Of a DNA stretch of 64,000 nucleotides, positions 1 through 64,000 are shown piece by piece. The stretch is from contig OY776510.1 of assembly GCA_963675665.1 (NCBI GenBank), positions 448,001 through 512,000 of the forward strand, written 5' to 3'. The DNA comes from Spirochaetia bacterium (GTDB lineage: Bacteria; Spirochaetota; Spirochaetia; UBA9216). Within the stretch, counting starts at the first letter, position 1. Every line of letters starts with the position of its first letter. The position numbers were made by a program, and so were the translations under genes. The notes beneath the pieces were generated by a model, which was not told where the DNA came from, did no database searches, and saw only the letters and a program-made list of their open reading frames with translations.

Positions 1-97
1 TGGAACCGGTAAGTCCGTTAAAAATTGTAGTCTTTCCGCAATTCGGATTACCCGCGAGCGCTACCGTTATTGTTTTTGTTTCTGTTGCAGTATTCAT
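1..97 (-). CDS. feoB: Ferrous iron transporter FeoB, N-terminal part (runs off window start)
   Basis: Manual translation MNTATETKTITVALAGNPNCGKTTIFNGLTGS = FeoB G1 motif; ATGA overlap with the feoA stop; not in ORF track. Confidence 0.92.
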   Translation of the reverse strand, partial: MNTATETKTITVALAGNPNCGKTTIFNGLTGS

Positions 98-336
98 TTG
101 CAGGCCTCCAGCTCAAGAACCTCGGCTTCAGCCTTGCGGAGGCTGAGGTTATAGCCCCTGACCGATATTTCAACCGGATCGCCCAGCGGCGCTGTTTTCT
201 TCATTACTATTTCAGTGCCCTGAGTAAGGCCGAAAGACAAAAGTTTTCTGCGGTAGTCTTTCCTGCCTTCCCGGTAGCCCGTTATGACCGCCTTTTCTTC
301 AGGTTTCATAGCCGACAATTTAAGCAGCTCTTTCAT
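94..336 (-). CDS. feoA: Ferrous iron transport protein FeoA
   Basis: RRKLLSFGLTQG...APLGDPVEISVRGYNLSLRKAEA FeoA signature; directly upstream of feoB. Confidence 0.93.
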   Translation of the reverse strand: MKELLKLSAMKPEEKAVITGYREGRKDYRRKLLSFGLTQGTEIVMKKTAPLGDPVEISVRGYNLSLRKAEAEVLELEACK

Positions 337-593
337 TATTTCTCTCCCTCTAATATTATTCCGGTCAGCATTTCACGGCCCAGCATTACCTTTCTGCGGT
401 TTATTTCGATAACGCACGGACCATGTTTGTATCCGTTTATCAATCTCATCTCTGCACCGGGCCTTAACCCAAGACCAAGCATCTTTGCCCTGAACCCTCG
501 TCCCGGCCCGAGTTCCGCGATACAGGCTTTCTGTCCTTCTTTCAAATCTGCTGCAGTTGAAAAATGGTACCCGCGACATCTTTTTTGTCTCAT
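336..593 (-). CDS. feoA: Second FeoA-domain protein
   Basis: KMLGLGLRPGAEMRLI...GPCVIEINRRKVMLGR; start moved to ATG 593 after AAGGGGA. Confidence 0.85.
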   Translation of the reverse strand: MRQKRCRGYHFSTAADLKEGQKACIAELGPGRGFRAKMLGLGLRPGAEMRLINGYKHGPCVIEINRRKVMLGREMLTGIILEGEK

Positions 594-614
594 AAGGATC
601 CCCTTGCAAACTTT

Positions 615-657
615 ATTAGTCTTAGCTAATGCTATCACAAACCATAGTTAATGTCAA
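615..657 (-). promoter_or_regulatory. sigma70 promoter of feoAAB with adjoining palindrome (putative metal-responsive repressor site)
   Basis: TTGACA (657-652), 17 bp, TAGCAT with upstream TG; ATTAG-N6-CTAAT palindrome at 615-630. Confidence 0.6.
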
Positions 658-732
658 TTAACCATGGTCGAGTCGGGCAAAATCAGAAAGAAATATCGCT
701 TTTGCGCCGTAATCATAAGAAAAAACCTTGAT

Positions 733-760
733 CTATAACATAACACACGTTATATTATAG
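733..760. promoter_or_regulatory. 28-bp palindromic operator, probably for the TetR at 1255
   Basis: CTATAACATAAC-ACAC-GTTATATTATAG, one mismatch between arms, upstream of the operon. Confidence 0.65.
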
Positions 761-797
761 GTGTTATAAAACGGTTGTAATATATTTGGAGTTGGCA

Positions 798-1232
798 ATG
801 CTTTCAAAAAAAACGGGACTTATCCTGGTTTTTATTCTTCTTGTTTCATCAGGATACAGACTCAACGCCCAGCTGAACGCCGGCGGAACAGTTTACTGTA
901 AAAGCGGCAGGGACGGAACCCTTCTGATAATGCTTGTAGACGAGGAAACATTCAGCAGGCCCATGACGGGCCTGGCCGTAAAAGAGATCAGGGTTTCTTC
1001 GGGCGCCGCATTGATAGATTTTGAATTCGATAATGTCCCGCCGGGCATCTACGGTATAAGATGCTTTGTAGACACCGACGGCAATGAAAAACTCAACAGG
1101 GGGCTGTTTGGGCCCTCCGAACCCTGGGGGATGAGCTGGAATGAAACCGCCCATCCCGGATGGCCCGAATTCAGCATGATTTCATTCAAACTCGAAAAGA
1201 ATCTGTCGGGCCTGAAGATAACCGTTGAATGA
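798..1232 (+). CDS. DUF2141-like secreted protein
   Basis: Signal peptide; F.NVPPGIYGIRCFVDTDGNEKLNRGLFGPSEPWGMS motif; GGAG before ATG 798. Confidence 0.75.
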   Translation: MLSKKTGLILVFILLVSSGYRLNAQLNAGGTVYCKSGRDGTLLIMLVDEETFSRPMTGLAVKEIRVSSGAALIDFEFDNVPPGIYGIRCFVDTDGNEKLNRGLFGPSEPWGMSWNETAHPGWPEFSMISFKLEKNLSGLKITVE

Positions 1233-1254
1233 TATAAATAAAAATGGAGGGAAT

Positions 1255-1869
1255 ATGCCGCCGAAAGGTAAATACAATTCGGAAATAATTATTGAAGCAG
1301 CATTTGAACTTGTGAGGGAAGAGGGCTTTGAACAGCTGTCCGCAAGAAATATTGCAAAGAGGCTCGGATGCTCAACCCAGCCAATATACAGTTTTTTTAA
1401 TTCGATTGAAGAACTGGAAGAAGTCCTGATGAAACGGGTAAAGCGCTACTCACAGGATCTTATCCTGGAATATGAAGACAGCGAGAGCAACTTTCTCGCT
1501 ACCGGCCTGGGTTATTTCCTGTTCGCCCGAAACGAACCGGAACTTTTCAAGGGACTTTTTGTAAAGGGCGGGTGGAGATGGAATTTCACCGCAGATGATC
1601 CTTTTTCGGCTCCTATTCTAATAAAAATGAAGAAGGATAAGTTTTTGGAAAAACTCAAGGAGGAAAAGCTTCTTGATCTTTTCAGGGATATGTTCATATA
1701 CACTCACGGACTGGCTACCCAGGATTACCTGAGCGACACTCCCGTGAGTCTCGAAGAGGCCAGGGAACTTCTTCAAAGGTTGGGGGGAGTGCTAATCGTC
1801 AGCGCCACGATCTCCGGAAAATTTGAAATAGAGAAACTCATGAGGAGGTTTCACGGATGGAACGATTAA
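1255..1869 (+). CDS. TetR/AcrR family transcriptional regulator
   Basis: IIEAAFELVREEGFEQLSARNIAKRLGCSTQPIYSFF HTH; GGAGG SD before ATG 1255. Confidence 0.92.
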   Translation: MPPKGKYNSEIIIEAAFELVREEGFEQLSARNIAKRLGCSTQPIYSFFNSIEELEEVLMKRVKRYSQDLILEYEDSESNFLATGLGYFLFARNEPELFKGLFVKGGWRWNFTADDPFSAPILIKMKKDKFLEKLKEEKLLDLFRDMFIYTHGLATQDYLSDTPVSLEEARELLQRLGGVLIVSATISGKFEIEKLMRRFHGWND

Positions 1870-3260
1870 AAATAATCATATTAAACGGTTCTCCCAAGGG
1901 AGAAACAAGCGTCTCGGTTCAGTATATGCGTTACCTTGAGTTACGCTTCCCTCAACATAATTATGAATTTATTAACGCGGCACAGAACTGCACAAAATAC
2001 GAAAAGAACCGGGCAGCTTTTGAAACTGTTATGGATAAAATCGATAATTCCGACCTGGTCCTTTGGGCTTTTCCGCTGTATTACATGCTTGTCTGCTCAC
2101 AGTACAAACGCTTTATCGAACTTGTTTTCGAACGGGAAAAAACCGGCACATTCAAAGGCAAATATACTGCCGCATTAAGCACCTCGATACATTTTTTCGA
2201 TCATACGGCAATAAACTACATTCAGGCTGTCTGCGATGACCTCGGAATGAACTTCCTTGAAGGAATTACTGCAAAAATGGACGACCTCCGTAATGAAGAT
2301 TTTCGAACAGGTTTCGACAAACTATTTTCCGGTTGGGCGCAATCGGTAAGAACCGGACGACCGGTATCCAGGGGTTTTGCCCCGGTTACAAATGAAACAT
2401 TCAGCTTCGTCCCGGAAAACACAAACTCAATTGTTCAGCAACCCGGCCCGCAGAAGGTTTGCATAGTAGGAGATCTTGAACACAAAGACAGCAACGTCCG
2501 GAAAATGGCTGCCCTGGCTGCCGGCATTAAACCCGGAGCGGAAACAATAGATCTCGGCAGTCTGAAATTCGGGCCCTGCGCCGGGTGCCTTAAGTGCGGA
2601 TTCGACAACATCTGCGCCTATGAAGGCAAAGATAATCTAATCAACCTTCACCGAAATACGATTCTTAAGGCTGATATAATCATTTTTACCGGGGCTATAC
2701 ACGACCGTTACCTTTCATCTGTATGGCAGCGATATCTTGAAAGAACATTTAACTACACTCATCAGCCGAGACTTGTCGGAAAACAGATAGGGTTTATTAT
2801 AAGCGGCCCGCTTGCACAGAACCACAATATCAGGGAAATCCTGCAGGGATATGCCGAAACCATGGGCGGAAACCTGCTTGGGTTTGTAACAGATGAGCCT
2901 GCCGACAACAGCCTTGTATCCCGAAGTATTGAACATCTTATGCATCAGGCTCACGATTGGAATAAAGCAGGCGTCAGAAAACCAAAAAGCTTTTTGGGCA
3001 TCGGCGGCATGAAGATTTTCCGTGATGACATATACAGTCACCTGCGGTTCGTTTTTCAGGCCGACCATGAATTTTACAAACAGCAAGGACTTTATGATTT
3101 TCCGCAAAAAAGGTTTATAATGGCAATGGCAATATCAGCCGGCATGTTGCTTACAAAAATACCGCCGTTGAGGAAAAAGATCAGGCAGCAACTGAGGCAG
3201 GGGATGATAAATCCCTATAAAAAGCTGTTCAGCAAAATATTACCGGCAGGAGTGAAATGA
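1857..3260 (+). CDS. NAD(P)H-dependent oxidoreductase with tandem flavodoxin-like / iron-sulfur flavoprotein domains
   Basis: LNGSPKGETS FMN loop; second domain with CAGCLKCGFDNIC (Cx2Cx2Cx5C). Confidence 0.8.
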   Translation: MERLKIIILNGSPKGETSVSVQYMRYLELRFPQHNYEFINAAQNCTKYEKNRAAFETVMDKIDNSDLVLWAFPLYYMLVCSQYKRFIELVFEREKTGTFKGKYTAALSTSIHFFDHTAINYIQAVCDDLGMNFLEGITAKMDDLRNEDFRTGFDKLFSGWAQSVRTGRPVSRGFAPVTNETFSFVPENTNSIVQQPGPQKVCIVGDLEHKDSNVRKMAALAAGIKPGAETIDLGSLKFGPCAGCLKCGFDNICAYEGKDNLINLHRNTILKADIIIFTGAIHDRYLSSVWQRYLERTFNYTHQPRLVGKQIGFIISGPLAQNHNIREILQGYAETMGGNLLGFVTDEPADNSLVSRSIEHLMHQAHDWNKAGVRKPKSFLGIGGMKIFRDDIYSHLRFVFQADHEFYKQQGLYDFPQKRFIMAMAISAGMLLTKIPPLRKKIRQQLRQGMINPYKKLFSKILPAGVK

Positions 3261-3745
3261 TGTATTATACACAATTCAAAACTCAATTCTGCGAAATAAT
3301 TCTTGCAGGAAATGATGAAGGTCTGAAGTTTCTGCAAATGAATACAAACGACGGAAAAGGCCTTTTCAGGGTTTCGCCGGACTGGGTGCGAAAAGATGCC
3401 TTTTTCTCCGGCATTGTTACACAGATTAATGAATATTTTACCGGCTCCAGACAGACTTTTGACGTGCGGCTTGCACCAGACGGCACAGATTTTCAGAAAA
3501 GCGTGTGGAAGCAATTGCAGGGAATTCCCTACGGTGAAACCCGAACCTACGGCGAGATTGCCGCTGCAGCAGGAAACCCGTCCGCCGTGCGCGCAGTAGG
3601 CGGTGCAAGCAGCCGCAACCCGGTACCGCTGATAATACCCTGCCACCGGGTAATTGGTGCGGGGGGAAAACTTACGGGATTCGTGTACGGCCTCAAGCTA
3701 AAAAAACAGCTCCTGGAGTTTGAAAAAGCAAATCTGTCAAAATAA
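3257..3745 (+). CDS. ogt: Methylated-DNA--protein-cysteine S-methyltransferase
   Basis: GTDFQKSVW, IPYGETRTYGEIA, RAVG, active-site IPCHRV. Confidence 0.95.
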   Translation: MMYYTQFKTQFCEIILAGNDEGLKFLQMNTNDGKGLFRVSPDWVRKDAFFSGIVTQINEYFTGSRQTFDVRLAPDGTDFQKSVWKQLQGIPYGETRTYGEIAAAAGNPSAVRAVGGASSRNPVPLIIPCHRVIGAGGKLTGFVYGLKLKKQLLEFEKANLSK

Positions 3746-3837
3746 CAGGTATTTCAGAGCTTACGGGAAAAAGATCAATTCACCCCTTTGAGAACCGCCG
3801 GTCCCTATGTTATTCTTCCGTATCAGGAGAAAATATT

Positions 3838-4359
3838 ATGAAAAAAGGATATATTCAGGTATATACGGGCGACGGCAAAGGGAAAACCACTGCGTCAATA
3901 GGTCTCGCGGTCAGGGCGCTCGGCGCCGGAATGAAGGTATATTTCGGCCAATTTTTGAAAAACCACCCTTACAGCGAGGTAAAAGGCCTTGCAAGCTTTC
4001 CAGGCAACAATTTAAAGCAGGAGCAATTCGGTACAAAGCGCAGCATCAGCGATCCGATGACTGAGGCTGATTATGAAGCGGCCCTTACAGGAATTGAAAC
4101 TATTGAAAAAGAAATGCTTGAGGGCGGTTACGACCTTATGATCCTTGATGAGTTCAATCTTGTAGCCGGCTATAATATCGTAGCTGAAGAACGCCTGAAA
4201 GAATTTATAAGTAAAAAACCCGACACTACCGAACTTGTGTTTACCGGCCGATCAGCTCCTGAATGGCTTAAAGAACGTGCTGATCTTGTAACTGAAATGA
4301 AAATGATAAAACACTATTATGAAAAAGGCATTCCGGCAAGAAAAGGAATTGAACTTTAA
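3838..4359 (+). CDS. cobO: Cob(I)yrinic acid a,c-diamide adenosyltransferase (CobO/BtuR)
   Basis: QVYTGDGKGKTTAS, QFLK, ILDE, ELVFTGR, KHYY..G.ARKGIE. Confidence 0.93.
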   Translation: MKKGYIQVYTGDGKGKTTASIGLAVRALGAGMKVYFGQFLKNHPYSEVKGLASFPGNNLKQEQFGTKRSISDPMTEADYEAALTGIETIEKEMLEGGYDLMILDEFNLVAGYNIVAEERLKEFISKKPDTTELVFTGRSAPEWLKERADLVTEMKMIKHYYEKGIPARKGIEL

Positions 4360-4384
4360 CCGGCAACACCAGAAAGGAGACACT

Positions 4385-4864
4385 ATGTCATCAGAATTTT
4401 ACAGTTTTACTTTGGAACTTGGCAACGGAGAAAAAAAATCCATGAGCGAGTATTCCGGTAAGGTGGTTCTCATTGTAAACACGGCAAGTGAATGCATTCT
4501 CACTCCTCAGTATGAAGGTTTTCAGAAGCTTTATAAAAAATACAAGGATGCCGGTCTTGAAATACTTGCTTTCCCATGTGATCAGTTTGCCCATCAGGAA
4601 CCCGGAACAGATGAAGAAATTCTTCAATTCTGCAAAGTTAATTACGGCGTCAGTTTTCCGGTTTCCAGAAAAATAAATGTAAACGGCAAAAACACCGATC
4701 CGCTTTATAAATATCTTAAAAAAGAAGTGAAAACAAGGTTCGGAACTTCAATAAAATGGAACTTTACAAAATTCCTGGTTGATCGCACTGGAAAACCTGT
4801 AAAAAGGTTTAAACCGGAAACACTTCCCGAAGAGCTCGAAACAGAGATAGAAGCCTTATTGTAA
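4385..4864 (+). CDS. Glutathione peroxidase family protein (Cys type)
   Basis: VNTASEC..TPQY, AFPCDQF..QEPG, IKWNFTKFLVDR; AAAGGAG before ATG 4385. Confidence 0.93.
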   Translation: MSSEFYSFTLELGNGEKKSMSEYSGKVVLIVNTASECILTPQYEGFQKLYKKYKDAGLEILAFPCDQFAHQEPGTDEEILQFCKVNYGVSFPVSRKINVNGKNTDPLYKYLKKEVKTRFGTSIKWNFTKFLVDRTGKPVKRFKPETLPEELETEIEALL

Positions 4865-4893
4865 CAATACAGGATAATAAATTGCCGTTTATA

Positions 4894-4938
4894 TTGACAA
4901 AAAGATAAAACCACGCTATCTTTATACAAGCTTGTATA
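4894..4938 (+). promoter_or_regulatory. Promoter and PadR-type operator
   Basis: TTGACA then TATCTT; perfect palindrome TATACAAGCTTGTATA at 4923-4938. Confidence 0.75.
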
Positions 4939-4950
4939 TTAAAGGTTAAT

Positions 4951-5487
4951 ATGTCTGTAAAACTTGTCCTTCTCGGGATGCTGAAACATGAACCGATGCA
5001 CGGGTACGAACTCAAAGCCAGGATTGAACAGGAAATGGGAGACTGGACTTCAATAGCATTCGGTTCCATTTATTTCGCGCTTAAAAAGCTTACTGAAGAA
5101 GGCTTTGTTGAACAGGCAGGCCATGAACAGCACGGAAACAGGCCTTCCAGGATAATATACAGGATCACAAAAAAGGGTGAAAATGAGTTTTATAATCTTC
5201 TTGTTAAAACATGGACCGGACATGACAGGCAGTATTTTCCTTTGGACATCGGCCTGTATTTTCTAAATGAACTTGATACTGAAAAAAGACTGGAACTGGT
5301 TCGAAACCGGATAATGGAAGCCGAATATGTGCTTAAAAACCTCAGGCTCCATCAGTCGACAGAAATGAAGAACCCGTATATTCCCCCAATTGCGAATTCA
5401 ATCTTTACACACAGTCTGTATCATCTTGAAGCAGAACGTGACTGGCTACGGGAGGTTGAAATGAATCTGACGGAAGGAAATTATTAA
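4951..5487 (+). CDS. PadR family transcriptional regulator
   Basis: LLGMLKHEPMHGYELK...GSIYFALKKL.EEG...YRITKKG. Confidence 0.93.
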   Translation: MSVKLVLLGMLKHEPMHGYELKARIEQEMGDWTSIAFGSIYFALKKLTEEGFVEQAGHEQHGNRPSRIIYRITKKGENEFYNLLVKTWTGHDRQYFPLDIGLYFLNELDTEKRLELVRNRIMEAEYVLKNLRLHQSTEMKNPYIPPIANSIFTHSLYHLEAERDWLREVEMNLTEGNY

Positions 5488-5510
5488 GTAATGTATTTTT
5501 TTAATCTTAT

Positions 5511-5526
5511 TATACAAGTTTGTATA
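5511..5526. promoter_or_regulatory. Second copy of the PadR-type operator
   Basis: TATACAAGTTTGTATA, 15/16 identical to 4923-4938. Confidence 0.75.
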
Positions 5527-5561
5527 TTTAATCTTGTATTCATAAAACCAGGAGGAATAAA

Positions 5562-6227
5562 ATGAACAGAACAAGAGTAATCGAAACAAACGAAGGGATT
5601 CAGGCTGAAGCGACAGTCCGGGATTTCAACCTCTTTCAGCGCAGTTTCCGTGATCGCGGAATTCTGGAGACGGACGCAATCATACAAAGCGGAATAAACA
5701 GTGGAGTCGCCGTAGAGATAGGCCCCGGCCCGGGCTACCTCGGCCTTGAATGGCTAAAAAATACAGACGGAACAAAGCTCACCGGCGTAGAAATCAGCCG
5801 GGCCATGATCAGGCAGGCGGAAACCAACCGTAGCGAATACAGCCTTGACGAACGGGCAAGCTATATTGAAGGCAGCGCCCTTTCGGTTCCGCTTGAGAAC
5901 AATTCAGCCGATCACGTCTTCTCCAACGGCTCGCTGCACGAATGGGAAAACCCGTACCTGGTTCTTTCCGAAGCATACAGGGTTCTTAAACCAGGCGGAA
6001 GACTTTTTATTAGTGATCTGAAAAGAAACATCAACCCGATTATCGTAGCAGTGATGCTGTTAACCGTCAAAGGCAAGGTAATGAAAGCGGGCTTCCTGAG
6101 CTCTCTTCGGGCAGCCTACACGGCTGATGAGGTCCGCAGGCTTCTGGAATGGTCTGCTTTTAACAAGTATGACGTTCGGGAAAGCGTATTCGGGCTGGAA
6201 CTGACCGCGGAGAAAAATATGGACTGA
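5562..6227 (+). CDS. Class I SAM-dependent methyltransferase
   Basis: VEIGPGPG motif I, GVEIS, RVLKPGGRLFISD. Confidence 0.9.
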   Translation: MNRTRVIETNEGIQAEATVRDFNLFQRSFRDRGILETDAIIQSGINSGVAVEIGPGPGYLGLEWLKNTDGTKLTGVEISRAMIRQAETNRSEYSLDERASYIEGSALSVPLENNSADHVFSNGSLHEWENPYLVLSEAYRVLKPGGRLFISDLKRNINPIIVAVMLLTVKGKVMKAGFLSSLRAAYTADEVRRLLEWSAFNKYDVRESVFGLELTAEKNMD

Positions 6228-6268
6228 TTTATCTGTACCGGCATGCCGACATTATAGTACAATAAAGC

Positions 6269-6805
6269 ATGAGATTATTTTATGCCGTTAACTTTACTCC
6301 CGAAACTGCTGCTATACTCAGAAAACTTCAGGTCAATCTTCGGGAACATGTGAGACACGGCCGGTGGGCGGAAATGGATAACCTCCACCTGACTCTTCAT
6401 TTTGTCGGAGAAGCGGAACCTGACGAGTTGCCGATCTTCAGGAAGGCTCTTGAAACCGCCGCTAAAGCAGTAGACCCGTTTTCAATAAGGTTTACATCAT
6501 ACGGATCGTTCAGGCAGGGAAAGCAGGATCTTATTTACATTAAAACCAAAAATACGGCAGACTCCCTTGAAACAGTTTCGGATATTCTGAAAGAACAGCT
6601 TAAACGCGGAGACATGAAATCTTTTACTCCACATATCACATTGGTCAGAAGGGCTGAGATGAATTACAGTACGCTCAAGCTGCTGAAAAAGCAGCGGTTT
6701 AATCTGCCGCCGTTCACTGTAAACTCCCTGGAACTTATGGAAAGCAGAAAAATCGACGGCAAACTGAAATATATACCGCTTCACTCGGTCAGTCTTAAAA
6801 ACTGA
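6269..6805 (+). CDS. thpR: RNA 2',3'-cyclic phosphodiesterase (2H family)
   Basis: MRLFYAV start; two HxT motifs (NLHLTLHFVG, FTPHITLVR). Confidence 0.9.
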   Translation: MRLFYAVNFTPETAAILRKLQVNLREHVRHGRWAEMDNLHLTLHFVGEAEPDELPIFRKALETAAKAVDPFSIRFTSYGSFRQGKQDLIYIKTKNTADSLETVSDILKEQLKRGDMKSFTPHITLVRRAEMNYSTLKLLKKQRFNLPPFTVNSLELMESRKIDGKLKYIPLHSVSLKN

Positions 6806-6825
6806 TCTGTAAAGCTTCGACACCC

Positions 6826-7500
6826 CTATTCGACCGGCAAATTGTTTCTCATCCAGTCGCCTATTCCGTATCTCAGGTTATAAACCCTGCTGAAACCGGA
6901 ATCTATCAGCATTTTTGAAGCTACCGTGCTGCGATTGCCTGAAGCGCAGTAAACCAGAATATCCTGCTCTTTATACTCTTCAAGCTTTGCCATATTCTCT
7001 GCAAAAACCTGGACCGGAAGAAGACCGGCACCCGGGATATGTCCCGCTTTGTACTCATCAGGTGTGCGAACATCAAGAATAAGCGGGTTTACATTTTCAA
7101 TCAGCTCGGCAGCCTCCGCAGCTTTAAGCTCGTGATAATTCGGATTTTCAAGCTCAAGCACATGCAAAATTCCCGACTTATTACCCAGAGTGAACTTGTA
7201 GTCTCCACTTTCTTTCATCTTTACATAAGGTTTATCAGTCTCAGGTTTCGGCATGGTTTCATCAATTTCAAGATCCTGAACCCTGAACTGATAACTGCCG
7301 CCGTCTTCAAAATTGAAAACCACATAGTCTCCGCGATAGATTGTATATTCCAGAGCATCCGGACCGGAATCAACCTCAAGAACCCGTAGTCCCCCCTCAA
7401 TTGTTCCGGAGATATCTGTCGTCCCGCCCTCGGAACCGCCGCTTGCCGCAATCGGAAAAACAACCAATAGTCCTAGTAATATCATACCCAACAGTTTCAT
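6826..7500 (-). CDS. Exported rhodanese-domain protein with extra N-terminal domain
   Basis: Signal peptide; ILDVRTPDEYKAGHIPGA, VYCASGNRS, GIGDW. Confidence 0.85.
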   Translation of the reverse strand: MKLLGMILLGLLVVFPIAASGGSEGGTTDISGTIEGGLRVLEVDSGPDALEYTIYRGDYVVFNFEDGGSYQFRVQDLEIDETMPKPETDKPYVKMKESGDYKFTLGNKSGILHVLELENPNYHELKAAEAAELIENVNPLILDVRTPDEYKAGHIPGAGLLPVQVFAENMAKLEEYKEQDILVYCASGNRSTVASKMLIDSGFSRVYNLRYGIGDWMRNNLPVE

Positions 7501-7637
7501 AACTTACCTCGTTTATAGTTCTCTTATATAGTATATTAACTATATTTCACATCGTCCACTCTTTTTGTTTTTGTGACCATTCCAACAATCAAAATTGTAT
7601 CTTTACAACAATACACAGCTCGGGTAAGATTCCTGAA

Positions 7638-8336
7638 ATGAGCAGAAAAAAAGCGTTTACAGCAGCACTAAAAGCTTCCTCGCCTGTTTTTTTCGGATAC
7701 ATATCAATCGGCTTTGCATACGGATTTCTGCTGGTCAAGTCCGGTTTTGAATGGTACTGGGCTCCGATTATGAGCCTCACTATTTTTGCCGGGGCTGCCC
7801 AGTTTATGGCAATAAACCTCATCAACCAGAATAAAAGCTTTATCGAAATGGGACTTGCCGTTTTTCTGCTCAATGCAAGGCACATGGTATACGGTTTTTC
7901 CGTACTTGAACGTTTCGCCCCGTTTAAAAAATTCAAAAAATATCTTATTTTCGGACTTACCGATGAAACATATGCCCTTTTAACAACAATAGACCCTCCT
8001 GAAGACTCTGATCCTGAATTCTTCGATTTCTGCGTAACAGCCCTTGATCAGTCGTACTGGACAATCGGGGGAATTCTCGGCGCGCTGCTCGGAACAGTTA
8101 TAAGCTGGAACGCTCCGGGGCTTGATTTTGCCCTGACCGCTTTGTTTGTGGTTCTTCTTATTGAACAGATAAAAACCCTCAAAAGACCCGGACCGTTCAT
8201 TCTGGGGTTTATTGCTCCCGTGCTTTTCTATGTTGCAGGGTTTACCGAGCAGGCTCTTTTCCTCGGAATAGTCATCAGCTCAATCGGCTGCTTTCTCATG
8301 AAAAAACCGAAACCATGCGGAGTTGCTGATGATTAG
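7638..8336 (+). CDS. azlC: AzlC family branched-chain amino acid exporter permease
   Basis: PVFFGY..IGFAYG, IFAGAAQF, LNARH..YG, FGLTDETYA. Confidence 0.92.
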   Translation: MSRKKAFTAALKASSPVFFGYISIGFAYGFLLVKSGFEWYWAPIMSLTIFAGAAQFMAINLINQNKSFIEMGLAVFLLNARHMVYGFSVLERFAPFKKFKKYLIFGLTDETYALLTTIDPPEDSDPEFFDFCVTALDQSYWTIGGILGALLGTVISWNAPGLDFALTALFVVLLIEQIKTLKRPGPFILGFIAPVLFYVAGFTEQALFLGIVISSIGCFLMKKPKPCGVADD

Positions 8337-8646
8337 AATACTTATCGCAGTTGCAGTTATGACACTGGCAACACAGCTTACCAGGTTTTTTCCGTTTCTG
8401 CTGTTTTCCAGACGTGAACCTCCCAAATGGCTTATTACAGGAGCCAAACTGATTCCCGGCGCGGTTATGACGGTGCTTGTGGTCTCATGCATGCCGCATA
8501 ACTTCAACTTTACATCGCCTGAAACATGGATCCCGTGGGCCGGAGTAGCTGTTGTAAGCATTCTGCACCTGCTGTTCAGACATCCGCTGGTAAGCATTTT
8601 CGGAGGCACCGGCGTTTATATGACCCTGCTTCACTTTTTCGGGTAA
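8323..8646 (+). CDS. azlD: AzlD family partner protein
   Basis: TRFFPFLLF, SIFGGTGVYM; overlaps azlC. Confidence 0.9.
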   Translation: MLMIRILIAVAVMTLATQLTRFFPFLLFSRREPPKWLITGAKLIPGAVMTVLVVSCMPHNFNFTSPETWIPWAGVAVVSILHLLFRHPLVSIFGGTGVYMTLLHFFG

Positions 8647-8665
8647 ACTTCATCTTAAAGTACTC

Positions 8666-8714
8666 TTGACAAAAAGCAAGTCTTTTATTACCGTTGGTAA
8701 TTACCATTGGTAAT
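8666..8714 (+). promoter_or_regulatory. Promoter with tandem palindromic operators
   Basis: TTGACA near 8666; overlapping ATTACCGTTGGTAAT / ATTACCATTGGTAAT at 8687-8714. Confidence 0.7.
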
Positions 8715-8736
8715 CTATAATTAAGAGGAAAAGTAA

Positions 8737-9495
8737 ATGAAGAAACTCAATATTGTATCTGGCATTCTTGCCGTAGCGGCTTCAGTTGCCGGGATTTTTT
8801 TTAATATCTACAAGGATATTCCATGGGCTGTATATCAGATGAAGGGACAGGATGTCGTTACCATAATAGCTTCTGCAGTACTGATTCTCAGCGTTTTACA
8901 TTATGACAGGAAATCACTGACGATAACCGCCGGCATCAATGCCTATCTGATCTATACCTATTTTTTATATGCGATTGCATCAAGGCTCAATCCTTTCTTT
9001 CATATTTATCTTGCTGTAGTTTTAACTTCGCTGGTGTCCCTGGTTACCGCAATAGACCGGCTAAGAGGTATATCCGGGGCTTCCGCAGGGAAAAGAGCAA
9101 AGGCTTTTTCAGTTATCTATCTGAGCGTTATTGCTTCGGTGCTGACATTTCTTTGGAATGCAGACATATTTGCCACTCTTTCCGGCAGTCCGATTTTGAA
9201 TACACCTGCCGGAGACCCTCTGACAATAGTCTATGTTTTCGATCTGACATTTGTTATCCCGGCAATAATATATACCCTATACCTGTTAAAAACAGGTAAG
9301 AGCTTCGGCATCCCGCTGTGCTGTGTTGTTCTGGTTAAGTGCGTAACCATGGGCGCGGCTCTTCTCGGAATGACTATCGGGGTCTGTATCGGCGGATTTG
9401 AACTTGAAACTTTTCTTGCGGCATTCTGGTTTATCCTTGCCTTGACAGGCGCCGCCGCTCTGACAGTATTTTTGAAGGGGAGCAGAATTGGTTAA
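8737..9495 (+). CDS. Multi-pass membrane protein, unknown function
   Basis: ~8 hydrophobic helices; GQD and YVFDL motifs; co-oriented with TetR. Confidence 0.75.
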   Translation: MKKLNIVSGILAVAASVAGIFFNIYKDIPWAVYQMKGQDVVTIIASAVLILSVLHYDRKSLTITAGINAYLIYTYFLYAIASRLNPFFHIYLAVVLTSLVSLVTAIDRLRGISGASAGKRAKAFSVIYLSVIASVLTFLWNADIFATLSGSPILNTPAGDPLTIVYVFDLTFVIPAIIYTLYLLKTGKSFGIPLCCVVLVKCVTMGAALLGMTIGVCIGGFELETFLAAFWFILALTGAAALTVFLKGSRIG

Positions 9496-10012
9496 AAAAA
9501 GCAAAAAGAAAGAAATTCTGGATGCCGCATTCCATCTTCTGAAAGAATCAGGAGATATATCTTCACTGAACCTGAGGAAAACGGCCAGACTGGCCGGTTG
9601 CGCTCATACGAATGTTTATAACTACTTCCCGAACCTTGAAGCATTAAAGTGGGCCATGCTCGAACAGGCCCTCCATATGCTTGAAAAATTCATATTCGAT
9701 GTTTCAGAGAAACAAAACGATATTATAAAAGTGATATCACGCTACATTGATTTTGCGTTTCTGCATCCGGAGCTTTATAAGCTGATATGGATTACAAACC
9801 TGAGTTCTGAATTCGAACCTTCAGATACCGGTTCTTTGACGAGAATTCCGGATAGACTGCTTATGTACGCGGATCCCGTCAGGCTGGATACGGCTTATTC
9901 ATTTGTGCACGGCAAACTGGTGAATATAATCTTCTCACGGACAAAAATGGAAAACCCCGAAACAACCAAAGCAAACATCCTCAAAATCTGTAAAGGGATT
10001 CTTGAGGAATAA
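9488..10012 (+). CDS. TetR/AcrR family transcriptional regulator
   Basis: ILDAAFHLL...LNLRKTARLAGCAHTNVYNYF. Confidence 0.88.
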   Translation: MVKKSKKKEILDAAFHLLKESGDISSLNLRKTARLAGCAHTNVYNYFPNLEALKWAMLEQALHMLEKFIFDVSEKQNDIIKVISRYIDFAFLHPELYKLIWITNLSSEFEPSDTGSLTRIPDRLLMYADPVRLDTAYSFVHGKLVNIIFSRTKMENPETTKANILKICKGILEE

Positions 10013-10170
10013 CCATTTTACGCTCCACGAGCACCTAAAATGTTGCTACGCTACGCTCCACATGCATTTGAAAGTGCTGCTCCACTACGCTCCGCAGACA
10101 TTTGACATTGTTGTTTCAGTTCCTTCCACAGACATTGGAAAATGTTGCTACGCTACGCTCCACAGCATTT
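10013..10170. repeat. Tandem array of ~4.5 imperfect 33-34-bp hairpin (REP-like) units
   Basis: Units at 10037, 10070, 10104, 10138; consensus GAAAATGTTGCTACGCTACGCTCCACAGCATTT. Confidence 0.85.
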
Positions 10171-10629
10171 TTTGAACTTTTTGCCGCTGCCGCAGGGACA
10201 AGGTTCGTTGCGGCCGATCTTCGGCGTTTCCCGCACTACGGTAGCCGACGGCGTATAACCGTCGCTGAAATACCAGAAACCGTTCTTTTTTACGAAACTG
10301 CTTATTTCATGATGATCGTATTCTGTTCCATCCTGGCTGAATTTTGCAGTAAATTCTACCTCGCCTTCATCACCCGAACTTTCTGCGCGTTTTATCTCAA
10401 GCCCCAGCCAGTCCGATTCCGCCGCCCATTTTTCAGTAGCTTTGCGATCGAGCCTGTTGAGTCTTGCAGGATCATGCGTATCAACGATGAAATCTATTTC
10501 CTGCATAACATATGCGGTATACCGCGCGCGCATCAGCGCTTCGGGTCCGGAGGCGTTCTTTTTACCGCTGATATACGGTTCGCAGCAAGCTGTATATGAT
10601 TTTCCGCTTCCGCAGGGACAATTACTCAT
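10153..10629 (-). CDS. ychJ: YchJ family protein with N- and C-terminal SEC-C motifs
   Basis: [49 protein letters not shown]. Confidence 0.92.
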
Positions 10630-10762
10630 TTTTCACTCCTGAAAATAATCTTAAATTATCGGTTTTATCCCTAAAATTCAAGCTTTCCCCTTAAAAACAG
10701 GAAGATTACACAAATTCATAAACATTTTCTTGACTTATAACACCTATAGTACTATAGTTATA

Positions 10763-10784
10763 TTGTACTAATGGTTTAGTACAA
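10763..10784. promoter_or_regulatory. YtrA-subfamily GntR operator
   Basis: TTGTACTA-ATGGTT-TAGTACAA palindrome downstream of a TTGACT..TATAGT promoter. Confidence 0.8.
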
Positions 10785-10815
10785 GTATACAACTCCATCA
10801 TATGGGGGATGCAAT

Positions 10816-11271
10816 GTGACAGAAAATTCGTTAAAAACCCTGGTTTTCAGTCTTGATCCGAAGAGCGGTGTGCCTTTCTATAAACAGGTAATCCTGCAGA
10901 TAGAAATGGCAATCGCCGACGGACGGTTGATAAACGGCGATCAGCTGCCTACGGTTCGAAGCCTGGCAGTTGATCTGAGTATAAATCCCAATACCGTTGC
11001 CCGAGCCTACAATGAACTCGAAATACGTGGAATCGTTAACACTCAGCAGGGAACGGGAACATTCATCAGCGGGAAAACCGTAGAGATCGATGATATCAAG
11101 CGCGAGAAGGTCCTCGCCGGCATAAGCCGTTCCTTTATCTCAAAAGCCGGATCTTACGGTTTCACTCTGAAAGAGATTATAGAATATCTTCAATCGCTGA
11201 ACACTGCAGGAGGGGCTTCCGCCTCATCAGTGAATCATAAAGCGGGTGAAGATAAAGGAGGAAAAGAATGA
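10816..11271 (+). CDS. GntR (YtrA subfamily) regulator
   Basis: PFYKQV, LPTVRSLAVDLSINPNTVARAY.ELE, QGTGTFI; short C-domain. Confidence 0.93.
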   Translation: MTENSLKTLVFSLDPKSGVPFYKQVILQIEMAIADGRLINGDQLPTVRSLAVDLSINPNTVARAYNELEIRGIVNTQQGTGTFISGKTVEIDDIKREKVLAGISRSFISKAGSYGFTLKEIIEYLQSLNTAGGASASSVNHKAGEDKGGKE

Positions 11272-12362
11272 ATCTTTTTCAAACAAAACCAACAAGAATA
11301 AAAAACTTTCAAACACCGGTATTCCATAAAGATTTCAGCTACAGCGCAGTTTCACTTCTTGTGCTCGGTATTTTTGTAGCAGTCGGTGTATTTATCCAGA
11401 TACAGATGTATCCTGACAGTACAACAGAACAGGTAGTGCAGCTTACTGCAGGCCTGTTTTTCGGCGGTGTACTTCTGGCGATGCTTCCGTTATGGCTGTT
11501 CAGCATTGTGATAATAAGCGCCATATGGATTAACCTTCTTGCTTTTTTCAACCTGGACTTCTGGCCTCTGGCAACAGCCGGATCAATAGGGGTACTCATC
11601 TCGGCATCTGTAGAGCTGGTCTACCAATGGGATAAGGTAGTTATTCTGCGTATGGGAAAATTCAAAAAAGTACACGGCCCCGGAATATTCGTTCTTCTTC
11701 CCCTTCTTGATCGTACCGCGGCATATATCGACACACGAATAAGGGCAACTGATTTCAGCGCCGAAAAAACACTTACTATCGATACGGTACCGGTACATGT
11801 AGACGCACTCTGCTTCTGGATGATCTGGGACGCTAAAAAAGCGGTGCTGGAAGTAGAAAACTACCTGGAAGCGGTAACACTGTCTGCACAGACTGCGCTT
11901 CGCGATTCCATAGGCAAACATGATCTGGCATCACTATTGTCAGAACGCGAAGAACTCGGACGGGAAATTCAGCAGGCCCTCGATTCAAAAACAAACCCGT
12001 GGGGAGTCTCAATCCTTTCGGTTGAAATTACCGATATAATCATCCCGAAAGAGCTGGAAGATTCGATGAGCAAACAGGCACAGGCCGAACGCGAACGGAG
12101 ATCGCGAGTCATCCTCAGTACCGCGGAAGTGGAAATTGCGGAGAAATTCGAAATGGCTGCTGAAAAATACAGCAAAAACCCTACAGCTTTCCAGCTGAGA
12201 GCAATGAACATGGTATACGAAGGCCTGAGACAAAATAATTCCATGATGCTTATGCCGTCTTCTGCCCTGGACAATATGAACCTCGGCGCTGTGATGGGAA
12301 CGGCAGCCATGAATGAAATAAACAAGCAGAAAAAAGATTCCAAGGAGAAACATGATGATTAA
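11268..12362 (+). CDS. SPFH/stomatin (slipin) protein with extra N-terminal TM helices
   Basis: VILRMGK...GPG, AQTALRDSIG, WGVSILSVEI.D, AQAERERR. Confidence 0.9.
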   Translation: MNLFQTKPTRIKNFQTPVFHKDFSYSAVSLLVLGIFVAVGVFIQIQMYPDSTTEQVVQLTAGLFFGGVLLAMLPLWLFSIVIISAIWINLLAFFNLDFWPLATAGSIGVLISASVELVYQWDKVVILRMGKFKKVHGPGIFVLLPLLDRTAAYIDTRIRATDFSAEKTLTIDTVPVHVDALCFWMIWDAKKAVLEVENYLEAVTLSAQTALRDSIGKHDLASLLSEREELGREIQQALDSKTNPWGVSILSVEITDIIIPKELEDSMSKQAQAERERRSRVILSTAEVEIAEKFEMAAEKYSKNPTAFQLRAMNMVYEGLRQNNSMMLMPSSALDNMNLGAVMGTAAMNEINKQKKDSKEKHDD

Positions 12363-13032
12363 GATTGACAATGTAATAAAAAACTACCGGAACGGTGAAA
12401 CCGAAGTTAAAGCTCTGAGAGGTGTTTCCCTTGAAATCGACAAGGGCGAATTCACCTCAATTGCAGGCCCTTCCGGCTCGGGAAAAACAACCCTTCTTAA
12501 TCTTATAGGCTGCATCGATGTTCTTGATCGCGGAGAAATCACAATTAAGAACGAGCCTGTTTCAAGCATGAACAAAAAGGAAAAAACAAATTTCAGACGC
12601 CTGAATCTCGGGTTCGTCTTCCAGACTTACAACCTTATTCCGGTGCTTTCGGCTTATGAAAATGTATCCTTTGTTTTGTCTTTACTCGATATCAGCGAAA
12701 ATGAGGTACAGGAGCGCACAATGAACATTCTGAAGGAAGTCGGTCTTGAAGGCATGGAAAACCGAAAGCCGGCAAAACTTTCCGGAGGCCAGCAGCAGCG
12801 TGTGGCAATAGCACGTGCGCTTATAAAGAACCCGGAGATTGTGCTGGCCGATGAACCGACGGCAAATCTTGATTCCGGTACTGGAGAAGAAATTCTGAAG
12901 TTGATGAAGGAGATGAATGAGAAACACGGAACGACCTTCATCTTTTCAACTCACGATCCGATGGTTATGGATTATGCCCGGCGTGTTGTTATGCTTCATG
13001 ACGGTCAGATACACAGCGACAAGAGGAAATAA
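12352..13032 (+). CDS. ABC transporter ATP-binding protein (LolD/MacB type)
   Basis: [35 protein letters not shown]. Confidence 0.95.
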
Positions 13033-13034
13033 TT

Positions 13035-14294
13035 ATGAAATTTATAATATCTCTGGCTTTTAAGAATTTGACCAGATATAAAAGACGTACATTAATTACC
13101 GCCGGCGCAATCGCTGTCGGAATAATGATGTTCATAATGATCGACTCTATGCTCAAGGGCGCCGAATATGAATCCGTAAGAAATCTGAAGTGGTATGAAA
13201 CTTCATCCGTCAGGCTCTATAACGAGGAGTATTGGGAAAACCGGCATCAGTTGCCGCTTGATATTAATATTGCCGATGCGGATACGGTTGTTGCCGAACT
13301 CGAAAGCGCAGGATATACGTCAGCAGCAAGAACGGTTTTCTCGGGAGACCTGATCCTTAATGCTGATGATTTTGGCGAAGACGGAAACATGCCCGTTCAG
13401 GTTACTGCAATAGACCCTGAAAAAGACTTTAAAGTCTTTCATTTTACCGACACGCTCATAGACGGCCGGTTCCTGAATACCGGAGAAGAGGCCGTTCTGC
13501 TTGGCTCCTGGATGGCTGAGGACATAGGCGCCGAAGTAGGATACTGGATAACGATAGTAACTCGCGGCAACGGCGGTTTTTATGAATCGATGGATCTCGA
13601 GGTTGTGGGCATAGTCAACTGTCCAAACCCGAACGTTAACCGCGGACTGGTAATGATGCCCTTAGATACCGCCGGAGATTATCTGGCAATGGAAGGAGCG
13701 GCAACCGAGATAAACATCAGGCTGTCGGATAAAGCGGACGTTGAAGCTGAAACGGCAATAATACAGAAAATTGTAGATAAAGCCGGCTTTTCTGAGAAAC
13801 TTACCGCTCTGGACTGGAAGTACATGGCGGCTGATTACCTGGCAATCGCACAGGCGAAACGCGGCGGTACCGGCATGGTTCTTTTTCTTATCTTTATAAT
13901 CGCCGCGGTAGGCATTTCCAATACCATGCTGATGGCCATCTTTGAACGGATTCGTGAATTGGGAATGATGCGCTCACTTGGAATGCCCGACAAAAAAATC
14001 CGGGCCGCCTTTTTGGTAGAAGCCTCCGGCATAGGAATGATTGGATCTATAATCGGTGTTATCCTCGGAATTCTGGTTAATATCTATGTCGTCAATATAG
14101 GTTTTGATTTCGGTTTCATCATGCGGGATATGGACATAGGATACCGGATTCAATCCGTAATGCGCGGAGTCTGGAATTTCGATACGATGATAGGGGCATT
14201 TTTTGCCGGAACTGTCATATCAACACTTGTAGCGTTTTTTCCGACCGGTAAAGCACTGAAAATGGACATTCCGTCCTGCCTCAGGCACCAGTAA
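13035..14294 (+). CDS. FtsX/LolE-like ABC permease
   Basis: LAFKNLTRYKRRT, ISNTMLMAIFERIRELGMMRSLG. Confidence 0.9.
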   Translation: MKFIISLAFKNLTRYKRRTLITAGAIAVGIMMFIMIDSMLKGAEYESVRNLKWYETSSVRLYNEEYWENRHQLPLDINIADADTVVAELESAGYTSAARTVFSGDLILNADDFGEDGNMPVQVTAIDPEKDFKVFHFTDTLIDGRFLNTGEEAVLLGSWMAEDIGAEVGYWITIVTRGNGGFYESMDLEVVGIVNCPNPNVNRGLVMMPLDTAGDYLAMEGAATEINIRLSDKADVEAETAIIQKIVDKAGFSEKLTALDWKYMAADYLAIAQAKRGGTGMVLFLIFIIAAVGISNTMLMAIFERIRELGMMRSLGMPDKKIRAAFLVEASGIGMIGSIIGVILGILVNIYVVNIGFDFGFIMRDMDIGYRIQSVMRGVWNFDTMIGAFFAGTVISTLVAFFPTGKALKMDIPSCLRHQ

Positions 14295-14348
14295 CGGAAT
14301 ACTGAAATTACTACCCTGTAATTTTTGGTATTCACAGGAGGATATAAA

Positions 14349-15581
14349 ATGACTTTGAAAATAGCTAAAACAGCCTATAAAAACATTTCCAGAAACAAGC
14401 GCCGTTCTATTCTTTCCGGGGCTGCAATCAGTATTGCAGCAATGAGCATAGTAATGTTTTTCGCATTGATTGGCGGGATGTCGCAGGATATGGAAAACAA
14501 CCTCGGTGCCTATTATTCAGGAGATGTTAATATAAGGAACACTGACTATGAAAAATATGAGCGGTTTAATCCTGTTCATCTGACTGTAAATATCGACGAG
14601 ACCGAAGCTGTGCTGAAACAGACAGAAGGGATTGACGAATGGGTATACCGAACAAATTTTCCCGCAAATATGTATATAAACGGCACCAATCACGGCGCCC
14701 TCGGCGTAGGAGTTGATTTCGCAAGGGAAGCCGGTTATATCGATCTTGGTTCTATCCTGAAAAAAGGAAAAATTCCTGAAACGGGAAAAAACGAGATGCT
14801 CATTGGAGCAGTTCTGGCAAACAACCTTCATCTTGATGTGGGCGACAAGGTAACTATTATTTCAATGACCGCCAGCCGCGGCTCAAACGCAATTACGCTT
14901 AAAATTGCGGGAATCGCAGCTTTTCCGGTCGCCGCCCTTAATGCCGGATACTTCTGGATGCCGATTGACCGTGTGCAGCACTTTCTGCAGATACCCGGAG
15001 CCACACAGCAGATCCTCATAAAAACCGCCGACGGATATAAACGCAAAAACATAGCGAACGAGATTGACGAAGCGCTTATTGCCGCCGGAATACCGGCTGA
15101 TGTTAACGAGATGGAGGATATGAGTATGATGTTTATATTCCTCCGACTTGCCGATATGGTTTACAACGTAATTGCCGTTTTCTTCTTTGTTCTGGGAAGC
15201 ACAGTAATCATAAATACCACAATGATGGTCATATTTGAAAGGATGCGGGAAATAGGCACACTGTCGGCGCTCGGCATGCACGGAAAGGAGCTGACGCGCC
15301 TCTTTCTTCTGGAAGGGACTTTTATAAGCGCGGCGGGCGCGGCAATAGGTGTTGTGGTCGGGGTAATTATCACCCTTTACCTGTCAAAAACCGGCATTGA
15401 TTTTACCGACGCCATGCAGGGAATTGAAATGGAAATATCTTCAGTACTGTATCCGGTTCTGAGTGTACCGAGGACCATTTTCGTATTTTTCTATTCGGTT
15501 ATCATCTCAAGTCTTGCAACCCTGATACCCTCGAAAAAAGCGTCACGTATTGAACCGGTTGAAGCGCTCAGATACATATAA
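14349..15581 (+). CDS. FtsX/LolE-like ABC permease
   Basis: AYKNISRNKRRS, INTTMMVIFERMREIGTLSALG, RIEPVEALR; AGGAGG before ATG 14349. Confidence 0.9.
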   Translation: MTLKIAKTAYKNISRNKRRSILSGAAISIAAMSIVMFFALIGGMSQDMENNLGAYYSGDVNIRNTDYEKYERFNPVHLTVNIDETEAVLKQTEGIDEWVYRTNFPANMYINGTNHGALGVGVDFAREAGYIDLGSILKKGKIPETGKNEMLIGAVLANNLHLDVGDKVTIISMTASRGSNAITLKIAGIAAFPVAALNAGYFWMPIDRVQHFLQIPGATQQILIKTADGYKRKNIANEIDEALIAAGIPADVNEMEDMSMMFIFLRLADMVYNVIAVFFFVLGSTVIINTTMMVIFERMREIGTLSALGMHGKELTRLFLLEGTFISAAGAAIGVVVGVIITLYLSKTGIDFTDAMQGIEMEISSVLYPVLSVPRTIFVFFYSVIISSLATLIPSKKASRIEPVEALRYI

Positions 15582-15708
15582 TACTGAAATGACATCCATG
15601 ACATTTCAGTATATTGAAGTATGAAATTAATAAGCTGAGAGACAGGCTTGTCATACTTCATCAATAAAATCTGCCATACCTGCGGCGCTGCTTCGCAGTC
15701 TATGGCAG
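15581..15708. other. Three consecutive intercistronic stem-loops
   Basis: IRs 15581-15612, 15615-15660, 15671-15708 (last contains GCTTCGC). Confidence 0.65.
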
Positions 15709-15729
15709 GATCTTTTACAGGAGGAACAT

Positions 15730-16464
15730 ATGAAAATCAAACTTTTGGTATTTACAATAATTGTCCTGCTTCCCGCAACAGTTTTCGGAATCAGCGGCGA
15801 TGAAATAGTAAGACTGGCCGATGAAGCCCAGACATTTGAAACCGCCGAATCCTCAGGCGAAATGAGAATCACCGACCGTTTCGGAACAAAGATCACGACA
15901 TTCAATTCGTGGGCAAGGGGAGAATCGGAATCGCTGATCGAATTTACCAGCCGTGCGGAACGCGGTCAGAAAGTTCTGCGCACCGAGGATGAGATTTATC
16001 TTTACTATCCCGACGCCGAAGAACTTATCAGAATGCAGGGGGCCGCTCTCAGACAGGGCATGCTGGGCTCGGACATCTCCTACGAAGATATGACCGGGGG
16101 CAAAGATCGGGCATCCAAATATGATATAGAAATCACAGGCGAAGAACGCGTACTTGGAAAAGATTGCTGGGTTCTTACGTTAACTGCCAATACCAGAACC
16201 GTCCCGTATCCGAAGGAAATAGTCTGGATAGACAAAGATAACTATATGGTCTTAAAGGGTGAATACTACACAAAATCCGGAAGACTTCTGAAAGAGATGG
16301 AAGTACTTGAAACAGACGTTCTCGGAGGAATCGAAGTTGCAGTTGAAACAAGGATCTCGGACAAGATGAAATCTGATTCTGAAACAATCATGATTTTAAA
16401 TGAGCTTAAAACCGACATAAAGCTTGATGATGAAATGTTTTCACTGGAGGAACTTTCATGGTAA
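15730..16464 (+). CDS. LolA-like outer membrane lipoprotein-sorting protein
   Basis: Signal peptide; ERGQKVLR, MLGSDISYEDM, YYTKSGRLLK. Confidence 0.88.
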   Translation: MKIKLLVFTIIVLLPATVFGISGDEIVRLADEAQTFETAESSGEMRITDRFGTKITTFNSWARGESESLIEFTSRAERGQKVLRTEDEIYLYYPDAEELIRMQGAALRQGMLGSDISYEDMTGGKDRASKYDIEITGEERVLGKDCWVLTLTANTRTVPYPKEIVWIDKDNYMVLKGEYYTKSGRLLKEMEVLETDVLGGIEVAVETRISDKMKSDSETIMILNELKTDIKLDDEMFSLEELSW

Positions 16465-17729
16465 AAAAAACCCTGATGCTGCTGTTTCTTGCTGCGGTAA
16501 TGCTTCTTCCTGCAACAGCAGAGGGAGATTTATCGATGGAACTCGGCATCAGTCATCTTGTTCTGCAAACAAGAGAAACAGAACCCGTTTACGACATGAG
16601 TAACCCGGAAGCTCCCGAACTTATCGGAACAGAAGGCGGCGATAAATACTGGGCATTGACCTCAAGCGGTTCCGGAGCTTTTTCATTTAAATCAGGCGGC
16701 AACAAAAACGTCAAAGCCGACCTTGCTTTCAGTTTCGCGTTTCCTGAAACGGATATTTCCGAGGCTGCAGGAGCTCCGTCCGGAACAGTAGTGATGCCAC
16801 TTTTAAGCCTTGATCGCGCCTGGGTTAAAGCGCGCTTTCCATGGTTCAGGGTTACCACCGGCAAAACAAGGCTCGACTGGGGCGAAGGTTTTATATTTAA
16901 TGCCGGGGATGTTATCCAGGGATCTACCGATACTGCAGTTGATCTGACCGCAGCCGAACTGCGGACTGAAACTAATTGGCTTGCAGCGCTGAATGTCCCG
17001 CTTGGCAGGTTCAGTTTTATAGAGGGCGTATATCTGCCGCCTGAACCCGACAGCGAAGCCGGTGAAATCATCGGCCGTATAGATAAATCGTCGGGCGGCG
17101 GAAGGTTATACACTAAATTGGCAGGAGTGAAAATAGAAGCCGGTTATTTTTTTGATCAGACAGCCGCAGATGATTCTTCCGATGATAATGCATTATCACA
17201 AAGACACAAACCGTATTTATCACTGCAGGGCAATCTTCTTGCCGACTGGTATCTTTCAACATCAGCAGCATTGCCGGTCAGCAGCAATCCGGAAGAACCG
17301 TTCAGGGATTCTTTTAACATCAGCGGAGGACTTTTTTATATTAAACAGCTGAACAGCATAAGTACAATAAGTTTCCGCCTTGAAGGTTTATATAAACCGT
17401 TCTTCAGCTGGCAGGAGGAATCTCGTGATCAAAACTCCGAACCTCCGGTTTATGCACTGCTTCTGTATCCTGAAATCAGCTGGAGTCCTGTTGATACTGT
17501 CAATTTATCAGTCCGTTCAATATGGTCCCCGGTGGACATGTCGGCGATGGCGGCAATCGGAGCAGGATGGAATGTTTTTGAAGGGTTCGATTTAAACTTT
17601 TACGCCGTAGCAAATGCAGGTGATCCCGACGACACTTTTGCCTGGAACAGGGATACTGCCTTGTGGGTGCCTGGAACCGATATAATCGACGCGGCAGCTT
17701 TTATTCTCGGAGTAAATTATATATATTGA
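16458..17729 (+). CDS. Putative outer-membrane beta-barrel protein
   Basis: Signal peptide, LDRAWVK, GKTRLDWG.G, alternating strands, C-terminal LGVNYIY. Confidence 0.65.
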   Translation: MVKKTLMLLFLAAVMLLPATAEGDLSMELGISHLVLQTRETEPVYDMSNPEAPELIGTEGGDKYWALTSSGSGAFSFKSGGNKNVKADLAFSFAFPETDISEAAGAPSGTVVMPLLSLDRAWVKARFPWFRVTTGKTRLDWGEGFIFNAGDVIQGSTDTAVDLTAAELRTETNWLAALNVPLGRFSFIEGVYLPPEPDSEAGEIIGRIDKSSGGGRLYTKLAGVKIEAGYFFDQTAADDSSDDNALSQRHKPYLSLQGNLLADWYLSTSAALPVSSNPEEPFRDSFNISGGLFYIKQLNSISTISFRLEGLYKPFFSWQEESRDQNSEPPVYALLLYPEISWSPVDTVNLSVRSIWSPVDMSAMAAIGAGWNVFEGFDLNFYAVANAGDPDDTFAWNRDTALWVPGTDIIDAAAFILGVNYIY

Positions 17730-17801
17730 CAGCGGAAATATTCTCATATTTTTCCAGGAAAGCTTGAGTTTCCATGATTGTTTAACAATAATTATACATA
17801 G

Positions 17802-19304
17802 ATGACCGACAAAAATGATTTTACCGCTGACAGGAACATCATATTGGCTGTATCCCTTTCAAAAGAAAGGGATATGCTGATTGAATTACTCGCCAACTCT
17901 AATCCGGATTGCAGGGTCTACTGTCCCGAGTCACTATCGGAACTTGATCGGATATCTGAAGAATGTAATATTGACTTGATCATTACCGATCTGGAATTTA
18001 AAAACGGCAGCCTGGTAGACTGGCTGGTCCTGTGGCCATACCCGTTTATCCTTCTGGCAAATCCGAACGGCTGTGAAAAAATCGATACTGTAATGAATGA
18101 TGAAGCAAGTTCTTTTATCATTCGTCGGGAAGATATGGCTCATGTACAGTTTATTCCCAGCATGATCAATAAGGTCCTGAAAATAAAAAAAAGCAGATCC
18201 GTTCAGAATGATTTTCTTAAAACCTCCGAAAAACAGTATATGAACCTTGTTCAGACTCTCCCTGATATAATATATGTTCTGGATAAAGACGGGCACTTCA
18301 CTTTTATAAACAATGCCGTCCGCAGCCTGGGCTGGGAACCGGTCGAACTAATCGGAAAACATTTCTCGGTCCTGCTGTTTCAGGATGATATTTCAAAAGT
18401 CTCAAGAGACATGATTCTGCCCAATCTGCGGGGAAGGGTTACCGGAAACGACAGGGCTCCAAAACTTTTCGACGAACGCAGAACAGGCAGCCGGATGACA
18501 CGGGGTCTGAAATTAAAACTCAAACGAAAACCCACAATAGGGGGAGCAGTTGACGTATCGCTTATTTCTTACGGTGAGGTCTCATCAATAGGATACGACG
18601 GTTTTCAGGAACCGAGTCATCATAAACTTGGAACCGCCGGAATAATCAGGGAAAACAAGAATTCCCATTTCAGCTCCTCACATAAAGAAGCTGAAAGTAT
18701 TTTCGACAGCAAGGGGGCCCTGACTCATGATCAGGTAATGCACCTGATCAATAACAAGCTGCAGATTCTGAACAGCCTGGTTTCTCTTAAACAAAGCATT
18801 TCCAACGAGCCCAAAGCATGTTCGGCTCTTGGAGAAGTCCAGATTCAGGTATATACGCTTTCACTTGTTTATCAGAACATGGTGACGATTGACGACAAGA
18901 TCAAGATAAGAATGGAATCTTATCTTGACGATATCTTAAAACATCTTATTTCATCCTATGCCGGCAACCCGTGGATACAGCAAACCGATCTTCACTGCGA
19001 TCCGATACATCTTGATGAAGATCAGGCAATAACCATATCCCTGTTTGTTAACGAACTGGTAACGTTATTTCTGAAAATTCAGGAATCTTTGAATAACAGC
19101 AGGCTTCCGCTTACAATAACCTTTCTTGTTAACAACGACATAGCTCAGCTGAAAATCAGGGCATCGGAAAAAATCTTCAACGAATACCGCACAATTATGA
19201 AAAACGAAGATTCAAATATCATAATTAAAACACTTGCCGAGATTTTAAAGGGCGAAATTTTCATCGATAAAGATTCAGTCACCCTTTTTTTCAATATTGA
19301 ATAA
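17802..19304 (+). CDS. REC-PAS-HisKA_2-type signalling protein with degenerate ATPase domain
   Basis: DLIITD receiver; LPDIIYVLDKDGHFTFIN PAS; HLINNKLQILNSLV H-box. Confidence 0.75.
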   Translation: MTDKNDFTADRNIILAVSLSKERDMLIELLANSNPDCRVYCPESLSELDRISEECNIDLIITDLEFKNGSLVDWLVLWPYPFILLANPNGCEKIDTVMNDEASSFIIRREDMAHVQFIPSMINKVLKIKKSRSVQNDFLKTSEKQYMNLVQTLPDIIYVLDKDGHFTFINNAVRSLGWEPVELIGKHFSVLLFQDDISKVSRDMILPNLRGRVTGNDRAPKLFDERRTGSRMTRGLKLKLKRKPTIGGAVDVSLISYGEVSSIGYDGFQEPSHHKLGTAGIIRENKNSHFSSSHKEAESIFDSKGALTHDQVMHLINNKLQILNSLVSLKQSISNEPKACSALGEVQIQVYTLSLVYQNMVTIDDKIKIRMESYLDDILKHLISSYAGNPWIQQTDLHCDPIHLDEDQAITISLFVNELVTLFLKIQESLNNSRLPLTITFLVNNDIAQLKIRASEKIFNEYRTIMKNEDSNIIIKTLAEILKGEIFIDKDSVTLFFNIE

Positions 19305-19335
19305 CAGAAATCTTTACAGTCAAACCCCTGTAAAT

Positions 19336-20712
19336 TTATCCTGTCTTTTTCATTAAAAGTGATGCCGCCGTCAGCAGAGGATCCCATACAGGGCTGAATG
19401 GGGGCGCATAGGCAAGATCACATTCATAAAATTCCTCAATGGTCATTCCCGCCTGAATCGCAACAGCCGCTGCATTGATTCTCCTTGCAACGCCTTCGGT
19501 CCCGACCATTTGTGCTCCCAGAATTTTCCCGGTTGCCTTGTCTGCAATAAAAGACGCATGCAGGGGCGCTGAACCTTCAAATACATGAGCTTTTGATTTG
19601 GCAACAACAGCCTTGTAAACCGGTTCAAACCCGGCATCTTCAGCCTCTTCGAGCGACAAACCCGTACGCGCTATCTCAAGATTAAAGGCTTTGAAAACAC
19701 CGGTTCCGGCTATACCCCTGAACAGCTGCTCATCACCCAGCATATTATCCGCAGCTATGCGACCGCCCCTGTTGGCTGTTAATGCAAGAGGTATCCAGAT
19801 TTTACGGCCGCTGATAATACTGACGTTGTCGGCGCAATCCCCGGCGGCAAAGATGTCCGGATCCGAGGTCCTCATATTCATGTCAATCGCTACGGCCCCT
19901 GACGCTCCGAGTTCTATTCCCGCATCCGAGGCAAGCTCCGATTCCGGTTTAACGCCGATTGCCAGCAGCACCATGTCGCAACCGAACGCCCTGCCGCCGG
20001 CCCGAAGGGTGAGCCTTCCGTCGGCGGAACCGTCAGTATTTTTCTCTATCGATTCAAGATTCAACCCGGGCAGATACTGTACTCCGTTTTCGTCAAGTTC
20101 TTTGCCGACAACCGAAGACAGTTCCGGAAGCATCCACGGTAAAAGCTGCTCGCGCTTTTTTACCATTGTCACCTTAATACCGCGTGCACTCAGTGCTTCG
20201 GCCATCTCCAGCGCGATATATCCCATTCCTACAATAACCGCCGATTTAACGACCCCGGCAGAACCCGGGCTGTCTTCAGCAAGATATTTTTTTATTTTTC
20301 TGGCGTCTTCAAGGGCTTTGAGGACAAAAACTCCGTCCAGGTCTGTTCCCGGAACAGAGGGGATTATTGCCGATGCGCCTGTTGCGATGAGAAGCTTATC
20401 ATAGCCGGAAACAAATTCTTTTCCTGATAAATCGGTACCGTAAACCTTTCCGGCGCTTCTGTCTATTTTTTCTACACAATGGCCCGTGTGCAGTTCGATT
20501 CCCTGTTGATTTATAAATGCGTCTGCTGTCCGGACAACCAGTTTTTCAATTGGATTGTCTTTTGCCGCGATATTGTACGGCATTCCGCATGCGCTGTAGG
20601 AAACATCTTCCGTCTTTTCGTAAACGACTACGTCCGAGTCGGGCTCTCTTCGTTTCAGTCTTGAAGCGGCGCTCATTCCGGCCGCGTCTCCGCCAATAAT
20701 TAAATATCTCAT
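19336..20712 (-). CDS. CoA-disulfide reductase / NADH oxidase family flavoprotein
   Basis: IIGGDAAGMSAA, SYSACGMPY, GMGYIALE, IFAAGDCA, DLAYAPPFSPVWDP. Confidence 0.9.
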   Translation of the reverse strand: MRYLIIGGDAAGMSAASRLKRREPDSDVVVYEKTEDVSYSACGMPYNIAAKDNPIEKLVVRTADAFINQQGIELHTGHCVEKIDRSAGKVYGTDLSGKEFVSGYDKLLIATGASAIIPSVPGTDLDGVFVLKALEDARKIKKYLAEDSPGSAGVVKSAVIVGMGYIALEMAEALSARGIKVTMVKKREQLLPWMLPELSSVVGKELDENGVQYLPGLNLESIEKNTDGSADGRLTLRAGGRAFGCDMVLLAIGVKPESELASDAGIELGASGAVAIDMNMRTSDPDIFAAGDCADNVSIISGRKIWIPLALTANRGGRIAADNMLGDEQLFRGIAGTGVFKAFNLEIARTGLSLEEAEDAGFEPVYKAVVAKSKAHVFEGSAPLHASFIADKATGKILGAQMVGTEGVARRINAAAVAIQAGMTIEEFYECDLAYAPPFSPVWDPLLTAASLLMKKTG

Positions 20713-20774
20713 AATATATGGATAGTAATATATTTTGCTGCAACAGTCAAAAGAAAGGACATTAAATTTTAAGA

Positions 20775-22109
20775 TTAATACAGACCGTATTCTTTAATTT
20801 TATTGAACAGGGTTTTACGATCAATACCCAGTTCTTCAGCAGCTTTTATCTTTTTACCTTCCCATCGTGCAAGACTTTCCCGAATCATCTCTTTTTCCAT
20901 GTCCCTCAAGGTTCCGCGGCTTTTTAAAGTATGATGATTTGAAGATGGTTGTTCCAAACCGGAACCGAGAGAAAAATCAGCGGACTGCAGTTCATTTCTT
21001 TCCGACAAAATAAAGGCCCGTTCAATCAGGTTCTCCAATTCACGAATATTTCCCGGAAAGCGATACGCCTTCAGCATGTCCATAGCATCGGAAGAAATCC
21101 CGCTGATTGCCCTTCCCATACGATTATTCATTACGGAGATAAATGTACCGCATAACAGCGGCATGTCTTCAGATCTTTCCCTGAGCGGAGGAAGATGAAT
21201 CCTTACAACATTCAGTCTGTAAAACAGGTCTTCCCGGAATTTTCCAGTCTTTACGTCTTCTTCTATGGGTCTGTTGGTAGCGGCAATTATCCTTACGTCG
21301 AGTTTGATCTGTTTAACCGAACCGAGCCGCTGAACCGAACGCTCCTGTATGGCCCTGAGAAGCTTTACCTGAAGATGAACCGGCATATCGCCGATTTCAT
21401 CCAGAAAAATCGTTCCGCCGGAGGCCGCCTCAAAAAGTCCTGTTTTCATTCTCTCAGCCCCTGTAAAAGCCCCTTTTTCATGCCCGAAAAGTTCACTTTC
21501 AAGAAGGGTTTCAGGAATACTGCCGACATTTACCGGAACAAACGGGCTGTCGGCTCTTTCCGACCTGCCGTGGATAAACCGTGCAAAGACCTCTTTTCCC
21601 GTCCCGCTTTCCCCGGTTATCAGGACATTGGATTGCGTCGGTGCTGCCTTTTCCGCCAGAGTTATTATTCTGTTCATTTCCGAATTGTTACTTTCAAGTT
21701 TAAACCCTCTGCCGCTGAGGTTCCGCAACCGAAAAACTTCCTGCTGAAGCCGTTTTTTTTCACCGGCCTTTATTATCTTTAATTTTAGCTCTTCTGTTTC
21801 AAATGGCTTTGTAAGATAATCTTCTGCACCCAGTTTCATGGCTTCAACTGCATCAGCTACATCACCGTAGGCTGAAATCATTATAACCGGGAGTTTAAGA
21901 TCTTCCTTTTCAAGCCGACGGAGAACTTCCAGCCCGTCCGCTCCCGGCATTTTGAGATCCATAACAAGAACATCAAAAACTTCTTCTGAAAGCAGCCTTA
22001 GTGCCGACAAACCGTTTTCGGCCGTTCTGACCTCGAATCCGTCAATCGTCAGATACTCAACTATTGATTCCCTTATTCCTTTTTCATCATCAGCTATGAG
22101 TACTCTCAT
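20775..22109 (-). CDS. Sigma-54-dependent response regulator (NtrC/ZraR/AtoC type)
   Basis: REC domain; GESGTGKE, ESELFGHEKGAFTGA, Fis-type HTH. Confidence 0.95.
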   Translation of the reverse strand: MRVLIADDEKGIRESIVEYLTIDGFEVRTAENGLSALRLLSEEVFDVLVMDLKMPGADGLEVLRRLEKEDLKLPVIMISAYGDVADAVEAMKLGAEDYLTKPFETEELKLKIIKAGEKKRLQQEVFRLRNLSGRGFKLESNNSEMNRIITLAEKAAPTQSNVLITGESGTGKEVFARFIHGRSERADSPFVPVNVGSIPETLLESELFGHEKGAFTGAERMKTGLFEAASGGTIFLDEIGDMPVHLQVKLLRAIQERSVQRLGSVKQIKLDVRIIAATNRPIEEDVKTGKFREDLFYRLNVVRIHLPPLRERSEDMPLLCGTFISVMNNRMGRAISGISSDAMDMLKAYRFPGNIRELENLIERAFILSERNELQSADFSLGSGLEQPSSNHHTLKSRGTLRDMEKEMIRESLARWEGKKIKAAEELGIDRKTLFNKIKEYGLY

Positions 22110-23380
22110 GTTTCTCTCCGGAAGAAAAGCTCCGCTTCCGCCCCGCCTTCTTTCCTGTTGTTTATTTTTACCGAACCGCCTGCAGCCTCCGTTAAACGCT
22201 TTACAACCGACAGCCCCAAACCCGTACCGCTGTTTTTGGTTGTGAAAAAAGGATCAAACATTCTCCTCAGGGCTTCCTCTGTAAATCCTGCACCGTTATC
22301 CGTCACCGAAAGCAGTATTCCGCGGCTCACTTCTGTAACCGCGATCCCGGCAGCGCCTGCGCTTTCTACGGCATTATTCACAATGTTATCGAGTACGGTT
22401 CGTAATCTTTCCCTGTCGAAATAAATACAAGCCGCAGAATCAGGAATGCTGAATACTATTTCATTACGGCTGCCGTATAATTCAGTAACAAAGCGGCCAA
22501 GATCAATTTTCTCCGGTTTACCAACCGGGTTTCGCAGAAATTCCCCAACCCTGTCGACCAGCAGATTAAGCCTTTTAAGTTCACGATCAATAATATCCAG
22601 ATTTGTTTCGTAACCCGGCGGAAGCTTCTTTACAAGAAGATCACGCTGTATTTTTAATGCACCCAGGGGATTTCTAATCTCATGGGCAAGAGTTCTGGCC
22701 GCCTCGCCAAGCTGAATAAGCTGTCTGTCATGCTCCGTTTTCTCTATCAGCCGTCTGTTGGATCGGTATAAACGAAACAAAAAGAATGCAGCAACAGAAA
22801 AAAGCGTGATAAAAAGAATAATCAGAAGAATAATCAACCGTCGTTCAGAAATATAACCGCTGTTAAGATATTCAATATAGATTCCCACCTGATATTTTCG
22901 AAGCATCGGCGCCAACGGCTGTCGCTGATCCCTGTCATCCCTGAGTTCCTGCAGCCTCCGCTGCATATTGGGCGGCATTCTCTGCATCATTGACTCAGCT
23001 CCGCGTAAAACGGCAGCATCATCCGGCAGTGTTCTTATAACAACTATACTGCGACGACCGGCCATAATCACTTCGTTATTGCGGCCCGCTGCATCAGGCA
23101 GCCGCAAGGGTGCACTCCCGTATCTTTTCAGAGAATTATTATCTGCTCCGTATATTCCGAAACCTGTTATATTTTCATCTATTTGAGAAGGGTCGTTCAG
23201 CTGATCATTTACCTGAAGATCAAGAAGCAGGTCAATAAGCCGGGAGGCCTTGTATTCCAGCATCAGTGCATTATTTGACTGTTTCTGGTCTATAAGCATT
23301 ACAAGAAGAATTATAAAAATAATAAAAACAGCTGAAACCGGAAGCAAAATCACTCCCGGCTTCATTTTAATTGGTTTCAT
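22106..23380 (-). CDS. Membrane sensor histidine kinase
   Basis: Two TM helices; LAHEIRNPL, NIVNNAVE, DNGAGF, FDPFFTTK..GTGLGL. Confidence 0.95.
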   Translation of the reverse strand: MKPIKMKPGVILLPVSAVFIIFIILLVMLIDQKQSNNALMLEYKASRLIDLLLDLQVNDQLNDPSQIDENITGFGIYGADNNSLKRYGSAPLRLPDAAGRNNEVIMAGRRSIVVIRTLPDDAAVLRGAESMMQRMPPNMQRRLQELRDDRDQRQPLAPMLRKYQVGIYIEYLNSGYISERRLIILLIILFITLFSVAAFFLFRLYRSNRRLIEKTEHDRQLIQLGEAARTLAHEIRNPLGALKIQRDLLVKKLPPGYETNLDIIDRELKRLNLLVDRVGEFLRNPVGKPEKIDLGRFVTELYGSRNEIVFSIPDSAACIYFDRERLRTVLDNIVNNAVESAGAAGIAVTEVSRGILLSVTDNGAGFTEEALRRMFDPFFTTKNSGTGLGLSVVKRLTEAAGGSVKINNRKEGGAEAELFFRRET

Positions 23381-23427
23381 TCTTTGTTTAAGATACTATA
23401 AACCTGTAATTATTGCCATTAAGAACT

Positions 23428-24000
23428 CTAAAAAGGTCTCTGCCTGCCGTCCGCTTTTCCACCATACATTCGGTTGTCGTCCCGGCTGCTCATTCCGCCC
23501 CGACCGAACATTCCGTCTTTATCGGCCATTCTTCCGAATCCGGTTTCGTTATCCACCCACGGCAGCTGATATGTGGTACCGTCAATTTCTACAGATTCCA
23601 CAAGCAGCTCTATATTTCCTTCAAGCGCCTCAAGATCGAACATCCTTCCCCGCCCCCCGGGCCCTGCCGCAGGTCCGGCATTCCATGGCATGGTCTCTTC
23701 ATCAACAATATAACCTTTAACTGTGATTTTATCTCCTTCGCTGACATAATCATAAAAAGCCATTGCTCCGGGGGCAATCAGAGTATAACTCTTACCGCCG
23801 GCAACCAGTTCCGGAACGGGAGATTCAAACTTTACCGTACCGGTTACCTCTGCCTGCTCAAGGTCTTCAAGATAACTGTTTCTTGCAAGCTCCCTGGGCT
23901 GCAGTTTAACCACACCGTCTTCATCTGCTTCCTGCGCGCCTGTCGCAAATACTGTCGCAGCAGCTGCAGACATGCATAAAATTAAAAATATTTTCTTCAT
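23428..24000 (-). CDS. Exported accessory protein with Gly/Met/Arg-rich tail
   Basis: Spirochaete-type signal (VFATGAQE); AGGAG SD; upstream of kinase-regulator pair. Confidence 0.7.
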   Translation of the reverse strand: MKKIFLILCMSAAAATVFATGAQEADEDGVVKLQPRELARNSYLEDLEQAEVTGTVKFESPVPELVAGGKSYTLIAPGAMAFYDYVSEGDKITVKGYIVDEETMPWNAGPAAGPGGRGRMFDLEALEGNIELLVESVEIDGTTYQLPWVDNETGFGRMADKDGMFGRGGMSSRDDNRMYGGKADGRQRPF

Positions 24001-24062
24001 TTTTTGCTCCTATAAAAAGTCAACCACAAGCTAAAAATATAAGCTTATGATCTGGTCGGATA

Positions 24063-25175
24063 TCAACCGACCATTACAGCTTCCCATGCTGCTGCCTGCA
24101 TTTCCCTGTATTCTTTTCTAAAAGCCATTTTCATCGGATCAAACGGCTCTCTGGTTTTTAAAATTGTATATACCAAAGTGCTCATCTTGCGGGCGGCAGC
24201 TATTACACTCTTACCCGAGCCTTTCTGCTTCTTCATCGCTGCATACTTCGTCATTATTCGGTACGTCCCGGTCTTCTTTTGCATACGAACCATTCCCATC
24301 ACCATCTGTACGAAGGCTGTCCTCAGTTCTACAGGCCCACGCTTTGTTATATGTCCATGATGTATTGTCATATTTGAGTTCTGCACCCATGGCACAAGCC
24401 CGGCGTTTGCTGCATATTTCTTCGCACTATCATATCTGCCGATATCGTCTGTATAGGCTCTTACTGTTGCTGCTGTTATTAGACCCACGCCTGGTATTGT
24501 CTGCAGAAGCTCAACATCTTCATCGTCCTCCACAAGCTCAGCCAAAACCTTTTCAAGCTGCTTGACTTGCGATGCCTGATTATCTATCATATCCAGTAAC
24601 GGTATTACCGTTTTGGCAGCGCTTCCGTAAAAGTCGTGGTCCTCGAGACCGTTCAGGATTCGCTGCCTTTCTTTTTTACTCTGCAGCTGTCCGCGTTTGG
24701 TCTCTATTCCATAACCAAGTAATAAGCCATGCACCTGGTTCTTTAACGACACAACAGATTTTACCAGTATCGACCTGGATTTCAGCACCCTTCGAATATC
24801 CTCACTCTCTTGGGAACATAATATCGATTCAGGCAGCATGTCTTTCTCAAGAAACTCCGCCAGGGTGCGTGCATCATGTTTGTCTGTCTTTTTTACAGAT
24901 TCATTCACTACCTTGAATTTCAAAGTATTCACTACAACCACTTCGACTCCAGCCTTTAACAGTTTATTGCGGAAATAACGGGCATTCCCGGTTGTTTCCA
25001 CCGCTGCTCTCAACTCATATTCCTCTTCACAATATTCATCCAGCATTTTCAGAAATGCTCCATAACCATTTCCGCTGGTCGGATACATTCCCAATTGATC
25101 AATTTTTCGGTCTTCACTTAAAAGGCATACTGTAAACTGCGTTTTGTGAAGATCCACGCCAATACTCATCTTCAT
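24063..25175 (-). CDS. IS110-family DEDD recombinase/transposase
   Basis: IGVDLHK, AVETTGN, KKTDKHDA (DEDD), LQTIPGVG, GLVPWVQNS (catalytic Ser region), GHITKRGP. Confidence 0.96.
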   Translation of the reverse strand: MKMSIGVDLHKTQFTVCLLSEDRKIDQLGMYPTSGNGYGAFLKMLDEYCEEEYELRAAVETTGNARYFRNKLLKAGVEVVVVNTLKFKVVNESVKKTDKHDARTLAEFLEKDMLPESILCSQESEDIRRVLKSRSILVKSVVSLKNQVHGLLLGYGIETKRGQLQSKKERQRILNGLEDHDFYGSAAKTVIPLLDMIDNQASQVKQLEKVLAELVEDDEDVELLQTIPGVGLITAATVRAYTDDIGRYDSAKKYAANAGLVPWVQNSNMTIHHGHITKRGPVELRTAFVQMVMGMVRMQKKTGTYRIMTKYAAMKKQKGSGKSVIAAARKMSTLVYTILKTREPFDPMKMAFRKEYREMQAAAWEAVMVG

Positions 25176-25204
25176 GTTCTATCTCCAATAGTTTGAAGCA
25201 GTGC

Positions 25205-25370
25205 CTATACGGTGAATTGTTCCATTCTCCTATCCGGTCTCGCAGACCATTGAATGTTTCGGTTACGGCTCTTCAATCTCCTAAACGGTCTCGCGGACCA
25301 GTAAAAATGTCGAACAGTAACCTTACTGCCTCAATTAAAGTTAAGGCAGTATATCAATTCACCAGCTCAT
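25205..25370 (-). ncRNA. Predicted IS110 bridge/seek RNA
   Basis: Closing stem GGTGAATTG/CAATTCACC, 5' hairpin 25324-25351, two loops sharing a GGTC(C/T)GCGAGACC hairpin, flanked by segments matching the target and donor junctions. Confidence 0.82.
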
Positions 25371-25413
25371 GAAGACTTTTTATCATTCCTCCTAAAAAGT
25401 TGTTACTTTTATA

Positions 25414-25431
25414 AAGCAATATGCATACCAA
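25414..25431 (-). promoter_or_regulatory. Sigma-54 (-24/-12) promoter
   Basis: TTGGTATGCATATTGCTT = GG-N10-GC; predicted start ~25404, just before the SD at 25393. Confidence 0.8.
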
Positions 25432-25508
25432 AAAAATATTGAAAAAGAGGATTTATTGGGTATTTTTTAGAGATTTAACAGTGAATTTAAGGATTTCAAA
25501 ATGCCTCC

Positions 25509-25553
25509 CGGGGCAATTTTCCCCATCATAGAATTCAGAGGATTTTTGCCCCG
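25509..25553. promoter_or_regulatory. Paired upstream activator boxes for a sigma-54 activator
   Basis: CGGGGCAATTTTCCCC and GAGGATTTTTGCCCCG, ~110-140 bp upstream of the predicted start. Confidence 0.6.
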
Positions 25554-25599
25554 AAGATTGCAGAACCCGTGCTTAAAAAGCAACAGGCCCGGTGCAGGT

Positions 25600-26043
25600 T
25601 TAAATTACTGATTCAGATTCAACGGTATCCGGTGAAGATGAATATGCAAGCTCTTCATCAGTAATCTCATCAGCTTCTGTATCACCGCCGTTTTCGGTTC
25701 TGAAATCTTCCTTACCGAATGTCGGCCTTTTCTCAATATACTCTGCTACGAGTTTTAACCTTGATCTCGGATTTCCTTCCCTGTCTTCCCAGCGGTCCTG
25801 TTTTAATCTTCCTACTATACGGACTCCCTTGCCTTTGGAGAAATTGTTCTCACTGTAGGTTGCAAGCCTCGTCCATGCTTCAATATCCAGAAACGTCACT
25901 TCTTTCTGGTATTCATCATCCTGTTTATAATAACGGTTTGATGCCACGGTAAAGTTACAAACCTTCGTACCTTTAGGCGTTTCACTTAGAATCGGATCTC
26001 TGACAAGATTTCCTTCAATTATTACTGAGTTAACAGAATTCAT
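25600..26043 (-). CDS. ssb: Single-stranded DNA-binding protein
   Basis: NSVIIEGNLVRDP, FTVASNR, KGKGVRIVGRLKQDRW; acidic tail. Confidence 0.92.
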   Translation of the reverse strand: MNSVNSVIIEGNLVRDPILSETPKGTKVCNFTVASNRYYKQDDEYQKEVTFLDIEAWTRLATYSENNFSKGKGVRIVGRLKQDRWEDREGNPRSRLKLVAEYIEKRPTFGKEDFRTENGGDTEADEITDEELAYSSSPDTVESESVI

Positions 26044-26310
26044 TTTAATACCTCTTTAGTTTTCTCTGTCCCGGAACTGTTTATATATAAGGAATAATCT
26101 TCTTTTTTCCTGATGCTTTAATAAATCAGACACTTCATGTTGCAAATTTTGCACCGATAACCTGCTTGATCGTTGCCGTTTCATGGATTATGATGAGATA
26201 AACGCGTGCTTCCACGTACACGTTTCTCTTGAAGTTTGCATCGCAGCGCTTTTCAAATTTCAATATGTTAACTCACCGTCCAGGGTGAGCCTCTAATGAA
26301 GGAGAAAGAA

Positions 26311-27402
26311 ATGGCAAAAGGATTTTCACTTGAAACGTACCCATGGGCATATCTTGCGCAATACGATAAAGAAACTGAATGGCGTGAGGAATACATCGAA
26401 AATCCGCATAAAACCCCGAAGGAAGAAGCGGACCTTCCCGCCGATGAGTTTGCGGCACTGCTTCAGAAGAGAAATTCGTTTCCCGGGCTTCCGCTTGTTA
26501 ATTATACAACACAATACGGCATGGGCTGCTTTGAAGGCCTAAAGGCATATCCGCAAAAGGACGGCTCTCTAAAATTATTCCGACCGGATGAAAATGCCGC
26601 CAGGATGTTTAAATCAATGAAGGGATTGATGATGCCTCCATTCCCGGAAAAAATGTTTCTTGAAGCATCAAAAACCGTAGTTAAAAAGAATATGGCCTGC
26701 GGCTTTGCGCCTGAATATGATTCGGAGTGGGAAAAGGATAATTATATTACTGGACATGCAGTGTACCTGAGACCGTTTACGTATTCGGAACCGGCGATAG
26801 GCCTGGGCGTATCAAATCGTCCATGGGTAGTAATTGTTGCAACACCTGTCGGAGCATATTTCGCGCCGGGGAATTCCAAAGCCGTCGTCACAGATAAAGC
26901 CAGAGCAACTCCCAACGGCACAGGCTGGATAAAATGCAATGCGAATTATGTTATTCCCATTCTTGCAAAGAAAGAAGCAGTAAACGCCGGATATATGGAA
27001 GCTATTTTTCTTGATTCCGTTGAAAAAAAATATGTTGAAGAAGGTTCATCATGCAACATATTTTTCAAACTAAAAGACGGCACACTGATTACTCCGGAGC
27101 TCGGCGATACAATACTGCCCGGAATAAACAGAAAGAGCGTAATAGAACTTGCCGGGGATATGGGAACAAAAGTCGAAGAAAGAAAAGTCCCCATTGCGGA
27201 GGTTATGGAAAAAGCTGACGAATGCTTTGTTACCGGAACAGCCGCAGGAGTTTCATATATCGAATCCATCACTTTAAAGGGAAAAACCCTAGTCCTCAAC
27301 AAAGGTGTACAGGGAGAACTCACGACTGAACTTCAAAAAACGCTTAAAAAGATACAGTACGGAGCTATAGAAGACACAAAAGGATGGATGTTCGGACTTT
27401 AA
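26311..27402 (+). CDS. ilvE: Branched-chain amino acid aminotransferase
   Basis: QYGMGCFEGLKAY, LFRPDEN, K(PLP)CNANY, EEGSSCNIF, ILPGINR, GTAA; AAGGAG before ATG 26311. Confidence 0.92.
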   Translation: MAKGFSLETYPWAYLAQYDKETEWREEYIENPHKTPKEEADLPADEFAALLQKRNSFPGLPLVNYTTQYGMGCFEGLKAYPQKDGSLKLFRPDENAARMFKSMKGLMMPPFPEKMFLEASKTVVKKNMACGFAPEYDSEWEKDNYITGHAVYLRPFTYSEPAIGLGVSNRPWVVIVATPVGAYFAPGNSKAVVTDKARATPNGTGWIKCNANYVIPILAKKEAVNAGYMEAIFLDSVEKKYVEEGSSCNIFFKLKDGTLITPELGDTILPGINRKSVIELAGDMGTKVEERKVPIAEVMEKADECFVTGTAAGVSYIESITLKGKTLVLNKGVQGELTTELQKTLKKIQYGAIEDTKGWMFGL

Positions 27403-27406
27403 GACT

Positions 27407-30400
27407 TTACAAACTCAGCCTTGAAAGGTCCTTGGGAATATCCTGATATATCTGCAGCCGGTAATCTTCGACCGGATAAAATACCGCCCGTGAATTCAAA
27501 TATGAAAGATTAACCGTATCCGGCTCTACAAGCGAGTTCGGATCACGGGAAAGTTTATCGTAATATTCAACCGAATCGGTAAGAAGCACCATTGCTTCCG
27601 CATTTTTTTCCGGTTCACGGCTTCTCTCATACAGACGGTATTTGGTAACTCCCAGGTTATTGCTTACCTTCATCATATTCTCAAGCAGGGCCCGATGCTC
27701 CGGAATCTCATCAATAAGCAGGTAATTAATTGACGAATATTCTTTACTGAGCAAATCAAGAAGATGTGTATAGTATCCCTCAGCAAGATAATAATCGTTT
27801 CGGTTGAACAGAGTATTGGCTGTTGAGTACATCAAAGCCCTGTCTACGGAAAACCCGCCGGCTGTATCATAAAACTCGATCAAAGCCTCTCTATAATTCT
27901 TGTTATAATACTGTATATAACCTTTTTTGTATTTCAATATCTCGGAAGAATATTCATTCAGTTCGGCTTTGGTATAATACTCAAGCGCCAGGTCATAATC
28001 TCCGCTGATATAATACGATAAATCTCCCAGGTTGGAAAAAATCATGCCGAATTCAGGTTTCGGCTGTATCTGCCTGTTGGCTATTGCTTCATCATACCGT
28101 TCGGCCGCTTTCTGATAAAACTCTTCGGCATCCAGATAATTCTCCTGTTCATACAGGATCATCCCTTTACGGTTATACGAATCGATCAGTAAACCGTTTC
28201 GGGTGCGGGTCAGCGGGTCTGTATTTTCAAAAAGCCAGATTGCTGCATTAAGCGCTTTCTCTTCCTCTTCCGGAATGTTGATAATACCAAAATAACGGGC
28301 AAGTTCATAATGTATTTCCGGAAGTTCCGCCTCTACAGAACGTGCTTTCATCAGGATCTCTCTTACATCCTCAAAACGGCCGCTGTCAATCAGATATCCT
28401 GCCAGTTCGGCATAAATGTCCGGCTCAATATCCGCTTTCGCATTCTGTTTAAAAGCATCATAAAGATTCATTGCTTCAGTATGGTTATCTGTTCTGATAA
28501 AATACCGCAACATTCTGAACAGAATCTCATCTCTGCCGCCGTACAGTTCAAGCAGCTTGGCATAATTAAATCTTGCCTCTTCATATCGTGATGGATCAAT
28601 TTCCCTTGCCCATTCCATATAGGTATCACCGAGCATCAGACGGGCTTCATAATCATTAAGGTGATCAAAAAGTAAATCAGTTAAAAGCTTTTCAGCTTCC
28701 GGATACTTGCCTAGAATCTTAAATTCCAGTTCGGCATAATCCAGCACAGCCTCGCGTTCATCCGGGTACCAGCCGAGCAGCTGCTCGTATTTTTCTTCGG
28801 CAAGAAGATATTGTTTATTATCTTCAAATGATTCTGCATATCTGTAAAACCAGTTTTTCTTTTTCCATTCACTGAATGCACGTTCGAAATATGAGTTGGC
28901 CTGTTCGTTGTTTCCCTGCGGAATTTCTTCATAGCCTTTTTTATATAGCGATTCAGCGTGCAGAGGGGTATATACAAACCGATACCCTAAAAACAATAAT
29001 AGCATCAGGGAAGCCGCTGCTATCAATGCTGTTCTGAACATCGGTATAAAGTTTTTTCTGAACATATAGCTGAAGGAACTCTTTTCTTTCTCGAATTCCT
29101 CAGCGGTGCGCTTTTCATACTGCGCCGGGATTTTTACCTTCTTTCCGGTTATTTTCGATACGACATTCCCAATTTCTCTTGCGCTGGAACCGGAAGTCAT
29201 CGCCTCAATGAGTTTATCCAGATTTTCACCGGTAAGCCGCTTTTCTCCTATCAGCTCCTCAATTATGAGCTTGAGATTCCGAGGCATTTGACCAAGAGTC
29301 TTTTTAAGTTCTATAAACTCATCATCGGGAATGGCGTAACTTTCATCGGAATACGCATCGTCAAAATCACCGCTTTCATCCGCAGAAGGAACATCAAGAC
29401 TTTCAAGATGCCCCATGTCTTCAGCAGGTTCTTCATCTACTCCGAATTCCTGCCCCAGATCTCCGAGACTGAACTCTGAAGCTTCAATATCATCGCCGTC
29501 TATCTCTCCTAGACTGAAATCTTCAAGACTGAATTCATCCTCTCCGGAGTCATCGGAACTTTCCATATCGGAGCCGAAGTCGCCGACCTCGGATTCACCG
29601 AGTTCATCCATGTCGGTGTCGAAGCCGGCCGTGTCGAGCTCACCGGCATCAGGTTCGCCCAGGTCATCCATGTCGGCGTCGAATTCGCCGGTGTCGAAGT
29701 CAGCCGTGTCCAGCTCTCCGAGGTCATCCATGTCGGTGTCGAAACCGGCCGTGTCGAGTTCACCGGCATCAGGTTCGCTCAGATCATCCATGTCGGCTTC
29801 GAATTCGCCGGTATCGAAGTCAGCCGTGTCCAGCTCTCCGAGGTCATCCATGTCTGTGTCGAAGCCGGTCGTGTCTATCTCACCGGCATCAGGTTCGCCC
29901 AGGTCATCCATATCGGCGTCGAATTCGCCGGTGTCGAAGTCAGCCGTGTCCAGCTCTCCGAGGTCATCCATGTCGGTGTCGAAGCCGGTCGTGTCGAGCT
30001 CACCGGCATCAGGTTCGCCCAGGTCATCCATGTCGGCTTCGAATTCGCCGGTATCGAAGTCGGCCGTGTCCAGCTCTCCGAGGTCATCCATGTCTGTGTC
30101 GAAACCGGCCGTGTCGAGTTCACCGGCATCAGGTTCGCCCAGGTCATCCATGTCGGCGTCGAATTCGCCGGTATCGAAGTCAGCCGTGTCGAGTTCATCA
30201 GCATCAGGTTCGCCCAGGTCATCCATGTCGACGTCAAAATCGCCGGTATCGAAGCCGGTCGTGTCTATCTCACCGGCATCAGGTTCGCCCAGGTCATCCA
30301 TGTCGGCTTCGAATTCGCCGGTATCGAAGCCGGTCGTGTCGAGTTCATCGGCATCAGTAATCTCTTCACCAGAACTTTCAAGATCAAACGAATCAAGATC

Positions 30401-30754
30401 CGCATCGAAACCTTCCGCTTCCAGGGCATCCATCTCTTCGAATTGATCCCCGGAAGAGGATTCTTCTGCAAGCTCTTCGTCGAGCCCCGAAAGTAATTCT
30501 TCAGGAAGATTATAATCGCCCTCAAATTCATCCGGTTCAGCTTCTGAATCTGTCGGCTCCTCGGCAAAAAGGGATGATTCTTCCAGAACATCTGTATCAT
30601 CCTCATCGAAAAGCGCACTCAAATCTCCGATCGATTCAGCTTCAGGCGGAGTAATATCCGGCATAACTTCACCGCGCTGTCTGCGTATCTCCTCTTCGTT
30701 GCCGAGACGAGTCAGATCTGTCTTAAAATCGTCTATTTCTTGAATCTGGGGCAT
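27407..30754 (-). CDS. flcA: FlcA-like periplasmic flagellar collar protein (acidic N-region, TM helix, TPR domain)
   Basis: Acidic low-complexity N-terminus, PRNLK..IEE motif, single TM, long TPR-like region; architecture recalled for spirochaete FlcA. Confidence 0.72.
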   Translation of the reverse strand: MPQIQEIDDFKTDLTRLGNEEEIRRQRGEVMPDITPPEAESIGDLSALFDEDDTDVLEESSLFAEEPTDSEAEPDEFEGDYNLPEELLSGLDEELAEESSSGDQFEEMDALEAEGFDADLDSFDLESSGEEITDADELDTTGFDTGEFEADMDDLGEPDAGEIDTTGFDTGDFDVDMDDLGEPDADELDTADFDTGEFDADMDDLGEPDAGELDTAGFDTDMDDLGELDTADFDTGEFEADMDDLGEPDAGELDTTGFDTDMDDLGELDTADFDTGEFDADMDDLGEPDAGEIDTTGFDTDMDDLGELDTADFDTGEFEADMDDLSEPDAGELDTAGFDTDMDDLGELDTADFDTGEFDADMDDLGEPDAGELDTAGFDTDMDELGESEVGDFGSDMESSDDSGEDEFSLEDFSLGEIDGDDIEASEFSLGDLGQEFGVDEEPAEDMGHLESLDVPSADESGDFDDAYSDESYAIPDDEFIELKKTLGQMPRNLKLIIEELIGEKRLTGENLDKLIEAMTSGSSAREIGNVVSKITGKKVKIPAQYEKRTAEEFEKEKSSFSYMFRKNFIPMFRTALIAAASLMLLLFLGYRFVYTPLHAESLYKKGYEEIPQGNNEQANSYFERAFSEWKKKNWFYRYAESFEDNKQYLLAEEKYEQLLGWYPDEREAVLDYAELEFKILGKYPEAEKLLTDLLFDHLNDYEARLMLGDTYMEWAREIDPSRYEEARFNYAKLLELYGGRDEILFRMLRYFIRTDNHTEAMNLYDAFKQNAKADIEPDIYAELAGYLIDSGRFEDVREILMKARSVEAELPEIHYELARYFGIINIPEEEEKALNAAIWLFENTDPLTRTRNGLLIDSYNRKGMILYEQENYLDAEEFYQKAAERYDEAIANRQIQPKPEFGMIFSNLGDLSYYISGDYDLALEYYTKAELNEYSSEILKYKKGYIQYYNKNYREALIEFYDTAGGFSVDRALMYSTANTLFNRNDYYLAEGYYTHLLDLLSKEYSSINYLLIDEIPEHRALLENMMKVSNNLGVTKYRLYERSREPEKNAEAMVLLTDSVEYYDKLSRDPNSLVEPDTVNLSYLNSRAVFYPVEDYRLQIYQDIPKDLSRLSL
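29604..30350. repeat. Coding tandem repeat: five 120-bp (40-aa) units plus 75-bp variants
   Basis: CACCGGCATCAGGTTCGC recurs at 29641, 29761, 29881, 30001, 30121; encodes DMDDLGEPDAGELDTAGFDT-DMDDLGELDTADFDTGEFEA. Confidence 0.95.
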
Positions 30755-30885
30755 ACTTGATTTTCGGTACTTTTTATTCGATGAGTTAGAGGATTTTAAT
30801 TCAAATCAGGGTTCATCCAATATCTTTAACTAAATCAGAAATCTGTCAAGCAATGAGCGCACAAAACCGAAATTATAATAGAACC

Positions 30886-31596
30886 ATGTATAACATACGT
30901 AAAAAAACACAGTCAATATTATTTTTTCTCCTGCTGCTTCCTGTAACCGCGTTGTTTGCTGATCCTGTAACTGTTCAGCTACATTTTGCCATAACAGAAG
31001 CTGTAGTCGCTTCGCCGCCTGAAGTTATTGATGATCATCTTGTACTTTCATATAAAGGCAGCAGACATTACCGATTTGTCGGAGCTGCTTTCAAACATGA
31101 AGATTTCAAGATTATCCATCCTTTCTATGTTAATACAAACGGAGTTTATGTTCTTACCTATCCGCTGGAAGAAGGTATAAGCGAACTGGAATACCGGCTT
31201 GTTGTTGACGGTTTATGGATGACCGATCCGAATAATCAGAATACGATAACAGATTTAAGCGGACTTTCACTTTCAAGCTACATGATCCCGGAAAAAGAAG
31301 GGCCTCCGGAATCGCCTAAACATACAGATAAATCTGTGACCTTTCGTTACCTCGGGGCCCGCGGTCAGAAAGTATTTGTATACGGAGATTTCAACAACTG
31401 GGATCCTTATATGTACAGGCTTGCGGAAGAACCGGGTACAGGTTTATACAGTTGCAAACTGCGTTTAAGTCCGGGGACTTACAAATATAAATATATTGTA
31501 GACGGAACAGCCATGCCGGATCCACTTAATGAAGAAAAATCTCTTGACACCTTCGGAGAGACTGCCTCTGTTTTTACTGTACCGTTTGAATTCTAA
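30886..31596 (+). CDS. Exported glycogen-binding (CBM48/AMPK-like E-set) domain protein
   Basis: YRLVVDGLWMTDP.N and VFVYGDFNNW, YKYIVDG...DPLN tandem domains. Confidence 0.82.
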   Translation: MYNIRKKTQSILFFLLLLPVTALFADPVTVQLHFAITEAVVASPPEVIDDHLVLSYKGSRHYRFVGAAFKHEDFKIIHPFYVNTNGVYVLTYPLEEGISELEYRLVVDGLWMTDPNNQNTITDLSGLSLSSYMIPEKEGPPESPKHTDKSVTFRYLGARGQKVFVYGDFNNWDPYMYRLAEEPGTGLYSCKLRLSPGTYKYKYIVDGTAMPDPLNEEKSLDTFGETASVFTVPFEF

Positions 31597-32509
31597 GCAG
31601 AATACTGTCTTCTCTTCGGCAACTGTCCGCTATATCGGCAAGTGCAAGCCCTTTTCCGGTCTTGAAAAGGGCTGTTGATTCTCCTTCCCAGAATAAATCA
31701 AGATAGCAGCCTACAGCACAAACAGTCATTCCGAAATTTACTTCAGTATTGAGCATTCGCATGGGCAGCGCCCGCAGAAAACTCCGTTTCTGGTCCGGGT
31801 CGTAAACTTCACCGTTAGCTTTAATATCTACCCAGAGAAAGGCTCCTGAATTTTTTTTCTCCCAGTCGGTTGAATATGCATCACGGCAGATCGTCAGGGC
31901 AATGTCCTGAGCTTTTACCTGAAAAAACCCGGCATCATCAAGACTTCCCGGGCTTAATCCGATAACACCGGTCTCAAAATCAGTAAGAAAGACTTTGTCT
32001 TGGTAATAAACAAGAGTTCCGTCAGCTCCGAATACATGCGCTCGGTTACGAAGGCCTCCGTTATCATCTTCAATGAAACAACTTCCTGAAATTATTGCAA
32101 CTTCGTATTTTTTGGACAGATTCGACCATCCGGAAAGCCATCGTCCGACAGCTGCTTCATCTCTGAAAATATCAGAGAGATCATTATACTCCGAATGTCT
32201 ATTGAGAATATCAACCAGGGCCTGCTGAAAGCCGTTATGACGATTTATTATTCCGTTATATTCTATAAGTTGAAAGAAAACACCGATATACTCAGGAAAA
32301 ATAACGAGGTCAGGTTGCATTTCTTCCGAACACAGATCACTAATAATCCTGTCGGTAATATCAAAAAAGGTTTCTTCACTTTTATAATTTTCCGGGCATA
32401 TTTCAAACTGTACTCCGACAGCTGTGAATATATCGTCGGCATCAGATAAACCGTATATTAAGCTCAAAGGCAACAGAAGAAGCGTAATAAATATTATCCG
32501 GAATTGCAT
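31574..32509 (-). CDS. Exported carbon-nitrogen hydrolase (nitrilase superfamily)
   Basis: VIFPEY (E), QDKVFL (K), TICRDA (C) triad. Confidence 0.82.
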   Translation of the reverse strand: MQFRIIFITLLLLPLSLIYGLSDADDIFTAVGVQFEICPENYKSEETFFDITDRIISDLCSEEMQPDLVIFPEYIGVFFQLIEYNGIINRHNGFQQALVDILNRHSEYNDLSDIFRDEAAVGRWLSGWSNLSKKYEVAIISGSCFIEDDNGGLRNRAHVFGADGTLVYYQDKVFLTDFETGVIGLSPGSLDDAGFFQVKAQDIALTICRDAYSTDWEKKNSGAFLWVDIKANGEVYDPDQKRSFLRALPMRMLNTEVNFGMTVCAVGCYLDLFWEGESTALFKTGKGLALADIADSCRREDSILLRIQTVQ

Positions 32510-32657
32510 GTGAGGATATTACTATAAATTTCAGTATTTTAAAAGGATTTTTGTCCGTTCGTATTTTGTTCCTTCGGTGCCGCCAACCTCTTTTATCAAT
32601 CTTGCTTTTCCCTTCCCTTTACGGTATTTTAGATCATAATTCTTAACGGAGATTTTT

Positions 32658-33212
32658 TTGTTCAAACTGAATCTGGTCATTCGCCGGAAGAACGAAGACA
32701 TAATGATATTTTCGCCCTCTCCGCTGTTCAGGGTTCTGTTTCTGATAGTAGCTGCCGTAATGATAAGCGGAATGGTTATTTCTGTTATTGATGATAATAA
32801 AGGAAGCTTCATACTGCCGTGTATAATCGCTGCAATATGTATTATCGCCGCATTTTACGAAGAATCCTGGACCTTCGATAAAAAGGACTGCGTTATCACA
32901 AGAAAAACAGGGCTTCTGTTTTTCCATAAAATGAAAAAAATCCCTTTTAAGGAAATTGATGCGTTGGAACTTACTGTTTTGATCCGCGGAGGACGTATCG
33001 TAAACCCGGAGGCGCCGGATTCGGATACCGATGAGTTGAAACCTGACAGTCCCAGGAAAAAAACTAATAAAAAGTACTACCAGATACTGCAGTTAAACCT
33101 GAAATCGGGAGAAAACATTATAATGGAAACATTCGAAGGCTATAATACTGACAACATCATAAAAAAAGCCTGGATACTTTCTGATTTCTGCGGCTTCCGG
33201 TTCGTAAAATAA
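32658..33212 (+). CDS. Hypothetical membrane protein
   Basis: Two TM helices then YEESWTFD...GLLFF; start uncertain. Confidence 0.6.
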   Translation: MFKLNLVIRRKNEDIMIFSPSPLFRVLFLIVAAVMISGMVISVIDDNKGSFILPCIIAAICIIAAFYEESWTFDKKDCVITRKTGLLFFHKMKKIPFKEIDALELTVLIRGGRIVNPEAPDSDTDELKPDSPRKKTNKKYYQILQLNLKSGENIIMETFEGYNTDNIIKKAWILSDFCGFRFVK

Positions 33213-33214
33213 AA

Positions 33215-33252
33215 CGCCGGAGGTCAAACAACAGCGTTGCAGAACTCCGGCG
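33215..33252. terminator. Stem-loop between convergent genes
   Basis: CGCCGGAG...CTCCGGCG. Confidence 0.55.
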
Positions 33253-33273
33253 GTGTTAATCAAATATTTAAAA

Positions 33274-34341
33274 TCAACTAATCTCTTTCCATCTGTGACA
33301 GGCAACGAATCTGTTCGGACCAGCCTGCTCCAGTTCGGGAATCTTCTGTTTGCAAATCTCTTTCGCATATGAACAGCGCGGATGAAAACGACAGCCGGAC
33401 GGCGGGGCTATCGGGTTAGGTACATCCCCTGAAAGGACAATCCGGGAGTCCTTTGCGCCCGGTTCCGGAATAGGAATTGCTGAAAGAAGCGCTTTGGTAT
33501 ACGGATGCAGAGCGTCCTTGAAAAGCTCATCCGTATCGCTTAGTTCCATTATCTTTCCAAGGTACATTACCGCAATCCTGTTGCTTATATATTTTACAAC
33601 AAGCAGATGATGTGTAACAAAAAGATACGTCAGAGAAAACTCTTCCTGAAGATTCATCAGTAGATTCAGGATCTGCGACTGTACCGATACATCAAGAGCT
33701 GATGTAGGTTCATCCATCAGAATAAAATCCGGGTTTGTCGCAAGCGCCCTGGCCACGGCAATACGCTGCCTCTGACCGCCGGAAAACTCATGCGGGTACC
33801 GCATCATATGTTCTTTAGCCATACCTACGGTATTCAGGAGGGTCAGGACTCTCTCCTCGATCTCCCTCGCATTATAAATGCCCTGAACGGAAAGCGGCTC
33901 CGCTACAATCTTTCTAACAAGCATCCTCGGGTTAAGCGAGTTGGATGGATCCTGAAATACAATCTGAATTTTCCTTCGCAGTTTAATAAGATCATTTGAA
34001 TGCATTTTCGTCAAATCAGCTTTCTTCAGGAGTCGCGAAGCCTCATCCAATTGCTTTGGATCCGCGGACTCAAGCATCTTCTCGATTTTTTCTATCTCTG
34101 AAGAAGGCTGATCATAATATATTCTTCCTGCAGTTGAATCATGAAGTCTGAGTATTGTCTTTCCGATTGTTGTTTTACCACAGCCGGATTCGCCTACAAG
34201 CCCAAGGCACTCACCCCTTTTAATGGCAAGATTGACATCATCAACCGCTTTGACATCTGCAATATGACGTTTGAAGACCCCGCCTTTTACAGGGTAGTAT
34301 TTCTTAAGTCTGCGAATATCTATAATGTTCTCGTTCATCAT
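33274..34341 (-). CDS. dppF: Oligo/dipeptide ABC ATP-binding protein (OppF/DppF)
   Basis: GESGCGKT, YPHEFSGGQRQR, HPYTKALL, PSGCRFHPRC. Confidence 0.92.
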   Translation of the reverse strand: MMNENIIDIRRLKKYYPVKGGVFKRHIADVKAVDDVNLAIKRGECLGLVGESGCGKTTIGKTILRLHDSTAGRIYYDQPSSEIEKIEKMLESADPKQLDEASRLLKKADLTKMHSNDLIKLRRKIQIVFQDPSNSLNPRMLVRKIVAEPLSVQGIYNAREIEERVLTLLNTVGMAKEHMMRYPHEFSGGQRQRIAVARALATNPDFILMDEPTSALDVSVQSQILNLLMNLQEEFSLTYLFVTHHLLVVKYISNRIAVMYLGKIMELSDTDELFKDALHPYTKALLSAIPIPEPGAKDSRIVLSGDVPNPIAPPSGCRFHPRCSYAKEICKQKIPELEQAGPNRFVACHRWKEIS

Positions 34342-35624
34342 TCTGCTTCCTTCGCTGTATAAAGATGACAAGCCACGGTATGCCCTTCACTGTATTCAAT
34401 GACTTCGGGTTTTATCTGTTTACAGATATCCATAGCCTGCTCACATCTCGGGTGAAACCGGCATCCGGACGGAGGATGTACCAGATTAGGAACAATACCG
34501 GGTATAGTCGCCAGGGCCTCTTCCTGCTGAACTTTTGGAACTGATTTAAGAAGGGCTTTGGTGTACGGGTGCAACGGTTCATTGAAAAGAGTGGCGACCT
34601 TTGCCGTCTCACATGTGTCGCCGGCGTACATTACAGTTACCCTGTCGCAGACCTCAGCCACGACGCCGAGATCATGGGTAATAAACAGTACTGATGAAAT
34701 CTGAGTCTCTTTAAGCTTGTTGATAAGCTCAATTATCTGAGCTTGAATTGTTACGTCAAGATTGCTCGTCGGTTCATCCGCAATAAGCATCTTCGGATGA
34801 CAGGCCAGCGCTATTGCTATAACGATACGCTGCTGCATTCCGCCGGAAAGTTCATGGGGATAGGAACCGGCAATATTCTCAGGATTCGGAATTCCGAGGG
34901 CTTCAAGAAGTTCTACAACCATTCTGTGAACTATCCGATCAACAGGCCTGTAATACCTGCGCAAAACAGGAACATGTTTTACAAACTGTACAAGACCATC
35001 GGATTTTCGGATCTTCTCCCTTTTTTTCTCAAGGGCATGTCTCTTTTTTATGTCTACTTTGTTATCAAGTTCTCCGATACCTACAATTTTAGCCTCAATC
35101 CGTTCCGCCCTGGTATCATACCTTTTTCTGGCTTTCTGCTCGCGTTTCAGAAGACGGATCTGAAAGCCTTTCCACCCGCCGGGTGATCCGTCCTGTCCGC
35201 CCAGACTTTCAATGGCTTCCTGAAGAATTTCTTTCATACGATGCAGTCTGAAACTTTCACCCACCTGGTATTCAATTGAGAGGACCGGGTTAAGAGAAGT
35301 GCTTGCTTCCTGAAATATCATGGATACTTCATTGCCCCGGATTCCCTCCATGTAGGATTCGCTCCGTTTTACTATATCTACAGCCTTTTGCCGGTCTTCT
35401 TCATTCAGAAAAAGAAGAATACGGCCGTCTTCTATCCTTCCCGGAGACTGAACAATCCTCATCAGTGATCTTACAGTTACGCTTTTCCCACAACCGGATT
35501 CACCGACAAGACCGTAGGTCTCTCCGTGTTTTACTTCTATGCTTACCCCGTTAAGGGCCTTTACAACACCTTCATAGGTGTAGAAATTAGTATATAATTT
35601 ATCGGTTTGTGCTATCTTTTCCAC
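34338..35624 (-). CDS. dppD: Oligo/dipeptide ABC ATP-binding protein (OppD/DppD) with internal insertion
   Basis: GESGCGKS, YPHELSGGMQQR, ITHDLGVV, GCRFHPRC. Confidence 0.92.
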   Translation of the reverse strand: MEKIAQTDKLYTNFYTYEGVVKALNGVSIEVKHGETYGLVGESGCGKSVTVRSLMRIVQSPGRIEDGRILLFLNEEDRQKAVDIVKRSESYMEGIRGNEVSMIFQEASTSLNPVLSIEYQVGESFRLHRMKEILQEAIESLGGQDGSPGGWKGFQIRLLKREQKARKRYDTRAERIEAKIVGIGELDNKVDIKKRHALEKKREKIRKSDGLVQFVKHVPVLRRYYRPVDRIVHRMVVELLEALGIPNPENIAGSYPHELSGGMQQRIVIAIALACHPKMLIADEPTSNLDVTIQAQIIELINKLKETQISSVLFITHDLGVVAEVCDRVTVMYAGDTCETAKVATLFNEPLHPYTKALLKSVPKVQQEEALATIPGIVPNLVHPPSGCRFHPRCEQAMDICKQIKPEVIEYSEGHTVACHLYTAKEAE

Positions 35625-36574
35625 TATTTTCTCCGCATCTTCGGATCAAAAACGTCACGCGCCGCATCTCCGATAAGGTTCCAGCCGAGAACGAACATTG
35701 CTATAACAAAACCCGGCGTAAATACAACATACCAGTAGGCCAGCCGGTTATCCGGAGGGCCTACAATCCAGTCGCGGCACATTGAAACCATCTGGCCCCA
35801 GTCTGCATACCCGCTTTCGGCTCCCAGTCCGAGAAAGGAAAGTGCGGCCGCGGAAAGGACCGTTACACCTATACTCATTGAAGCAATAATAAGAACTGAA
35901 TAGACTGCATTCGGAAGGATGTGAGTAGCAATTATCCTGAAACTCTTTGCTCCGCTCGCCTTTGCCGCAAGGATATAATCCTTGTCCCTGATTATCATGA
36001 TTTCACTTCTGATAATTCTGGTGTATTGCGGCCACCCGAGAATGATCATTACAATCATAATCGACTGCAACCCGCGTCCGATAGCAACAACCATTGCCAT
36101 CGCAACAACCAGGAACGGCAGAGAATAGAACATATCGGTAATACGCATTATCACTTCATCAACCCATCCGCCGAAGTAACCGGCAAGCGAACCCAGAATA
36201 ACACCTACTATCAGGTTGGCAATGACAATAACAAAACTGAGCTTGAATACACTCCTTGTTCCCCAGACAATTCCGTACAGGATATCATACTGCTGTTCCA
36301 TAGTTCCAAGCGGGTGCTCGGCGTTCGGAGGCGACGGGGCCGTCTGCCAGCCGTCATGGGGAATCTGGTATGGATCATGCGGATTCTCGGGCGGCGCCAG
36401 TACCGGCGCAAATATAGCGACCAATACAAAAATTACAACAATCGTTGTACCGATTATCGTAAGCGGGTTTTTAAAAAACCTTTTAAACGAAAACAGAAAT
36501 TCCTTGACCCGGGGATGAGAGAAGAAGCCTTTGTCTTTTTTTTGTTTCATATCTACAGCATCTGTCATGATCAA
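35624..36574 (-). CDS. dppC: Peptide ABC permease (OppC/DppC)
   Basis: HPLGT, GYFGGWVDEVIMRITD, AAKASGA, LSFLGLG. Confidence 0.93.
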   Translation of the reverse strand: MIMTDAVDMKQKKDKGFFSHPRVKEFLFSFKRFFKNPLTIIGTTIVVIFVLVAIFAPVLAPPENPHDPYQIPHDGWQTAPSPPNAEHPLGTMEQQYDILYGIVWGTRSVFKLSFVIVIANLIVGVILGSLAGYFGGWVDEVIMRITDMFYSLPFLVVAMAMVVAIGRGLQSIMIVMIILGWPQYTRIIRSEIMIIRDKDYILAAKASGAKSFRIIATHILPNAVYSVLIIASMSIGVTVLSAAALSFLGLGAESGYADWGQMVSMCRDWIVGPPDNRLAYWYVVFTPGFVIAMFVLGWNLIGDAARDVFDPKMRRK

Positions 36575-36579
36575 TCTCC

Positions 36580-37614
36580 TCAGGTTAGCCTTATTCTCGG
36601 GTCGATATAGGCATATAGAATATCTATAATAAGATTAACCGTCGCAAAAACCAGGCCGAGAAAGAGTACGTTGAACATTATTGCCGGTACATCCAGCTGA
36701 GTAGCGGCACGGGCCATCCAGAGACCTATTCCTTTACGGTTGAATATAGTTTCTGTTATTACCATTCCGGCCATGGACGTCGCGAACATCTGACCCGAGA
36801 TGGTTACAACCGGGATAAGGGCGTTCCTGCGCGCGTGCGTTCTGTGAATAGTTTTTTTGTCGGCGCCCTTTGCAAGGGCTGTTCGTATGTAATCCTGCCC
36901 AAGCGCTTCAAGCATGCTTGAACGCATGAGTCTGAGAATCAGCGCGGATTGCAGTATGACAAGATTAAATGTCGGGAGGATCAGATGATAAAAGCCGTCC
37001 CAGACTATATCCCATCTGCCGTTAAGAATACCGTCGATTACTATCAATCCTGTTATACGATTCCATTCGGGGCTTGAAATAACATCCTTCCCCGCATCGG
37101 ATATCTGTCCGGGTGGAAATATTCCGAGCAGACCGTAAAAAAGCATAAGCAGCATAAGACCGAGCCAGAACGTGGGCAGGGAATAGCCGATTACGGCAAA
37201 GACCCTCGTAAAATGATCTATAGGCTTGTCCTTATGGACCGCGCCGATTGTCCCAAGCCATATTCCGACGATTATTATCAACGGCGTCGACAGCAGAACA
37301 AGCTCCAAAGTAATTGGAAAATACTGTTTGAAACCGTCGATAACGTCGTTCTTTGCCGTCTCGGAATAACCGAAATCACCGTGAGCGATATTGTTTATCC
37401 AACGCACATATTGCACCGGAGCCGGATCATTCATCCCGTATTTATTAATGAGCGTCTCCATTTGTGCCGGCGTTACTTTTTCACTTTTAACATAGATTGC
37501 AACCCTCTGCCCGGGCGGAATGATCATCATGATTATAAAAACCATAAGGGACACGCCGAATAGAACGAGGATCATAAGAAGAAGCCTACGAATTATGTAG
37601 TTTAGAAGATTCAC
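36580..37614 (-). CDS. dppB: Peptide ABC permease (OppB/DppB)
   Basis: YIIRRLL, GDFGYS, DYIRTALAKG, YAYIDPRI; GTG start after GGAG. Confidence 0.93.
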   Translation of the reverse strand: MNLLNYIIRRLLLMILVLFGVSLMVFIIMMIIPPGQRVAIYVKSEKVTPAQMETLINKYGMNDPAPVQYVRWINNIAHGDFGYSETAKNDVIDGFKQYFPITLELVLLSTPLIIIVGIWLGTIGAVHKDKPIDHFTRVFAVIGYSLPTFWLGLMLLMLFYGLLGIFPPGQISDAGKDVISSPEWNRITGLIVIDGILNGRWDIVWDGFYHLILPTFNLVILQSALILRLMRSSMLEALGQDYIRTALAKGADKKTIHRTHARRNALIPVVTISGQMFATSMAGMVITETIFNRKGIGLWMARAATQLDVPAIMFNVLFLGLVFATVNLIIDILYAYIDPRIRLT

Positions 37615-37700
37615 TGAATTTATCTCCGTATAAATTGTAATTAGATTGATTCTTTTAATTCTGCACGAAAAAGAAATTATCTCATACAGAAGTAAAAGAA

Positions 37701-37741
37701 GGGGTTCCAGCCGATACAATTAAAAGAACGGCTGGAACCCC
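37701..37741 (-). terminator. Hairpin after the binding-protein gene
   Basis: Perfect 13-bp IR GGGGTTCCAGCCG/CGGCTGGAACCCC followed by TTCTTTT on the minus strand. Confidence 0.8.
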
Positions 37742-37780
37742 ATATATTTCTATTTTTATATAAATGTCAAGACTCGAGTC

Positions 37781-39592
37781 CTATTCCTTTGTCAGGAACG
37801 GAAGCGCATCATACGTATCTGATTGCATAGGATTGAAATAGTAACCCTTTACCCAGTCCTTCATATAGCGTCGTCTTAACATCTGCGTATTCATTATGCC
37901 CGGAGCATCTTCTATCCAGATTTCCTGCAGCCTGTAGTAAGCAGCCTTTCTAACCTCGGGATCCAGTGATGCGGCGGCTTTTTCAATCAGTTTGTCTGCT
38001 TCAGGATTCGAGTAGCTGCACTGGTGTGCATAGTGGCCTTCGCTGTGCATGTAGGGGTTCACATAGTTGTCCGGATCCGGATAGTCGGGAGCCCAGCCGA
38101 TGAAGAACATCGGCATATTGGATGTTCTAACCATATTTACGTATTCGGCCCATTCTACACCGCGGACAGTAATTTTGAACTTGGGATTAAGTTTCATTAC
38201 ATTTTCAGCAAGAAGCTTTGCTCCGAACTGACGGTCGTCATTACCGTTATTGTAAAGAAGATCCATCTTGAAACCGACTTCCCAGAGTTTTCCGTCAAAG
38301 GCTTTTTTAAAGTATTCTGTAGCCAGTTCAGGACTTGCTGCGGGTCGCTTTAAATCTGCTTTTTTATAAGCCAGGCCTGTTGCTACAGGAGTAACAGGAT
38401 CCATTGCATAGCCGTTAAGGATATCATTAAGAAAAACACCTTCGTCCCATGCTGCTACAAAGGCCTTTCGTACATTATCGTCAGCAAAGAAATTCGGAGG
38501 AACACCTTCACCGTCGAGTTTGCCGGAGAAAATCAGGGGGTTGTCTACCGCTGCTATATCCTCATTAAAACCGAACCCGGAAACATCCAGAGAGGGAAGA
38601 TCTTTATAGACGGTTATCCCGGCACTTTCAACTTCTTTATCCATATCCGGAAAATATGTGGCGTCAACCTGAACAATATCGGCATCACCCTGGATAAGCA
38701 TGAGCTTTCTGGTCGACCATTCGTCTACAACCTTGTAGATACCCTTTTTAATTGCCGGTTTCGGTCCCCAGTAATCTTCATTCCTTGTTACTACAAGTTC
38801 AACACCCTTGTCCCATCTGTCGAGTTTGTAAGGACCTGTTCCGCTTGCAATATCATAAAGGGGTTCTTTCCCTGCTTCGGGGTTATTGGCAGCTGCCATG
38901 CCGGCTTCAGTTCCATCCCAGTCGCCGTTCTCAATACTAAATTGCTTGTCTACAATACCGGCCCATTTGCCGCCGAGTACTCCAAAGAAATACGGCACAG
39001 GATAAAGAAGGTTAAAAACAACATAATCACCGTCGACCTCAACAGCCTTGTCGATATCGGCAAAATCTACAACGATATTGCCGTCGCCATCCCTTGAGCC
39101 ATAGAGTTCAGGAATAAACAGCTGATACCAGATCCAGTTGGGGCCGGCATCCGGATCAAGGACCATATTTCTTTCGAAGGAATATTCAACGTCTTCCGGA
39201 GTCAAGGGATTACCGCTGTGGAACTTGATTCCTTTCTTTATCTTAAATCTGTAAGTTTTACCGTCATTGATTATTCCGCCGTTTTCAACAGTCGGTAATT
39301 CTTCTGCTAAAAGCGGCACAAATTCGCTTGTAGATTCGCCCTTGAATCCGACCAGAGTGTCATATAACTGCGACATATTAGTCCAGGAAGCATTATCATA
39401 GGCCTTACAAGGGTCAAGACTGTCGATAGTTCCGTAGGTTGCAAAAACAAGCGTGTCGGGATTTTTTATTTCCGCTGCCGCGGGAGCGGCTTCAGCTTCT
39501 TTCGCTTCAGCAGCTTTTTCTTCTTTTGCGCAGCCGGCGAATACGGTAAAAATCAGCGCGACCGCTACAAGCAGTAAGATTGCTTTTTTCAT
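37781..39592 (-). CDS. dppA: Peptide ABC substrate-binding lipoprotein (family 5)
   Basis: Lipobox FAGC; SLDP, GIKFHSG, SGTGPYKL, GWAPDYPDP. Confidence 0.93.
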   Translation of the reverse strand: MKKAILLLVAVALIFTVFAGCAKEEKAAEAKEAEAAPAAAEIKNPDTLVFATYGTIDSLDPCKAYDNASWTNMSQLYDTLVGFKGESTSEFVPLLAEELPTVENGGIINDGKTYRFKIKKGIKFHSGNPLTPEDVEYSFERNMVLDPDAGPNWIWYQLFIPELYGSRDGDGNIVVDFADIDKAVEVDGDYVVFNLLYPVPYFFGVLGGKWAGIVDKQFSIENGDWDGTEAGMAAANNPEAGKEPLYDIASGTGPYKLDRWDKGVELVVTRNEDYWGPKPAIKKGIYKVVDEWSTRKLMLIQGDADIVQVDATYFPDMDKEVESAGITVYKDLPSLDVSGFGFNEDIAAVDNPLIFSGKLDGEGVPPNFFADDNVRKAFVAAWDEGVFLNDILNGYAMDPVTPVATGLAYKKADLKRPAASPELATEYFKKAFDGKLWEVGFKMDLLYNNGNDDRQFGAKLLAENVMKLNPKFKITVRGVEWAEYVNMVRTSNMPMFFIGWAPDYPDPDNYVNPYMHSEGHYAHQCSYSNPEADKLIEKAAASLDPEVRKAAYYRLQEIWIEDAPGIMNTQMLRRRYMKDWVKGYYFNPMQSDTYDALPFLTKE

Positions 39593-39698
39593 GAAGTTCT
39601 CCTTTTAAAAGATTAAATATTTTACAATCTGTCAGTATATAGTATGTGAGCAACTTTGCCAACGATTATTTCCCGGTAGAGAGATTTACGCCGTTTTT

Positions 39699-41393
39699 TT
39701 ATATTGATTCATCAATTAATGCCCTGCAGGTTCTTCCGGCCATCTCCAGCGGAACCCTCCAAGACCGGCCTGTTCTGCGCTCATAAAACTCGGCATTGCC
39801 GTCCTGGAGCCCTTTTGTCGAAACGACAATCCGGTAAGGGATGCCAAGCAGATCATAGTCCTTGAATTTTACGCCTACAGATTCATGACGGTCGTCAAAC
39901 AATACCTTTGAGCCGAGCTCCGCAGCCAGAGATTCTACGACATTCTTGACTCTGAACGATTTGCCTATTCCCATCAGGAAAAAACTGTAAGGAGCAATTC
40001 CCGGAGGCCAGATAATTCCACGCTCATCATGATTGGACTCGACGATTGCAGTCATAAGCCTGCCGAGACCGATTCCGTATGAACCCATATGGGGATAAAC
40101 TGTCTCGCCGTTCTCTTCGGCAAACGACAAACCTATCGATTTTGAGTAAAAATCGCCGAGCTTAAAGATATTGCCTACCTCGATAGCTTTTACCTCTTCA
40201 AGCTTTGTTCTGCATCGCAGGCACTCATTATCCGCATGGATCCTTGCTATATCGCCTACAATACTGCTTTCGAAATCCCTTCCGAAATTCGCGTTCAGAA
40301 TATGTACTTCCGGCTTGTCGGACCCGACAATAAGATTATCTGTTTCGGAGACGGAATCATCTACAACCAGCTTATATCCTGTTATCTCGTTTGACGGGAA
40401 CAAAAACCCCGGGACAAGCCCCTCAGCCCGGACTTCTTCCGGCGTTGCCGGGCCAATCACCGGTTCTTCCAGCAAACGCGACAGTTTTTCAAGACTTACC
40501 TCGTAATCACCCCTGCACACCACAAGAACCCAGCCTTTAAGGGTTTTATAAAGTGTTGTTACGGCTATCTTGTCAGCTGAAACTCCGAGATATTCCATCA
40601 GTTTTTCTTTTGTATTGCAGCCCGGGGTTTCAATTTCTTCGGCCGGAAGAGGCATGGCAGCTTTTACATCCTTATGGCCTACAGCCACATCGATATTGGC
40701 AATATATCCGCAGGAAGGACATTTTATAATCCTGTTATCCCCCCAGTTGCACGGCATCAGGAATTCATAAGCCCTGTCCCCGCTCAGAGATCCTACAGCT
40801 GATTCCGCAGTGATTATTCCGATTCCGCAACGTTCGAAAATGCTTCTGTATGCCTTGAAAACCCTGGGGAAAAAGTTGTTAAGATCAGTGTATGAACGAT
40901 GGAAGGAATAGGCGTCCTTCATGGTAAACTCTTTTGCCCTGAAAAGTCCGCATCTTATTTTTTCCTCGTCCCTGAATTTTGTTTTAAACTGATAGAGGAA
41001 TCTCGGGAAATCCCGGTAACTGTTAATTGATACCCTGGCAAGCTGTGTAATAGGTTCAAGATGGCTGGTCGACAAAACCAGATTGTGTCCCGACCGATCC
41101 TGAAACCCGATAAGTTCCTTTCCTATAAGCTGATCCCGGCCTGTTTTTTTCAGAAGGTTTCTGGGCACGACAAGAGGCAGATCCATTTCCTGGCCGCCCA
41201 GCGCGTCCATTTCATCCCTGATTATCTCTTTCAGATTGTCCATAACACGCATGCCCATAGGCATAATTGAGAACAGTCCGGGACCCAGGCTGCGGACAAA
41301 CCCGCCCCGAAGCAAAAGTGAATAACTTATCGATTTAGCTGTCCTGGGGTTGTGTCTTAAAGTATTATTACCGAATACCTGGGAATATTTCAT
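39699..41393 (-). CDS. proS: Proline--tRNA ligase homolog (bacterial type with INS domain), divergent
   Basis: Motif 2 KFRDE...EFTMKDAYSF, motif 3 YGIGLGRL, DDR..S.GVKF anticodon domain; several conserved residues changed. Confidence 0.8.
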   Translation of the reverse strand: MKYSQVFGNNTLRHNPRTAKSISYSLLLRGGFVRSLGPGLFSIMPMGMRVMDNLKEIIRDEMDALGGQEMDLPLVVPRNLLKKTGRDQLIGKELIGFQDRSGHNLVLSTSHLEPITQLARVSINSYRDFPRFLYQFKTKFRDEEKIRCGLFRAKEFTMKDAYSFHRSYTDLNNFFPRVFKAYRSIFERCGIGIITAESAVGSLSGDRAYEFLMPCNWGDNRIIKCPSCGYIANIDVAVGHKDVKAAMPLPAEEIETPGCNTKEKLMEYLGVSADKIAVTTLYKTLKGWVLVVCRGDYEVSLEKLSRLLEEPVIGPATPEEVRAEGLVPGFLFPSNEITGYKLVVDDSVSETDNLIVGSDKPEVHILNANFGRDFESSIVGDIARIHADNECLRCRTKLEEVKAIEVGNIFKLGDFYSKSIGLSFAEENGETVYPHMGSYGIGLGRLMTAIVESNHDERGIIWPPGIAPYSFFLMGIGKSFRVKNVVESLAAELGSKVLFDDRHESVGVKFKDYDLLGIPYRIVVSTKGLQDGNAEFYERRTGRSWRVPLEMAGRTCRALIDESI

Positions 41394-41567
41394 AAATCAT
41401 TGATATTTTAATACAATTTCCGGTTTTTTACATTAAAATAATATTTCTATGTGAAATAAAGTCCGCACGAAAAGCCTAATTGCTCTTTTAGTGGTCATTT
41501 AACCGCTCTAAACCTTGACATTTAAAGCAATTATCAGGATCCTATGGGTAACAACCATATGGAATAG

Positions 41568-42884
<1,317 letters not shown>

Positions 42885-42945
42885 TAACGTCTGATTCTGC
42901 TCGCCAACACACGGGCTCCCGGGATAATCCGGGGGCAATATATAT

Positions 42946-42979
42946 AAGCCCGCACCGAACCTCGGTTTGCGGGCTTTTT
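42946..42979 (+). terminator. Rho-independent terminator of eno
   Basis: AAGCCCGCA...TGCGGGCTT followed by T-tract. Confidence 0.85.
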
Positions 42980-43019
42980 AAGGTTGACTCAAAATACATG
43001 GGCGGCTAACATCGTAACA

Positions 43020-43640
43020 ATGAAAACACTATATTTTATCCGCCATGCTGAAAGCGAAGCAAACAAAAAAAGAATACTCGGCAGCAGGTTGCCTTCTCCG
43101 CTTACTGACGCCGGCAAACGTGATTCTGAAAGAATTGCTGCGGAACTGAAACAACTTGCCGACATCGACTGTATTGTTTCATCGCCTCTTAAAAGGGCCG
43201 TTCAGACGGCCGAATCGTTCAGCGCCGTATTCAACCTTGATATCCGGCTGGACGACAGGATCACCGAGCATGAACTCGGGATATTCTCGGGCATGAGTTA
43301 TGACGAGGTAAAAACGCACCCCGATTACGAAAACGACACGCTTAAACGGTGGAACTGGCAGCCTGAAGGCGGCGAATCATATTCCATGATTGCAGACAGG
43401 GTTGTTGATTTTCTAAACGGTATAAATAACTATAAGGATGCCGAAAACATACTGGTTGTTACACATGCAGTGTCGCTGAGAATGATACTGGCGGCTCTTA
43501 AGAACACTCTGCCGGATTATCCGAAAGACTTTCCGAACAACGGGGAAATCCTTAAAGTCAGATTCTCCGGCCTCGGGAAGGTTTACGAAACCGAATCGAT
43601 ATTTCTCGGCAACAGCAGGGATTTCAACCACAATCCTTAA
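43020..43640 (+). CDS. Histidine phosphatase family protein
   Basis: YFIRHAES, SSPLKRAVQT, GGES, LVVTHA; real start ATG 43020. Confidence 0.9.
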   Translation: MKTLYFIRHAESEANKKRILGSRLPSPLTDAGKRDSERIAAELKQLADIDCIVSSPLKRAVQTAESFSAVFNLDIRLDDRITEHELGIFSGMSYDEVKTHPDYENDTLKRWNWQPEGGESYSMIADRVVDFLNGINNYKDAENILVVTHAVSLRMILAALKNTLPDYPKDFPNNGEILKVRFSGLGKVYETESIFLGNSRDFNHNP

Positions 43641-43729
43641 ATCAAATATACTATAATAAAACATTCCGCCCGAAACCGGTTTCCTGTTTTAATTTGACAA
43701 TCCAATCGGCAAGTGGTAGATTTTTTTCA

Positions 43730-44644
43730 ATGATGAACCATCTGCTTTTCTGGGGTTATATTATTGCGGGAACCCTCGGGGTTTCCGTGATCATTATTTC
43801 CGCTTTTCTTTCCGTAAAATATGATATACGGCCGTTGTTCCGTTATTCCGTCTTTCTCGGGCTTCTGGGCCTTCTCTTTTTTACTGAAATTCTGGAATTA
43901 TATTCGGCAATAGCAAAGATTCCATTCTATACATCCAATTCACAGATCAATATTATTTCCTATATTACTCTTATCTTTGTTATTTCCGTTTATTTCCCGT
44001 TTTTCATTACCAGATTTAGAGCAGACGCTTCACCCAAAAAAGAGATTATACTGATCATTTTTCCGGCCCTTTTGTTTGCTGCGGTATTGGTCCTTTATTT
44101 TTCAGGCGTAGCGCTGTTTGTTCTGGCCGATATAGCCGATATTCTGTTTTTTGTTATCATATGCAGCTGGGTAATTTATTTTCTTAAAAACATGTATTAT
44201 CTGCCGGGCCCCGGGCATAAGGTTAAATTCAGAACCTTGCTCCTGATTATACTGTTTTTTGTTCCCTTTTCAGTTTTGAACATTTTCTTCCCGTCGGCGG
44301 ATGCAACGGGAAAACCCGATTTCGTATCAATTCCCTTTCTGATTTTCTACTTCGGATGGAACCTCCTGAATTTAATTTATGCCCTTAAAATATTTTTTCA
44401 GCCCGGCGAAAAAAACCCCCTTAAGGAAAAAATCACATCCTTTGCGGCAGCATACCGACTAAGCAGAAGAGAAAAAGAAATCGTATCACTGATAGTAAGC
44501 GGTGAAAGCAATAAAAGCATCGGTTTCGCACTTAATATTTCAGAACGGACGGTAAAAAACCATATATACAACATCTATAAGAAAGCAGAGGTACAGAGCC
44601 GGACGGAACTATTCGTCAAACTTTACAAACAGGTTTCGTCTTAA
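43730..44644 (+). CDS. Membrane-anchored LuxR-family regulator
   Basis: ~7 TM helices then LSRREKEIV..G.SNKSI...ISERTVKNHIYNIY.K. Confidence 0.9.
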   Translation: MMNHLLFWGYIIAGTLGVSVIIISAFLSVKYDIRPLFRYSVFLGLLGLLFFTEILELYSAIAKIPFYTSNSQINIISYITLIFVISVYFPFFITRFRADASPKKEIILIIFPALLFAAVLVLYFSGVALFVLADIADILFFVIICSWVIYFLKNMYYLPGPGHKVKFRTLLLIILFFVPFSVLNIFFPSADATGKPDFVSIPFLIFYFGWNLLNLIYALKIFFQPGEKNPLKEKITSFAAAYRLSRREKEIVSLIVSGESNKSIGFALNISERTVKNHIYNIYKKAEVQSRTELFVKLYKQVSS

Positions 44645-45748
44645 TACATGAATCCTTACAATTGAACCGGTAGCAAAAACTGCAACGCAAACAATAAATA
44701 ATACAGCCTCCCTGAAAAACGGTTTAATCATAATATAAAATTTGACAATCAAAGCGGAGACAACGGTGACTCCGAAGGAGATGAGCAATACCGTTCCCGT
44801 TGATAAACATCCGTGGGGAATCAGCAATCGCATCCATCCTATTATCATCCAGTGAATAACATAAAAAGACGTCAGGTATTTCCCCAAGAATGAAAGAAAC
44901 CCTGTTTTCAATTTTGCCGGAAAGATTCTGTCGATAAAACCGATTAGAAAACTCCATACAAGTACAAACCCTCCGATAGCAAAAAGTCCGGCTGCTTTCA
45001 TCTGCCCGTAATCATTAAAAAAGCGATCAAAATCCTTAACAAGGGGAACTATTGCGACTGTTATTGCAGCACATCCGGTTGTAAATAAAAACAGATAGTA
45101 ACGCTTTGAGATTATATTCAATAATTTTCCAAACACCATACCCTGCAGGGGGAAAAACAGCCAGGGAAACAACGGAAAGGTGACCAGGTCATGATCATTG
45201 CCCCAGAGAGGCTCAATTATTCTTCCCAATACCGGAATTCCCTCGCCGCGGCCCCACAGAAACGGAGAGAAAAAGGCAATAACGCATGCAATCAATTCCC
45301 ATATCCACAATTTCCGTGAAAACCGGGAAATCAGACTCATGCATATGAATGCAAGTCCCGCAAAGATCAGGATATCAACCGTAAGAAAAAGATATTCATA
45401 GGTATACATCGGCGAGAAATGATCTGCCGGCAGCTGCAAAAATTCTTTGCCGATAAAGACAGGAACTACGCCCCTGAAAAAATTTAAAAGATATCCGATA
45501 AACAGCAGCTGAATGCCCCTTTTAATATTTCCCGGCAGATCCATGAAATCTTTCCGGGCAAAAAGAAATCCCATGATAACCATAAAAACAGGAGCCGCCG
45601 GCGGTCCGCCAAGGAAATCAATCAGAACTCTTGAGGTTTCTCTCGGACCGTCGAAATCGGCAAAAACATTCATCACATGGACCATCACCATAAAAACGAC
45701 AGCCAGCCCCCGCAGGACATCAAGAATCCCGAACCGTTGTTTATTCAT
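44609..45748 (-). CDS. Membrane acyltransferase-like protein (HGSNAT/DUF1624-type)
   Basis: RF..LDVLRGLAV..MVMVH, AAPVFM, FPLFPW. Confidence 0.8.
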   Translation of the reverse strand: MNKQRFGILDVLRGLAVVFMVMVHVMNVFADFDGPRETSRVLIDFLGGPPAAPVFMVIMGFLFARKDFMDLPGNIKRGIQLLFIGYLLNFFRGVVPVFIGKEFLQLPADHFSPMYTYEYLFLTVDILIFAGLAFICMSLISRFSRKLWIWELIACVIAFFSPFLWGRGEGIPVLGRIIEPLWGNDHDLVTFPLFPWLFFPLQGMVFGKLLNIISKRYYLFLFTTGCAAITVAIVPLVKDFDRFFNDYGQMKAAGLFAIGGFVLVWSFLIGFIDRIFPAKLKTGFLSFLGKYLTSFYVIHWMIIGWMRLLIPHGCLSTGTVLLISFGVTVVSALIVKFYIMIKPFFREAVLFIVCVAVFATGSIVRIHVLRRNLFVKFDE

Positions 45749-45898
45749 TTTTCACTCCTGCAGGCATTATCAGGGAATGAAATAATCATATAAATGGGAA
45801 ATTAGTACCGGACAACCGGGATTTTGTATGGGAAAAAAGTACCGGTCTTCCTTCTTCAGACCGGTCGGTCAATACCGCCGCCTACAGCGCCTGAAAAT

Positions 45899-46096
45899 CT
45901 ACTCATCCTCAAAAATAAACAGTTCGTCAATCGTACTTCCCAGCTGTTTTGCAATCCGGTGCGCAAGCTGAAGCGACGGGTTATAATTACCTTTTTCAAT
46001 AAAACTGATGGTCTCACGCCGGGCCCCTACGAGTTGGCCAAGCTGCTGCTGGGTAAGGTCAAAACGCGCCCTGAATTCCCTGATTCGCGTTCTCAT
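45899..46096 (-). CDS. XRE-family HTH regulator
   Basis: [29 protein letters not shown]. Confidence 0.92.
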
Positions 46097-46482
46097 TCAG
46101 CCTTGAGTTTCCTTAGATATACAAACCTTGAAATATGAAACGAAAACACCATTCCGAGAAGCAGATAGGTTACAAGAACCTCAAACGAAGGCTTCCAGCC
46201 GCCCAAAAAGTTTATCCAGCAGAATATGAATATTACTGCAACAGTAACAAGCCACGAATTTCTGTAGCTCTTAAGCGCAATAAGAACAGTCAATTCGTCA
46301 TATTCAACAATATTCAGCCTTTTCTGTTTACTGCTTCTGACGGCATTAATTATCATGAATACACCGATAACCGTTGCGAAGGTTATTATCTCAATACTGA
46401 AATCAGTATAGATCAAACCGAAGACAGTCAGCGCCCCGGCAAAACCATACGATACAACAGAGACAACCTGCTTCCTGTTCAT
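46093..46482 (-). CDS. DUF2178-like membrane protein
   Basis: 4 TM helices with YDEL motif; coupled to the XRE gene. Confidence 0.65.
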
Positions 46483-47019
46483 TCCACACCCCTGTTAATT
46501 ATTTATAACTATATGTTAATTATATCTAACATAAGGGATATTGTCAAATTCAAAATTCTACTTTCTCGGATTTTGATATACATCTCCATGGTATCCCTTT
46601 CCTTTCTGAAAGAGTTGGAATTTCAGAAAGGAAAGAGTGTCGAACAGCAGTACAAAAAGACTGGAAAGATAAAAATAAAAGTGCCCTCGACATATCGACC
46701 TTGGGCGCCTAACTCCTTAAGAAGGATTGAGTTGCAATATAGTTCGTGATTATATAATATTTAAACGTTTGCTCCATGACATTATCATCAAGAACCTTTA
46801 ACTGTAACTAGAATTTTCGCTATAATGCTAAAGAGCTATACGACAAGTTATTAAGTTTGAACATAAAACTATATACCCCAGCTGTAATTCTTTCAAAAAA
46901 ATGATTTATATAAACCATATTAGATTGAGCAGATACGTTTCAACGTAAAATAACACAGGCATTGAAAGGAATTCATTACAATGATCTCTTATGTGACATA
47001 TTATTTTTTCTGCAATTTA

Positions 47020-47061
47020 CAGTTGCCCGCCGTAAACACTTAAGCTTATGGCGGACAACTG
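47020..47061 (-). terminator. Stem-loop ending the catabolic operon
   Basis: CAGTTGCCCGCCGTAA / TTATGGCGGACAACTG. Confidence 0.65.
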
Positions 47062-47084
47062 ACGGTTAGAGACACATTATATTT

Positions 47085-48095
47085 TTACTCGAAACAAATA
47101 TATACTTTGATCTGGTTCTTTGTATTCTTGGCTTTTTCAAATCCAAGGTTAATATCTTCCAGCCTTACCCTGTCAGTAATAAAAAGATCTGCGGGCATTT
47201 TCCCCTGTGCGATGATATCAAGGCCTCCGCGTATATTACCCTTCATCTGCGCCTTGACCGTAACTTGTTTAACCATCCAGCTAAGCGGCTTAATCTCCGC
47301 CGGTTCTACAGACATGCCAACAATCATTACAGTCCCGCCGATCTTTACCATGTCCACACTTTGTTGAATTGTAAAGTTGTTTCCAACACAGTCGAATACC
47401 ACGGCTGCTCCACCACCGGTTTTCAACATTGCGTCAACACGGATATCGCTACTGGAAGGATCGAACACTTCGTCGGCGCCAAGCTTCTTTGCAAGTTCCC
47501 TTCGTTCGGCTACAGGTTCACTAACAATAACCTTCGATGCGCCGAACACTTTTGCTGCGATTATGGTAGAGAGGCCTATAGCACCGCCACCTACGATCAT
47601 GACCGAATCGCCTGCTTTCATTGGCGAATTTTCGATTGCGCCAACTGCAACACCGATTGTATCGGCCAGCGCGGCTTCCTCATCGGTAACATGTTCCGGA
47701 ATGCGCAACAAGTTTTCCGGCTTAAGTAATATATATTCTCCAAAACCGCCGGCATTTACAGCCTTATGCCCAGCCAAAGCACTAGCTGGGTCTGCCAGAA
47801 ATGCTTTTATAAAGTCTACGCTTAGCGGCGGATTACTGCCCGACATACCCAACAAAACCGCACGGTCTCCCGCCTTCCAGTCTGAAACTTCCTTACCTAC
47901 AGCCTCAACCGTTCCCGCCCATTCGTGCCCAGGCGTTACACCAAGAGGTGTATTTTTAATATTGTAGATATGCAAATCCGATCCGCATATACCACAGCAG
48001 GTTACTTTTACAAGCACTTCCCCATTTCCCGGAACCGGCGTAGGGACTTCTACGACATCAAAATGTCCAACACTTGCTAATACTGGTTTCTTCAT
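47085..48095 (-). CDS. Zinc-binding (MDR) dehydrogenase
   Basis: CGICGSDLH, GHEWAG, VGGGAIG. Confidence 0.9.
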   Translation of the reverse strand: MKKPVLASVGHFDVVEVPTPVPGNGEVLVKVTCCGICGSDLHIYNIKNTPLGVTPGHEWAGTVEAVGKEVSDWKAGDRAVLLGMSGSNPPLSVDFIKAFLADPASALAGHKAVNAGGFGEYILLKPENLLRIPEHVTDEEAALADTIGVAVGAIENSPMKAGDSVMIVGGGAIGLSTIIAAKVFGASKVIVSEPVAERRELAKKLGADEVFDPSSSDIRVDAMLKTGGGAAVVFDCVGNNFTIQQSVDMVKIGGTVMIVGMSVEPAEIKPLSWMVKQVTVKAQMKGNIRGGLDIIAQGKMPADLFITDRVRLEDINLGFEKAKNTKNQIKVYICFE

Positions 48096-49033
48096 TAATT
48101 CATCCTTAATAAGTTAAATTGTTTATTCATGAACTTACCGATCCGTTCAACAGCCTGCAATCCTTCGGGCAATATCGACGAAAAGACTTGAAATACATGA
48201 AAGAGTTCATCCCAAATTTCCAATGTAACATTAACACCCTGTGCAGCCAGTCGATCGTAAAGCTCAGTAGAATCTTCCAGCAGCCTCTCATTACCGCCCA
48301 CCTGGATTAATACGGGCGGCGCACCAGCAAAATCACCGTTTATTGGTGAAATCATCCGGTCGGAAAAGTCATGTCCATCTGCATACAACATCGCCTTGAA
48401 CCATAAGTCGTTTTTTGTAATATCCGGGCCTTTGTAGCGTTCAATCAACTCCTCAGTGGTCGCTTCCGTTTTCGTCCAGGGAGAAAGCAACACGACTGCT
48501 GCTGGAAGTGGCTGCTTCTCTTCTAACAGCGTTAGCAATAAAGCAAGCACAAGCCCCCCGCCGGCTGAATCACCCGAAAGGATGACCTGCCGGGGTTGAA
48601 TATCCTGCTGCAGTAACCATTTATAAGCTGTGTAAACATCCTCAAGCGCCGCAGGAAACGGATGCTCAGGCGCAAGCCGGTAATCAGGTATAATCGACTG
48701 AGCGTTTGCTTTTTCTGCTATTACAGCAGCCAATTCACGGTGTGAATTGAGCGAACCAAACAAATACGCACCACCGTGAAGGAAAAGCACGATCCGGCTT
48801 TCGTCGCAATTCAGAGGAAGAATACTTTCTCCTGATACGCCGTTCATATCGATTGATTTAACTCTGACGCTTTCTTTAATCGGAGCCAATACAGCGAGCT
48901 TATCAAGTCTTGCTCGGCTCGCCTGTATATCTACAGTTCCATCAGGCGGTTCATTGCTGCTGCCGCCCGACATATCGATAATCTTTTGAACAATAGGCAA
49001 GCTTTGTTCCGAAACAGAAACATGTGACATCAT
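48095..49033 (-). CDS. Alpha/beta hydrolase, HSL-family esterase
   Basis: HGGAY, YRLAPEHPFP, GDSAGG, HVFQ. Confidence 0.93.
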   Translation of the reverse strand: MMSHVSVSEQSLPIVQKIIDMSGGSSNEPPDGTVDIQASRARLDKLAVLAPIKESVRVKSIDMNGVSGESILPLNCDESRIVLFLHGGAYLFGSLNSHRELAAVIAEKANAQSIIPDYRLAPEHPFPAALEDVYTAYKWLLQQDIQPRQVILSGDSAGGGLVLALLLTLLEEKQPLPAAVVLLSPWTKTEATTEELIERYKGPDITKNDLWFKAMLYADGHDFSDRMISPINGDFAGAPPVLIQVGGNERLLEDSTELYDRLAAQGVNVTLEIWDELFHVFQVFSSILPEGLQAVERIGKFMNKQFNLLRMN

Positions 49034-49035
49034 TG

Positions 49036-50481
49036 CTAAATCTCCACAGCATTAACTGCATTTCTCTCATCAATTTTCTGTCGGATCTCATTATGACGTT
49101 TTTCGTTAATATCATATTTTATTGTGGCAAAGATTCCAATGGCGAGATATAACGTATTACCGAATGCCATGATCATCCTAATCGCATTCAGCGCAGATGC
49201 TGGTTGTACACTTCCTCCTGTATAACCTGCTTTTTGAAGAATGAACATAACAGGAAGTAATCCGATTGCAGTTGCTATCTTTCCAACCATACTCCATGTT
49301 CCATACAGCAGGCCTTCACGCCGCTGCCCGGTAACAAGTTCATCCAGGTCAGCCACATCAGCAAGCATAGAAGCCGGAAGAATATGATTGCTTCCCCAGC
49401 CCATACCGCCGATAAAAAACGTGAGAAGCGGCAGCCAGATGGGTACTGTTTGCGGATAAAACACAAATGGTACAAATCCTAAAATCCATGCCACCAGGCT
49501 GACAATGTGAGCAAAACGTTTGCCTTTTCTTTTCACAATGCGACTAAAGAAAGGAGTTGCTGCTGCCCAACCGCCACATAAGGCTACCGCAAACGCAGAC
49601 ATAATCATATCCGTCCGCCCCAACCAATATGTCACGTAGTAGATAATAAAGCTTTCAAGTGTTATGCATCCTATCTTGTATACAAAATAAATTACATTTA
49701 CCCAACGAAACGGTTTGTTCTTAATCAGGGGCAGAAGCATTTCCTTTATGCCATATTTTTTTTGAGGTTTTTCGAGTATAGCACGTTCTTTAACCTTGAA
49801 AACAAGTGGAAGAACGACAAGGCCGCTGACTAAAGCCATAGACAGCCCCATCATGGTATAGCCTTTTCGCGCATCACTCATTGAGGTAATAATCATTAAG
49901 GGGATGACTGCCGCAACACACGAAAATACCATACCGATCAACTCACGGATATTTGATATACTTGTCCGTTCGTTATAGTCGGTAGTCAATTCAATGCCCA
50001 GCGAATAATAGGGAACCGTAACAACAGTGGCCGCGGTTGTAAACATAAAGAATATAAAACCATAGTACCATACAGTAACCGTAGCATTGCTGAACATAAT
50101 TGGAACCCATAACAGACAGAAAAACACACTGGTCGGAATTGTACCCCATGCAATATAGGGGATACGGCGTCCCCATTTCGATTTAGTCCTGTCCGAAATT
50201 ACGCCCATTATAGGATTATTAATAGCATCCCAAAGTCGCGGTACCATTACGACGATTGATGCGGCGATAGGTGATATCTTGACAATATCCGTAAGATAAA
50301 AAAGAAAAAATGTTCCAAGAACCGCATAGGTTAAGCCTTCGTTTCCCCTGCCAAGACCGTAAATGAACTTTTTCCAAAATGAGATCTTGCCGGAAAAGCT
50401 CTCACTCTCATTTTGGGTCGAGTTGAACTGTTTCTTTTCCAAAGTAACCACACCCTTTCCAGTTTCATTCCATCGGGACAC
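49036..50481 (-). CDS. GPH-family (MelB-like) glycoside:cation symporter
   Basis: WDAINNP.MG.ISDRTKSKWGRR.P, ERTSIS, RREG; start may be TTG 50442. Confidence 0.9.
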   Translation of the reverse strand: MSRWNETGKGVVTLEKKQFNSTQNESESFSGKISFWKKFIYGLGRGNEGLTYAVLGTFFLFYLTDIVKISPIAASIVVMVPRLWDAINNPIMGVISDRTKSKWGRRIPYIAWGTIPTSVFFCLLWVPIMFSNATVTVWYYGFIFFMFTTAATVVTVPYYSLGIELTTDYNERTSISNIRELIGMVFSCVAAVIPLMIITSMSDARKGYTMMGLSMALVSGLVVLPLVFKVKERAILEKPQKKYGIKEMLLPLIKNKPFRWVNVIYFVYKIGCITLESFIIYYVTYWLGRTDMIMSAFAVALCGGWAAATPFFSRIVKRKGKRFAHIVSLVAWILGFVPFVFYPQTVPIWLPLLTFFIGGMGWGSNHILPASMLADVADLDELVTGQRREGLLYGTWSMVGKIATAIGLLPVMFILQKAGYTGGSVQPASALNAIRMIMAFGNTLYLAIGIFATIKYDINEKRHNEIRQKIDERNAVNAVEI

Positions 50482-52117
50482 AAGCCCCTCCAGTTGTTCT
50501 CTTAATAGATATTGAATTATCGGTTCGCACGTTTACCAAATACGGCTTATCAGATGCCAGCATCCGATCGAGCGCTGCGCTTAGTTCACTGAATTTCGTT
50601 ACCAGCTCACCCTTGCCACCGAGGCCTTCAAGCATTTTATGATAGAGGATTTCGTTTAGTTCGGTTCCCTCACCCTTGGCATAACCATAGATTCTCATAA
50701 AGAAATTCTGAATATTGCCCCAAGCAGAGTCGTTGGCTACAACAATTTTCACGGGGACATCGTAGCGAAGTGCTGTATTCATTTCCATAGCTGAAAACCC
50801 TAATGAACCATCACCCGTAACCAGCACAACTTGCTTATCGGGATAAGCCATCTTGAGTGAAATAGCAGCTGGCAGACCATAGCCCAGATGACCAAGTGTC
50901 GGTGGGAATGACAAGCCGTTTGTTATATTGGAATTCATGTACCAACCCGAATGAAATGACGTTTCACCCCCGTCAGCAACAACGATCGCATCTCCATTCA
51001 GTTTTTGATTAACTGTCACACATAGATCAATTAAGTCAATAGACTCTTTTGGAAGCTTACCAACGCTCGCTATATGTGCTTTGGCAACGGGATTGTAAAA
51101 CTCTGGCGGCCAACCCTGCATTTTTTTTGACGGGTTGTAATTTTTTAGACAGTCCAGCATTTGGATCAACACCATTTTTAAATCTCCAACAATGCCTATA
51201 TCCGCACAACGGTTATGACCGATTTCCGAGGCATCAATGTCAACCTGTATAAGTTTCGAGTTGGCTGGAATTAACGGATCCTTGCCGAAATTAAGACTCC
51301 AGTCAATTTGCGTACCAAGAACCATGATCACATCAGCCTGTGTCAACGCATATATCGGAGCAGCATTTTTACTATTATCGGGCACAATACCGCGTGCAAA
51401 TTTCCACGTCGCGGCCGGAACACCGCTTTTTTCACAGAAGTCGTTTAGCTCTTTTTCTGCATCAGCATAAATAGCGCCGGTACCTACCAGAAGCATTGGA
51501 CGCTGTGCGTTCAACAATAGTGACAGGGCTTCTTCTACCAACTTTGGATCGCCGAACGGCTTCGCTTTCGTGCGGTAACGCAATTCAGGAAGTTCATCCT
51601 CTTCGATTTTATATTCTTCCTCTGTAGCAATGTTTTTGGGGATATCCAAAAATGTTACACCAGGGCGGCCGCTTGTTGCCATACGAATGGCCGTTCCCAC
51701 CATTTCTGGAATGCGGTATGCATTGTGAACAGTCTTTGCCCATTTTGTAATCGGCTGTACAATCGCGAGTTGGTCCAGCTCCTGCGCGTCTTCCATATCC
51801 TCCGTTAATTCGGATGAACGTCCGGATAACACGACAACCGGCGACTTTGCTTTATATGCAGCAATCATACCCGGTACTGCATTTGCAACACCAGGGCCTG
51901 CAGTAACGAGCACTACACCAATATGGTGTGTTGCACGCGCCCACGCTTCCGCCATATGAACGGCGCTTTCTTCATGATGTGTACCAATAAACTCGATACC
52001 GCTATTCACAATACCTTTAATCATGGTCGCGACATGTCCGCCGCAAAGACCAAACACACGAGTAACCCCCTCTTGCTTTAGTACTCGACCTATAAGTTCT
52101 CCTGCATAGACTTTCAT
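50465..52117 (-). CDS. Thiamine-diphosphate-dependent enzyme (ALS/2-hydroxyacyl-CoA lyase-like)
   Basis: FGLCGGH, HHEESAVHMA, TAGPG, GDGSLGF...NDSAWG. Confidence 0.88.
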   Translation of the reverse strand: MKVYAGELIGRVLKQEGVTRVFGLCGGHVATMIKGIVNSGIEFIGTHHEESAVHMAEAWARATHHIGVVLVTAGPGVANAVPGMIAAYKAKSPVVVLSGRSSELTEDMEDAQELDQLAIVQPITKWAKTVHNAYRIPEMVGTAIRMATSGRPGVTFLDIPKNIATEEEYKIEEDELPELRYRTKAKPFGDPKLVEEALSLLLNAQRPMLLVGTGAIYADAEKELNDFCEKSGVPAATWKFARGIVPDNSKNAAPIYALTQADVIMVLGTQIDWSLNFGKDPLIPANSKLIQVDIDASEIGHNRCADIGIVGDLKMVLIQMLDCLKNYNPSKKMQGWPPEFYNPVAKAHIASVGKLPKESIDLIDLCVTVNQKLNGDAIVVADGGETSFHSGWYMNSNITNGLSFPPTLGHLGYGLPAAISLKMAYPDKQVVLVTGDGSLGFSAMEMNTALRYDVPVKIVVANDSAWGNIQNFFMRIYGYAKGEGTELNEILYHKMLEGLGGKGELVTKFSELSAALDRMLASDKPYLVNVRTDNSISIKRTTGGACVPME

Positions 52118-52141
52118 ATAAATGCTCCTCCTTTAATATTG

Positions 52142-53194
52142 TTATTTTATTTTCGCTCTACGTTCCTGAATGGTTTTGAGCGCATTCTTCCACGCAGACT
52201 CAAACTGTGAACGAAATAGTACAACTGCACCAAAATCTTCATATTCTTCGGGCTGCAGCGAACCAAGCATATACGCGCGTTTAAAATCCTCAACCTTGTT
52301 TATTAACTCGTCTTCGACGGAGAGGGGAACCGGCATAAAGAAACGTTGTACAACCGGTGGGTTCTGATCAACCAGCTTATCGGCGGTACCTTCCCAGTTG
52401 ATCGTAACGATTGCATCAGCACCCACCATCTCTGTAAAATGATGAAGGCCACGTGCGCCGCCGCCAATGAACCGAAGGTTGCATTTGCGTTCCTTAACCA
52501 TCCAATAGCATTTTCTTGCAACGGTCATACCGGCCTGACACATTAAATCTGAAGAAATATCAATATTGTTTTCTTCAATGAAATTGTGTAGATGCTCATC
52601 ATAAATACCCGTTATGACCGAATAATACATATGCGCAGGATTCTTGATTCTCTCACATGCTTCCTCGTACAGCTTAAGCACCGTCATTACCTGATCAACA
52701 GTCATGATCTCGGTTGTATTAATAGGTACACGCTCAGGAGCAAGCTCCTTGATCGCTGCGATGCCGCCCTCAACGACCGGAATTTTTGCAGTCATGTTGG
52801 GCAGATTCTCCGTATTATATCTTGCGCATTCGACTATAGTGTCGACCGACTCATCGAACGGATCGCCCTGTATGCTGACATAACCGTCTTCACCATGGCT
52901 TTTTTCATAAATATCCATGAAAATATTCGCAATGCCTTCGACCAATTCCCGTTGCAGCTTGATCAGGGCTTGGTTGTCATCCGGTTCTGATCGTAGAATT
53001 ATATCCAGCTTCTCGAAAACATATGGCCGCTCCTCCTCATTGTTCATCATTTTCCATACATAGGACGGATTTTGTGTACAGCCGACCGCCCCGGCCTCGA
53101 TGGCTTCTTTTGCTTGTAATCGTGAAACATTGTTGATCCACATGCGTGTAGGTGTCTGCGTATGGACGCGATGGAAATAACCATCTTGTTTCAT
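52142..53194 (-). CDS. Transaldolase-family protein (atypical WINN subgroup)
   Basis: GCTQNPS, GYVSIQ, NMTAKIP (Schiff-base Lys), INTT. Confidence 0.82.
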   Translation of the reverse strand: MKQDGYFHRVHTQTPTRMWINNVSRLQAKEAIEAGAVGCTQNPSYVWKMMNNEEERPYVFEKLDIILRSEPDDNQALIKLQRELVEGIANIFMDIYEKSHGEDGYVSIQGDPFDESVDTIVECARYNTENLPNMTAKIPVVEGGIAAIKELAPERVPINTTEIMTVDQVMTVLKLYEEACERIKNPAHMYYSVITGIYDEHLHNFIEENNIDISSDLMCQAGMTVARKCYWMVKERKCNLRFIGGGARGLHHFTEMVGADAIVTINWEGTADKLVDQNPPVVQRFFMPVPLSVEDELINKVEDFKRAYMLGSLQPEEYEDFGAVVLFRSQFESAWKNALKTIQERRAKIK

Positions 53195-53277
53195 TGTTGT
53201 TGCTCCTTTCTATTTGTTGATATTGATTTTCGGATTGCTACAAAACTTGTTGCCTAAAACCATTGACATCTTCGTCT

Positions 53278-53436
53278 AAAACAGATTATACTCTGTTTTG
53301 TTATAGAAACATAACACGCTCTATAACGGTTGTCCAGCATTTTTTGGACAAAAAAAGGATTATTACTAAAAACTGTAGATAGTCCGTTAGCAATAGTCCA
53401 TCTGTTGTTATATATAAACAGATTGCTCTCCGTTTT
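53278..53436. promoter_or_regulatory. Two related operator boxes in the divergent region
   Basis: AAAACAGATTATACTCTGTTTT (53278-53299, overlapping a TTGACA..TATACT promoter) and AAACAGATTGCTCTCCGTTTT (53416-53436). Confidence 0.65.
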
Positions 53437-53487
53437 GCTTTATGTAATAATGGATTCATAAAACAAATAAGCAAAGGAGAATCATTA

Positions 53488-54102
53488 ATGGCATCAGCCG
53501 AAAAGGGAACCACAGTAAAGGGCAGACAAACCAAGGAGCGAATCATTACCGAAACCATGAAACTGATCAATCAAAAAGGTTATGAACAAACAACACTTGT
53601 AGACATCTGTCAGGCAGCCGATGTATCCAACGGAGCATTTTATCACTATTTTAACTCTAAACAGGATATCCTGCTGGGTTACCTTGAAAAGGAATCTCAA
53701 GATCTGGATAATTATTATAATGCACTCAAGAAAGATTCCTATATCGACGTTTTATATAGCGTGATATCTTATCAGGTTACTTATTATATTATTAAGGGTC
53801 AGGATTCTATTTCTAACCTTTTTTCAACAATGTTGCTTTCCAAAAGAAACTTCTTTTTTCTTGAGGATTATGTAGGCATGCGCATACTAAGAGATTGTTT
53901 TGAAAACGGGCAGAAGAATGGTGAGTTTCGTACTGATATTGATTTTGGCTCCATGGCATATTCGATTTTCAGTATAATATATATGGTCGTTTCGTCATGG
54001 TGTATGGACGAAGGAAGCTTTGATCTTTTTACAATGATGAGCGAGCGGATTGTGCCACTCGTAAACGTATATACTGAAAAACCAAGCCATTCTGATAAGT
54101 GA
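53488..54102 (+). CDS. TetR/AcrR family regulator
   Basis: TKERII...KGYEQTTLVDICQAADVSNGAFYHYFNSK. Confidence 0.92.
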   Translation: MASAEKGTTVKGRQTKERIITETMKLINQKGYEQTTLVDICQAADVSNGAFYHYFNSKQDILLGYLEKESQDLDNYYNALKKDSYIDVLYSVISYQVTYYIIKGQDSISNLFSTMLLSKRNFFFLEDYVGMRILRDCFENGQKNGEFRTDIDFGSMAYSIFSIIYMVVSSWCMDEGSFDLFTMMSERIVPLVNVYTEKPSHSDK

Positions 54103-54157
54103 TCTTAAAGCGGAAGTTTTTACGACTATCGCTGTGAAATTAAAAAGAGAGGCAAAT

Positions 54158-54817
54158 ATGAACAAGAAAGTTGCAATTGTACACACGAGTCTCGTTTCCC
54201 ACAAGGATCTCAACGAGTTGTTCAAGAAATACGCGCCGGAAGCGGAGATTGTTAACATCGTTGATGACAGTCTGCTCGCCGAAGTTGTAAAGAACGGCTG
54301 TGCCAACTGGCATACCGTCAACCGTCTTTGCAAGTACTTCGACGCTGCCGCTTCAATGGGTGTAGATCTAATCTTTAACCAGTGTTCGTCGGTGGGTGAA
54401 GCCGCCGAAATCGCGTCAAAAACTGTTGAGGTACCGTTCCTGCGCGTAGATGATGCCATGGCCGAGGAAGCCGTACGTCTTGGAAAACGAATCGGCGTGG
54501 TAGCGACTGTGGATTCAACAGTTAAACCCAGCTGCAATATTGTCAAATGCAAAGCGGCCGAAGCAAAAAAAGATGCAGAGGTTGTATCTTACCTAGTGTC
54601 TGGAGCCATGGAGATTCTTATGAAAGAAGGGCCGAAACGTCATAACGAGTACGTACTTAAAGAGATACAAAAATGTGAGAGAGAATGCGACGTCATCGTG
54701 CTGGCACAGGGGAGCATGGTTGCCATACTGCCGGAACTAGATATTATTAAAAAGCCGGTATTGACAAGTCCGGAGTTGGGCGTCAAAAAGGCAGTTAAAC
54801 TGCTGTATAACAGATGA
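54158..54817 (+). CDS. Asp/Glu/hydantoin racemase-superfamily protein
   Basis: AIVHTS, QCSSVG, RVDDAMA, VIVLAQGSM, VLTSP. Confidence 0.8.
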   Translation: MNKKVAIVHTSLVSHKDLNELFKKYAPEAEIVNIVDDSLLAEVVKNGCANWHTVNRLCKYFDAAASMGVDLIFNQCSSVGEAAEIASKTVEVPFLRVDDAMAEEAVRLGKRIGVVATVDSTVKPSCNIVKCKAAEAKKDAEVVSYLVSGAMEILMKEGPKRHNEYVLKEIQKCERECDVIVLAQGSMVAILPELDIIKKPVLTSPELGVKKAVKLLYNR

Positions 54818-55142
54818 ATAACACCCGGTTAATCCGAACTTTAAATCTATCCGGCGGAAGCTCCCTGGGAACGCTCAGCATCCCTCCAGTGACTATGGTA
54901 AGCAGAATAAAAACCCCGCCGGCAAAGAGAAACGGTATGCATACGCCGGGAAGAATCCCCGCTTTGTACAGGTTTTTTGCTTTAATTCCCGAAAAGACCG
55001 CCGCTGCAAAGGGCAGAAGCTTATGCACGGTAAATAGCAGCGTTCCGTAGGGCTTTCCGCCTCCGCTTAAGAAAAATCCGGAAATGAATGTCGAAACAAG
55101 AAGGATTCCGGTTACTATCGCAAAAGAGATTGATATATTCAC
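54795..55142 (-). CDS. Small membrane protein, possibly C-terminally truncated
   Basis: GTG start after GGGAGG; GKPY..LLFTVHKL, 3 TM helices; tail overlaps the convergent gene. Confidence 0.55.
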   Translation of the reverse strand: MNISISFAIVTGILLVSTFISGFFLSGGGKPYGTLLFTVHKLLPFAAAVFSGIKAKNLYKAGILPGVCIPFLFAGGVFILLTIVTGGMLSVPRELPPDRFKVRINRVLFICYTAV

Positions 55143-55384
55143 AGAATCCCTCCCGCGAAGACGGAGGCCGCAATAGTTATCTGCCTGTAATCGAGTCTCG
55201 AATAACTTTCCCTGATTCCTGCCCACACGGAAGATCCGATTACTACATTCGAATAATCATTGATGCTTATACGATCAGCTTTCTTTGCGTTTATCGTTTC
55301 ACAGTTTCCGATTCAGGGGGAAAGTTCTTTGGTGCATTTTTTCGTATATCCCTTTCGGGTTCCGAACACCACAAGAGTCATCAT
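55139..55384 (-). pseudogene. Flavodoxin-domain pseudogene
   Basis: Manual translation MMTLVVFGTRKGYTKKCTKELSP*IGNCETINAKKADRISINDYSNVVIGSSVWAG; in-frame TGA at 55313-55315; similarity lost after WAG. Confidence 0.72.
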
Positions 55385-55577
55385 TTACTCCATAAATATT
55401 GTTATTCGAGAGGAAACAGTCAATATCCTGGTATAAAAATTTTAGTACGGGTGAGCCTAAACAGTTCCCTTATGAAAACTTTACCGTTTATCAATGAAAG
55501 CCGATCCGCCTTTGTCGCAAACAAAACACAGAGAAGCTATAATATCGTAAAAAACAACATCAGAACTGCAAGACAAT

Positions 55578-55865
55578 TCAGTATTCCACCGAAAACCTGC
55601 TGAACGTTCCTTTGGGCTGCACACTGAATTTCTCAATCAAATCTATTCGTGAATATGAGGGCCCTCCCGCATCAAGCCATTTAAACAGCAGGTTGATTTT
55701 TTCTTCAGCTCCTTCACAGTAAATTTCCACCGACCCGTCCCGTTCATTACGGACCCAGCCGGTCAAGCCGAGACGCGACGCTTTCTGCAGCGTAGTGTAC
55801 CTGAAGCCGACCCCCTGAACCATTCCGGTTACGTTGATTCTGTATGCTCTCAACCTGTTATTCAT
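55578..55865 (-). CDS. acyP: Acylphosphatase
   Basis: GMVQGVGFR, GWVRNERDGSVE, GP. Confidence 0.95.
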   Translation of the reverse strand: MNNRLRAYRINVTGMVQGVGFRYTTLQKASRLGLTGWVRNERDGSVEIYCEGAEEKINLLFKWLDAGGPSYSRIDLIEKFSVQPKGTFSRFSVEY

Positions 55866-56550
55866 ATTCACTGAACCTCATATCATTCTCTTCATTGAAT
55901 GCGTCAAGGCCTGTCATCTTCTGTTTTATATCATTATACCTGAACCCGCGCCTTAAAAGATGGTTTATCAGTTTTTTGGGGTCTTTTGAACGTGTTCTTA
56001 AATATTTTTCGATACAGCGGGATAGAGCATCTTCGGTCCTCTCTTCATCAAGCAGCTCTTCGAGCACTGATTCAGCTATCGCACGATCCACCCCCTTGCG
56101 GGCCAAACCGGCAAGCAGGCTGCTGCGCCCCTCCGGGTGCTTTTTCAGCCGCGATTCAATCCACATTTCTGCAAATCGGTGATCATCGAGGTAGCCGCGC
56201 TTTTTCAGCAGATCAACCGCGGCCAGCGCAGTTTCATTATCGTAGCCTTTCCTGCGGAGCTTCAGTATCAGCTCATTTTCCGAATGTTCGCGAACGGCAA
56301 GATACTCCACCGCCTTGTCACGGGCGGCAAATACAGCTGAACGCATAAGAATCTCGTATAGCTCGTCTTGAGAAAACCCGGCCCCGGGACGCACCGAGAA
56401 TTCAATAGCTGCCTCCGGATGAATAAAAAAAGAGGAGCCGTCTGAAAAGCCGAATGATACGACCTCGCCGAATGCTCCTCTTCTGATATCGGTGACTTCG
56501 AGATTAACGTTTTGAGAACTGGAATTTTCTCCTTGCGCCTCTCTGTCCAT
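55858..56550 (-). CDS. recX: Regulatory protein RecX (start uncertain)
   Basis: [36 protein letters not shown]. Confidence 0.88.
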
Positions 56551-56896
56551 ACTTCTTTCTCTCTACCATTCTTGGGTCACGGGTAAGGAATCCGTTAGCC
56601 TTAAGAGCTGTTGTATTTGATGCATCATGTTTCTGGAGAGCCCTGGCTATTGCGTGCCTGCATGCACCGGCCTGACCGGTAACCCCGCCGCCTTTGACAT
56701 TAATAACTATATCATACTTGGTAAGATTGTCAGTTACATCAAGAGGCTGTTTAACAATATAAACATTTGTAGGGTTTGCAAAATAATTATCAACATCCCT
56801 GCCGTTTACTGTAATTTTACCGCTGCCGCTTCTGAGGTAAACCCTCGCTACAGAGGTTTTTCTTCTTCCTGTGCCTAAAGCAAGATTTTCTGCCAC
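56504..56896 (-). CDS. rpsI: 30S ribosomal protein S9
   Basis: [31 protein letters not shown]. Confidence 0.99.
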
Positions 56897-56912
56897 TATT
56901 CAACTCCTGACC

Positions 56913-57338
56913 TTATACAATTACCGAGGGTTTCTGAGCTGCATGCGGATGTTCCGCACCCTCATAAACCTTGAGGTTTCTGAAAAGTTTTCTTCCCATG
57001 GGGCCTTTGGGGAGCATTCCCTTAACAGCCGCTTCTATTGGAAACGTAGGTTTCTTGATAAGCATATCACTGAACCTTTCAACTTTCAGTCCGCCGGGGT
57101 ATCCGGTATGTCTGTAATAAAGCTTGTCTTTAGCCTTATTACCGCTGACTTCTACCTTTTCCGCATTAATTATAATAACGAAATCGCCCAGTTCATGAAA
57201 AGGGACAAACTCCGGTTTATGCTTTCCTCTGAGCAGCTCTACAGCCTTGACAGCAACTCTTCCGAGCTTCTGTCCTTCTGCATCAATTACCCACCATTTG
57301 CGCTCTACATCTTTTGGTTTTACGTAAATCGTATCCAT
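56913..57338 (-). CDS. rplM: 50S ribosomal protein L13
   Basis: RKWWVIDAEG..LGR, LRGKHKP, YYRHTGYPGGLK, HPHAAQKP. Confidence 0.99.
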   Translation of the reverse strand: MDTIYVKPKDVERKWWVIDAEGQKLGRVAVKAVELLRGKHKPEFVPFHELGDFVIIINAEKVEVSGNKAKDKLYYRHTGYPGGLKVERFSDMLIKKPTFPIEAAVKGMLPKGPMGRKLFRNLKVYEGAEHPHAAQKPSVIV

Positions 57339-57544
57339 TTATCTGCCTTTAAAAAAATATCAAAATAAGTCGGAAGGTTTATTAAAGGTTCCGTCCCTAA
57401 TAAATCTTCCGGTAACGGGTGAACAGAATAATTCCATATTTGATTGATATTGTCAAGGCCGACGACCTTAACCCCTGTCTAAATAATTACAGCTTAGAGG
57501 TTTACTCACATATTGGTTATGCCCGGCCCCTGGTTATCTCTTCT

Positions 57545-57769
57545 TTACTGATCAGCTTCTTCTTCCGCCGCCTCTTTTTTGGCTTCCCGGACATCCTTGA
57601 TATCGGCTATTCCGACAAGAATTGCTATTATTCCTATAAAAACAGCAAGAAGAGGTATAAAACCCTTCAATACAAAAAGGATTTCCTTCCACCAACCAAG
57701 CCCGGGGGCGGGAATTGCGGCAAAAACAGCAAAGGCGGCAAGTATAATTCCTACTATCAAAGCTTTCAT
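57545..57769 (-). CDS. Small membrane protein (74 aa)
   Basis: AGGAGG before ATG 57769; two TM helices, GIADIKD and charged tail. Confidence 0.75.
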   Translation of the reverse strand: MKALIVGIILAAFAVFAAIPAPGLGWWKEILFVLKGFIPLLAVFIGIIAILVGIADIKDVREAKKEAAEEEADQ

Positions 57770-57856
57770 AAATCCTCCTGAGTCTGTTAAGGATATCCAA
57801 TTTACAACATTTCTACAATACTTGCCTTTATAGTTTTTTATTCGTATTTTTCGGTT

Positions 57857-58042
57857 ATGAAGGTGAAACTGGATAAACAATTATGCGTCGGCTGCGGATT
57901 ATGCGAGGAGAATCTCCCTGAAATTTTTAAAACCGGAGATTATACGGCCGAGCTGAAAACAGACAATGCAGATGAAAAAATCAGAAAACGTCTGGAAGAA
58001 ACGATAGAGGACTGTCCGGTCGGAGCCATCTCACTTGCATAG
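57857..58042 (+). CDS. Single-cluster ferredoxin
   Basis: CVGCGLC...CPVGAI. Confidence 0.9.
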   Translation: MKVKLDKQLCVGCGLCEENLPEIFKTGDYTAELKTDNADEKIRKRLEETIEDCPVGAISLA

Positions 58043-58071
58043 CAATCCTCCGACTGCCCCGGCAGAAGCGA

Positions 58072-58374
58072 TCACCATTTTCGGAATGTTCTTCTGAGCA
58101 TTATTATGAAAGCAATAATGAAAAACAGGTAAGGCAGATTTTCAAGAACTGTATTTATCCCCAGATACCCGTCTATTAAAACAATATCTTCTTCGACGAC
58201 TCCGAAAATACCGAATGTATCATACATTATCTGCCCGTACCGGAAAATAGTACCGACGACAATAAACATCCAGGCCGAATCTCTTGTTTTCGACCAGAGA
58301 ATAATAGCAAGAAAGGCCGCGCCTGCGCCGACAACAAGCCTACTTATAATAAAAACCAAACTTTGAGTATCCAT
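58072..58374 (-). CDS. Hypothetical membrane protein
   Basis: AFLAIILWSKTRDSAWM; 3 TM helices; coupled to upstream gene. Confidence 0.7.
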   Translation of the reverse strand: MDTQSLVFIISRLVVGAGAAFLAIILWSKTRDSAWMFIVVGTIFRYGQIMYDTFGIFGVVEEDIVLIDGYLGINTVLENLPYLFFIIAFIIMLRRTFRKW

Positions 58375-59118
58375 TTAACAGAATTCCTTTTCTATATCTT
58401 TTATCGGCTTTATTTCTCCCTTATTAAACAGGTATGGCGCACATGACGGAACTGAATAATCAGCGGACAGCAGAATCCCCCGTTCAAGAAAGGCGGAAAA
58501 AAGCGCCGGATAACGATCGGCGGGGACCGCCGGATACAGCCAGGGTCCGGTTCGGTTCCACAACGGCGAATTAAAGTTTTCCCAGATTTTAATATCCGCT
58601 TCCCTGAAAAAAGCCCCCAGATCGGCGGCCGCCCGGCACATTCCGCTCAGAAGATACTGCGGTACCGGATCAGGATCGGGAAGCTGCTGACACACCGTTT
58701 TCGAGGCGCAGACTATGCTGAACCCCCCGCTGCCGGGCAGCGGAAGCAGCAGTATAAACGGTTGATCTTCCGGAGGATTAATCTGCTCAAATGGTCTGTA
58801 AATATTCAGCGCCGTTCCGTCTGAAAGCTTCGATTTTCTTCCGGAATAAACAACCGAACAGCCTGCAATGCCGGGATAAAGCATCCGCAACTGCTTCAGC
58901 AGGCGCTTACCGTATACTCCGGGATAAGGCGCCAAAAGCCCCTTTTCCAACGCATTCTTCATCATCAGAACGGTCCGCCCCGGTTTATGACCAAGCAGGG
59001 CACGCCCGCCGTCAAGATTAAAATCAAGATATCGCCTTCCGTTGAAATCATACAGATGATAATCACGCGCCCGCCGGATCTGCGGTATCAGTTTATTCAG
59101 CTCAGTTCCATTCATCAT
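58375..59118 (-). CDS. Hypothetical protein with class-III aminotransferase-like N-terminus
   Basis: IRRARDYHLYD..GRRYLDF...G..LLGH; far shorter than a full aminotransferase. Confidence 0.65.
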   Translation of the reverse strand: MMNGTELNKLIPQIRRARDYHLYDFNGRRYLDFNLDGGRALLGHKPGRTVLMMKNALEKGLLAPYPGVYGKRLLKQLRMLYPGIAGCSVVYSGRKSKLSDGTALNIYRPFEQINPPEDQPFILLLPLPGSGGFSIVCASKTVCQQLPDPDPVPQYLLSGMCRAAADLGAFFREADIKIWENFNSPLWNRTGPWLYPAVPADRYPALFSAFLERGILLSADYSVPSCAPYLFNKGEIKPIKDIEKEFC

Positions 59119-61222
59119 TTCCAAATATCTCCAGATGTGCATCGAATTCCGGAAGGAATCGTCCGCTTCTTCCGCTTTCAAACTGCACTATTACATAAAC
59201 ATGTTCGCCGGCCGTTCCGCTTTTTGCTATAACCCCGCTGCCGTAATCTTCATGATAAACCGGTGTTCCCGGTTTGTAGCCGGTAGCCTGTCCCACCGAA
59301 ATATCACGACTTCCGGCAAAACCCGATCCACCGGCGTCAATTACTTCCGCATGTTCCCCGGGTATCTCGGCCAGAAACATGGACGGACCGAAATACTGCG
59401 TTCGCCCCCAGATTCGGCGGCTTCTGCAGGAAGTAAGGTAAAGCTCATTTCTTGCCCGGGTTATGCTTACATAAAAAATACGGCGCTCTTCCTCAAGTTC
59501 CTCGGGCCCTTCTTCCCGGCCTGAAGGGAAAAGCCCTTCTTCCATGCCTGTTATTATAACACGGTCGAACTCAAGACCCTTGGTATTATGCATCGTTATC
59601 AGCGTAACTGCATTTTCGTCGTCATCCCGGCTGCTTCTGCTATTCCGCCCGACAGCTTCACGATCAAGCTCAAGCTCTTCAAGAAAAAGCGCAAGTGCAG
59701 TCCTTCCGTCGCCGTAGCCCGAAGAAGCCGATACAAGCTCGTTAAGGTTGTTTTTTTTCGCAGAAGCAGTCATTTCATCTTTTTTTGTATAATGATCAAG
59801 AAGACACGATTCATTTATCAGCTCGGATATAAACTCTGCAAGAGGCATCCTGTCGATATTTTCGTCCATAAACTTAAAAAGCCCGCAAAAGGCTGCAAAA
59901 CCATCGGCGGCTTTCGGTGAAAGTTTTATTTCAGCGCCGGCTTCAATCAAACCGCAGCCGTGCGTGTCTGCTTCAGCGATCATCCTGTTCATGGTAACTT
60001 TTCCGATACCGCGCGGAGGTTTGTTAATAATACGGGTAAACGCCACCGCATCATCGGGGTTAAGCAGAAGAGATAGAAGCGCTATGACATCCTTTATCTC
60101 CTCACGCTCGAGAAACCTCAGCGCGCCGACTATCCGGTAAGGTATATCAAGCCTCGAAAAACATGTTTCAAAACTCATCGACTGCGCATTGGTCCGGTAT
60201 AGAATTGCCGTGCCCTTCAGGTTTCCGTCTTCAAGCAGTCCGGCGCAGAAATCTGCCTCGGCAGCCTGATTGTCCAGGTAGACAATTTTAGCCCGGGGAC
60301 CGTCCTTTCTTTCAGTCCAGAGTTTTTTGCCGAGCCGGTTTGTATTGTTGGCAACAACATCAGAAGCAATCTCAAGTATCGGAGCCGTTGATCGGTAATT
60401 CTGCTCCAGGCGGATAATTTTCGTATCATTAAACTGTTCCGGAAAAGAAAGAATATTCTGAACCTCGGCGCCGCGGAATTTATAAATCGACTGATCATCA
60501 TCTCCGACGACACAGATTGAATTTCCCTCGCCTGAAAGCTGTTTAAGCAGTTCAAACTGGGCAACATTCGAATCCTGGTATTCATCAACCATAATTACCC
60601 GGAACCTCTGCCTGATGCGTCGCCGTATTTCGATGTCCGCCTTTAACAATTCAACCGGCCGCATAATCAAACCGCCGAAATCGAGATTTCCTATTGATCT
60701 GAGCCTGTTTTCATACAACCGGTAAACATCGGCAAAATCCGGAACGGTGGTAATCATGGACAGATCATCTTCAGGCGAAAGGCAATAATCCTTGGCGCGG
60801 CTTATCCAGGCGGCGTACGGAGCCAGTTTTTTCTTCGTCTTGGCCGGAAAGATCGTCTGGAGCAGGCTGACGGAGTCGTCGTCGTCATAAATTGAAAAAC
60901 TCTGTTTTAAATCCTGTGTCAGATGGGCGTTTGTTCTCATCAACCATGCGCCGAATGAATGAAAAGTCCGTATCATAACCGCGGCGCCGGAACCCGGAAC
61001 CATAGCCTCAACACGTTCACGCATTTCGCCGGCGGCCTTGTTTGTAAAGGTCACCGCAAGAATCGAGCGCGGGTTGAGTTTTTTCTGATCAATCAGCCAT
61101 GCAATCCGGGTTGTTATAACACGCGTTTTGCCTGAACCGGCCCCGGCCAGAATCAGAAGCGACGGACCTTCATGGGTTGCCGCTTCCAGTTGCACGGGGT
61201 TAAGAGAAGATAGATAATCCAT
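59102..61222 (-). CDS. pcrA: ATP-dependent DNA helicase PcrA/UvrD
   Basis: AGAGSGKT, TFTNKAA, VDEYQD, GDDDQSIY.FRGA, QNYRS, KGLEF, EERR.FYV..TRA. Confidence 0.96.
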   Translation of the reverse strand: MDYLSSLNPVQLEAATHEGPSLLILAGAGSGKTRVITTRIAWLIDQKKLNPRSILAVTFTNKAAGEMRERVEAMVPGSGAAVMIRTFHSFGAWLMRTNAHLTQDLKQSFSIYDDDDSVSLLQTIFPAKTKKKLAPYAAWISRAKDYCLSPEDDLSMITTVPDFADVYRLYENRLRSIGNLDFGGLIMRPVELLKADIEIRRRIRQRFRVIMVDEYQDSNVAQFELLKQLSGEGNSICVVGDDDQSIYKFRGAEVQNILSFPEQFNDTKIIRLEQNYRSTAPILEIASDVVANNTNRLGKKLWTERKDGPRAKIVYLDNQAAEADFCAGLLEDGNLKGTAILYRTNAQSMSFETCFSRLDIPYRIVGALRFLEREEIKDVIALLSLLLNPDDAVAFTRIINKPPRGIGKVTMNRMIAEADTHGCGLIEAGAEIKLSPKAADGFAAFCGLFKFMDENIDRMPLAEFISELINESCLLDHYTKKDEMTASAKKNNLNELVSASSGYGDGRTALALFLEELELDREAVGRNSRSSRDDDENAVTLITMHNTKGLEFDRVIITGMEEGLFPSGREEGPEELEEERRIFYVSITRARNELYLTSCRSRRIWGRTQYFGPSMFLAEIPGEHAEVIDAGGSGFAGSRDISVGQATGYKPGTPVYHEDYGSGVIAKSGTAGEHVYVIVQFESGRSGRFLPEFDAHLEIFGNDEWN

Positions 61223-61751
61223 CGCTCCATGTTGAAGTATTGATGGTTTAATGTCAACGCTATAAAAAACATCATTATTACTCTATTCAATAATGATTCT
61301 TACAAATAATGCACTAATAAATATTAAGAATCCTTAAAGGTTTTTCATACGTCTTCTTTATTAAAAAGACACTATTTATTAAAATAAAAACACACCACAG
61401 AAAAAGCATCAACTCACTTTTCAGAACACAATAATTAATAGTGCTCCAGATAATAAACGTGAAATAATAATTTGAATAAATATACAGAAAAATCCAAAGA
61501 TTAATGAAACATATTCAATTTTTTCATTTATGGCAATAACTGTTTCCGATGGATTCTAATAAGCAATACAAACATGTTTAAAAGTTCAATATTTTTAGAC
61601 CTCCTTATATTTATTCATTGACTTTTATTAATTTCTTTATTTTCTCCAATAGACAATTTGTTATAACTCTTGTACTATTATAATTATTTTCTTTTTGTTG
61701 AAATGAAAACATGGTATACTGATGGTATCCCATTTTCTAGGAGTACTTAAT

Positions 61752-62399
61752 ATGTTCGAGGATAAAGAACTTAAATCGGATATAGTATACCATAAATTAA
61801 AAGATATGATAATAGAAAACCAGCTAACACAGGGAAATCCGTTATCAGAAAGAAAACTATGTACTATGCTTGAAACAAGCAGAACTCCGGTACGTGAAGC
61901 ATTGAAAAGACTACACAGCGAAGGTTTTGTCGATTTCACACCAAAATACGGCGCTTTTGTTTCAAAAGTTACATACGATCAGGTCCTACAGGTTTATGAC
62001 ATAAGAGAAATGATGGAAGCTCTTGCTGCAAAATCTTTTACCCAAACAACTAACGAAATAGAACTGAAAACCCTGAATGATATATTCGATAAACTTGAGC
62101 AATCCACGAATGCACATAAATTTAAAGAGAGCCTCGAGATAGATCTTAAATTTCACCATTTCATAATGGAGCGATGCAGAAATGAAATGCTTCTTAAATA
62201 TTTAAAATCAATTTTTGAACACATCGATAGAATTATAAAACTTACTCATTACAGCGATGAATGGGCCTTTGAATCAATCGAATATCATAGAAATATTTTA
62301 GAGAAAATCAACAGTAGAGATGCAGAGGGCGTTGAGATCGAAATGAGAAAACATGTAAGAGCCAGCAAAAAAAGGCAACTCGAAAACTGGATGGGTTAA
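61752..62399 (+). CDS. GntR/FadR-family (FCD) regulator
   Basis: LSERKL...SRTPVREAL..L, D..FH...N; AGGAG before ATG 61752. Confidence 0.92.
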   Translation: MFEDKELKSDIVYHKLKDMIIENQLTQGNPLSERKLCTMLETSRTPVREALKRLHSEGFVDFTPKYGAFVSKVTYDQVLQVYDIREMMEALAAKSFTQTTNEIELKTLNDIFDKLEQSTNAHKFKESLEIDLKFHHFIMERCRNEMLLKYLKSIFEHIDRIIKLTHYSDEWAFESIEYHRNILEKINSRDAEGVEIEMRKHVRASKKRQLENWMG

Positions 62400-62519
62400 G
62401 AAAAAATCTGAAAACTACAAACAAGAAAAAAAATTAAAATGGAATTATAAAGAAAGTTAACTGATTGTTGTAAACTAAGTTCAAAATATTAGATCTCAGA
62501 AAAGAGGAGCATGTTTTAT

Positions 62520-62638
62520 CAAAGATGAGCCATGATGCACGCGAATGGAAACCATCAATGAACCGCTTTCAGATTGAATATAGAGATCGTTTCTCTGAAG
62601 AATAAAAATTGCAGTTACATAAAATTATTTACAGGCTC
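62520..62638 (+). mobile_element. IS256-family remnant (transposase C-terminus and right end)
   Basis: REWKPSMNRFQIEYRDRFSEE* then GCAGTTACATAAAATTATTTACAGGCTC, resembling recalled IS256 ends. Confidence 0.7.
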
Positions 62639-62767
62639 TCATATGATAATACGTCATTCTGGAAAACTTCGCCTTTTGATCTAATTATTGAATATATGAG
62701 CTTCCAGCTCCTTTAGAACCCAATCTGTATCGAATTTAAAATATAATTATTTCAATATCTAACTATT

Positions 62768-63595
62768 TCACAGACTTTCTGCAAAGGCCTCGAGTTTTTT
62801 CATACATAAAACTGCTGCTTCATCAGTATTCATTGAGTATATACCATCATCAAATAATTCCAGTGAATAAAAACCTTTATAGCCTTTCTTTTCTGCTTGC
62901 TTTAACCATTCAGCAACATCTGCTATCCCCTCACCAGGGAAGCATCTTGTTTTTGCCACATGCAACTGTTCTCTCGGTATATTTGGCGTATCGTCAATAT
63001 GGACCATTCCAATTTCAGCATTCATGTCAAACAACTGGGCCGCACATAGAGTGTTATAATAGAGATTATGTATATCAGGTACGATACGAACAGAATATAG
63101 TTCTTCTCCATATAGAACATCATTAACCTCTTCAGGGGTACCTACAATAAATTCCGGATAGGAAATCGGCTCAAACATTGTTTCTATTCCGTAACTATCC
63201 AAAATGTTTTTTACGATACCCATTCTATCCCTATATAGTTTAATCAATTCTTTATACTCAGGAAGTTCTCCATATTTATTATTCCATCGCCCTGATGGAG
63301 CTACAACAGCCGGGCACTCGACCTGACGACACAGTTCCCCTAAAAGAACAGTTTCAGTTTCCAATACCTTTAAATTTTCCTTAGGTACAAGAAAAATATC
63401 TTCAAATGCATTCAGGGTGAGTATTTCCAAACCTTTACATTGTTTTCTGAGCTCCGTGGTTGTTACAAACCGCAGTGCATCCTTCAATTTTATATAGCTG
63501 ATTTCTACAGCCTTAAAACCTGCCTTCTTGCAGGCAGACAGATAGTCAGGTAAATCACACTGAAATATTGTATTTTCATTCACAGCCCATTTCAT
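62768..63595 (-). CDS. Sugar phosphate isomerase/epimerase (AP endonuclease 2 / IolI-like TIM barrel)
   Basis: AGFKAVEI, FEPI, PDIHN, VHIDD, R.FPGEG, YSLELF. Confidence 0.88.
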   Translation of the reverse strand: MKWAVNENTIFQCDLPDYLSACKKAGFKAVEISYIKLKDALRFVTTTELRKQCKGLEILTLNAFEDIFLVPKENLKVLETETVLLGELCRQVECPAVVAPSGRWNNKYGELPEYKELIKLYRDRMGIVKNILDSYGIETMFEPISYPEFIVGTPEEVNDVLYGEELYSVRIVPDIHNLYYNTLCAAQLFDMNAEIGMVHIDDTPNIPREQLHVAKTRCFPGEGIADVAEWLKQAEKKGYKGFYSLELFDDGIYSMNTDEAAVLCMKKLEAFAESL

Positions 63596-63659
63596 GAATT
63601 AATCCTTTATTTAAGATTTGAAAACAGGACGGCTTCGCTTAGCATCAGCCGCCCTGAAA

Positions 63660-64000
63660 TTAGAAGGTCAACATTACTTTTCGGGCAATATCTTTATGAT
63701 GCACCGCCATATCAAAAGCATCGTGTATTTTCTCAAAAGGGAAATGATGCGTATTCAGTGCGGCAAAATCATATTTATCTTTTATAGTAGACATAAATCT
63801 TATTGTTCTAGGAAACCAGAGCTTAGTCCCCCCTGATCCCCGGATGGTCAGGGTTTTCCATATTATCTTACCCAATTCCACAGGAACTTTTCTCCCTATC
63901 GAATGACCGATAACTCCTATTCTTGCATTATGGGCAGAGATATCAAAAATCGAGGCAATGCCTACATCATTACCTGAACATTCAATGACAACGGAAGCGC
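63660..64000 (-). CDS. Zinc-binding dehydrogenase, C-terminal part (runs off window end)
   Basis: VIECSG...ARIGVIG, LTIRGS, THHFPFEKIHDAF, KVMLTF. Confidence 0.85.
   Translation of the reverse strand, partial: ASVVIECSGNDVGIASIFDISAHNARIGVIGHSIGRKVPVELGKIIWKTLTIRGSGGTKLWFPRTIRFMSTIKDKYDFAALNTHHFPFEKIHDAFDMAVHHKDIARKVMLTF

Follow-up and report, generated by a model that had tools for sequence, protein, structure and literature searches.

An IS110-Family Element of a Spirochaetia Bacterium Whose Predicted Bridge RNA Appears to Read Translation-Initiation Regions

Results

The Element and Its Recombinase

The window (the whole stretch of 64,000 nucleotides that was analysed) contains a complete IS110-family insertion sequence on the minus strand (24009..25390). 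It is inserted at AGG^AG and is 1,382 bp long, as measured by excision. It encodes a recombinase of 370 aa (24063..25175, minus strand) which matches PF01548 and PF02371 and scored 216.8 bits against NF033542 (cut-off 140). The protein consists of an N-terminal DEDD RuvC-like domain and a C-terminal Tnp domain, the combination that defines the IS110 family in the broad sense. The residues D8, E60, D98, D101, and S267 were invariant in 18 homologues, and in an alignment to IS621 and ISCro4, S267 fell in the serine loop of IS621 as the equivalent of S241. Residues 267-268 read SN in 18 of 18 aligned homologues; IS110/IS1111 proteins have been described with SG or TG at the catalytic loop (PMC11187229). 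The 370-aa length and the motif GL-P----SN can be compared with 330-350 aa and GL-P----S/TG in the IS1111 clade.

The recombinase scored about 58 bits to ISEc11-family proteins and to IS621 proteins alike, the two values coming from two different programs. A tree of 105 proteins (FastTree) placed the retargeted members described below inside the group that targets ribosome-binding sites (RBS), with RBS guides nested again among them and with mixed backbone support. A 77%-identical element was seen on a plasmid of the cultured Thiospirochaeta perfilievii (L169, NZ_CP035808.1), at an RBS before a short unannotated ORF. T. perfilievii is a possible experimental host for the element.

The source genome holds 15 copies, which differ by at most one base (SNP), and the spread was therefore recent. 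The left end (25374..25390, minus strand) begins with seven terminal nucleotides, followed by a subterminal inverted repeat (25374-25383), and the right end (24009..24023, minus strand) carries the partner repeat (24012-24021) and finishes in an AGG that rebuilds the RBS. The repeat is perfect over 10 bp and lies 7 nt from the left terminus and 3 nt from the right one, which is the rule for subterminal inverted repeats of IS1111 elements (PMC11187229). The non-coding parts amount to 215 nt upstream of the recombinase gene and about 55 nt downstream. The crossover AGG^AG was set by homologues whose junctions depart from AGGAG either on the left, in the first two letters, or on the right, in the fourth (L055, L026, L072, and L130). 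On the opposite strand, this point lies 3' of a CT core, and the IS621 cut site is likewise 3' of the CT core (PMC11208158).

When the two ends are joined, a putative -35 box TTGACT in the right end (24018-24023, minus strand) and a putative extended -10 box in the left end (25377-25382, minus strand) come to lie in the arrangement TTGACT-17 nt-TAAAAA with a TG extension. The joined ends of a circular form would thus plausibly make a sigma-70-like circle-junction promoter. No circle or empty-site joint was found in the contigs of four runs (at most three samples of one study), and contigs lose rare forms. The left end also opens a 10-codon ORF (25383-25351, minus strand), which starts 2 nt past the left AGGAG and is probably too near to it to be translated. 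In one homologue (L029), a short duplication of the right end stands ahead of the host spacer and ATG, which suggests that a rebuilt site was used again.

Host Context of the Copy in the Window

The host half of the original Shine-Dalgarno sequence (25391..25393, minus strand) was left upstream of the element, and a rebuilt RBS with a 6-nt spacer and the ATG of the downstream gene (23998..24011, minus strand) was found on the other side. The downstream gene (23428..24000, minus strand) is intact and encodes 190 aa without a Pfam or NCBIfam family. It is followed by a histidine kinase and then a sigma-54 activator, and the kinase was adjacent at 6/6 orthologous loci. In these six relatives, the region before the gene (90 nt viewed) had a single AGGAG and no element. 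Together with the junction variants, which agree on one crossover, this shows that insertion took place without target duplication.

A putative sigma-54-type -24/-12 promoter motif of the host gene (25416..25430, minus strand) now stands some 25 nt in front of the element. The same type of motif stood 49-52 nt before the ATG at 6/6 orthologous empty sites, where the chance expectation is about 0.001 per 90 nt. The insertion sequence separates this motif from the set of the 190-aa gene, kinase, and activator (20775-24000). Since the copy sits between the sigma-54 promoter and the gene, host transcription would read into the element. A scan for sigma-70 promoters and terminators over 23900-25700 returned no terminator-like site and five promoter-like sites against 3.5 expected, the junction promoter being invisible to such a scan. 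Excision of IS621 requires read-through (PMC13626964), and if the same holds here, co-oriented landing in leaders would supply both the RNA and the protein. Elsewhere in the window (27407-30754), a protein of 1,115 aa was noticed in which TPR-like helical repeats come after a long, acidic region of tandem repeats.

Insertion Sites in the Genome

The original prediction held that the element homes to translation-initiation regions and that its other copies would share this kind of site. A flank survey of all copies bore this out, with 15/15 at AGGAG-N5-7-ATG. Every copy has AGGAG at both junctions, followed by an ATG in the same direction as the recombinase, and the spacer between the two was 6 nt in 12 copies, 5 nt in two, and 7 nt in one. 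The downstream ORFs (93-729 aa) were intact at 15/15 copies. At the level of sequence, it therefore holds, as proposed, that the RBS is rebuilt and the coding sequence spared. Among the other copies, 13/14 downstream ORFs matched Pfam, including phosphoglucose isomerase, a PLP decarboxylase, a transketolase-type subunit, and a disulphide oxidoreductase. On the upstream side, 6/15 copies were at most 18 nt from a co-oriented ORF.

The background was estimated in the genome freed of the element, with coding regions approximated as ATG-led ORFs of at least 150 aa. An ATG followed at 5-7 nt after 840 of 6,564 AGGAG sites, and after 78 of the 175 [AT]TAGGAG sites outside long ORFs; relative to the latter, 15/15 gives a P of 5.4e-6. 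The base 5' of AGGAG was T in 13 of the insertions and C in none, while T precedes 135 of the 840 available sites. Two bases before AGGAG, 10/15 sites had A where the guide has T. Sites with A at this position are also more available (69 vs 39 with T), and some of them are rebuilt sites. Among likely starts after TAGGAG in the genome, the spacer peaked at 6 nt (57/128). Part of the insertion spacing is therefore explained by availability.

Two parts of the original prediction did not survive this comparison. The start regions at 10627-10640 and 45746-45759, which had been named as similar to the target, are ordinary start regions; each has C before AGGAG, a base seen at 0/15 insertions, and is thus a poor target for the guide. 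Furthermore, the idea of one idealised target of 16 nt whose register is fixed was not supported: TTAGGAG-N-AAAAATG fits one site in the IS-free genome, and the real spacers vary.

The Predicted Bridge RNA

The coordinates and motifs that had been proposed for the non-coding left end were all found in the sequence. The predicted bridge/seek RNA (25211..25363, minus strand) comprises a closing stem of 9 bp (25211-25219/25355-25363), a 5' hairpin (25324-25351), a target-loop arm, and donor guides in a multiloop, with twin GGTC(C/T)GCGAGACC hairpins at 25287-25299 and 25236-25248. Loop 1 is flanked by CATTTTTACT (25309-25300) and TTTAGGAG (25285-25278). The RNA folded at -57.5 kcal/mol with a z score of -3.68, which was equalled by 2/200 shuffles. 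In an alignment of homologous leaders, the consensus likewise had the closing stem and 5' hairpin, together with a long target arm and a multiloop that holds a donor hairpin. Over 22 chosen leaders, changes on both sides were seen in 15/30 pairs and 94.5% of the cells were paired, in a test whose structure came from that very alignment; 0/500 shuffles equalled the observed scores, and controls slid along the alignment paired at 21-46%. No Rfam model matched the RNA up to an E value of 1.

Four guides were read in this RNA, all on the minus strand. Target guide 1 (25300..25309), which consists of CAT and spacer bases, complements the ATG start codon and the bases immediately 5' of it; the guide's last 3 nt resemble the donor-loop linker. 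Target guide 2 (25278..25284) is the 7-nt TTAGGAG and corresponds to the Shine-Dalgarno sequence with two bases upstream. Donor guide 1 (25252..25256, CATTC) complements 5 nt past the core in the left end, and donor guide 2 (25227..25233, ATAGGAG) corresponds to the right end plus the core.

For 7/8 left-end variants, a perfectly complementary variant of donor guide 1 was found, and the 14 distinct pairs comprised seven perfect ones, two with wobble only, and five with one mismatch. Donor guide 2 is near-invariant in both the RNA and the right end, so that a covariation test does not apply to it. Bridge/seek RNAs are characterised by a structured, non-coding end in which target and donor guides are distinct and covary with the DNA. 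The left end has these features, and we infer that the segment 25211-25363 would be expressed as such an RNA.

Guides and Flanks Across Homologues

A total of 175 loci was assembled from 80 + 80 retrieved loci and the 15 own copies. After 17 distant loci had been set aside, 158 were parsed. Target loops were obtained for 127 of these (28 were unparsed and three were dropped as mis-registered or damaged), giving a comparison set of 107 distinct left flanks and 59 guide variants. As had been proposed, guides covaried with flanks across the homologues. On the RBS side, the guide matched the flank at 101/107 for the first base, 87/107 for the second, and 102/107 for the three bases up to the cut. 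The family-averaged identity at three positions was 0.85-0.95, compared with 0.33-0.69 after permutation (0/2000 permutations), and the match dropped when the guide was slid by one base. Because of the kinship among these loci and the guide common to repeated copies, the permutation counts overstate independence; even so, the slid controls and the retargeted clade agree in direction. Single genomes showed the same behaviour: the base 5' of AGGAG was T at 13/15 sites in the source genome, C at 9/10 sites in an Oceanispirochaeta MAG, and A at 9/9 sites in a Syntrophales MAG, in each case as in the guide. The eighth RBS-side base matched at 35/107 sites (0.18 vs 0.23 permuted). The RBS-side guide is therefore 7 nt long, and the 8/8 match of the original prediction has to be shortened by one base.

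On the start-codon side, ATG was found at 91/95 distinct right flanks of CAT guides and at 2/8 of non-CAT guides. CAT is nearly invariant among the RBS-targeting members. GTG or TTG stood at 2/95 sites of CAT guides vs 77/513 in the genome (P 4e-5). The spacer to the first ATG was 6 nt in 51 cases, 5 in 14, 7 in 13, 8 in six, 9 in four, 4 in two, and 3 in one. Anchored on the ATG, the two guide bases next to CAT covaried modestly (10 and 32 of 2000 permutations), and the next four were not significant. C before the ATG occurred at 12/38 sites of guides with G and at 2/40 sites of guides with T (Fisher p 0.003).

The register of this arm differs from the one first proposed. The 7/8 match that had been claimed for it stands if the guide is anchored on the ATG and is lost in fixed register, where the guide encodes a 5-nt spacer and the site has 6 nt. 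The target loop is thus offset by one base, as is the donor loop, but the two offsets run in opposite directions. A fixed register of the IS621 type, in which the left target guide adjoins the core directly, did not hold either: spacers run over 4-9 nt with a mode of 6, whereas 5 nt are encoded, and retargeted guides had their best fit at offsets of 4-10. The reading that the guide holds the core CT in register was also rejected; the C is present in 47/127 parsed target loops.

In one subclade, both target guides were changed while the donor loop was unchanged, and the insertions lay in short repeats rather than start regions. Of the retargeted guides, 9/13 fitted their own right flank at 5/7 or more, compared with 10% in a control, at offsets of 4-10, and 4/13 fitted poorly. 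The naturally retargeted left ends are L124, L127, L129, L133, L136, L137, L140-L142, L148-L150, L153, L154, L156, L157, L159, and L164; 20 loci carry this label, among them L165, which keeps an RBS guide. At these loci, the same RNA scaffold has been naturally redirected to short tandem repeats of CAC[AG]GAG-like and TAGGGA-like sequence. A homologue from a Leptospira MAG (L055) has a different target loop, a compensated donor guide, and no ATG downstream. In the distant clade (32-40% identical, mostly Lentisphaeria MAGs; L061-L072 and L075-L079), the element stood before an ATG at 14/15 sites. Its left end is longer, and most of its guides start with AAT instead of CAT.

Gene-Less Three-Hairpin Modules

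Five of the 15 copies lie directly behind modules of 100-160 bp with three hairpins. A profile search of the source genome (G000) returned 69 module-like stretches. In the window, a degenerate module (15578..15705, plus strand; nhmmer E 2.3e-5) ends just before an RBS and ATG and is without the IS left end. Seventeen modules open with the exact IS left end, preceded by AGG in 12, TGG in three, GGG in one, and AGA in one, and 17/17 of these finish in an IS-like right end followed by ATG (12) or by another left end (5). Some modules form tandem arrays (loci L170-L184, listed with the module family). Copies at different loci were up to 93-97% identical, with a median of 84%.

The pattern was found in 3/3 same-genus genomes and in 0/2 other genomes searched. 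Ten same-genus module loci were considered, and the four that could be compared in G000 were empty in two cases, held a decayed copy in one and a partial copy in one. The end-bearing modules thus have both ends of the autonomous element, the same target, and presence or absence at orthologous sites, which together define an IS110-dependent MITE. A search for empty sites through the downstream gene of one module gave paralogues only, and the recombinase was not found with the present query in three same-genus drafts that hold modules. We lean towards the view that the end-bearing modules are mobilised in trans by this recombinase clade, for which MITEPpu9 of ISPpu9 is a precedent as a gene-less module borne by an IS110 element (PMC12288879).

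The module family matches the antisense strand of Rfam TD-2 (RF03162), a motif whose function was left open in 2007 (PMC1950547). In G000, 18/31 hits were above the gathering threshold, 150 of 681 candidates having been scored. Another genome (G043) gave 54 TD-2 hits; the IS left end occurred in 0/12 of those viewed, and PF02371 had no match in that genome. On these grounds, the view that all of TD-2 represents a MITE of the element was rejected. The sole IS110 protein of a further genome (G004) was 23% identical and had different ends. TD-1 had no match in G000, in a search run without a positive control.

Discussion

Proposed Mechanism and Rival Explanations

At the level of sequence, the data support well an IS110-family element that is active, has ends of the IS1111 type, and carries a predicted RNA whose target loop very probably reads translation-initiation regions. 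The 7-nt guide would pair with the strand opposite (A/T)(A/T)AGGAG and the other guide with the start codon plus the one or two bases 5' of it, and the target arm would tolerate a spacer of about 5-9 nt, with 6 nt being best. The donor loop would read the junction formed by the two ends in the circle, and this junction may also act as the sigma-70-like promoter. The recombinase is expected to exchange strands at AGG^AG without duplication, with a strand chemistry drawn by analogy from IS621. With TATAGG as the last bases of the right end, insertion would give the downstream gene its RBS back, and this gene may continue to be expressed. The rebuilt RBS is itself a target, so elements could stack. 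Co-oriented landing in a 5' leader would place RNA and recombinase under host transcription by read-through.

The main rival holds that the AGGAG-side guide alone, with an AT-rich preference, picks the site, and that the link to ATG reflects the loss of in-gene insertions and the enrichment of AGGAG at starts. AT-rich AGGAG is indeed already enriched for ATG (43/105 TT[AT]TAGGAG sites), the covariation of the spacer is weak, and natural RBS spacing peaks at the same 6 nt. We nevertheless regard this explanation as improbable, since outside long ORFs an ATG follows at 5-7 nt in only 35-45% of such sites vs 15/15. The preference for ATG over GTG and TTG is not what selection would produce, and the base before the ATG tracks the guide, as the counts for G and T guides given above show. 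Moreover, CAT is retained in the RBS-targeting members and is altered jointly with the other guide in the retargeted ones.

It is very unlikely that the element in truth targets REP-like or TD-2-like intergenic hairpin repeats which end by chance in an RBS, in the manner of REP-targeting IS110 elements. The five copies directly behind modules would fit such a target, but 10/15 had no module by that search and the six copies close to an upstream ORF have no space for one. The copy in the window has no module, the six orthologous sites had none in the 90 nt viewed, and the guides spell an RBS and ATG, not hairpins. Even less credible is the proposal that the AGGAG and CAT of the target loop are remnants of a duplicated donor loop, and that the donor loop or the protein picks donor-like sites. 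The hairpin, AGGAG, and CAT are common to both loops, and the A two bases before AGGAG at 10/15 sites is of the donor type, yet the donor guides remain the same where target guides and flanks co-vary over 59 variants, including cases of complete retargeting in which the donor loop is unchanged.

Beyond target reading by the two guides, a bolder reading can be offered tentatively. The bridge recombinase clade may recognise RBS and start at variable distance (4-9 nt) by sliding or looping of the DNA beside the core, use host promoters through 5' leaders, regenerate its own target, and serve as an engine that installs TD-2-type hairpin cassettes before dozens of genes. Such RNA-guided rewriting of leaders would partly explain a motif that has been unexplained since 2007.

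Relation to Known Systems

It is established that RNA guides IS110/IS1111 elements to their targets (PMC11208160, PMC11187229). With IS621 and ISCro4, the element shares an RNA in the left end and target and donor guides around twin hairpins (PMC11208160, PMC11208158), as well as the DEDD residues and catalytic serine, a CT core on the cut strand, and, putatively, a junction promoter (PMC11208160, PMC11208158, PMC13626964). Unlike in those systems, the element is inverted relative to its target, has long subterminal repeats, and carries the donor guides in a multiloop; its target arm is apparently not contiguous with the core as it is in IS621, and the protein similarity to IS621 and ISCro4 is low (E 5.6e-15). 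IS621 itself targets REP sequences.

The IS1111 group (ISEc11, ISKpn4, and ISPa11) has the same 7/3-nt subterminal repeats and a junction promoter comparable to the putative one here, and in its guide order, the top-strand complement stands 5' of the bottom-strand match (PMC11187229). This order is also seen here, where the CAT guide precedes the AGGAG guide. Differences from this group are the repeat of 10 bp instead of 11-13, the protein of 370 aa instead of 330-350, and SN instead of SG/TG (PMC11187229); identity to an ISEc11-family protein is about 23%. In addition, the RNA lies upstream of the gene, whereas in IS1111 elements the non-coding region is long and downstream, with upstream cases such as ISMtsp17 being rare, and none of the targets in the excerpted descriptions of the group is a translation start (PMC11187229). 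By its sequence features, the element would work like IS621 with the ends and guide order of IS1111 and an RNA position unlike IS1111.

The habit of inserting at translation starts, which the original prediction implied to be new, is older. Doran et al. reportedly placed IS900 at translation-initiation signals in 1997, judging by the title. The motif of IS900, an IS110-family element of Mycobacterium avium subsp. paratuberculosis, is CATGNNNNNNTCTCCTT, the reverse complement of an RBS and ATG and hence an equal signal (PMC8141618). IS900 further resembles the present element in that genes are seldom disrupted (three IS900 cases) and the target is not duplicated (PMC8141618). In contrast to the IS1111-like subterminal repeats here, the published description of IS900 gives it no terminal inverted repeats, and its hed ORF gains the host RBS on the strand opposite the transposase, whereas the recombinase here is co-oriented in 15/15 copies (PMC8141618). 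The excerpts of that paper contain no guide RNA analysis for IS900. RBS and ATG targeting is thus known from IS900; in the present element, the guide can be read and changes with its targets.

No bridge-RNA account of RBS targeting was found in the literature, in a search that was thin on subscription journals, and the excerpts of 10.1101/2025.10.25.684509 and PMC12892987 hold nothing on it. A set of 32,190 predicted bridge RNAs has been reported (bioRxiv 10.64898/2026.10.21.760802), which may include the clade of this element.

Like the modules described above, MITEPpu9 is gene-less and tandemly repeated, with flanking IS110 ends and an invariant AG; it differs in having REP/BIME targets, in encoding an sRNA, and in that its circles were shown, the present modules being known from sequence (PMC12288879). 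The modules resemble TD-2 in matching it on the antisense strand and differ in that only a subset bears IS ends; a link between TD-2 and IS110 was likewise not found in the same thin coverage of subscription journals. Small gene-less hairpin elements seem to have used the guide as well.

Significance

The pairing of guides with RBS and start codon would provide a base-pairing explanation for the old observation of IS110 elements at translation-initiation signals. It would add a third safe-harbour strategy to the use of repeats and of other mobile elements, in which a signal common to all genes is hit and then rebuilt. The 59 natural guide variants, including switches to repeat targets, amount to a ready-made reprogramming table, and a guide arm that tolerates variable spacing, if true, would represent a novel mode of recognition and give bridge editing an off-target rule. 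Furthermore, the small modules suggest that some orphan "RNA motifs" of leaders are passengers of such elements, and insertion behind host promoters offers a testable link to the read-through-driven excision of IS621.

What the first reader, a model, noticed from the sequence alone, without database searches (positions are those of the whole stretch)
25205..25370. IS110 bridge RNA whose target guides spell a Shine-Dalgarno plus start codon
Seen: on the transposase strand the left non-coding end has a 9-bp closing stem (25211-25219 / 25355-25363), a 5' hairpin (25324-25351) and two loops built on the same GGTC(C/T)GCGAGACC hairpin. Loop 1 is flanked by CATTTTTACT (25309-25300) and TTTAGGAG (25285-25278). 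The reconstructed empty site is TTTTTAGGAG-CAAAAAATG: TTTAGGAG matches 8/8 and the other arm 7/8 around a CT/AG core. Loop 2 carries ATAGGAG (25233-25227) and CATTC (25256-25252), matching the circle junction TTTTATAGGAG-GAATG; the CATTC arm is one base out of register. Established: IS110/IS1111 recombinases use such RNAs to pair with target and donor DNA. Inference: the programmed target is TTTAGGAGTAAAAATG, an idealised RBS-spacer-ATG, so this RNA-guided element homes to translation initiation regions. It rebuilds the AGGAG of the downstream gene and spares the coding sequence. Similar start regions occur at 10627-10640 and 45746-45759. I cannot check whether this targeting has been reported before.
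Basis: partly seen in the sequence, partly recalled or inferred. Interest (0 to 1): 0.92.

Follow-up and report, generated by a model that had tools for sequence, protein, structure and literature searches.

The report
Bridge-RNA insertion element aimed at gene starts
This is a small jumping gene whose own guide RNA is written to recognise the ribosome-binding site and start codon of host genes, so it lands just in front of genes and puts a new ribosome-binding site back.

Summary
Window 24007-25388 (minus strand) is an intact 1382-bp IS110-family element. Covariation in 30 distinct relatives supports that fold.

The 3' arm of the first loop is a 7-nt guide, NN+AGGAG. It matches the left flank at 89-100% per position in 47 insertions and covaries with it. 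An ATG lies 3-9 nt beyond the right end in 43 of 46 insertions, against 119 of 580 background AGGAG sites. The 5' arm carries an almost invariant complement of ATG, and the 3 nt next to it covary with the bases just upstream of the host start codon. That register is flexible rather than a fixed 16-mer.

The right end always finishes in ATAGGAG, so the host gene's Shine-Dalgarno is rebuilt. Relatives at 32-40% identity behave the same way.

Two corrections apply. In the RNA's own frame the core is the canonical CT, and the element sits inverted relative to IS621. Targeting of translation initiation signals was already described for IS900. I found no paper explaining it through bridge-RNA guides.

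The parts
24007..25388 (-). Whole IS110-family element, 1382 bp, counting one copy of the shared core AG (CT in the RNA frame)
   Evidence: Junctions read. Boundaries agree with 48 related copies of 1362-1443 bp whose ends were both found.
24063..25175 (-). Recombinase gene, 370 aa
   Evidence: Pfam DEDD_Tnp_IS110 (9.3e-18) and Transposase_20 (1.4e-17). Aligns to IS621 and ISCro4 transposases (5.6e-15, 7.2e-16), with D8, E60, D98, D101 and S267 at the catalytic positions.
25205..25370 (-). The true 5' and 3' ends are not determined.
   Evidence: Fold z = -4.45. Covariation on 30 sequences.
25355..25363 (-). Closing stem, 5' strand. It pairs with 25211-25219 and encloses the 5' hairpin, loop 1 and loop 2.
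   Evidence: I9. Helix 1: 86% of cells paired, 4 of 9 pairs with changes on both sides.
25324..25351 (-). 5' stem-loop
   Evidence: I7. Helix 2: 9 of 11 pairs with changes on both sides.
25300..25309 (-). Target loop, 5' arm CATTTTTACT. It holds the complement of ATG, five variable bases, and two bases that face the core. In the RNA frame this is the left target guide.
   Evidence: CAT is present in 29 of 30 distinct sequences. The bases next to it match the host bases at -1, -2 and -3 of the ATG more often than non-cognate guides do (.51 vs .28.53 vs .41.63 vs .51). They also match better than same-genome SD-ATG sites.
25287..25299 (-). Target-loop hairpin GGTCCGCGAGACC
   Evidence: Helix 4: 97.5% paired, 2 of 4 pairs with changes on both sides.
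25278..25284 (-). Target loop, 3' arm. The 7-nt guide TTAGGAG has the same sense as the left flank. In the RNA frame this is an extended right target guide pairing with the core CT plus five bases.
   Evidence: per-position match .89-1.0 over 47 sites. Position -8 matches at only .32, so it is not part of the guide.
25249..25256 (-). Donor loop, 5' arm CATTCAAT. CATTC is complementary to the first five bases of the element.
   Evidence: 144 of 150 positions match across 30 sequences, with four covarying variants of the left end.
25236..25248 (-). Donor-loop hairpin GGTCTGCGAGACC
   Evidence: Helix 5: 100% paired, 2 of 4 pairs with changes on both sides.
25227..25233 (-). Donor loop, 3' arm ATAGGAG, identical to the last seven bases of the element
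   Evidence: Invariant in all 30 sequences. The right end is invariant too, so this pairing shows no covariation either way.
25389..25395 (-). Left half of the target: the host Shine-Dalgarno TTAGGAG
   Evidence: 7 of 7 match to the 3' arm.
23998..24006 (-). Right half of the target: a 6-nt spacer and the ATG of the host gene
   Evidence: 190-aa ORF 23428-24000.
24007..24023 (-). Right end. It carries TTGACT (24018-24023, a -35-like hexamer) and then ATAGGAG, which supplies a new Shine-Dalgarno 6 nt before the host ATG.
   Evidence: The 17-mer is conserved in nearly all relatives.
25377..25385 (-). TG-n-TAAAAA in the left end, an extended -10-like element. In a circle it would lie 17 nt after the TTGACT of the right end.
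   Evidence: Sequence; the columns are invariant or nearly so. The promoter is inferred, not shown.
25374..25383 (-). Subterminal inverted repeat of 10 bp, partner at 24012-24021
   Evidence: I5, 100% complementary.
24616..24667 (-). Stem / internal loop / GGTC-GACC hairpin embedded in the recombinase coding sequence. Side observation.
   Evidence: (I1). The hairpin is 100% paired in 19 sequences, and 2 of 4 pairs changed on both sides although the encoded amino acids change.

Best explanation
This is an intact IS110-family insertion sequence that uses a bridge RNA transcribed from its left end.

Shown here by sequence and covariation:
- The RNA has two internal loops, each built around a GGTC/GACC hairpin.
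- The donor loop matches the element's own ends. Its 5' arm is complementary to the first five bases. Its 3' arm is identical to the last seven.
- The 3' arm of the target loop is a 7-nt guide spelling NN+AGGAG.
- The 5' arm of the target loop carries the complement of ATG plus a few bases that track the host bases just upstream of the start codon.
- Insertions therefore fall between the Shine-Dalgarno sequence and the start codon of host genes, always co-directional with the gene.
- The right end finishes in ATAGGAG, so the gene keeps a ribosome-binding site.

Inferred from the published IS621 mechanism:
- The recombinase and RNA pair the 3' arm with the strand that reads CT+CCTNN. The core is therefore the canonical CT, and the chemically 'top' strand is antisense to the recombinase gene.
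- The excised circle joins TTGACT to TG-n-TAAAAA across 17 nt and makes a promoter for the RNA.

Inferred by me:
- Co-directional insertion in a 5' UTR lets the host promoter transcribe the RNA and recombinase, then read on into the host gene.
- Using the near-universal SD/ATG signal as target explains why the lineage occurs in several phyla.
For: - Family: Pfam domains. Catalytic D8, E60, D98, D101 and S267 by alignment to IS621 chain 8wt6_A.
- Fold: (z = -4.45); 87.0% paired against 24-47% when slid, 20 of 38 pairs with double changes, 0 of 500 shuffles.
- SD guide. 47 sites.89-1.0 match at -7 to -1, 102 of 141 against 57.7 +/- 8.8, 0 of 5000. For example, the ACAGGAG guide has ACAGGAG flanks in 8 of 10 Oceanispirochaeta copies.
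- Start codon: ATG at 3-9 nt in 43 of 46 sites, against 119 of 580 AGGAG and 46 of 176 AAGGAG sites in 256,600 background bases. Fisher p = 4e-24 and 2e-17. An ORF of at least 50 aa follows in 43 of 49 sites.
- 5' arm, shuffled guides: ATG-anchored match is 108 against 85.5 +/- 7.4 (p = 0.0002).
- 5' arm, same-genome SD-ATG sites: 2.56 against 1.64 of 5. Stratified permutation gives 80 against 58.0 +/- 4.7, 0 of 20000.
- Spacers cluster at 5-7 nt, more tightly than background SD sites (Mann-Whitney p = 0.023).
- Donor loop: 144 of 150.
- Rebuilt SD: the right end is conserved in every copy with an end.
- Distant relatives (32-40% identity): the left flank ends in AGGAG in 12 of 14, and an ATG lies within 13 nt in 14 of 15.
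- No terminator-like site lies between the recombinase gene and the host gene.
Against: - No RNA, circle or recombination has been observed. Everything rests on sequence.
- Core-anchored matching of the 5' arm is weak: 99 against 87.6 +/- 7.6, p = 0.08. Per-position matches are .36-.51.
- Contiguous pairing predicts a 5-nt spacer, but the mode is 6 and the range is 3-9. The geometry of start-codon recognition is therefore unexplained.
- In 22 of 30 sequences the base facing the second core position is A or T rather than C.
- Three of 46 sites lack an ATG (L011, L033, L056). Six of 49 are followed by an ORF under 50 aa.
- L056 lacks the CAT and its right flank does not match its own arm.
- Part of the ATG enrichment could come from loss of harmful intragenic insertions.
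- The shuffles keep composition but not relatedness, and several families share recent ancestry.
- The empty site was not seen in any genome.
- Rfam has no matching family.
Confidence: 0.8

Rival explanations
1. Only the Shine-Dalgarno half is RNA-guided. The start codon is not recognised. ATG follows the insertion sites because genuine SD sequences are followed by ATG, and because insertions at AGGAG sites inside genes are lost by selection. The conserved CAT in the 5' arm is structural.
For: - Core-anchored matching of the 5' arm is not significant (p = 0.08).
- Spacer length varies from 3 to 9.
- RNAalifold pairs the C and A of CAT with a conserved TG on the other side of the loop (columns 100-101 with 146-147, 29 of 30 each, no covariation).
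- Most background AGGAG sites without an ATG probably lie in coding sequence.
Against: - The bases next to CAT match the host bases at -1 to -3 of the ATG better than non-cognate guides do (p = .008.04.02).
- They also match better than real SD-ATG sites of the same genomes (0 of 20000 permutations).
- Spacers are more tightly clustered than at background SD sites.
- In the donor loop the equivalent CAT is demonstrably a guide: it covaries with the left end, for example CGT with ACG.
Confidence: 0.17
2. Target choice is made by the protein, or by simple identity between the element's right end (ATAGGAG) and the target (AGGAG) as in an att-type crossover region. The RNA structure would be only a 5' UTR regulator of the recombinase gene.
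For: - Donor and target share five identical bases (AGGAG), so the crossover point cannot be placed by sequence alone.
- A segment just upstream of the recombinase ribosome-binding site can pair with the 3' half of the 5' stem-loop, with many compensatory changes. This looks regulatory.
Against: - The two positions 5' of AGGAG differ from the donor (AT) and follow the RNA arm instead: AC, AA, TA, AG, GA, TT.
- The donor-loop arm covaries with the left end.
- The family mechanism is established experimentally for IS621 (PMC11208160 and PMC11208158, passages).
Confidence: 0.03

Closest known systems
IS621 and its bridge RNA (IS110 group; Durrant et al. 2024, Hiraizumi et al. 2024)
   Same: - A DEDD plus serine recombinase.
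- The RNA is encoded in a long left end.
- Two internal loops, each with a stem-loop, carry guides for the target and for the circle junction.
- By my alignment of motifs to the positions given, segment lengths correspond: a CG linker, then 11 nt to the hairpin, then G-N and a 7-nt 3' guide (4 plus the 3-nt extension), then two further bases.
- The core is CT in the RNA frame.
- The donor-side pairing is discontiguous, with one extra RNA base.
- The promoter is split between the two ends.
   Different: - The arm with the same sense as the flank next to the left end is the 3' arm here but the 5' arm in IS621. The RNA/recombinase cassette is therefore inverted relative to the donor core.
- The strict specificity sits in the 7-nt 3' arm. 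The 9-10-nt 5' arm tolerates many mismatches, whereas IS621 needs all nine non-core positions.
- The donor-loop stem is the outer closing stem and encloses the 5' hairpin and the target loop. In IS621 the domains are serial.
- The subterminal inverted repeat is 10 bp, against 2-3 bp reported for the IS110 group.
- Protein similarity is only 59 bits.
- The figures of those papers are not held, so I could not check whether other subgroups drawn there share this layout.
IS900 of Mycobacterium avium subsp. paratuberculosis (IS110 family)
   Same: IS900 inserts at translation initiation signals. The published target motif on the IS900 strand is CATGNNNNNNTCTCCTT, meaning start-codon complement, spacer, SD complement (PMC8141618, passages). 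The title of Doran et al. 1997 was seen in two reference lists. In the RNA frame this is the same kind of target as here.
   Different: - The IS900 recombinase gene is antisense to the targeted host gene, and the host SD is said to serve the hed ORF on the other strand.
- Here the recombinase is co-directional with the host gene and the element returns an SD to it.
IS1111 group elements and seekRNA (Siddiquee et al. 2024)
   Same: An RNA-guided DEDD transposase, orientation-specific insertion, and long subterminal inverted repeats of 7-17 bp.
   Different: Their RNA lies downstream of the transposase in the right end. Here it lies upstream in the left end.

Membership tests
IS110-family bridge-RNA element | Recombinase with an N-terminal DEDD (RuvC-like) domain and a C-terminal Tnp domain carrying the catalytic serine | tested here: met
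   Pfam PF01548 and PF02371 above cut-off. D8, E60, D98, D101 and S267 align with IS621 D11, E60, D102, D105 and S241; chain numbering is offset by +2.
IS110-family bridge-RNA element | Structured non-coding RNA in a non-coding end, with two internal loops each holding a stem-loop | tested here: met
   five helices, 87.0% paired, 20 of 38 pairs with changes on both sides, 0 of 500 shuffles; z = -4.45.
IS110-family bridge-RNA element | Target-loop guides complementary to, and covarying with, both halves of the insertion site | tested here: met
   3' arm: (0 of 5000). 5' arm: weaker and only when anchored at the ATG.
IS110-family bridge-RNA element | [quoted passage not shown] | tested here: met
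   5' arm against the first five bases: 144 of 150, with covariation. The 3' arm is identical to the last seven bases but both are invariant.
IS110-family bridge-RNA element | Shared core dinucleotide at both junctions, without a longer target duplication | tested here: met
   AG (CT on the other strand) ends both the left flank and the element in 46 of 47 left flanks and in all but one right end (L027 ends GG). The exact crossover within the shared AGGAG cannot be placed.
IS110-family bridge-RNA element | Promoter rebuilt across the circle junction | tested here: inconclusive
   TTGACT in the right end and TG-n-TAAAAA in the left end would be 17 nt apart in a circle. This is motif evidence only. 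The scan tool cannot see a junction that is not contiguous in the window.
IS110-family bridge-RNA element | The RNA is made, binds the recombinase and directs recombination through a circular intermediate | not testable with these tools
   Needs RNA-seq, pull-down and recombination assays.
IS621-like layout (IS110 group) | The 5' arm of the target loop has the same sense as the flank adjacent to the left end | tested here: not met
   Here the 3' arm has that sense. The IS621 layout was taken from passages of PMC11208158 and PMC11208160.
IS900-type targeting of translation initiation signals | Insertion between a Shine-Dalgarno sequence and a start codon | tested here: met
IS900-type targeting of translation initiation signals | Recombinase gene antisense to the targeted host gene | tested here: not met
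   It is co-directional in all 43 sites that have a following ATG.
IS1111 group | Guide RNA in the right end, downstream of the transposase | tested here: not met
   The left end is 213 nt and structured. The right end is 56 nt.

The most novel reading that the evidence does not exclude
A broad-host-range IS110 lineage has evolved its bridge RNA to read the near-universal translation-initiation signal. A strict 7-nt guide reads the Shine-Dalgarno sequence. A second arm is anchored on the start codon and tolerates a variable-length unpaired gap next to the crossover, a mode of target reading not described for IS621.

The element has also flipped its RNA/recombinase cassette relative to the crossover site. 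It therefore enters 5' UTRs co-directionally, borrows the host promoter, and hands the gene a replacement ribosome-binding site. The same logic would explain the target preference of IS900 that has been known since the 1990s.
Probability: 0.45. Interest if true: 0.78.

Novelty: new variant of a known kind. Interest (0 to 1): 0.64.

Why it matters
Bridge RNAs are being developed as programmable genome-writing tools, and natural examples show what the system tolerates.

- **Where specificity sits.** It is in the extended 3' guide, while the long 5' guide works with many mismatches and a flexible register. This differs from the IS621 design rules.
- **Explanation for an old observation.** It offers a mechanism for why some IS110-family elements land on translation initiation signals.
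- **A low-damage insertion strategy.** The target exists in front of many genes in many bacteria. The element enters in the gene's direction and restores the ribosome-binding site.
- **Host range.** Relatives with 52-79% protein identity occur in records titled Spirochaetia, Syntrophales, Desulfobacterales, Dehalococcoidales and others. This fits a target that is portable between hosts. Most of these records are metagenome bins, so host assignments may be wrong.

Tried and rejected
- **Rfam.** No match at E up to 1 in 23900-25600, so no curated family covers this RNA.
- **Single-sequence folding.** The minimum-energy fold pairs the guide arms with each other. I did not use that inner part.
- **RNAalifold on the left ends.** It preferred a long-range pairing over the closing stem.
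- **Alternative core.** I considered the first AG of AGGAG as core. I rejected it because the 5' arm would then have to end in the complement of GGAG, which it does not.
- **Linker U.** I considered that the last U of the 5' arm is a mere linker, as U59 is in IS621, which would make a 9-nt guide that fits a 6-nt spacer exactly. The base facing the first spacer position does not match well (.36 against .28, p = .25). This stays open.
- **Threonine nucleophile.** I suspected that a threonine in ITKRG replaced the catalytic serine. It does not: the serine aligning with IS621 S241 is S267, in QNSN.
- **Handshake guides.** The two bases after each 3' arm do not obviously match the non-cognate DNA. 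I did not pursue this.
- **Exact 7-nt guide plus ATG elsewhere in the window.** No match.
- **Coding-sequence segment alignment.** It failed to line up the distant group, and RNAalifold returned no pairs. I repeated the count on 19 sequences that align without gaps.
- **Plasmid collection.** One relative only, in Thiospirochaeta perfilievii pSpe.

Not examined:
- Loci L075, L077 and L081 were not looked at. L074 was only viewed.
- L029, L036, L052, L057, L060 and L061 lack a complete left end and were left out of the guide analyses. L029, L052 and L060 still count among the 49 right flanks.
An empty target site and further copies in the source genome therefore stayed unchecked.
- Supplementary data of the bridge-RNA papers were not opened. 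They may list target motifs of this lineage.

Full report
**What is there**

On the minus strand, 25388 to 24007 is a 1382-bp insertion sequence. Its 370-aa ORF (25175-24063) carries both Pfam domains of IS110-family recombinases. It aligns with the solved IS621 and ISCro4 transposases. D8, E60, D98, D101 and S267 sit at the catalytic positions.

The left flank ends in TTAGGAG. The element begins with GAATG and ends with TTGACT, five T, then ATAGGAG. The right flank is CAAAAA followed by the ATG of a 190-aa ORF. A perfect 10-bp subterminal inverted repeat lies at 25374-25383 / 24012-24021.

**Check of the observation**

The GGTCYGCGAGACC hairpin occurs twice in the left end and once, with one mismatch, inside the ORF. 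The expected count is 0.05. The 213-nt left end folds better than all 200 shuffles (z = -4.45). Rfam has no family for it.

**Relatives**

One plasmid copy was found (Thiospirochaeta perfilievii pSpe, 72.7% DNA identity). I used the window, L001 and L002-L061 for the main analysis.

55 loci had a recognisable left end, giving 30 distinct sequences. Six loci with truncated left ends were left out of the guide analyses. Several genomes hold many copies at different places: 9 in a Syntrophales bin, 10 in an Oceanispirochaeta bin and 12 contig ends in Marispirochaeta. These are independent insertions made by one guide.

**Structure**

20 of 38 pairs changed on both sides, and no shuffle in 500 reached the covariation score. 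Each helix has compensatory changes.

**The Shine-Dalgarno guide**

The 3' arm of loop 1 reads G, N, then NN+AGGAG. In 47 left flanks the match at positions -8 to -1 is .32.89.96.96, 1.98, 1, 1. The guide is therefore 7 nt long.

The variable positions follow the RNA. ACAGGAG guides sit beside ACAGGAG flanks, and the same holds for AAAGGAG, TAAGGAG, AGAGGAG and GAAGGAG. The score is 102 of 141, against 57.7 +/- 8.8 when guides are shuffled among families (0 of 5000).

**The start codon**

An ATG lies 3-9 nt after the right end in 43 of 46 sites. Spacer counts are 3:1, 4:1, 5:7, 6:20, 7:8, 8:4, 9:2. An ORF of at least 50 aa starts within 15 nt in 43 of 49 right flanks.

In 256,600 bases of surrounding sequence, 119 of 580 AGGAG sites and 46 of 176 AAGGAG sites are followed by an ATG in that range. 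Fisher p is 4e-24 and 2e-17. The 7-nt guide alone does not explain the pattern.

The 5' arm is CAT, five variable bases, one variable base and an invariant T. CAT is present in 29 of 30 sequences. Results for this arm:
- Anchored at the core, its match to the flank is weak: 99 against 87.6 +/- 7.6, p = 0.08.
- Anchored at the ATG it is clear: 108 against 85.5 +/- 7.4, p = 0.0002.
- The signal comes from the three bases next to CAT (p = .008.04.02).
- Against real SD-ATG sites of the same genomes, insertion sites match the cognate arm better: 2.56 against 1.64 of 5, 0 of 20000 stratified permutations.
- Spacers are more tightly clustered than at background SD sites (p = 0.023).

I conclude that the start codon region is read by the RNA, but not in a fixed register. 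How a gap of one to four bases next to the crossover is accommodated is unknown.

**The donor loop**

CATTC in its 5' arm is complementary to the first five bases of the element in 144 of 150 positions. Four left-end variants covary with the arm. IS621 has a similar discontiguous pairing. The 3' arm ATAGGAG equals the last seven bases. Both are invariant.

**Frame and orientation**

In IS621 the 5' arm of the target loop has the sense of the flank next to the left end, and the 3' arm is a 4-nt guide, extendable to 7, that ends on the core. Here the segment lengths correspond, but the 3' arm has the sense of that flank.

Read in the RNA's frame, the target is start-codon complement, spacer, CT, CCTNN, with the canonical CT core. 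The RNA/recombinase cassette is inverted relative to IS621. The recombinase gene is therefore co-directional with the targeted host gene.

**Consequences (inferred)**

- The right end puts ATAGGAG where the host AGGAG was, so the gene keeps a ribosome-binding site at its original spacing.
- No terminator-like site lies between the recombinase gene and the host gene.
- The host promoter would therefore transcribe the RNA, the recombinase and then the gene.
- In a circle, TTGACT of the right end and TG-n-TAAAAA of the left end would be 17 nt apart. This is a promoter split between the ends, as described for IS621.

**Breadth**

Relatives at only 32-40% protein identity have different ends and hairpins but the same habit. 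Their records are titled Lentisphaeria, Victivallales and Clostridia. The left flank ends in AGGAG in 12 of 14, and an ATG lies within 13 nt of the right end in 14 of 15.

**What is known**

- Bridge RNAs: PMC11208160 and PMC11208158 (passages). seekRNA: PMC11187229 (passages).
- IS900 of the same family has the published target motif CATGNNNNNNTCTCCTT on its own strand, and a hed ORF on the opposite strand that depends on host signals (PMC8141618, passages).
- The title 'IS900 targets translation initiation signals...' (Doran 1997) was seen in reference lists only.
- Five full-text searches combining IS110 with bridge RNA, seekRNA, Shine-Dalgarno, ribosome binding site, RBS or start codon found no paper that links the guides to this target. 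Passages read did not either.
- Figures and supplements were not seen.

**Verdict**

It is a new variant of a known kind.

Noticed in passing
window 24616-24667 (minus strand), inside the recombinase ORF; same place in L001-L037: The coding sequence can form a 7-bp stem, an internal loop and a GGTC/GACC hairpin like those of the bridge RNA loops. In 19 gap-free relatives the hairpin is 100% paired. Two of its four pairs changed on both sides (GGTC/GACC to GTGC/GCAC or GTTC/GAAC) while the encoded amino acids changed. Its 5' arm is the reverse complement of the target loop's 3' arm and partly follows it. Its 3' arm reads ATAGGAG in most relatives. In the window this stretch is 91% complementary over 22 nt to 25279-25300 (I1). 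It may be a third recombinase-binding module, or a site of pairing between the bridge RNA and the mRNA.
   Followed up: partly
window 25193-25203 versus 25324-25334 (alignment A1 columns 224-233 with 75-84): A segment just upstream of the recombinase ribosome-binding site can pair with the 3' half of the 5' stem-loop, excluding that stem-loop. Eight of the nine pairs changed on both sides in at least four sequences each. It looks like a switch between a bridge-RNA fold and an mRNA fold.
   Followed up: partly
L030:3620-3680: The right end of this copy is duplicated: about 28 nt including TTGACT through ATAGGAG occur twice in tandem. The right junction of any copy itself resembles a target (ATAGGAG, spacer, ATG), so re-insertion next to an existing copy is conceivable.
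   Followed up: no
L056 (uncultured Leptospira bin): This is an outlier copy. The 5' arm lacks CAT, the 3' arm reads TTGAGAG, and the left flank ends TTTAGAG. No ATG follows, and the right flank does not match the arm. It may be a retargeted or decayed copy.
   Followed up: no
window 25389-25400 versus 24007-24023: The host sequence left of the element (ACTTTTTA then GGAG) resembles the element's own right end (ACTTTTTATA then GGAG) beyond the shared AGGAG. This may be chance or a remnant of an older copy; it was not resolved.
   Followed up: no
window 10627-10640 and 45746-45759: Two identical 14-mers, CATTTTTCACTCCT on the + strand, are start regions of minus-strand genes. They fit the 5' arm well but the 7-nt SD guide only 5 of 7, and neither is occupied.
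   Followed up: partly
L026, L028, L055, L058: These copies have interrupted recombinase reading frames of 38, 276, 232 and 299 aa before a stop, while their ends and RNA regions look intact. They are probably decaying copies or assembly errors. L059 (165 aa) is simply cut by the contig end.
   Followed up: no
window 25600-26043 (minus strand): The gene upstream of the insertion encodes a single-strand DNA-binding protein (Pfam SSB, 4.5e-27). The targeted gene (23428-24000) has no Pfam match.
   Followed up: no
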